Virus record (IMG/VR): IMGVR_UViG_3300007965_000016
Span: 1-29,411 of that record
Origin: a virus
Taxonomy: Duplodnaviria > Caudoviricetes
DNA length: 29,411 bases
Reading direction: 5' to 3' (one strand)
Positions 1 through 29,411 of the stretch are shown piece by piece. The notes beneath the pieces were generated by a model that searched no databases, had not been told where the DNA came from, and was given only the letters and a program-made list of their open reading frames with translations. Numbering within the stretch: position 1 is the stretch's first letter; each line of letters starts with the position of its first letter. Both the position numbers and the translations under genes were made by a program.

Positions 1-2
1 AT

Positions 3-104
3 GTCGGACTTGACTTCAGAGAAGACACATCCCTTCGCTTACTCTCCGCTGAGTGTGGCGGCTGCGGAGCCGCCTGTGGTGAGATAAGAATTCAGACGCT
101 ATGA
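3..104 (+). CDS. 3' end of a small Cys-containing phage protein (possibly Lar-like zinc ribbon), truncated by the window edge
   Basis: Open frame reads VGLDFREDTSLRLLSAECGGCGAACGEIRIQTL*, with a CxxC motif; its TGA overlaps the next ATG (ATGA at 101-104). Confidence 0.4.
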   Translation, partial: VGLDFREDTSLRLLSAECGGCGAACGEIRIQTL

Positions 105-382
105 CAACACGCGCTGATCTGATCTACAAACTGCGCCATGAAACATGGTCTGGCTTTCAGAGCATGGCCGAGCAGGCCGCAGACATGCTTGAAGCTGATG
201 AGTTGATGCGTCTTGCAAACGTAGATTGCACGTTGCACTTTGACACGCTGATGGAGGATCACAGAAAGCTCAAAGCTGCTGCAAAAGCTGTAGTCGAGCG
301 ATGGGACTCTCCGCTGTGGAAAGACCTCCCCCCTACCGCTGGCTACATAGCGGCGCTCAGGCAAGCCATCGGAGATGAGTAG
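101..382 (+). CDS. hypothetical phage protein (93 aa)
   Basis: ATG start coupled to the upstream stop; short helical protein typical of phage accessory genes. Confidence 0.65.
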   Translation: MTTRADLIYKLRHETWSGFQSMAEQAADMLEADELMRLANVDCTLHFDTLMEDHRKLKAAAKAVVERWDSPLWKDLPPTAGYIAALRQAIGDE

Positions 383-519
383 CAAGAGCTGAGTGCATCA
401 AAACAGTGGATCGAACCGATACGCAAACGAATCCAATCGGGAACCGCAGCATAGAATGACACGCTCAAAGCTGACAAACCTGATTTCAATTACCCAAAAT
501 TTACACATGACTGGAACGG

Positions 520-539
520 AGCCTTGTGGAATCAAGGCT
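520..539. repeat. inverted repeat abutting the att core
   Basis: AGCCTTG-tggaat-CAAGGCT, perfect 7-bp arms. Confidence 0.6.
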
Positions 540-562
540 TTCGATTCCGGTCTCGGGCACCA
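540..562 (+). other. att core: 3' end of a tRNA, most like tRNA-Leu
   Basis: TTCGATTCCGGTCTCGGGCACCA gives T-loop, T-stem, acceptor strand and CCA; it resembles the GTTCGANTCCGGNNNNGGGCACCA ends of proteobacterial tRNA-Leu. No 5' tRNA half is present. Confidence 0.75.
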
Positions 563-617
563 TCCAAGGGGACTCTTTCCAAGCTAAAACCACCGTCTCC
601 CCAATGAGAGTGATCGT

Positions 618-623
618 TATAAT
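618..623 (+). promoter_or_regulatory. candidate -10 box for the integrase
   Basis: Perfect TATAAT about 75 bp upstream of the ATG, with SD AGGAG at 687-691; no clear -35. Confidence 0.35.
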
Positions 624-696
624 AGGTCATAGTATGCAATAACATGCAAACGAATTACCCCAAAATTACCCAACGATTACCCCAAAAGGAGTCCTC

Positions 697-1662
697 ATGG
701 CAGAGCCAGTCAAAGTGGGTCAGCGGTACAGGCACTCGATCATGGTTGGAGGTCGCCGCTTGAACAAGATGTTCGATACCAAGCGAGAGGCTCGGCTGTG
801 GGAATCAGAGCAGCGATTGGCAATGGAGGCGACCGGCTCTCTCCCGAATGATCTTGTTAAGCACCGGATGGGAGAAGCGTTCGACTTGTACAACGCTACC
901 ATCAGCCCGCTCAAAAAGAATGCCACCGTACGGGAGGGGAAGCTGCTCAATTCCTTCCGTCCGTTTTTCTCCGAAACGGCGGTGGAGGATGTGACTTCGG
1001 CTGACATCGCCAGGTGGCGTGACGACCTTCTCAAGCGCATCAGCTCAAGCTCGGTCAACCGGTATAGAAACCTGCTCAGCAACGTCTTCACCACGGCAAG
1101 GGATGAATGGGGGTGGATCAAGATCAGCCCCATGCAGGGGGTCAGGTGGCCGCAGGAGCGCGCGCCACGTCAGGTAGTGTGGAGATGGCAGCAGATCAAG
1201 CGAATGCTGCGTGAGGGTCAGTATCGCGGCGGGAAGTACAAAGAGGTGACGCAGGCATTCCACATTTCCTTGCACACAGGGCTACGGCTAAAGGAAGCGC
1301 TGGTTGCTGTCCAGTGCTACGACAGGGTGCGCCGGGTCATTGTCGTGGAGGACAGGAAGGAGAGCCACCAACTCGTGAAGTATTCCATCCCGACAATCCA
1401 CCGGGCGCGGAGATGTCTGGAGTCCATGCCGCTTCGGTTCGATGTCAACGCCAACGAGGCCAGCACCATCTTTGCAGACCTGCGTTCGCAGCTTGGATTC
1501 AAAGGGTTGCAGTTCAGAGACTCAAGAGCGACCGCCCTCACCCTGTTGGCCAAGCGAGTGCCGGTTGAAGTTCTGCACCGCATCAGCCGACACGGTGACA
1601 TCCGTATTCTTTTCGACTGCTATTACCGGGAAACGGCGGAAGAAATCTCCCGCCGTTTCTGA
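697..1662 (+). CDS. int: tyrosine recombinase / phage integrase (Rci-like subfamily)
   Basis: TGLRLKE (catalytic R), FRDSR (HxxR position), SRHGD (H) and CYY (Y nucleophile); SAM-like domain SSSSVNRYRNLLSNVF; adjacent to attP; good SD. Confidence 0.92.
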   Translation: MAEPVKVGQRYRHSIMVGGRRLNKMFDTKREARLWESEQRLAMEATGSLPNDLVKHRMGEAFDLYNATISPLKKNATVREGKLLNSFRPFFSETAVEDVTSADIARWRDDLLKRISSSSVNRYRNLLSNVFTTARDEWGWIKISPMQGVRWPQERAPRQVVWRWQQIKRMLREGQYRGGKYKEVTQAFHISLHTGLRLKEALVAVQCYDRVRRVIVVEDRKESHQLVKYSIPTIHRARRCLESMPLRFDVNANEASTIFADLRSQLGFKGLQFRDSRATALTLLAKRVPVEVLHRISRHGDIRILFDCYYRETAEEISRRF

Positions 1663-4600
1663 TCACCACCGTTGCCAGATCGGGTTCGGGTCAGTCGGAG
1701 CCGTCTGGGAATCTCCAGCCACAGCGTTCACAGTCGCCTCAATCTCAGGCTTCATCGAACCGGCGAACGGGATGCGGGCCAGCACTTTCCTGGTCGCGTT
1801 GCGCGCCTTGGCGTTGGACTCATCGCCCTTGGCTGCCGCGAACGCACCCTCTGCGATCTGGAGCGTGTCGGAGAACAAGCCCATTGTTGGGCCAGCAATC
1901 TGAGACATGATTCGCTCACGTCCATACGACCCATTATCAAGACTCTGAGCGCTCTGGAACATCAGGTCGCCAACGAAACCAAGCGCGCCAAGGGTGAGCA
2001 GGCCGGTAGCGTACCCGCCTAGCACATTGTCTGCTCCATCGCTGCTGATGCTGAAGTCCTTGAACCCTAGGTCTTGGCCAATCTTGCTTAGCCTGTAATC
2101 CTTGGCTGTGCGCCAGCTTTCTCCTTCCTGGTTGTTGCCCTTGATCACATCTTTTGCGTAAGCAGAGCCGTACCCAAGCGCCGCTCCGATGGTCAAAAGG
2201 TACATCAGGCCAGCGGGGTCTCCGGCGTACTTACCAACATCCTGTCCTTTCAGTTTGCCAATGACTGACCCGTTCTCAAATGCTCCAGCCTCTTTGAACA
2301 AACGGGAAACCAAGCGACCAGCCATCATGGGGTAGCTCTTGAACTGCCACAGAACGGATGCGATTGGGTCTTGCGCCCACAAAGGAACGTCCGACTTGTT
2401 CGGTTGAAAGATTGATTCGTCAGAGAACTTGTGGATCGCCTCTGCAATTTTCATCTGGCTTGGGGTGAAGTCACCTTCATGCCCGACGGCAGCCGCCATG
2501 GTGTCCAGAGGCTCCGCATTGATCAGCTCCGCCAAGCCGAGCTGGCGCAGGTAGCGCACGGAGCGGCGGTATGCCAACGAGTCAACATTGTTGTTGAACA
2601 TCTCGCGCTGTGCAATGGCCTGGTTGGCTTTGATCGACTCGAACCCGACAAGCGCGGAGTATTGGCGCATCGCGTTTGTCCATGGAGTGAGCATGTTGGC
2701 CTGGAAGAACGCGCTGCTCAAGCGAGCCATGGTTCCGCCATTCATATCCCCCATGGATTCCCGAAGCATGGACTCACCCAGCACTCCGATGCGGGCCATT
2801 GATTGCGCCATGATTGGATCGTTCATGGCCAGCTTGACTGACTTGGTGATCCCCTTCAGCATGGAGCCGATGGAACCGGAGCGAAGCAGCGGCATTGCTG
2901 TATCACCAAAGGACGCGATGGTTGCAGCAGACAGCAGTGTGGTGGACGCAAAGAGCTTTGCTCCTTGAGCGAACTTCTGAGCACTACGATTTGACGTGAT
3001 GGTGTGAGCGGGCCTGCCCTCCAAACCGCCCACAGCCTTGAGCATGAAGTCAAGCTCATGTGTTGCGGTGGTGTTGCCATCTGTGCCAAAGTCTGCCAGC
3101 GCGTTGACGATAGCCTCTGCGCGCAGGCGGAAGTGCTCAATGCCTGAGCCGCCGTTCTTTGCGTAAATCTTCATCAGGTCGTCCACAAGGATGGCTCGTG
3201 TGTGATCATCCTTGTCCTTCATCAACGTCTCTCCAAGGCTGCCAGCGATCTCCATGGCTTCTCGGCGGTCTTTTGTCAGTGGAACAAACAAGTTGTCCAT
3301 TACCGCCATTGGGCCAGCGGGTGGGAGACCAAGGTCGTCCGGCATGTTGTCAGCGATCATGTACTTCATGCCCTGGGCGCGACCCATCAGTGCCTCAATG
3401 ACGGCAATATCCCCTCGCTTGCCAATGTCGATGTACGTGTTGACTGCATGGCCACGGATGCCGAACCGCTTTGACCACTCCACGCGCTTGTGGGCCGCCT
3501 CGGAGTACGACGAGATTAAGGAGCGAAGGTTGTTGTCGAACAGTGGGGCCAGTGGCTCCCAATCTTTGCTGTCGATGCGCAGTTTGCGTTGGTAGAGCTT
3601 GTCTCCAAACGCCTTGCCATATACGGTTGTTGATCCTTCAAGCATCCCGTCCAGCTCCTTGCGGTACAGGGCTTCGTGGATTACGCGACGAGCATCATCC
3701 ATGGCATTGGCTGCGGTGGGATAACCCTTGCGGTCTTTTCTGAACCACTCCCCAAGCAGGCGGATAGCCTCCTCGCGGTTGGCCTCAATCCATGAAATGT
3801 TGAAACGCTGGGGTAGGTAGTTCCGATTCGACGCATTGGTTAGATCGGCCACAGGAACTCCTGCGTCACGTTGCATGATCAACAGCTTGCGGAACAACTG
3901 GACAACGCTTTCCTTGACCTTGATCTCCTCAATAGTCAACTTGCTGTCGTTGTTGGTACGCATGGCGAGGACGATGTTGGTCTCACTATCAGACTGCGGC
4001 ATGGTGTGGCCACGCAAGTCCAGGTTACGGTAGATTTCCTTACCCACTTTATGCAGCCAATTCTTGACCCCATCAAGCTGGTCAAGAGAGTTGACGATAG
4101 GCTGGAGATCGGCAGACAGACGCACGGCAAACGCATCGTTGAAGCCAGTGCCTTCCTTTGGCGTCATCAGATTTGCCAGCCACTTCCCGCCCATGTCAAA
4201 GATTCGGTTGGGGTTTGATTGGAGTTGGAGCATATGGAAAGCCCGAACCTTCGGATACTCCGCTTCGGACAATCCGGTGTCTGACTTCTTACCGGCGATG
4301 ATGTTTGCAAAGAGCTTGGCCATCAAAGATGGCGCGCCAGCCTGAATCGCACGCTGCTCCACTGCCACCAGTTCCGGCGCAGGGGCATCCAGTGCCATGT
4401 GCAGCACAAGCTCACCGGTAAGCGGCACGTTCTTAGCATTTTCGTTGCGCTTTAGACCTTGCTCTCTGGCGATGGCATCCTCCAGATCAACGATGTCAGT
4501 CTTGTTCTTGACAAGTAGGCGAGCGGTTCCATCGCCGTTGGCTACTGCAAGATATCCAAGGCGTTTGAGAACTGCATCCCGCTTCTCTCCAGCGGCGACA

Positions 4601-7600
4601 GCTTTCTCAACGTCCTGCACCTTGGGGTTGGTTTCATCAAATGGATCGAATACCTTCTTTTTATCAAACAGCACGGCACGAACTCCGTCAGAAGGTTCAC
4701 CTGCGGCTTGGATCAGGGCATCTCTCTTGGCCATCAGGCGGGTTACATCCTCCTGCTTGCCAGCCTTGATCAACGCCCCGATTTCTGCGTCAATATCGGC
4801 AATGCCTGGAGCGGAGCTGTTAGCTCCATCAGCCGCAGCACTTGTCAAAAATAGCTTTCCTGTTTTTGAGTCAACAAAGAACACGTTGTCGGCCAGGTTC
4901 TTTCCATTGGCACGAATGATGTTCAGCAGCTTGGAGGTGATCGTCTGCGGAAGGTTGGCAAGGCGGGTCGCAACGCTGGCGCGAGCGTGGATGGGGTGAT
5001 ACAAGCCAGTGGCTGCATACATTGCCCGGACGTGGGGGATCGGGACGGATAAAGTTTCACCAGCAGCATCCTCTGCAACTACCGTAAGTCCACCGAAAAT
5101 ATCTGATATGGTCTTCAACACGTCATTAACCTGTTGGCTCTCCGCAAGAGCGGATTTGACAGACCTCCACTCAGGGTCAGGGAACCCATTTTGGTAGAGG
5201 TACGAAATCATCTTCGCAAACTCTGATCGGTGAACGGCTCTGTCAATGGGGGTAGTTTCCAGGTCAGTACGCACCCAAATAGGCGGGTCGGCAGCGAAGC
5301 TCTTGACGGTTTGATCATAGAGTTGGCGCGAAATAATTGGCAATAATTTCTTGATTTGCTCAGGAATGTCTTTCGCTTTTCTTTGGACTAATGCCTCTGA
5401 AACTAGGCGGAGTGACTCTCGCAGAGAGTTGTATGCCTCAGTTTTTGTGTTGGCCATAGAGCGGGGGGAGTACCCATTCAATGCCTCCTTACCCAAGCCG
5501 GACAATCGAAGCACATCTGCGTTCGTCAGGTCTTCCGCCTTGTCACCAAAAAGGGTAGTAAACAGTCGGTACGTGAGCTGATCCAGCGTGCTCTTCGTAT
5601 GTGCATCGCGGTGCGTCATACGGGATACAAGGGTCTTCAGAAGATCAGGCGCTCCCACCGGCATCCCGGTACTCACTCCATCAGTTCTGGCTTCTGCTTC
5701 GGCCTTCGCTGCGGCTGCTCCTGCCTCAGTCTCCGGCTCGACGACGTTCGGAGACACGGGGTGCTTCTGCTTGGCAACTGCTTTCTTTGCTTCCTCAATG
5801 ATGTCATTCTCCGATGGCGTGTAGTCCGTTGATACGGCTCGCTCGGAGGGCATGACGCGAACGCCATGCTTCGCCAACTGTCCATCCAGTTCATCGAGGG
5901 CATCACCCATCATGTCGTAGAGTTTGCGCGACAGAGACATCAGCGCCTTCTGATGGCCATCATCTCCAACGAGGTGCTTGGACTGACCGGATTGGTCAAG
6001 AAGAGAATCCTCGATGTCAACTTTGTAAGCATCCTTCAGAAAATTGGCAGCTTCCTTGCGTGCGTAGGCATCACTTTGAGCCAGAGCATCGCTGTACTTT
6101 GAGGCTTCATTAGCGGAGATTTTTGACATCTCTAGACCCTTGGTCAGTTCTTTGAACTTGAACTGCAACGCCTCAAGGTAGTACGCATTCGCATCACCAT
6201 GGTCTCCTACGGAGTTGCTCTTCATAATCACCGAGACCTCTTCGGCATCAGTGGCAGCCTCGAAAGCCAGCTTGTCTGACATAGGTGACTCACCCATGGT
6301 GTCCACAATGGTGCTCATCAGTCGGCCAAGCTCGTGGCGCTGGAACAGGTCGCTAGCATCAATAACACCTAGGCGAGGTACGGATTTGACCAAGCCTTCT
6401 CCATTCGGGCCTTTGACAATACGGTTGGTGGCAGGGTCTCGCACCCACTTGTAAACGCCAGTAGCCTTTTGCACCTTGATCAGCAGCGCATCACGAACTT
6501 GCTGCACAGCGTAAGGCGTCTTTTTGCCTTTCTCTTTTCCGTAGAGCAGGCCAAAGAAGTATTTGGTCGCCTTCTCCAGCTCGCCACGGTAGCCACCATC
6601 AACTCCACCGGCAGTGAAGATATGGTGGGCCAGTGCGCCGCGTTGCTTGTCGATGGTCTCCATAAGAGCAATGTCGCTACCAACAGCGCTTCTCGTCAGG
6701 CTATCGGGGATGTCTGCAACATTGATAATCTTGCCATCCTTGCCAATGGGTGCGCTGTAGTTGTACTTGGTGTCGGAGAGCTTGGATGGCAAGATGCGCT
6801 CGAACAGGGGAACCAGGGCAGGCTCCACCGGTAGGTCAAGGAAGGTTGAAAGCAGGCCTCTCAGAACCTTGGCTATTTTTTGCCACAGAGTTTGCTCCGC
6901 AGCCCGACCAGCTTTCCCAACAGTGGTCTGCATGGCGTAACTGGTGAATTGCCAAGCGAACAGTTCGTTGGTATTGGTGCGTAGGTCAGCCAAATCCACC
7001 TTGGTCATGTCTTCAATTGCCCTTGCTGCATTCACTGATCTCAATACCGCATTGATGTCGAATTTCCCATCGGCATCGTAATACTTTGCAAGCGTTTTAA
7101 TGAATTCAATACGCTCGTTTGGAGAGAGCATATTCGTGAAAGCCCAATGACCTGTTTCATGGATCACGGCTATGTGTTTTGGGATACTCCTAAAACTGAA
7201 ATGACCTGTCTCATGCGTCTCGTCTACGACATCATTAGGCTTTTTCTCACCTCCGTAAATAGTGATTTTTGATTCTCCACGGTTGCTTCCTGTCCCAAAA
7301 GAGGAATAGTTTTGATCGCTGGAAAAGACAAAGGGAAAGGTATTGGCTGCCGGATCAACACGACGTAGAAAGTCGAGCGCAGAGCGGCGCTCCTCGTCAC
7401 TGAACCTGGCCATGTGCTCTTCAAGCCAGTGGAAAGACATGCGGCGAGAAGCATTGGTACGTTTGATCCCGTGTGGGGCTAATGCGTTGATCGTCTCCGC
7501 CTGCTTGGTGAGCGTCTCAATGACACTGTTCAACTCCTGGATCGTTCCAATCTTGTTAAAGGAGAGAGCCTGAACACCCATTTCAAACGAGTCCATCAAG

Positions 7601-10600
7601 CTAGCAAGCGTGTCACCATCAGGGAGTTTGACCTTGGATGCCTGTGCGTAGGAGACCGGGCGCTGCTGAGCAGTGGCAACAATAACTGCGTTGTCTGCAT
7701 TCTTGACCACATTCTTGATGGTCGCTGTAGCGGATGCAGGACGGGGTGTTCCACGTTGCTCAAACTCGCGCGCTTTTTTGTTTGGAAGCGCTGTGCCAAT
7801 CAGTGTCTTCTCCTTGACCAAGGGGTTCCACTTGAACAAAGCCAAGAACTCGCCCAGCGTTAGGCCCATCTGCTTGGCCCCGATGATCTCCACGCCTTCG
7901 GTGCCATCTGCTCTGACTGATTTCAGGGCAAGCAAGCGGCCTTCTGCCGGGGTCAGAATGTCCGACAGCTTGGTATTCATGTCGGTATCTGTAATGGCTC
8001 CATTGATCTTCAACGATGTGATCGCTTCATCGACTTGCGTGGACTTGCTCATCTCTGCGGGGATCAAAGCGCCAGGTTCTACTCCGCTGGCAGAGGACGG
8101 CATCTTGTCCTTGTTGGCTTGGAAAATTCCATCAAACTCCTTTCGGAACGCTTTGCGTTTGATGATCGACGCGAAGGTTGATACACCCTCATCCTCAATC
8201 GACTGGCCAATGCTAACGAGCACCTTGGAGTCAAGGCCGGGTGCCGGAATCCATGTTCCAATCTTTTCGCCAAACAGCTTGATCATTCCATCGGCATCCA
8301 TGACGAAGTGCTTGCTAATATCGAACTCGCGGTTGACGCCGCCAACAGAGATCACCAGCGACCCAATGTCTGTGGGAGCTGGTTCAACAGGCTCACCTTC
8401 CTTGACCAGAAGCGAGGTCGTTGATTTGCCTTTGCGCTTGGCGATTGCAGCAGCCTCTTCCTCTGCACGCTGACGTGTCGTCTTGGTCTCAGGAACCCCG
8501 ACCGCGCCGCCTTCCACAACTTTGGTCTTGGTGGCTGTTATAGGTACGACATCACCAACATTGACAGGCGTGTTGTCGCCCTTGACGGTCTGCGTCTTGG
8601 TGGTCGTCTTCGCGCGCTCAGTGATGCGGGTCTTGGAAGGCGTTGGGTACTTCTTCTCGATGGCAATCAGGAGGTTTCCTTGGCTCTTCTCCGTCGTACT
8701 CTTGAGGCGCTTGACGATCCCCATGATCAAGTCATGGCCCTTTTCGCCAGTCAACATGGCATCTTTAAGACCTTCTGCCATCTCAGCACGAGCAACGGAG
8801 TGCGCAGTGTCCATGGCCTCCTTGTGATCAATGATCATGCTGGCCAGGTCAATCTCGGAGGGGTGGACAGGGAAGCTATTGTCGCCAACCATCTTGATCA
8901 GGCTGTCGAACCGCTCTTTGGTAATCGCACGATCGACGTTCTCTGGCGTGTCTTTCGCCAAACCGAGGGCAATGTTGTCTCCAAGTCTTAGCCGCTCAAC
9001 CAGGTCGTAGATGGTGGATGCGCGGGCGTTCTCTGCCCTGGCGTTGACGGTCTCAGCCAGCCGACCTTTAATCTCTTTGACTGACGAGGATGCTTTGACG
9101 CCATCAACGAAAATCGAAGCCTTCGACCACGACGCTACCTTGATTGCTCCGGCAAAGATTTCAGAACGAACTGCTCTCGCTGCGGCGAACATCTTTCTGG
9201 GGTTGGCCCAAAGCACGCCAAGGTAATTGGAGATGCCATCAGAGAACGCCTTTTGCGGGCCTCCGACTGTCTTCACTCCACCCATGCTGGTGTCAATGCG
9301 GCGACCGGTAACGATCTTATCGACGTAGATCGGGTTTCCATCCTCATCTACCTTGCCGGTATTGAGGCGGTGCATGGCCGGAGTCTCAACGATGCCTTCA
9401 GCAAACGGATTTTTTGCTTGCTGATTGCTTCGTGTAAACAGACGGTCACGATCTCTTACGCGCAACTGGTACATCGCCTCCAGCTTGTCGAACGCTTCCT
9501 TGTTTTGAATTTTGAAGGTTCCATCAATCTCGCTCTTCATGGAACGTAGGGCATGAATCTCCAGGATTTGATCCATCAACTCCTGATCGACATAAGCGCC
9601 AGATGACTGAATCTGCTTCATGAAGTCGGAGACGCTTTTACGAACCTTTTTGATAATGGCTACAGCTCCTTCTCCAGAGATCGCAGCCTTGACAGCACCA
9701 TCAACCACGGCCATGTTGCGGTTGACAATCTCCGAGAGATCAGACCTCACGGTGGTTTTCCCGCCCGCGATCTGGCGGCCATCATTGGTCGTCTTGATCA
9801 TGTGGTTCCAAGCCTGGGCCAACACGGGGTCTTTTTGCAGGTTGTCAATCCCGATGGCAGAGACGCGCTCAATCAAAGATGCGTTGATCTCTTTCTGGTT
9901 ATGCGCCACGATCTTTGCAATGTCGTCGGAGAACCTGTCTCCCAGCATCGCCTTCAGCACTTGCTCAAAGTGCGTGGTGTTTGTCGGGTCAGGAAGAACT
10001 GATCCGATTTGCATCTCGTAGTGCAGCGCCATCGCCTCGTCTGCCATGGCTTTGATTCTGACTTTTGCTGCGGTTGCGCCCTTCTCGCTGCTGAACGGCT
10101 TGGGCATAACCTGATCAAAGATCGTTGCCAGCTCGGGGTGATCGGCCTTTGCTTGGCTGATGACCAGATCAAATATCTCCTTTTTCCTTTCCTTGTCTGG
10201 AGCTTTTGCGGCTGCGCCAAATGTTTTCTGTGCGTCATTCAAGTCGTCTTCAATGGCCTTCAACACGCCGTCAATCACAGCATGGATGTCGCTGACCTGC
10301 TTGTTCAAAGAAGCAACGATGCCTTCGTGAACTTGCACGGCGCTAAGCTGGGCACGGTCAACTGCGGCCTTTTCAAAGGCTTCCAGCTTGGCTTGGAGTT
10401 CTGCTTTTTGTGCGATCAGCTTCTCTGTATCAGCAGCGATTTGCTCATCTGTCCTGGTGTCCTCTACCGGTGGCACCGTGTCAGATGGCGTAGCAGCGGC
10501 CTCTGTTGGAACGGCTGTGGCAGTAGGAGCGGGAGTAGCGGGAGGAGCGGGAGGAGCCAATGCAGCCTGGGCTTGGCGATCAATAGCCGCCTTGGCTATC

Positions 10601-12339
10601 TTGGCAGGCTCTTGGAGTGCTGGATCGGATGTTCCAGCAAGAATTGTTTGCAGCTTAGCTTCTGGAGTAACTCCATCCTTGGCCGCCTGATCCTTGATCG
10701 CCGCAATGGCTGCCTTCTCCTCCGGGGTTGGAACGTACGTGGACGGAGGGGTCTCTGTAGCTACAGCTTTTGTAGCTGCTGTTGCTTGTAGTGGTTGGGC
10801 TGTAGCTACATTTGGGGCCTGACCGTCGGGTAATGCGGCGGTGGCTGTCGGAGCGGCAGCGGAAACCGCAGCAGTTGCAGTCGGAGTAGCCGCATTCGCG
10901 GTACTTGGAGCAGCGGCAGCGGTGGCGGGAGTGGCGGGAGTGGTAGGAGTAGCAGTAGCAGCAGCAGCATCGGCTGGCTTGGCATTCTTCTTCCCGCCTT
11001 TTTTGGCAGCAGGCTTGTTGGCATCAATGCCAAACGTGTCAGCAATGCGCTGGTCATACGGGGCGGCAATGTTGACGATCTTTGACACCAGGTCATCTGT
11101 CGCGCCGGTGAGTTGGTTGTCACCCAGCTCTTTGATCTTGATCAGGTTGTCAGCGAACTCAGCGTACTTGCGAGCAGCAAGCTCATGGGCATCTGCCGCC
11201 TTGGCCAGGTTCACGTCTGGGGCTGCATCATTCTGTTCTCGGAGCAGCTTGGCCTGTGCCAAATGGGTCTCGACTTTGTTGTGCGAAGTTGAGAACTCGT
11301 TGAGCACAACTTCCAAGGCCCGGAGCTGATCCTTGGTGTACACGGAGGGCGTGCCCATGCCGACGCGCTCGGCAAAGATGCCGACCGATGAAGTGGCATC
11401 ACCGAGCGCAGTCTTGTAATCGGTGAGATCGTTTTCAGGGTTCAACTCAGGAGTGTCTGGAGCCAGGTTCTGTTCTGCAAGTTTGGCCTCCATTTCCGCT
11501 CGCTTACCCGCATCCACCACAGCGCCAGGAACATCCTTGGCCAGCTTGTTGGCCGCCATGCGTCCTCCAACATACCCTGCGCCAGCGCCGAGAGCGCCGC
11601 CAAGGCCAGCGGCGAAGACTGCGTTTTCTGCCGCTCCAAGGTAGCTGAATTGATCTTGGCTGCCACGCTGCATATTCGCATTCTGCTGGGCCACATCGCC
11701 CAACCCACCAGCAACAAAGTTGTCCAGTGCCTCTCCTTTGGCTGCCGTCTTCCAGCCTTGGGATGTCACCTCTTGTTTCAGGGCTTGAGTAGCGCCGTCA
11801 ATCCCCAAATCTGCTAGGCCTTGCTCGCCTGCTTTTTTTAAAGCGGTTGCCTTGAATGCTTCCTCCGCTACCCTGCCAACGCCCAGGGCCGTCTTCGCCC
11901 CAGCAGTCAGAAGCAGGAGAGGGGCATCGGCCAAACCACCTATCAAGGCCGCGCCAACGGCGTTACCAGTGGCCGCTGCGTCGCCGGAGAACAGGCGATT
12001 GGGTGCGCTCTCGTAAAGACGGTCTTGCAGGTTACGGAATTGCTTTTGCTGGATGCTCTCACCAAGAGATGACCCAAAGTCCCAGATCGACGCGATGGCA
12101 GAGGAGCCGCGCGCAGTCATGGTGTTGAGCATGTCTGTCTTCAACGCCTCAGTATCACCACCATATTTCGTACCGTTTGGGTCGATGGACGAGTGGAGGA
12201 ACTTTGTCAGCTCCTGGTTTGCACCAACTTGATCCCAGGTCGCATCCTTGAACAAGGAGTTGGGGTCGCTGGCGGCAGAGATAGTTGACTTCAGGTTGTT
12301 GTCGCCGCTCTTGAGGATGAGGTCGAATAAGTTTGACAT
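1663..12339 (-). CDS. giant internal virion / DNA ejection protein (3558 aa) with zincin-like metallopeptidase motif
   Basis: 10.7-kb ORF with SD GGAG before ATG 12339 (the track's TTG at 12345 is less likely); last gene of the podovirus virion module; HETGH x2 plus NELFA; C-terminal WQFKSYP motif and hydrophobic Gly-rich helices as in gp16-type proteins. Confidence 0.8.
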   Translation of the reverse strand: MSNLFDLILKSGDNNLKSTISAASDPNSLFKDATWDQVGANQELTKFLHSSIDPNGTKYGGDTEALKTDMLNTMTARGSSAIASIWDFGSSLGESIQQKQFRNLQDRLYESAPNRLFSGDAAATGNAVGAALIGGLADAPLLLLTAGAKTALGVGRVAEEAFKATALKKAGEQGLADLGIDGATQALKQEVTSQGWKTAAKGEALDNFVAGGLGDVAQQNANMQRGSQDQFSYLGAAENAVFAAGLGGALGAGAGYVGGRMAANKLAKDVPGAVVDAGKRAEMEAKLAEQNLAPDTPELNPENDLTDYKTALGDATSSVGIFAERVGMGTPSVYTKDQLRALEVVLNEFSTSHNKVETHLAQAKLLREQNDAAPDVNLAKAADAHELAARKYAEFADNLIKIKELGDNQLTGATDDLVSKIVNIAAPYDQRIADTFGIDANKPAAKKGGKKNAKPADAAAATATPTTPATPATAAAAPSTANAATPTATAAVSAAAPTATAALPDGQAPNVATAQPLQATAATKAVATETPPSTYVPTPEEKAAIAAIKDQAAKDGVTPEAKLQTILAGTSDPALQEPAKIAKAAIDRQAQAALAPPAPPATPAPTATAVPTEAAATPSDTVPPVEDTRTDEQIAADTEKLIAQKAELQAKLEAFEKAAVDRAQLSAVQVHEGIVASLNKQVSDIHAVIDGVLKAIEDDLNDAQKTFGAAAKAPDKERKKEIFDLVISQAKADHPELATIFDQVMPKPFSSEKGATAAKVRIKAMADEAMALHYEMQIGSVLPDPTNTTHFEQVLKAMLGDRFSDDIAKIVAHNQKEINASLIERVSAIGIDNLQKDPVLAQAWNHMIKTTNDGRQIAGGKTTVRSDLSEIVNRNMAVVDGAVKAAISGEGAVAIIKKVRKSVSDFMKQIQSSGAYVDQELMDQILEIHALRSMKSEIDGTFKIQNKEAFDKLEAMYQLRVRDRDRLFTRSNQQAKNPFAEGIVETPAMHRLNTGKVDEDGNPIYVDKIVTGRRIDTSMGGVKTVGGPQKAFSDGISNYLGVLWANPRKMFAAARAVRSEIFAGAIKVASWSKASIFVDGVKASSSVKEIKGRLAETVNARAENARASTIYDLVERLRLGDNIALGLAKDTPENVDRAITKERFDSLIKMVGDNSFPVHPSEIDLASMIIDHKEAMDTAHSVARAEMAEGLKDAMLTGEKGHDLIMGIVKRLKSTTEKSQGNLLIAIEKKYPTPSKTRITERAKTTTKTQTVKGDNTPVNVGDVVPITATKTKVVEGGAVGVPETKTTRQRAEEEAAAIAKRKGKSTTSLLVKEGEPVEPAPTDIGSLVISVGGVNREFDISKHFVMDADGMIKLFGEKIGTWIPAPGLDSKVLVSIGQSIEDEGVSTFASIIKRKAFRKEFDGIFQANKDKMPSSASGVEPGALIPAEMSKSTQVDEAITSLKINGAITDTDMNTKLSDILTPAEGRLLALKSVRADGTEGVEIIGAKQMGLTLGEFLALFKWNPLVKEKTLIGTALPNKKAREFEQRGTPRPASATATIKNVVKNADNAVIVATAQQRPVSYAQASKVKLPDGDTLASLMDSFEMGVQALSFNKIGTIQELNSVIETLTKQAETINALAPHGIKRTNASRRMSFHWLEEHMARFSDEERRSALDFLRRVDPAANTFPFVFSSDQNYSSFGTGSNRGESKITIYGGEKKPNDVVDETHETGHFSFRSIPKHIAVIHETGHWAFTNMLSPNERIEFIKTLAKYYDADGKFDINAVLRSVNAARAIEDMTKVDLADLRTNTNELFAWQFTSYAMQTTVGKAGRAAEQTLWQKIAKVLRGLLSTFLDLPVEPALVPLFERILPSKLSDTKYNYSAPIGKDGKIINVADIPDSLTRSAVGSDIALMETIDKQRGALAHHIFTAGGVDGGYRGELEKATKYFFGLLYGKEKGKKTPYAVQQVRDALLIKVQKATGVYKWVRDPATNRIVKGPNGEGLVKSVPRLGVIDASDLFQRHELGRLMSTIVDTMGESPMSDKLAFEAATDAEEVSVIMKSNSVGDHGDANAYYLEALQFKFKELTKGLEMSKISANEASKYSDALAQSDAYARKEAANFLKDAYKVDIEDSLLDQSGQSKHLVGDDGHQKALMSLSRKLYDMMGDALDELDGQLAKHGVRVMPSERAVSTDYTPSENDIIEEAKKAVAKQKHPVSPNVVEPETEAGAAAAKAEAEARTDGVSTGMPVGAPDLLKTLVSRMTHRDAHTKSTLDQLTYRLFTTLFGDKAEDLTNADVLRLSGLGKEALNGYSPRSMANTKTEAYNSLRESLRLVSEALVQRKAKDIPEQIKKLLPIISRQLYDQTVKSFAADPPIWVRTDLETTPIDRAVHRSEFAKMISYLYQNGFPDPEWRSVKSALAESQQVNDVLKTISDIFGGLTVVAEDAAGETLSVPIPHVRAMYAATGLYHPIHARASVATRLANLPQTITSKLLNIIRANGKNLADNVFFVDSKTGKLFLTSAAADGANSSAPGIADIDAEIGALIKAGKQEDVTRLMAKRDALIQAAGEPSDGVRAVLFDKKKVFDPFDETNPKVQDVEKAVAAGEKRDAVLKRLGYLAVANGDGTARLLVKNKTDIVDLEDAIAREQGLKRNENAKNVPLTGELVLHMALDAPAPELVAVEQRAIQAGAPSLMAKLFANIIAGKKSDTGLSEAEYPKVRAFHMLQLQSNPNRIFDMGGKWLANLMTPKEGTGFNDAFAVRLSADLQPIVNSLDQLDGVKNWLHKVGKEIYRNLDLRGHTMPQSDSETNIVLAMRTNNDSKLTIEEIKVKESVVQLFRKLLIMQRDAGVPVADLTNASNRNYLPQRFNISWIEANREEAIRLLGEWFRKDRKGYPTAANAMDDARRVIHEALYRKELDGMLEGSTTVYGKAFGDKLYQRKLRIDSKDWEPLAPLFDNNLRSLISSYSEAAHKRVEWSKRFGIRGHAVNTYIDIGKRGDIAVIEALMGRAQGMKYMIADNMPDDLGLPPAGPMAVMDNLFVPLTKDRREAMEIAGSLGETLMKDKDDHTRAILVDDLMKIYAKNGGSGIEHFRLRAEAIVNALADFGTDGNTTATHELDFMLKAVGGLEGRPAHTITSNRSAQKFAQGAKLFASTTLLSAATIASFGDTAMPLLRSGSIGSMLKGITKSVKLAMNDPIMAQSMARIGVLGESMLRESMGDMNGGTMARLSSAFFQANMLTPWTNAMRQYSALVGFESIKANQAIAQREMFNNNVDSLAYRRSVRYLRQLGLAELINAEPLDTMAAAVGHEGDFTPSQMKIAEAIHKFSDESIFQPNKSDVPLWAQDPIASVLWQFKSYPMMAGRLVSRLFKEAGAFENGSVIGKLKGQDVGKYAGDPAGLMYLLTIGAALGYGSAYAKDVIKGNNQEGESWRTAKDYRLSKIGQDLGFKDFSISSDGADNVLGGYATGLLTLGALGFVGDLMFQSAQSLDNGSYGRERIMSQIAGPTMGLFSDTLQIAEGAFAAAKGDESNAKARNATRKVLARIPFAGSMKPEIEATVNAVAGDSQTAPTDPNPIWQRW
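10490..11010 (-). repeat. Ala/Thr/Pro low-complexity linker within the giant protein
   Basis: AAAATATPTTPATPATAAAAP... and APPAPPATPAPTATAVPTE; short GCA/GTAGCA/GGGAGTGGC tandem units. Confidence 0.7.
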
Positions 12340-12375
12340 GCACAATTCTCCAGTTAGAGTACAGGTTGTATTGTC

Positions 12376-12402
12376 GCATCAGTATGCGACGAAAGCGACT
12401 TT
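12376..12402 (-). promoter_or_regulatory. putative late promoter motif upstream of the giant virion gene
   Basis: AAAGTCGCTTTCGTCGCATACTGATGC is 23/27 identical to the motif upstream of the capsid gene; it overlaps the inverted repeat GTCGCAT-N4-ATGCGAC. Confidence 0.6.
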
Positions 12403-12839
12403 TATCCTAACCCCATGCGGCGCAGGATTTGGTCAGCGTATTGACGTGATGTCGGGTCTTGTGGGCGCTTCTTGTTTCCCCAATCGTGGACGGTTCCATC
12501 CTGGGCTACAACACCCTCTCCTGCATAGTACGCAGCGGCGGCCTTGTACGGATCGTTGTTGAACTTCTTGAGCAGGTAGGATGCCCATATCTGGCCAGCG
12601 CGGAGGGTGTGGTTTGGGTTTCTGAAGTCTGCATCCTGCGGGATCAGGCCCAGCTTCTTCATGCCATCAAAGGTTGTGTCTTTGATTTGCATCGGGCCGG
12701 TCACGCCCTGGCTATTGACCTTTGACGTGTCAGCCTTACCGGAGCTTGACTCCTGCCCATAGATCGCATTGATGAACTTCTCCTCCAGGCCTTTCGCATC
12801 ACCGGGAGCAGGGGAGGCTGCCCCTGCTCCCTCTGTCAA
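12402..12839 (-). CDS. lytic transglycosylase (SLT) domain, probably expressed as a -1 frameshift extension of the upstream virion protein
   Basis: SLT motifs GQESS (catalytic Glu), GPMQI, AAAAYYAG and TSRQYADQI; only a TTG start with no SD; linker-like N-terminus. Confidence 0.85.
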   Translation of the reverse strand: MTEGAGAASPAPGDAKGLEEKFINAIYGQESSSGKADTSKVNSQGVTGPMQIKDTTFDGMKKLGLIPQDADFRNPNHTLRAGQIWASYLLKKFNNDPYKAAAAYYAGEGVVAQDGTVHDWGNKKRPQDPTSRQYADQILRRMGLG

Positions 12840-12844
12840 AAATG
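12804..12844 (-). promoter_or_regulatory. candidate programmed -1 frameshift signal (CAT TTT TGA plus 11-bp hairpin)
   Basis: Minus strand reads CATTTTT-GACAGA-GGGAGCAGGGG-CAGCCT-CCCCTGCTCCC. Confidence 0.6.
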
Positions 12845-14734
12845 TGGCGCTGCGTAGGCTGGGTTGTAGAGCCTTTGCGGCGTTCCGTAGGGAGCGGCGG
12901 AGACGGGATTCAGTTGCAACGATTTCAGGCGATCCTCATAAGCCTGCTTGGCTTTGTCGGCGTTCGTCATGTGGCGTTTTACATCCATCGCTACCCCAGC
13001 CTTCGACAGGATTTGCTGCGTCATCACCTCTGCCTGATCGCCAAACGAGCGTGAGGTTTCGCTGAACCCAGCCGCTTTCAAGAAGCTGACTACTGACTTC
13101 CTTGCAGCCTCATAGTCCCTCTGCGCAATGTCTTGGGCGGAGACGCCGAATGTCTGGTTCAAGGAAATGGCAGAACGAATCGTTTGAATTTTCAGAGCTT
13201 CGTGCTCGATCAGGCCAGCTTTGATTGCTTCGGCGGAGGCGTAAGCTGTGTTGGCCACTTCGTTATTTGACCCAGATGTTGCTCTCGCGCTCCCTGATGC
13301 AGCATAGTTGCGAATGGGAATCTTGTTTCCCTGCTCGTCAGTCCGGTATCCAATGATCGGGCCTTCGTTTGCAAGTGATGCAGGAGCACTACCCCCGACG
13401 TAATTCTTCTGGCTGATTTCGGCGAATCCCTTGTACGCAGCTCCAGCCTCTTCCAGAATCTTCGGAGACGAATTGAGTGTGGCCGCCGTGGCAAAGAACT
13501 CTTGCGGAGAATCGAACCTTGCGTGTGCCAACTTTGCCCCAGCTTCCACCCTCCCGCGAAGTGAGGAAAGAGTTTCCATCTTGGCGACATAATCCCTGAT
13601 CTTTTCTGGCGAGCCAGTCTCCAGAACATTGACAAGCTCCGGGATGTCCGTCACGTAGTGGCTGCGCAAATACGATGCGACCTGAGTCTGCACCTTCTCG
13701 TCAGATGAGACCGGTGGTATCCCCTTTTTCTTGTCGCCGGAAACAACCGCAGACTCTCTGGCCTGCGACAGCGAGACCTGATCCGCAAGGCTTGCCATGG
13801 CGGTGATGGCCTTTTGGCGCTGATCCTCTTCTTTTGCGTCGAGATCAGCGGCAGCAATGGCATTGCGCCCGTAATCAGCCTGGGCTGTCTTGACGGCATC
13901 AGCACCCTGTATCTGGGTCTGCTGTTGGATGTATCGGTCATTGGCAGCTTTGGCTGCTTGAGACGCTTTTTTCTGCAAGTCGTCGATGGTCGATGCAGGC
14001 ATCCTTGGAAACAGTGTCTTGATGCGGTCACGGAATGACTGACCTTCAACCTCCGTCCCGGTGTATCCGCCAGAGCCGCCAATCTTGTCGGCCTCAGCGA
14101 GCACCTGGTTGGATGCGGAAGCAAGGTTGTTCTCCGCCGCACGAGTCAGGCCGTCGATGTGTGCTTGCGAGAGCACCGACTTGTTCTGTTCTACGAACGA
14201 TTGAGCATCCTCCGGGAACATGGTCTTGCCAATCTCTGACCCCTTCTGCATCCCTTCCAGCGTGGCCTGCTGATTGATGGTTCCCAGCTTTGGCTGAATG
14301 AGGTTGAAGCGCTCTCCGTAGCGGTCAAGACCGGCACGGTAAACTTCATCTGGCGATTTTCCTTGGAGGAATAACTGGCTTGCCATGGTGGACATATCCG
14401 TAGATTCTTTTTCATCGGAGGCAAACTGTGCGCGTCGGTTGATTTCAGCCTGCTTCTTGGCCTTCTCGTTGTAACTTTGAGTCATGGAGGCCAGCATGTC
14501 GCGCGAGGGTGCTGCGCTGTTCAGGTAGGCACTTGCACCAAGCGTATCCTTGGCCAGTGTGGCGGCCTGATCCACGCCCATGGTGATGCCTTGCTCGGCT
14601 TGAGCATTGAGAACATCCATCAGAGCCTTCCGGTTATCGAGACGGGATTGCCTGCGTTTGGCAATGGCTTCGTCTTGAACATCAGAAGTCGAGAAGTTGT
14701 TCGATCCCGGAAAGTAAGAGGGCATATTTGCCAT
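12836..14734 (-). CDS. internal virion / ejection protein (632 aa, helical)
   Basis: ATG at 14734 with SD AAGGA; Ala/Gln-rich coiled-coil character; position between other ejection-type genes. Confidence 0.7.
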   Translation of the reverse strand: MANMPSYFPGSNNFSTSDVQDEAIAKRRQSRLDNRKALMDVLNAQAEQGITMGVDQAATLAKDTLGASAYLNSAAPSRDMLASMTQSYNEKAKKQAEINRRAQFASDEKESTDMSTMASQLFLQGKSPDEVYRAGLDRYGERFNLIQPKLGTINQQATLEGMQKGSEIGKTMFPEDAQSFVEQNKSVLSQAHIDGLTRAAENNLASASNQVLAEADKIGGSGGYTGTEVEGQSFRDRIKTLFPRMPASTIDDLQKKASQAAKAANDRYIQQQTQIQGADAVKTAQADYGRNAIAAADLDAKEEDQRQKAITAMASLADQVSLSQARESAVVSGDKKKGIPPVSSDEKVQTQVASYLRSHYVTDIPELVNVLETGSPEKIRDYVAKMETLSSLRGRVEAGAKLAHARFDSPQEFFATAATLNSSPKILEEAGAAYKGFAEISQKNYVGGSAPASLANEGPIIGYRTDEQGNKIPIRNYAASGSARATSGSNNEVANTAYASAEAIKAGLIEHEALKIQTIRSAISLNQTFGVSAQDIAQRDYEAARKSVVSFLKAAGFSETSRSFGDQAEVMTQQILSKAGVAMDVKRHMTNADKAKQAYEDRLKSLQLNPVSAAPYGTPQRLYNPAYAAPHF

Positions 14735-14760
14735 GTTTGTGTCCTTTGTTTTCCTGCCTA

Positions 14761-16116
14761 TTACCCAACAATCCACTCATCCCACGAGAATGTCGGCTCA
14801 TCGTAGACTGGAGTCTGGTCTTGCCATGAGCTTGTGTCGAACTGAAAACCTTGGTCGGGCACTTCCCATGAGCTTGTGTCGAACTGAAGACCTTGGTCGG
14901 GCACTTGCCATGCGCTTATGTCGAAAAAGTTACTCCCTTGGCCTGGGTCTGTGTAGGAGTAGTCCCACTGAAACCCTGGTTGCAGGTCGTAATTAACAGG
15001 GTCTGAGGAACCAGACCCGCCAAGGGAGTAATCGACTGAGCCACCGTATTGGAAGGCCGGGTTTGTATTGCTTTTAAGTCTCAGTCCGGGTTCGGAAGGC
15101 ACATTTCCATATAGAGAATAGTTCACAGAACCATCTTCGTTCAATACATTTTCTGGATTGAAGGGAGGGACTTTTAAGCCCTGGCCTGACGGCAATCCTG
15201 TGCCGAGAGAATAGTCAACAGAGCCATCAGGCTTGAAGTACAACTGTGACCCGCCTCCAGTCCTTAGCGCGTCTGAAAGGCTTTTAGAGAGACCATTGGA
15301 TACTCCATTATTGATAGCTGATCTGAGGTTTGGGTTGCTGGTATTCTGGGTTCCAAAAACCTTGTCTACCAGACCTCCTCCTGCGGCAGCCAACTTTTGG
15401 TACAAGCCTGATCCAGTTTCCGTTTGAAGGAATTTGTCCAGCATATTGGCACCAGTGTCGAACATCTTGCCGGTGTTGATGGCGACATCCCTGTTTGCCA
15501 ATGCGCTTGCGGCTTGCCCCACGTTGTTGGCGTCTGTCACGCTGCGGAGCTGAGTGTTGTACAGGTTTTGAAGAGCGTTGTATTTGGTGGAGTCTGACTG
15601 GATCGAGTTCTGCTGATCCGCTTGGGTCAGCTTTCGCAGAGCCAACCCCTCTTCAAATGCTTTGGCCCAGGCCTTCTCGTCAAGGCCGGAGTAGAGATCA
15701 CCCATCTGGCGAGCAACCCCCACCTGGCCATCAACTGCTTGCGTGGAATCTCCCATCCCGCCTTTCAGCGCTTTCAGCAATCCTTGTGAAGAGGCGATGG
15801 CAGCGGCCCGGTCATAGGAGCCAATCTGGGAGGCTTTGATCTGGGCGGCCCGGTTCGTCAGGCGCTCATCATCCTGCGGGCTGACGGATGAATACTCTTT
15901 CCCAATCTTCCCGGACAGGTCTTTGAGGTATCCAGACCCCTGATCAACTGTGTCTGTGTACACCTTGTATGTTCCATCTGCGTAGGACTTGGCCTTGTCG
16001 GCTGCATCCTTGGCGTCTGCGTAGTTCATGTAATCACGGCCTGCGCCGAGTACCGAAAACAACGTGCTGGTGTCAGTTTTTTGAGATGGTGTCGTGCTGT
16101 CTATTGTGGTTTCCAT
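14761..16116 (-). CDS. putative internal virion protein with repetitive acidic/aromatic C-terminus (451 aa)
   Basis: SD AGGAG; helical N-terminal half; DGSVDYSLG-type and FDTSSW repeats in the C-terminal half; synteny. Confidence 0.65.
   Translation of the reverse strand: METTIDSTTPSQKTDTSTLFSVLGAGRDYMNYADAKDAADKAKSYADGTYKVYTDTVDQGSGYLKDLSGKIGKEYSSVSPQDDERLTNRAAQIKASQIGSYDRAAAIASSQGLLKALKGGMGDSTQAVDGQVGVARQMGDLYSGLDEKAWAKAFEEGLALRKLTQADQQNSIQSDSTKYNALQNLYNTQLRSVTDANNVGQAASALANRDVAINTGKMFDTGANMLDKFLQTETGSGLYQKLAAAGGGLVDKVFGTQNTSNPNLRSAINNGVSNGLSKSLSDALRTGGGSQLYFKPDGSVDYSLGTGLPSGQGLKVPPFNPENVLNEDGSVNYSLYGNVPSEPGLRLKSNTNPAFQYGGSVDYSLGGSGSSDPVNYDLQPGFQWDYSYTDPGQGSNFFDISAWQVPDQGLQFDTSSWEVPDQGFQFDTSSWQDQTPVYDEPTFSWDEWIVG
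14821..14925 (-). repeat. 42-bp tandem repeat (about 2.5 copies; 14-aa unit)
   Basis: CCATGAGCTTGTGTCGAACTGAA(A/G)ACCTTGGTCGGGCACTT recurs at 14824, 14866 and partially 14908. Confidence 0.85.
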
Positions 16117-16125
16117 GGTGTTCTC

Positions 16126-17772
16126 CTATCCGTAAAAGCCTTGGGTCTGTCCGGGAAGCTGAGCAGCGCTCGCTTGGCTGTCTACGCCAAAGGTATCAAA
16201 TCCTTTCGCTTGATTTCCTTGGTATGCTCCACCGACAACCGTGTTCAAGCCTGTCTTCGTTGGAGCGCTAGAGGTCGCTTTTTTCATGTAGTCCTTGCGG
16301 GCTGCCGCTGATGTCTTGGCACCACCCTGGACGTTCTGCAAAAAGTTAATCAAGTCGCTTTGGAAGTCATACTCCGTCGTTTGGTCTGGAACCTTGTTGC
16401 TGTTGTCAACTTGGTCGATTTCATTCACAGGTCTCGGAGCGCCACCATACAGGCTGGTGTAACTCATCAACGCCACCTGTGGGTCAACGCCCTGGGCACT
16501 CCCGCCTTGCTGAGCCATCCAGTCCTGGAAGGCTTTTGAGAAGGCTGTGAGATCAGCTTGACCTCCTGTTATTGCTCCACCGGTTGGCGTACCAGCGGTG
16601 CCAGTAGATGCCGCACCCCCTGGTGCTCCAGAATACTGGTCAATAATTTGGCCGGTGGCGTTGTCGATGATCCGAACCGTGCCATCTGGCGAGATCACAC
16701 GAGTCGAGTTGGCTGGTACTTTACGGGTAGTTCCGTTCTGGGTAAGCACTCCAATCTGGTCTTTAACAACCGCATTGCCTAGCGATTGCAAGAATTTGTT
16801 GCTCGTCAAATCCTTGATTGTTGAATCGGCATACGAGGTAAGGCCAGCCACAACCGCCGACTTTAACGGGTCTCCTCCGAGGACAGCCGCAGAGGTTCCT
16901 GCGCTGCCAGCCGTTGCCAGGGCGTTCGTTGCATTAGGAGTTGCACCCCATTGGCCAAGTTGGTCTTTGATAGTTGAGCCAGCGTAGGAGCCAAGGCCTG
17001 CGGCGAGCGCCCCTTCTGCAACACTCTTCCCGCTCAATCCAGCCGTGATACCACCTCCGGCTGCGTTGACCAAGGCCCCGCCAACATTCTTGGAGATCGT
17101 CCCGTCTGCGACCAAAGGCTTGATGGAATCTGATACGTAGCCGGTAACATTCTTTGCCAGCCATTGACCGGCCTGCTGCTTGACTGCCGCCTCAAGGGCT
17201 TTGCTAACATCTCCGCCATTGGCAACCGTTCCGACCGCCGTTTGGCCACCGATACCAGAGAGAAGCTGGGCGGCACCTTTGCTGATTGAGCCATCAGCTA
17301 CGCTGGTTGCGAGGGCGGAGTTGATCCCCTGTGAAGCCCAAGCTCCAGCGCCAGCGGTCAAAGCTCCGCGAGCGGCATTCTCAAGCGCACCGTCCAGGCT
17401 GCCAGTCCTAATGATCCCGATGCCAGCGTTCAGCGCCGCTCCATTAACTGCTGTTGCGGCAATGCCTGGGGTCATACCCCAAACGCCAGCAAGACCGGAT
17501 GCTGTGGCAGCAGATGCGCTTGCAGTCGCCGCCGATATGGTCGCAACTTCACCTGTGGCGGCAGCAGCGACAGACGTAGCTGGTGCACCCCACGCGCCAG
17601 CGGCGGCACCTCCTGTGTAAACGACTGCCGCAATAATCGCAATTTCTTCAATGTGGTCTGATGCCACATCAACTGCGTGAGCAATGGGTTGCACTACTTC
17701 ATCCACAACGCTTCCAATAGCATCGGTAGCACCCCCAACAATGTCTCCAACCGCTTCTAATGGATCACACAT
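16126..17772 (-). CDS. Gly/Ala-rich hydrophobic ejection/pilot protein with Met-Cys N-terminus (548 aa)
   Basis: Starts MCDP, as T7 gp14-type proteins start with Met-Cys; hydrophobic IAIIAAVVYTGGAAA segment; repeated GGDxxKS/AL helices; SD AGGAG. Confidence 0.7.
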   Translation of the reverse strand: MCDPLEAVGDIVGGATDAIGSVVDEVVQPIAHAVDVASDHIEEIAIIAAVVYTGGAAAGAWGAPATSVAAAATGEVATISAATASASAATASGLAGVWGMTPGIAATAVNGAALNAGIGIIRTGSLDGALENAARGALTAGAGAWASQGINSALATSVADGSISKGAAQLLSGIGGQTAVGTVANGGDVSKALEAAVKQQAGQWLAKNVTGYVSDSIKPLVADGTISKNVGGALVNAAGGGITAGLSGKSVAEGALAAGLGSYAGSTIKDQLGQWGATPNATNALATAGSAGTSAAVLGGDPLKSAVVAGLTSYADSTIKDLTSNKFLQSLGNAVVKDQIGVLTQNGTTRKVPANSTRVISPDGTVRIIDNATGQIIDQYSGAPGGAASTGTAGTPTGGAITGGQADLTAFSKAFQDWMAQQGGSAQGVDPQVALMSYTSLYGGAPRPVNEIDQVDNSNKVPDQTTEYDFQSDLINFLQNVQGGAKTSAAARKDYMKKATSSAPTKTGLNTVVGGAYQGNQAKGFDTFGVDSQASAAQLPGQTQGFYG

Positions 17773-18220
17773 TTTTATCTCCTACTTGCGCGAACTTGAT
17801 AATTGCGCGGTAGCCACCAGACGGGAGAACCTGCATCTCATACGATAGTCCGGGAACTGGTGGGTTCTTTTCAACATACTTGAACAGATTGACAAGCTGG
17901 CGATCCTTGAAGTCAACAACAATCGTGTCGAACCCGCTCTTGGTAATCGCCTTTAGCCACGCCGTGATGTTGCGCGCATAGTTGTAAGCGGAGTCTGCGT
18001 TAAGGATTCGTAACACCCCAAAGCCAGGTTTTTTTGATTTGTGAACGATAAAGATCGTATTACCTTCGCGCAACTTCACTGCATCAGGGTTGGCCAGCTC
18101 CATGCGATACATTGCAATGATCTGCTTCGGGTCTCTCTTGTTGTCCTTCCCTACAGAGGCAACAAGTATTTGATCAGTTGTCAGTTGCTGAACTTCGCTT
18201 GGGGTAATCTTTGCATCCAT
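17765..18220 (-). CDS. putative GNAT-fold acyltransferase-like protein (151 aa; T7 gp13-like position)
   Basis: Hydrophobicity pattern read by eye fits helix-helix-3 strands-helix-strand-helix-strands; lies between ACP and the Met-Cys protein; SD GGAG. The fold is an inference. Confidence 0.5.
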   Translation of the reverse strand: MDAKITPSEVQQLTTDQILVASVGKDNKRDPKQIIAMYRMELANPDAVKLREGNTIFIVHKSKKPGFGVLRILNADSAYNYARNITAWLKAITKSGFDTIVVDFKDRQLVNLFKYVEKNPPVPGLSYEMQVLPSGGYRAIIKFAQVGDKNV

Positions 18221-18229
18221 ACAATCTCC

Positions 18230-18520
18230 TCACTCGCACCATTCAATCGCTTCAGCAATACTGGAGGGGTGGCGACGTGCGTGCTGGTACACAAGCTCAT
18301 ACATCTCCTGCGCTGTCTTTGGAGTTATGCGCTCACTGTTTTTATCGTCGATGTCATAGATGACACACAGTTGATAAAGCACATTCAACGTGTCAAGAGA
18401 GTCGATCCCTGCTGTGGAGAACAGCTCGTCCATGGTCTCGACTGCCATGGTCTTGGAGTTTTCTGGCACGTACTCCGCAATGATGAGGTTTACGAGCGCG
18501 AGGAAATCATTGGCGTTCAT
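18230..18520 (-). CDS. acyl carrier protein-like (96 aa)
   Basis: Small acidic helical protein with the phosphopantetheine attachment motif GIDSLD (Ser41), followed by a helix, YDI and the TAQEMYELV terminal helix, matching the ACP layout. Confidence 0.85.
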   Translation of the reverse strand: MNANDFLALVNLIIAEYVPENSKTMAVETMDELFSTAGIDSLDTLNVLYQLCVIYDIDDKNSERITPKTAQEMYELVYQHARRHPSSIAEAIEWCE

Positions 18521-18525
18521 GCTGC

Positions 18526-20040
18526 TTACCCTGTGATAGCGTTGTTGACATTCACCACCAAGTCATAGGCTGATGAGTTTCCTGTTACGACGACCGATAC
18601 ATCCTTTACCGATGCAGATGCGTCAATGGCCGCAACGCTGATTGGCAGCTTGGCAGTTGTGCCGGAGCAAGCGAGCGATGACCCAACATTCACGCCACCG
18701 ACCTGCAACTGAATCGTGCAGGCCCCAGAACCGACTCGGGCTGAAATACCAGAGATCGTGTTGACAGTACCATCCAAGATTCCGATCTGGTAAGTAATGT
18801 TGTTGAGCACGCCAGGGATTCTGGCTGTGATGGGGGCCTTTTTTGCAAAGTCCGGGATTGCATAGGTCGGGATTTGGCCTGCTGAATTGAGTGGGGCAAC
18901 ACCATTGGCCGCGCCGATCAGAGATGACAGCACCAGGTTGGTCGTATCAAAAGGAGCGTACTCCAGACCACTCGCAGTGGCATTCAATCGAATAAACTGG
19001 TTGGCGTTGACCGGAGATGCTAATGGGATCATCCCGTTTGGTGAGCTATTCAGCCAACGTGCTCCGTCGTAGAACATCATGGCTGGCACGGAGTAGCTGG
19101 TGTTCACCCAGAGGTCTCCTATATTGGCCGAGTCAGGGCTTGCAGGGGATACCGTGATGCTTGCTTTCGCAGCCAGTGTTGGAGCGAGATCAACCACTTT
19201 CGTCTGCTGGATGCTACCGTCTGGAATGGCAACCCGGTCAAACCGGATCAGGCCGTTCATGGCATACTTGTCTTCCATCATCAAGCCAGCTACGTCGCGG
19301 ATTGCATCGTTTGAAATGCTGATGATCGTGATGACGTTGCCAACAGTTTGGGCTGTCGTGAAAGTAACGGTTGCCGTCGCAGATGACTTGATGTAGTCAA
19401 AACCACCACCCTCGCGTTGCAAGATGCCGTTGCGGAACACAGCGAGTTCCTCGAACTCTGTGTGCGCAAATGGGAATGTGGCCTGGTTCGCGGAGGCTGT
19501 AAAGTCAGCACGGCGAAAGGCTGTTGCAGGACTGGTGTTGATGGTGGCGATAGAGACCAGTGTTCCAGCGGTTACTGCCGTATTCAACACCACTGTCGTC
19601 GGGCTGACGTAGTAATCACTCTCCGCCTGCAATGCGCCGTTTCTCCAAACTATGACGTTTGATGCCGGGTCAGACCTGATGTAACTGAAGACTGTCTGCA
19701 AATCGGTGGCAGAGTAGTCGATCCGGTTTGAGAACAGAGGCGCTCCAATCTGACCGAAGTTGACGCCAGTCGCGCCTCGCAGACTATCTGCCGGGACGAT
19801 GAGTGTCCAGGCATCCACCGTCAGATCAGAGCGGTACTCAATACCAGTGGACGGGTTGAACCTGAACTCGTACCCAATGTTCACGTTGCCGCTGGAGTCA
19901 AAGACTTTACCCAGAAGCTCAGAGAGAGTACGGTTGCCAAGCTCCGCGCTGTTGAGGTATCGGATGACGTTCTCAAATTCAGAGTTGGTTGCCTCTGAAG
20001 AGGTGTACCGGTTAGCGTAGTATTGACGTAGACGAGACAT
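18526..20040 (-). CDS. tail fibre/spike or tail adaptor protein (504 aa)
   Basis: ATG 20040 with SD AAGGAG; two tandem beta domains (QTVF..VWRNGALQ..DY and QATF..VFRNGILQ..DY); GDLWVNT and ANGVAPLNSAGQIP fibre motifs. Confidence 0.75.
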   Translation of the reverse strand: MSRLRQYYANRYTSSEATNSEFENVIRYLNSAELGNRTLSELLGKVFDSSGNVNIGYEFRFNPSTGIEYRSDLTVDAWTLIVPADSLRGATGVNFGQIGAPLFSNRIDYSATDLQTVFSYIRSDPASNVIVWRNGALQAESDYYVSPTTVVLNTAVTAGTLVSIATINTSPATAFRRADFTASANQATFPFAHTEFEELAVFRNGILQREGGGFDYIKSSATATVTFTTAQTVGNVITIISISNDAIRDVAGLMMEDKYAMNGLIRFDRVAIPDGSIQQTKVVDLAPTLAAKASITVSPASPDSANIGDLWVNTSYSVPAMMFYDGARWLNSSPNGMIPLASPVNANQFIRLNATASGLEYAPFDTTNLVLSSLIGAANGVAPLNSAGQIPTYAIPDFAKKAPITARIPGVLNNITYQIGILDGTVNTISGISARVGSGACTIQLQVGGVNVGSSLACSGTTAKLPISVAAIDASASVKDVSVVVTGNSSAYDLVVNVNNAITG

Positions 20041-20041
20041 G

Positions 20042-21544
20042 CTATTGCTCCTTTGTGAGAATGCCGAGGCCAAACAAGCGGATCATCTTGCTTGCCTCAA
20101 AACGAATCCGCAGACGAACCCCGGTGTAGGAGTGCGAAAACGGGCGAGTGAACTGACGCTGTAATGGGACTCCGGCATACGATGCTTCGTCTTGATCTGG
20201 CATGACGAACTCATACGTGCCCAGCTTGCGGCCAGTTTCGTCCTCTGCGTCAACAAACAGGGTTCCAGCGCCAGAGGCGTATATGACGAGCATCAGGCCT
20301 TGCTTGGGGTTGAAGAGGTCTTTGTGCCACAGGATAGGGGTCAGGGCGTACCCTGGCCCGCGTGTGAGCGTGTTGTCGTACCATCGGCCAACTTGATAGA
20401 TTCCAGTCGGAGCACCGTAGTAATGGCGGCCAGCGAGGTAGTCACCGCATTGGGCGTTGGCGTACTTTGACACAGACCACTTGATCTTTGTCACATCGCC
20501 CTCCTGCTTCGAGGAAGACAGCACTCCACTCAAGCGATAGGCCAGGTTGGTGTTGACGGGGAAAAAGACGTGAAGCCTGCCATCGTCGGGGTTGAAGTGC
20601 GCGTTGACGTTTCTTTGATCGGATACCAGCGCCAGCAGGTTTTGGTACAGTTCTTGCACGTCCTCTGATAGCGGGTTGGTATAGACGGTCGTTCCGTTCA
20701 GCGCCGATCTCCGCAAAGAGTGAATGCCAGACTTGGAGCAGAAGAAGACCTCGTCACCCACAGACACAATGCTGTTGTGCGACAGTGTTCCGTAACGCAC
20801 AACAAGTCGGGTGTCGAGTGTCCAGTTGTTGAAGTCTTGATCCGCCAGGTAAACCAGCACGCGGTCTCCAGTGAAGACGGCGAACTTATTGTTCTCGAAA
20901 GATGTGATGCCACGGATGCGGTCGCCATTCCCGATCAAGTTCTGGACGTTGAATCTGGCAGCTTTCAGCAAGGATGCTTCCGCCACATCCTCTTCGGTAT
21001 GGAAGATGGTCGGGTTTGAGATGCGAGACAAAACGATCTCATTGGGGTTTGAGTCAAACCCGGCGACAGCCAATCGGTCTTGAATCTGCACTACGTAGCG
21101 CCCACCGGATATGGCTTCGGATTCGATCTTGAGATACTCAAAACCGTCGAATGAGTAGAGGTAGCGGCCTCCGCCAGCCAGGATTGCCTTGCCATCGAAA
21201 AGCGTAGATGACACGACAGAGCGTGCTGGCCATGCGTTTGCTACGGAGTATGGCCGGTTGAGGGTGTTGATGGATACCCCTTGATCGGAGTCGGTTGCAT
21301 AGACGGCAACATTGCTCTCCGAGCTGAGCAAGCGAATGTGGGTGACGCTGTTTTTGGAACCCAGGATGCTCCCAATGGTAGGCTCGTTGGTAAGGTAGCC
21401 CGTGTTGGCGCAGTACACGTTATCAAGCTCCACGAATGGCTGGGCCTCTGGACGCTCCATAGACACGTCAGAACGAGACGTGTTCAACCCCGCGAAGCTG
21501 GTGTAGAGCTGCGGCTTAAATGAGGTTGAAATCTTTGTCTTCAA
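20042..21544 (-). CDS. tail nozzle / DNA stabilisation protein (beta-propeller; P22 gp10 / T7 gp12-like)
   Basis: 500 aa, beta-rich, FAGLN N-terminal motif, propeller-like repeats (QDRLAVAG, GDEVFFCSKSG); follows the adaptor gene. Confidence 0.7.
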   Translation of the reverse strand: MKTKISTSFKPQLYTSFAGLNTSRSDVSMERPEAQPFVELDNVYCANTGYLTNEPTIGSILGSKNSVTHIRLLSSESNVAVYATDSDQGVSINTLNRPYSVANAWPARSVVSSTLFDGKAILAGGGRYLYSFDGFEYLKIESEAISGGRYVVQIQDRLAVAGFDSNPNEIVLSRISNPTIFHTEEDVAEASLLKAARFNVQNLIGNGDRIRGITSFENNKFAVFTGDRVLVYLADQDFNNWTLDTRLVVRYGTLSHNSIVSVGDEVFFCSKSGIHSLRRSALNGTTVYTNPLSEDVQELYQNLLALVSDQRNVNAHFNPDDGRLHVFFPVNTNLAYRLSGVLSSSKQEGDVTKIKWSVSKYANAQCGDYLAGRHYYGAPTGIYQVGRWYDNTLTRGPGYALTPILWHKDLFNPKQGLMLVIYASGAGTLFVDAEDETGRKLGTYEFVMPDQDEASYAGVPLQRQFTRPFSHSYTGVRLRIRFEASKMIRLFGLGILTKEQ

Positions 21545-21966
21545 AATATACCGCCGTCGGTCGTTCCGTTATCTACGGCCTGCATTGAGAACTGCGCGCC
21601 AACTCCAAACTTCTCGCGCGTCAAGGATTGATTGAGCCGCTTGAGGTAATCGGAGCCGTAAACGGCAGCCTTCTTAGAGTCCTGATCCATGGCGTACTTT
21701 GCCAAGAGTCCAGTAATGATCAGTGCATCGGGCACGTTTCTGGCCTCTGTCGTATGGTTGTAGTACGGAATGACCACCCCCTTTTTCCAATACGGATGCT
21801 CCATCACATCGTCCAGGATCGCATTGGCGTAGTCCATGAACATCAGCATGGTCTCGGCATCCATGGTTGACGGAGACATTTCGCCATATCGGCGGAGCGC
21901 CCGCAACGTCAACGCGTCAAGCGGAGCGCTCTCGTCAACAATCTGGGGTGATGTTGAGCCAGCCAT
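21541..21966 (-). CDS. head-tail adaptor (P22 gp4 / T7 gp11-like)
   Basis: 141 aa helical protein with RALRRYGE N-terminal motif; position between capsid and nozzle; ATGA overlap. Confidence 0.6.
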   Translation of the reverse strand: MAGSTSPQIVDESAPLDALTLRALRRYGEMSPSTMDAETMLMFMDYANAILDDVMEHPYWKKGVVIPYYNHTTEARNVPDALIITGLLAKYAMDQDSKKAAVYGSDYLKRLNQSLTREKFGVGAQFSMQAVDNGTTDGGIF

Positions 21967-21968
21967 GG

Positions 21969-22304
21969 TTAATCGGCAACGAGATTGCCGGTCACGAAGT
22001 GGAAGTGGCGTTCAAAGGATTCGACCAGATTGATCGGAACCATGAACTCGACAATGCCATCCTCGCGGCACCATGTGCCTTGCAGGAGTTCACCCTTGAT
22101 CACCATGTCAAAAGGGTAGGTATGCGTGCCTGTGGTGCGGTACGCTTTGAACTCCTTGGACGGAGTGTTGATCTTTGCCCTGCGCTTGGGAGCGGGCTTC
22201 TCTGATTCAGGGGTAGCTTCTGTGGCTACAGGCTCTTGCAGCGCTGCGCTATCCGCCGCTTGCCCAACGGGTTGCTCTGTCGTGGTTTCAGCTTTTTGTG
22301 TCAT
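21969..22304 (-). CDS. hypothetical protein downstream of capsid (111 aa)
   Basis: ATG 22304 with SD AAGGA; disordered N-terminal half and compact C-terminal domain. Confidence 0.65.
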   Translation of the reverse strand: MTQKAETTTEQPVGQAADSAALQEPVATEATPESEKPAPKRRAKINTPSKEFKAYRTTGTHTYPFDMVIKGELLQGTWCREDGIVEFMVPINLVESFERHFHFVTGNLVAD

Positions 22305-22325
22305 GTCGCTTCCTTTTGTGAATGT

Positions 22326-22360
22326 AAAAACAGGCAACGGTGATTGCTCACAGTTGCCTG
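22326..22360 (-). terminator. intrinsic terminator after the major capsid gene
   Basis: Minus strand CAGGCAACTGTGA-GCAA-TCACCGTTGCCTG followed by TTTTT. Confidence 0.75.
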
Positions 22361-22380
22361 CTCTGTTGCGTCAAACTGGC

Positions 22381-23550
22381 TTAGGCAGCTTGCCAGTTTT
22401 TGATCACGGAGTGGGGCTTGCCTTGCAGCAGCTCCAGACCGCACTCGGTCAGGTAGTAGTGCTCGGTGCCATCCGAGTCGGGGGCTTGGATGTCACGACG
22501 CAGATTGGTGTCACGGCCTTCCATGTAGCGGTACTTCAGATACGGCAAGTCGAGCACAATGGCGGTGCTGTCGAAGCCAGGAATCTGACGGAACATGGGG
22601 TGCATGATCACGTTCAAGTCACCAGCAAACGTGCTGTACTGGCTCATCGTCACGCCGTAGGTGCCGCTCACACTTTGCGGCTGCCACCGGCTCTTGGCGA
22701 TCTTTTGCATGTTGGAGATCACGCGAGGGCCACAGATCATCAACTTCTGCTTGCCACCCCAGGCGAAGATGTTTTCGATCAGAACCCGATCAAACTCATT
22801 TTCAGTGATGGTGTTAGCAGTTGCAAAGCCAGCGGCACCGTCGATGACATTGGTGATCATGCTGAACAAGCCACCGGTGTAACGACGAGGCTGCGGGCCA
22901 GTGCCGTTTTCTTCAAAACGGCGACCCCAGAACATCGCGCGCTCAATGTCAGCCATGTGCAGTTTCAGCGCCTTGGTGATCATCTCCTGCTCTTTGTCGC
23001 CAGTACGCAGGTACGTGGCTTTTTGGGTATTGGTCAACGCCACGCCGGTCTTGAAAATCTGCGTGAAGTTGTAATCAGTGGTCGGGTCAAACGACACCGG
23101 AGTAGGCTTACCGCCGCCTTCAACGTCAACCGAGCCAACGATCACCCACTTATCACCAACTACCGTCGCGGCAGCCGTTGAGCCAGCGGCGCCACGGGCG
23201 ACGACGATAGTCGTTGTCGTACCGGATGCGGTAGCACGGACGATTTCATTGGTGCGCGTGTTCAGCAGCAGCGTATTCGCAACGGCAAAGGTATTGTCCG
23301 GGACGTTGGTCACGGTCAAGGTTGTTGCCACAGCGGTATCCACTGCGTTTGAGGTCAGCACACGGGCAGGAAGCTCGTCGCGGAAGTGGTTGAACTTCGG
23401 GTCATCGGTGGACTCGGATTGAGTCATCGAGAGCAAAGCGTTGAGGGGCGCTGTGCCGTTAGGCTCCAGCAAGGTGAAAAGTTCGCGGTAGTTTGTCGGT
23501 CGGAAATCGACCGAAAACTCACCTGTACCGCGTAATCCAGCAATAGCCAT
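22381..23550 (-). CDS. major capsid protein (DUF5309/SU10-like, HK97 fold)
   Basis: 389 aa; NFTQIFKT, DIERAMFWG, RYTGGL and YYLTECGLE motifs; strong SD TAGGAG; downstream terminator. Confidence 0.88.
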   Translation of the reverse strand: MAIAGLRGTGEFSVDFRPTNYRELFTLLEPNGTAPLNALLSMTQSESTDDPKFNHFRDELPARVLTSNAVDTAVATTLTVTNVPDNTFAVANTLLLNTRTNEIVRATASGTTTTIVVARGAAGSTAAATVVGDKWVIVGSVDVEGGGKPTPVSFDPTTDYNFTQIFKTGVALTNTQKATYLRTGDKEQEMITKALKLHMADIERAMFWGRRFEENGTGPQPRRYTGGLFSMITNVIDGAAGFATANTITENEFDRVLIENIFAWGGKQKLMICGPRVISNMQKIAKSRWQPQSVSGTYGVTMSQYSTFAGDLNVIMHPMFRQIPGFDSTAIVLDLPYLKYRYMEGRDTNLRRDIQAPDSDGTEHYYLTECGLELLQGKPHSVIKNWQAA

Positions 23551-23680
23551 GATCAGCTCCTAAGAGAAAGTTGTACAAAAGGTTTGGTCGGCTTACCGAA
23601 AACTCGTGCTCCAGCAACGTCGTCTCGAATAATCCAGTTTTGCCCCCTCATGTATAGCCGTAGCGCACGATCAAGGCATA

Positions 23681-23715
23681 GCATGAGTATGCCACAAAAG
23701 CAACTTTAGAAGCAA
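23681..23715 (-). promoter_or_regulatory. putative promoter of the capsid gene
   Basis: TTGCTT-N18-CATACT, with TGTGG immediately before the -10-like hexamer; lies just after a terminator; motif repeated at 12376-12402. Confidence 0.6.
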
Positions 23716-23720
23716 GCAAT

Positions 23721-23754
23721 AAAAAAGGCCACCAGAGGGCGGCCTTGTTTTTTT
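23721..23754. terminator. intrinsic, probably bidirectional terminator between scaffold and capsid genes
   Basis: Minus strand AAGGCCGCC-CTCT-GGTGGCCTT-TTTT, with T-tracts on both strands. Confidence 0.8.
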
Positions 23755-23766
23755 GGGTTGGGCTGG

Positions 23767-24897
23767 CTACGCCATCCCGCGCCCTTTGAGTGCTGAGCCG
23801 ATCATGCTCGCCAGCATGGGGTCTGCCGGTTGCTGAGGAGCGCCGCCGCCTGCCGCGCCGGGAGCGCCTTCAACCATGCCGGTGAATGCTTGGCGCTTCT
23901 GGGCGATCTGGCGCAAGCGCTGAACCTCTGGCGCATCCTTATTGGCCTTGTAGTCAGCGACCACGGTAGCTGCCAAGCCTGCATCCATAAAGTCTGGGAA
24001 GTCGTATCCGCGCTGGGCGGAGAACATTCTGAAATCAGAACGGGTGGCCTCGTCCATGGGGATGCCAGCTTGTTGGAATGATTGATTCAGGTTGTTTGAG
24101 ATCATACGGGTAGAAGCATCAGCCTGCATGGATTGCGCTTGCTGGAGCTGTTGGCCAGCCTGTTGCTGCGCTGCACCACCGGCGAGGCCACCCTGAATCA
24201 CCTGTTGGAACATCGCCTTCATTTCAGCGAGTTGCTGCGAAAGCTGCTGGGTAGCGTTTCGCGTTTCCTTGTATCCGGGCGGGAGCTTGATCGCGTGCTC
24301 ACGTTCGTAGTCTTCGTACTGCTTGTCCACATCGTTGGGGCCGCCGTCTCCAGCGCCTTCGTTCTCCGAGCTGTCAGACATCGCTGGCTGAGCAGCGCCC
24401 TTCGCCTCACTGGTCTTGGGTTTTTGTTGGCCCATCTGTGGGTCTTTGAGGTACGCACGGAGAGCCGCATCAACCAGACCGGCAACCTCTTCAGGCTTCG
24501 CTTCGTACCCAGATGCCTTGGCCGCCTCCATCACCTTGCCAATCACATCCATGGTCGGCTTGGCCTGGGCGTGGCGGAAATTCAAATCCTTGTACCGGCC
24601 CATCATGCCATTCAACTGAGCGTCTGTGTACTCCTTATCCCCAACCTTGATGAACTGGACATCGGTCGCAGCGTTCTGGTTTTGTGGGTCTTTGGGAGCG
24701 ATCTTGGCTTGCGCCTTTTCCATGTTTGTCGGAGTTGGATCAGCCTTCGGTGGAGCTTGTGGAGCAGGAGCACCCTGTGGAGCACCTTGTTGCATTGGGT
24801 CTGGAGCGCCTTGAGGAGCAGGAGCGCCAGCAGGTTGGCCCAACTTTTGAGCGGAGAGTTGAGCAATGAGGTCTTGGTTATTGGGCTGTGTTGCCAT
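23767..24897 (-). CDS. probable capsid scaffolding protein (376 aa)
   Basis: Gln/Ala/Pro-rich, coiled-coil, FIKVGDKEY motif; directly upstream of the capsid gene; SD AAGGA. Confidence 0.7.
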   Translation of the reverse strand: MATQPNNQDLIAQLSAQKLGQPAGAPAPQGAPDPMQQGAPQGAPAPQAPPKADPTPTNMEKAQAKIAPKDPQNQNAATDVQFIKVGDKEYTDAQLNGMMGRYKDLNFRHAQAKPTMDVIGKVMEAAKASGYEAKPEEVAGLVDAALRAYLKDPQMGQQKPKTSEAKGAAQPAMSDSSENEGAGDGGPNDVDKQYEDYEREHAIKLPPGYKETRNATQQLSQQLAEMKAMFQQVIQGGLAGGAAQQQAGQQLQQAQSMQADASTRMISNNLNQSFQQAGIPMDEATRSDFRMFSAQRGYDFPDFMDAGLAATVVADYKANKDAPEVQRLRQIAQKRQAFTGMVEGAPGAAGGGAPQQPADPMLASMIGSALKGRGMA

Positions 24898-25210
24898 GAT
24901 AGTTCCTTGGGAAGGCCGTAGCGTTTAAGGGAGTTTGTGTTTGGTTTTCAACAGAGGCCAAGAGAAGGTCGCTCTCCAGCTTTGCAGTCAAAATTGGTAT
25001 CACATTGAGGAAGTTCCGGGCGGCTGATATTGCGCCACGGCGGAAGTCGATTTCTTTTTCAGTCATCAACGGGTTGTCGGAGATTTGGAAACATGCCGCA
25101 AGGAGATCGTCGTGCATGACCTTGCGGAGGTAAGACCAACCAGGAGACAACTCTACGTCGCGCAGACTTTTCAGTGTCGCCTCCGTCTGCTGTATTTCCA
25201 AGTCGGTCAT
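24878..25210 (-). CDS. head-module hypothetical protein (110 aa)
   Basis: SPGWSYL...FRRGAI helical pattern of the small genes that usually sit between portal and scaffold. Confidence 0.65.
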   Translation of the reverse strand: MTDLEIQQTEATLKSLRDVELSPGWSYLRKVMHDDLLAACFQISDNPLMTEKEIDFRRGAISAARNFLNVIPILTAKLESDLLLASVENQTQTPLNATAFPRNYHGNTAQ

Positions 25211-25214
25211 TGGA

Positions 25215-25364
25215 TCAGCACTTCTTTTTCTTGGCAGCCGTTTTGGGCATCTGCTTCCGGTCGCTGGCCTTATCCTTACGGGAGTCTTCCTTTACGCCCT
25301 TGGATTTCTTATCAGCGGAGCTTTTCTCGAATGCGGCAAACGGATTCGATTTCTTTGTGGCCAT
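25215..25364 (-). CDS. small Lys-rich basic protein (49 aa)
   Basis: ATG 25364 with SD GAGGA; MATKKSNPF...AAKKKKC. Confidence 0.65.
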   Translation of the reverse strand: MATKKSNPFAAFEKSSADKKSKGVKEDSRKDKASDRKQMPKTAAKKKKC

Positions 25365-25430
25365 GATGGTTCCTCTTGGTTTGTTGATTATTGATTGCGA
25401 ATGCAACCAATGCAACTATTTTGCCACAAA

Positions 25431-25826
25431 CTATTTGTGGGTGATAGCTGCGACTCCGTTTAATTTCTCGATGGTTCGATACCCACCAAGACCCAGCATA
25501 CCAAGCAGCAAAGGCATCATCTCTGTCAGGTCTGCGGGGGATACCGCGATGTCCATACCAGCCAGCAGCAGGCCCATTTTTGTAATTGGAAGGAAGAGCC
25601 AGTTCCACGCGCATCCAAAGCCGCAGACCCACATGATGAATGGCCGCGCTCCGCTCACAAAGACGCTTGGCGACTTCGCCTCCTCCTTGTTTGCGTCAAG
25701 CTGCCCTTGAATGACCATCATCGCAGCGGCCAGTTGCTGCCTCTCCGCCTCACTCTTGTCTGGCCAGAGTTTGTTGATGATCGTACCAACCAGATCGCTT
25801 ACTGCGCCAATGCCTGTGATGTCCAT
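25431..25826 (-). CDS. holin of the 3-TM (GTA-holin-like) family (131 aa)
   Basis: INKLWPD, FVSGARPFIMWVCG and LLGMLGLGGYRTIEK signature segments; SD AGGGG. Confidence 0.85.
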   Translation of the reverse strand: MDITGIGAVSDLVGTIINKLWPDKSEAERQQLAAAMMVIQGQLDANKEEAKSPSVFVSGARPFIMWVCGFGCAWNWLFLPITKMGLLLAGMDIAVSPADLTEMMPLLLGMLGLGGYRTIEKLNGVAAITHK

Positions 25827-26128
25827 TTCATTCCCCTTTTGAGTACCCAAATCCCACCCAACAAAAACAGAAAGACTGTGCCAAGCAGCATACACATTGG
25901 GTTCTGCGGCGCTCTTTGGACAGCTTTTGGAACAACAACAACCTCACCCTGGAACCCGAACAAAGAGTGCCAAGGTGTAGGGAGGTCTGTGAACGGTCGA
26001 TACTCCGTCAATACAGAGTCGTTATCCTCGTGTTGCATGTGTGGTACGCACCAATGCTTTGATGTCACCAGCTTGATCCCACCGCCGTCGGAGGCCCACT
26101 TGGTCAAGGCGTACTCAACGCAGTTCAT
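25799..26128 (-). CDS. lysis-cluster hypothetical protein with C-terminal TM helix (109 aa)
   Basis: ATGA-coupled to the endolysin stop; fills the endolysin-holin gap; hydrophobic MLLGTVFLFLLGGIWVL. Confidence 0.6.
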   Translation of the reverse strand: MNCVEYALTKWASDGGGIKLVTSKHWCVPHMQHEDNDSVLTEYRPFTDLPTPWHSLFGFQGEVVVVPKAVQRAPQNPMCMLLGTVFLFLLGGIWVLKRGMKWTSQALAQ

Positions 26129-26658
26129 GCCAGCAACTTCTGCGCTTTCTGAAACATGGCCAGCCGTTCGGTGTAGCCATTGAATCCGCCATTGATGATT
26201 CTTGTGCATGTGCGAAAGTCGCCCCTGTCAGCCGACTCATTCAGCCAGTGGGATTGCCAAAACCACATTGCGCTGCGCACCGCCATCAGCGGATCAGCCA
26301 GCTTGTTTGGGTTTTGTATGAAGTCTGTTGCGAGAGCATCGCTCAGTTTTTGGTAGTTGCTTCGTCCAGTGATCTGGATCAGGCCACGACCTCGATACCT
26401 GAAGCCATCTCCAGGGACAAGATTCCCCAAATCAACTCTACCCTCGTATCGCTTCTGAGCATCAGTTGGCCCCCATAACTCAGTGAGCCATCGGAACCCC
26501 CCAGATTCATGCCCCACCTGAGCGATGAATGCAGTCATGCGCTCCTTGGTATTGATATCAAATTGCGGAGCTTCCGAGTTGATGAGAGGCGCAAATATCT
26601 TGGCCCGGTTAATACGCGCACCGGTAATTTGAACCAGGTCTTGTGGTGTGATATTCAT
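26125..26658 (-). CDS. endolysin, glycoside hydrolase family 19 (177 aa)
   Basis: AFIAQVGHESGG, YRGRGLIQITGRSNY, SAMWFW and TRIINGG motifs; ATGA-coupled start at 26658. Confidence 0.93.
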   Translation of the reverse strand: MNITPQDLVQITGARINRAKIFAPLINSEAPQFDINTKERMTAFIAQVGHESGGFRWLTELWGPTDAQKRYEGRVDLGNLVPGDGFRYRGRGLIQITGRSNYQKLSDALATDFIQNPNKLADPLMAVRSAMWFWQSHWLNESADRGDFRTCTRIINGGFNGYTERLAMFQKAQKLLA

Positions 26659-27032
26659 TTCGGCCCCATTAGGAATGCACGCCAAACAGCCGCAAGCCCC
26701 CACCCAATGAACCCAAGCAGCCCCCACTTGGCCAGCTCTCTGGACATCATCTGCCAGAAAGCTGCGACAGACTCCGCCCGCTTGATGGATGCCTCGTGCT
26801 CTCTACGATGCTGACCTGCATCTCCGCCAGGAAACGCAGAGTTCAGGAGCTTGGCAATCTCTACAGCCAGCTCTTTTGTCTCGTCTTCCATGTGCTTGCT
26901 CAGGCGTTGATCCATTTTTTCAATACCGGCTGACACCGTGTTGATCATGTGGAGTAACGCAGCCGTCTCCGCAGCCCTGTGGCTGAGAACAACGCCATGT
27001 TGGTCTTCTTCAGACATTGGAGGTAGCGCCAT
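26655..27032 (-). CDS. membrane-anchored lysis-region protein (holin/antiholin-like)
   Basis: Coiled-coil plus C-terminal TM (WGLLGFIGWGLAAVW); directly upstream of the endolysin. Confidence 0.6.
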   Translation of the reverse strand: MALPPMSEEDQHGVVLSHRAAETAALLHMINTVSAGIEKMDQRLSKHMEDETKELAVEIAKLLNSAFPGGDAGQHRREHEASIKRAESVAAFWQMMSRELAKWGLLGFIGWGLAAVWRAFLMGPK

Positions 27033-27378
27033 TGCAGTGTTTTCCAGATGGATCGAATGGGTCGAGTAAGTGATAGCAGATGACTTGCGCGTAATGCTTG
27101 TTCATGCAAGCTTGGCCAGAGATGTATCGAGAGAGCCTTCCGGTCACAAGCTCAAGCGGAGACTTTGGAAGCTCTTTGAAAAACAGCGTGGCTACGGTCA
27201 CGTTGATCAGCCAGTCCAGAAAGGCTCCAATAGCCAGGGCCGGGAACCCAAGCGCCATGGCTTGCCATGAGAGCTTTTTCGAGAGGTAGGCCCGGTACAG
27301 GCCAATCACAATGATGTAGAGATACCATAGCAACCACAGGTACAGCGGAATCTCAAGCAGCATGTACAAGATGTTCAT
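27010..27378 (-). CDS. hypothetical membrane protein (122 aa)
   Basis: Two hydrophobic helices; C-terminal LLDPFDPSGKHC; overlapping coupled gene ends. Confidence 0.7.
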   Translation of the reverse strand: MNILYMLLEIPLYLWLLWYLYIIVIGLYRAYLSKKLSWQAMALGFPALAIGAFLDWLINVTVATLFFKELPKSPLELVTGRLSRYISGQACMNKHYAQVICYHLLDPFDPSGKHCNGATSNV

Positions 27379-27530
27379 GGTAATGTTTTCCTTGCTACGT
27401 TCTCGCTCGGTTCAACATAATTCGCCGCATCTTCAGGCAAATATATCCCTCCAATCTGCTCGCATAACCATAGCAGATTGTCGGATAGCAAGTCGATGAA
27501 CTGATAAAAGATGTCAAACGGCGACTTCAT
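27375..27530 (-). CDS. small hypothetical protein (51 aa)
   Basis: ATG 27530 with SD GAGG; its stop overlaps the next ATG (ATGA). Confidence 0.45.
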   Translation of the reverse strand: MKSPFDIFYQFIDLLSDNLLWLCEQIGGIYLPEDAANYVEPSENVARKTLP

Positions 27531-28047
27531 CGGCAACCTCTTCTGGGTACTTGGCCATGATCTCATCCATGACGGAGAGCAGTGCAGCAAAGCACGCGCG
27601 GGATGAGTCAACAATGTCGGTGCGAGAACGCAACTTATGCAACTCTTGAAGCGCAGCTTGTCTGTCTTGCCATGTCAAGTGAGATGTCGGGTAGCCAATC
27701 AGCTTGCGACGCATGATCTCTCCACCCATCAGGTGTGCTCCGGTCAAGACATAGCAAGCGCCAGCAATGTCATTCTCCGTCTTGAGTGTCTGGATGTAGA
27801 GATTGGCGGCCTTGGAGTCCTCAAGATTGAAACCGCTGTCTGTGATGTCGTTTGCCAGCAGGTACTCACGCTGCAACAAGTAGGCCATGCTGTCGTCGAT
27901 GGCGCTGTGAATCTGGTGCAGTGCGGTGAGCCATGCTGCGTACCATTTCTTTGGCGGGTTCCCTTGAGCCATCGCGTGCCCAACAGGGTGCGCTTCGCAG
28001 GCGTGGTGGATGTCTCGTGTTGCTTCCCAGAGAGGGGTGATAGACAT
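27514..28047 (-). CDS. heme oxygenase-like protein (177 aa)
   Basis: LWEATRDIHHACE (proximal His helix) and YVLTGAHLMGGEIM (distal helix, compare YLGDLSGGQ); SD AAGGA. Confidence 0.75.
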   Translation of the reverse strand: MSITPLWEATRDIHHACEAHPVGHAMAQGNPPKKWYAAWLTALHQIHSAIDDSMAYLLQREYLLANDITDSGFNLEDSKAANLYIQTLKTENDIAGACYVLTGAHLMGGEIMRRKLIGYPTSHLTWQDRQAALQELHKLRSRTDIVDSSRACFAALLSVMDEIMAKYPEEVADEVAV

Positions 28048-28062
28048 GGCGTAAATCCTTTC

Positions 28063-28611
28063 TTAAATGGGCCAAGCTAGAGGAGGGAGAAGGGGTTCAA
28101 TGTCAGCGTATGAGGATGGGGCCACTCGGGTTCCAGAAGCCACCTCTTCGAGCACTGTGTACAGCGCGGCCCAGGTATCGTCCCGCGCATGAAGCGCATA
28201 GGTTCCCTCAAGCTGGAACCTTGGAACAGTGGAGCCTACATACGTGGTTGCGCTCAGGATGCCATCGTAATTGCGTGTCTTTGCAAAATCGTCCAGCCTT
28301 TGTTGAGCAGCATTCACAATCCCATCTTGAAGCTCTTTGGCGGCCTTTGCTTGATTCTCTGCAACTTGAGTTGGCGTGAGATCGTTGACCTGCCACTGCT
28401 GGGTGAACACACCCCCAACCAGAGCAGGTGGTAACTCTGTCACGCTCTGGGTAACGCGGTCATAGGTAGGTGTCACCAGTGCCACGCGAGGGTATCCAAC
28501 AGAGGCAAGAATCTCGTCAGTCAATATCTGAGGAAGGAAAAAGCCTGATGCGTGTACTCGAATCTCAGCATGAGAGTGGAATACCATATTCGTATTTTCG
28601 TGAATCCACAT
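28063..28611 (-). CDS. tail fibre assembly/chaperone-like protein (182 aa)
   Basis: PTYDRVTQ..QQWQV and QRLDDFAKTRNYDGILSA...LPPLAWP patterns; follows the fibre gene. Confidence 0.7.
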   Translation of the reverse strand: MWIHENTNMVFHSHAEIRVHASGFFLPQILTDEILASVGYPRVALVTPTYDRVTQSVTELPPALVGGVFTQQWQVNDLTPTQVAENQAKAAKELQDGIVNAAQQRLDDFAKTRNYDGILSATTYVGSTVPRFQLEGTYALHARDDTWAALYTVLEEVASGTRVAPSSYADIEPLLPPLAWPI

Positions 28612-28626
28612 AATTTTCCCCAATCC

Positions 28627-29409
28627 TTAAAAGTAATCAAATGTCAGTGTTGATGGATACCTGCGGCCAGGCCCCCAGATAATTCTGATGCCCCCTATGG
28701 AGTTATGTCCTCCACCGCCATAAAGACCAGGAATATTAGCTTCGCTGTAAATCCCAGAACTGTTTCCACCTCCGCTTCCTCCACCACCAATAATAGTGGC
28801 TGACGGGCCTTCGCCTTTTAGACCAACACCCCCTCCTGCCACCATTAAGTAGTTTAAGAGGCCGGAGCGGTTTGTTGCGGATTGGGAGCCACCGCCTCCG
28901 CCTCCGCCAAAAATAGGAGTTGGGAGTAGGGTTAGATCAACACCATACGGAGCAGCCGGTACGCCATCTCCTCCGTTACCAGAATATCCAGCAGCGCCTC
29001 CGTATCCAATACCTAAAGTCGAATAAAGAAGCGGTGGCCCAATACCTCCGTTACCACCTCCATCGCCGAGGTTTGGTGTTGCGTCAATCGTGGAGTTCCC
29101 ACCGGCAGCACTACAAACAGAAACCCCATTTATTTGCAAAACTGACCCATAGCCTCCTCCGCCAACGTACATGGTCGCAGTATCTCCTGGGCTGACGGGT
29201 ATGTTATTTTTGTACCGTAAATTTCCACCATTTGCAGAACTTGTGTAGACTTTTTCGTCTCGGTACGAGTCGTAATACCATGCCATAATCCCTCCTGAGC
29301 CAACGCAGACTGCGCAGATGGAGTACACCTCATCAGGGATGATGAAGGTGTAAGTACCAGCAGCAGGTGGAGTCTCAATCTGCCCACCTGGGAGCTTAGT
29401 TCTTTGCGG
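28627..29409 (-). CDS. glycine-rich tail fibre / receptor-binding protein, 5' end outside the window
   Basis: The frame stays open to the window edge (..GTYTFIIPDEVYSICAVCVGSGG..); poly-Gly tracts; GGIRIIWG terminal motif. Confidence 0.75.
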   Translation of the reverse strand, partial: PQRTKLPGGQIETPPAAGTYTFIIPDEVYSICAVCVGSGGIMAWYYDSYRDEKVYTSSANGGNLRYKNNIPVSPGDTATMYVGGGGYGSVLQINGVSVCSAAGGNSTIDATPNLGDGGGNGGIGPPLLYSTLGIGYGGAAGYSGNGGDGVPAAPYGVDLTLLPTPIFGGGGGGGSQSATNRSGLLNYLMVAGGGVGLKGEGPSATIIGGGGSGGGNSSGIYSEANIPGLYGGGGHNSIGGIRIIWGPGRRYPSTLTFDYF

Positions 29410-29411
29410 AA

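Follow-up and report, generated by a model that had tools for sequence, protein, structure and literature searches.

A predicted ejection-protein gene of an uncultured short-tailed phage probably carries a programmed −1 ribosomal frameshift site at its last codon. The shift would extend the protein by an SLT lytic transglycosylase domain. The phage fragment (Duplodnaviria; Caudoviricetes) is IMG/VR record IMGVR_UViG_3300007965_000016, positions 1 to 29,411; this whole stretch of 29,411 nucleotides is referred to here as the window. The reading is favoured by a coding −1 frame that is conserved, is entered at the slip motif and lacks a conserved start of its own in three loci. DNA-level conservation of the junction covers three lineages. 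As far as their sequences tell, T_TTY, stop, stem and SLT in the −1 frame form a real, conserved feature of three diverged phages. The hairpin-stimulated −1 frameshift proposed by the first-pass annotation gains support from this recurrence.

The proposed mechanism has the following steps. (i) Most ribosomes would stop at the UGA, yielding a protein of 632 aa. (ii) On U_UUU a minority, probably held up by the 3' hairpin, would move back by one base and go on to make a 777-aa form with the SLT domain at its C-terminal end. (iii) By extension from tetramer work in E. coli, tRNA-Phe would leave UUY and pair anew with UUU, so that the junction reads ...H-F-L-T-E-G. The peptide expected across the −1 junction is YAAPHFLTEGAG. 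(iv) The slip would most likely occur with Phe in the A site, since the 6-7 nt spacing of the stem is the textbook one for this case; were Phe in the P site and the slip to occur at the stop, the product would be identical. (v) Efficiency would be low, about a percent to a few percent. (vi) Both forms would be packed in the virion, where a few extended copies would cut peptidoglycan at the point where the ejected channel passes through the periplasm. The long form could be missing from many particles, because tetramers are inefficient and ejection proteins are present in few copies per virion. The whole signal spans under 45 nt.

Gene order and the 632-aa gene

Structural genes of the window lie on the minus strand in the order SU10-type major capsid protein, tail genes, three unannotated large genes and a 3.5-kaa protein; a converging integrase gene follows. 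The gene that ends at the junction (12836..14734, minus), called from its ORF, Shine–Dalgarno (SD) sequence and gene order, encodes 632 aa from ATG or 646 from an upstream GTG. Its slot, between the tail genes and the largest internal virion gene, is that of podophage ejection proteins. Profile scans of the protein give no Pfam or PHROG match, and comparison with PDB sequences returns repeat-protein noise only. An ESM Atlas lead to PF16928 (Inj_translocase) scores 0.87, below the 0.9 bar. Mainly from gene order, with natural fusions (see below) and the sub-bar ESM Atlas lead in addition, the 0-frame product is predicted to be an internal virion (ejection) protein.

The giant downstream protein of about 3558 aa, considered for context only, has its own SD and ATG (1663..12339, minus). 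Its N-terminus is weakly like gp36, 'internal virion protein D', of Roseobacter phage CRP-810 (pairwise E 0.001, probability 20%). The CRP-810 record (L065 9062-16226) has the giant gene split into overlapping ORFs gp35/gp36, and the end of gp35 and the start of gp34 share a repeated peptide; the gp34-gp36 splits are possibly sequence errors in the record. In L007 and L069, the two relatives with DNA described below, the SD and ATG of the giant gene lie within a long hairpin (L007 19094-19150, −27 kcal/mol; L069 3930-4003, −33 kcal/mol over the region); the two differ by a matching C-G to G-C change. This hairpin may limit expression of the giant protein. The corresponding start region of the window (12336-12404, minus) folds more weakly, −14 kcal/mol in all, including a separate 7-bp inverted repeat.

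Other features of the region are recorded here as observations. Where the integrase and giant genes meet, a 10-bp inverted repeat (1630-1659) is probably a shared terminator. A 451-aa protein (14761-16116, minus) has C-terminal repeats, whose number varies between strains, since its version in the near-identical contig L067 is 14 residues longer. A 177-aa ORF (27514-28047, minus) has a weak heme oxygenase match (E 0.002, below cut-off). The heptanucleotide GGACGAC lies at most 6 nt past a stop-like triplet in 51 of 63 capsid-related loci (L002-L064; a raw count), often before the giant gene, and may be a late-promoter or regulatory motif; no copy lies in that context in the window.

The junction

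The 632-aa gene ends CCA CAT TTT TGA. The last base of the His codon and the terminal Phe codon form the tetramer T_TTT (12839..12842, minus). The 0-frame stop TGA (12836..12838, minus) is overlapped by TTG ACA of the −1 frame. The −1-frame extension (12402..12842, minus) comprises a 22-residue linker and the SLT domain. Taken as an ORF in its own right it encodes 145 aa from the TTG (12839..12402, minus), which overlaps the stop as TTGA; the −1 frame is open only 32 codons further upstream. The ORF matches Pfam SLT (PF01464) at E 1e-12 over residues 13-116 (48.1 bits against a curated cut-off of 21.3) and PHROG 342, 'internal virion protein with endolysin domain', at E 1.5e-10. The motif GQES is present in every SLT homologue that extends that far, and its Glu (12752..12750) is the presumed catalytic residue, as in the SLT family. 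The extension is thus predicted to be a lytic transglycosylase domain with an intact ES motif. Sequence and Pfam match bear out the earlier description of a gene ending CAT TTT TGA with an SLT ORF in the −1 frame. Stop read-through was rejected as a route to the domain because the SLT does not lie in frame 0.

The TTG had also been described as lacking an SD. Its anti-SD duplex is indeed at +1.1 kcal/mol, against −3.9 or lower at nine of 11 other starts; two other tested starts of the window are likewise without SD. Among 229 Phe codons in eight window genes, 32 are preceded by T. T_TTY followed by a stop occurs at one of the 22 gene ends of the window, that of the 632-aa gene.

The tetramer belongs to an established type. 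Z_ZZN tetramers are described as a second class of bacterial −1 motif in the excerpted text of PMC4066793. With an IS3 pseudoknot, six of them were active in E. coli at 0.26-5.6%, in the order A_AAG >> U_UUC > U_UUU, which places U_UUC and U_UUU second and third of 16; A_AAG and U_UUY predominate in 87 IS elements with tetramers (PMC4066793). The tetramer lies in the 0 frame, with cognate re-pairing allowed, as T_TTT in the window and as T_TTC in both L007 and L069. The first-pass annotation had cautioned that the site is not a canonical X_XXY_YYZ heptamer. That much stands: A_CAT_TTT and A_CAT_TTC bar double re-pairing, and only L007 has G_GAT_TTC. The caveat itself is weaker than stated, since the site is a known IS3-type U_UUY tetramer. 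No conserved SD-like stimulator of the dnaX or IS911 type lies within 30 nt upstream of the slip site.

The downstream hairpin

Folding places an 11-bp hairpin (12804..12831, minus) after the stop, where it also encodes the linker and is predicted to stimulate the shift. Its arms GGGAGCAGGGG and CCCCTGCTCCC (12831..12804, minus) form a perfect 11-bp stem with a 6-nt loop at −26.3 kcal/mol. The stem begins 6 nt past the T5 run and 7 nt past the T_TTT tetramer. It is the sole perfect Watson-Crick stem of at least 11 bp (loop 3-12) across the 29.4-kb window, and the most stable structure among 5525 sampled 40-nt segments of the coding strand; two of 500 shuffles match it (z −3.85). Of the window's 22 gene ends, only two give a fold below −11 kcal/mol: the junction, which is the strongest, and the terminator-like stem of the last gene. 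The junction hairpin is absent from the terminator scan and is followed by GGTGATG instead of a U-run. Folding and terminator scan thus agree with the perfect stem, six nt past the T-run and without a U-tail, that had first been noticed.

Stimulators of the IS3 type lie 4-10 nt past the motif, contain a G-C pair and at least three more pairs, and have an unfolding energy of at least 7.6 kcal/mol, according to the excerpted PMC4066793. Stems of all three loci agree with this rule, starting 6-7 nt past the motif with energies of −26.3, −17.9 and −18.2 kcal/mol for the window, L007 and L069. The latter two extend from stop+7/8 to +35 and are unlike the window's stem in sequence. They rank in the top 0.9% within their own loci, and 36 of 500 and 17 of 500 shuffles, respectively, fold as well, a modest result. 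Strict covariation is uncountable, because part of the pairing register in L007 and L069 differs by one base from that of the window.

A second stem is possible, with low confidence and post hoc, in which 4 nt at 12789..12792 (minus) pair with the hairpin loop at 12818..12815. Loop pairing at stop+47..50 recurs in the three loci with 4, 3 and 4 bp, chosen post hoc from 10, 8 and 2 possible pairings of at least 3 bp. Such pairing would give an H-type pseudoknot, a suggestion of equally low confidence.

Conservation of the junction in relatives with DNA

A scan with the capsid protein gave 63 loci, one of which, L007 (capsid 82% identical), extends as far as the junction and is laid out like the window. 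A metagenome scan with the N-terminus of the giant protein gave three loci, two of the window's phage and the new locus L069. Identity to the 632-aa protein is 24-27% for the upstream proteins of L007 and L069. Their genes end GAT TTC TAA and CAT TTC TAA, respectively, each with SLT in the −1 frame. Junction peptides of that frame are FLTEGAG in the window, FLKEGGG in L007 and FLTEGAG in L069, and they align without gaps to GQES. Likeness in the −1 frame begins at the Phe; a longer shared stretch upstream is accounted for by the 0 frame. Homologues were thereby checked for a conserved T-run, stop and hairpin, and in both relatives the stem is kept by position while its sequence is different.

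Across the three loci the SLT shows pN of 0.21-0.31 vs pS of 0.67-0.72, with synonymous sites saturated. The domain is under purifying selection and is intact in all three, so some route for its expression must exist. Despite this saturation the junction string A-TTT-Y-T-R-A-M-AGAGGG persists. At the Leu position the codon is TTG in the window and CTA in both relatives, the latter because their stop is TAA. No start codon is therefore conserved at the junction. The nearest ATG, GTG or TTG codons of L007 and L069 lie in differing places, with duplex energies of −1.9 to −2.6 and no clear SD.

Other searches were less productive. Exact-word search for relatives of the 632-aa protein came up empty in viral contigs and, among proteins, recovered only its own fragment. 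No relative was found in GTDB genomes, and no relative of the SLT among GenBank phages. A junction-pattern scan recovered L007 again; its match L075 was set aside as a chance hit in an unrelated siphophage gene. SLT-motif scans returned L007 once more, together with in-frame SLT domains of other phage proteins.

Protein homologues and the terminal Phe

Short SLT homologues comprise 23 proteins: those of the three DNA loci, two that look like other types (P0091 and P0100, left out of the alignment), five that start at or inside the linker, and 13 called from the Met of GPMQ, past the GQES Glu. The last set looks like a recurring annotation error, for which the frameshift reading would account. 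Residue 3 of the linker is T, K, T, N, S and T in the six sequences that show it, all A-starting codons because the stop ends in A. Linker residues G5 (6/6) and P13 (7/7) are kept, and their codons make up the stem base. None of the 81 longer SLT homologues resembles the 632-aa family.

With the 632-aa protein as query, a full HMMER search returned 42 hits at E<=0.001, its own fragments included; 37 of these are full-length database proteins. Phe is the C-terminal residue in 19 of the 37, vs 2.9% Phe overall. An SLT partner whose longest source sequence is of identical size exists for 10 of 13 F-enders vs none of seven others (Fisher p 0.003), in an indirect pairing that was looked up for 20 of the 37 homologues and whose rows are phylogenetically dependent. 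The window falls in a 19-row clade (SH-aLRT 100, quick tree), within which SLT goes with 13 of 14 F-stop proteins (three by DNA, 10 by equal size) vs none of five FR/FE-enders. Aromatic ends (F, WW, WGF) occur family-wide, including outside the SLT-bearing clade, and one distant positional counterpart ends WGF and is followed by a separate SLT gene. Because such ends occur outside the clade, the terminal Phe is probably a protein trait older than the slip site, which co-opted it. As a separate observation, P0119, P0120, P0123, P0133 and P0141 end F-R or F-Q and may be UUU_C sites at which a +1 shift leads into a further domain.

Natural in-frame fusions to a muralytic domain, a further thing to look for named by the first-pass annotation, do exist in the family. 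They are P0144 and P0152, two of 37-38 aligned members. P0144 carries the family domain at 7-554 (E 8e-45 with a profile built from 18 clade proteins), then Pfam SLT at 575-663. In P0152 the family domain runs to about 564 and the muralytic match, to PHROG 873 'endolysin' and 7182 'tail injection transglycosylase', covers 560-668. In its domain order, P0144 matches what the frameshift product is predicted to look like, its SLT being of another lineage.

Timing of the slip and other routes to the domain

The first-pass annotation had tRNA-Phe slip in the P site, with the stop waiting in the A site. This timing, a variant within the frameshift reading, is rather unlikely. It would fit the position of the stop directly after Phe in 3/3 loci and, by protein ends, in 14/19 clade members; the stop may, however, serve solely to spare the short form additional residues. 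With Phe in the P site the stem would begin only 3-4 nt past the A-site codon, vs the 4-10 nt given in the excerpts of PMC4066793. The junction peptide deduced for a P-site slip stands, as it is the same for both timings; the preference for that site is less secure, since A-site slippage fits the 6-7 nt spacing at least as well.

Translational coupling is a quite improbable alternative to frameshifting. Ribosomes would stop at the UGA and re-initiate at the overlapping TTG, releasing a free 145-aa SLT that is packed separately. The TTGA overlap is usual coupling geometry, and P0087/P0106 and P0088 are called from the same start position as the 145-aa ORF. Distant relatives also bear on this reading. 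Ten more distant records were searched, and the slot was read in nine of them (G006 ends before it) and in CRP-810. Weak N-terminal likeness to the family is seen in the positional counterparts of CRP-810 and G010 (pairwise E 0.0005 and 0.001). In two of the ten records, G004 and G010, the slot is occupied by a separate SLT gene that has its own ATG and SD. In G004 the overlap is TAATG, with an SD of −5.8 and post-stop structure of −0.4 kcal/mol; G010 has TAG CCC ATG, an SD of −4.7 and post-stop structure of −4.1 kcal/mol. A free SLT is thus a workable design in the phage group, and this keeps re-initiation alive as a rival; its hallmarks (ATG, SD, no stem) are missing in the window's clade.

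Several observations speak against coupling in that clade. The TTG is replaced by CTA in L007 and L069, so that independent TTG re-initiation, named by the first-pass annotation as a result that would overturn its proposal, is not borne out; the nearest other starts, as described above, share neither position nor a clear SD. No start is called before the catalytic motif in 13 of 23 short homologues. G004 and G010 are without post-stop structure, whereas the window's clade keeps a strong stem, and such structure is reportedly depleted where re-initiation is useful (PMC7518266, in excerpt), which counts against coupling. Coupling also leaves the conserved T before the Phe codon and the fixed linker length unexplained.

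Two of the distant slots show further arrangements. The SLT gene of G010 (L102 895-1797, minus) stands alone three bases past the stop of the slot gene and combines SLT with a second endolysin-like domain. In G002 (L098 7619-8830, minus) a 403-codon ORF in the +1 frame overlaps the slot gene and has a peptidase M15-like end (Pfam E 0.0065, below cut-off); a TTG with a possible SD is present, and either coupling or a +1 shift could apply. The remaining six slot-read records and CRP-810 have nothing in the SLT slot.

It is very unlikely that the hairpin is an ordinary insulating structure after a stop, or a chance product of Gly/Ala/Pro linker codons, with the SLT barely expressed or a recent remnant. 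Insulating structures follow 18-65% of genes in bacterial genomes in the excerpted account of PMC7518266, and two of the three stems are modest against shuffles; the purifying selection on an SLT intact in all three loci and the rarity of strong folds at other gene ends of the window stand against this reading.

The T run was checked in contigs, not raw reads, so that rare variants are lost. It has 5 T in all eight sequencing runs examined (of 23 listed), whose contigs align without gap or mismatch; these are near-identical to the window and represent the same phage, and three of the runs are possible sources of the window DNA. Two JGI contigs are identical to the window across the junction. 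The 6-T assembly that the first-pass annotation had wished to see excluded was thus found in none of them. Assembly error, recent frameshift mutation of a fused gene and RNA-polymerase slippage on the T run, for which the T5 run and the in-frame fusions within the family might speak, are together extremely unlikely, because the contigs agree on 5 T and, more strongly, two diverged phages break at the same codon, where the run is merely TTT, too short for polymerase slippage.

Comparison with known systems

Frameshifting of the IS3 type is the nearest mechanistic relative. According to the excerpted PMC4066793, it shares U_UUY, single re-pairing of tRNA-Phe on UUU, a longer fusion product, a G-C-rich structure 4-10 nt downstream and independence of an upstream SD. 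There the product is a transposase, whereas here a phage virion gene is involved, the tetramer is the last sense codon before the stop, and the event is predicted from sequence.

Phage frameshifts are described for tail chaperones and for capsid and major tail extensions in the available part of the review PMC5009743. T7/T3 10A/10B, Lactobacillus A2 and Listeria A118/A500/PSA likewise produce a short major and a C-terminally extended minor virion protein. In those phages capsid or major tail proteins are extended, mostly by Ig-like domains, at sites of the G_GUU_UUC type or CCC_UGA (PMC5009743), whereas here a predicted ejection protein would gain an enzyme domain by way of a tetramer. Lambda G/GT resembles the present case in a −1 shift that is conserved despite low protein identity and sets the ratio of two products. 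It differs in using a heptamer and tRNA-Lys to make chaperones of long-tail assembly, in place of a virion enzyme of a podophage-type ejection cluster (PMC5009743). The words 'peptidoglycan' and 'transglycosylase' do not occur in the available part of that review, and 'frameshift' is not mentioned in the corresponding part of the CRP-810 paper PMC11288001. The open-licence literature yielded no case in which a frameshift attaches a muralytic domain to an ejection protein. The case is one of a known mechanism, the IS3-type −1 shift, in a use not found in print in that literature.

Roseobacter phage CRP-810 (OR671924.1) is the closest cultured phage by capsid (51%) and has the same gene order and an integrase. 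Its gp37 is the counterpart with weak likeness to the 632-aa family mentioned above; unlike the window, it has no SLT or overlapping ORF after this gene. The protein slot may be solved in four ways within one superfamily: by in-frame fusion, by a separate coupled gene, by a −1 frameshift, as proposed here, and with no enzyme at all.

Ejection proteins of the T7 gp16 type have a built-in SLT domain in every copy. The predicted long form is alike in that an internal virion protein carries the SLT, consistent with the PHROG 342 match, and among full-length SLT homologues the closest are domains lying in frame within other virion proteins. It is unlike them in that only frameshifted copies would be armed. 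If the frameshift reading is true, recoding would equip the DNA-ejection machinery with an enzyme and determine how many copies of it are present, a point relevant to the minimum number of muralytic domains with which a virion can cross the periplasm. With a shift rate of only a few percent, sibling virions would differ in being armed at all. It is conceivable, if somewhat doubtful, that this podophage-like clade tunes the number of armed ejection-channel copies by a minimal −1 signal (U_UUY-stop with a hairpin or pseudoknot), with recoding as bet-hedging between thick and thin peptidoglycan.

By analogy, the closest functional counterpart is the proteolytic trimming of lactococcal Tal. As given in the excerpts of PMC11409707, the Tal proteins of TP901-1 and Tuc2009 also form a mixed population of a virion protein with and without its wall-degrading domain, and full-length Tal aids on highly cross-linked walls. 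There the mixture arises without recoding, through proteolysis of a tail-tip protein in siphophages of Gram-positive hosts (PMC11409707); in the window's clade a ribosomal shift at the last codon of an ejection-protein gene would produce it.
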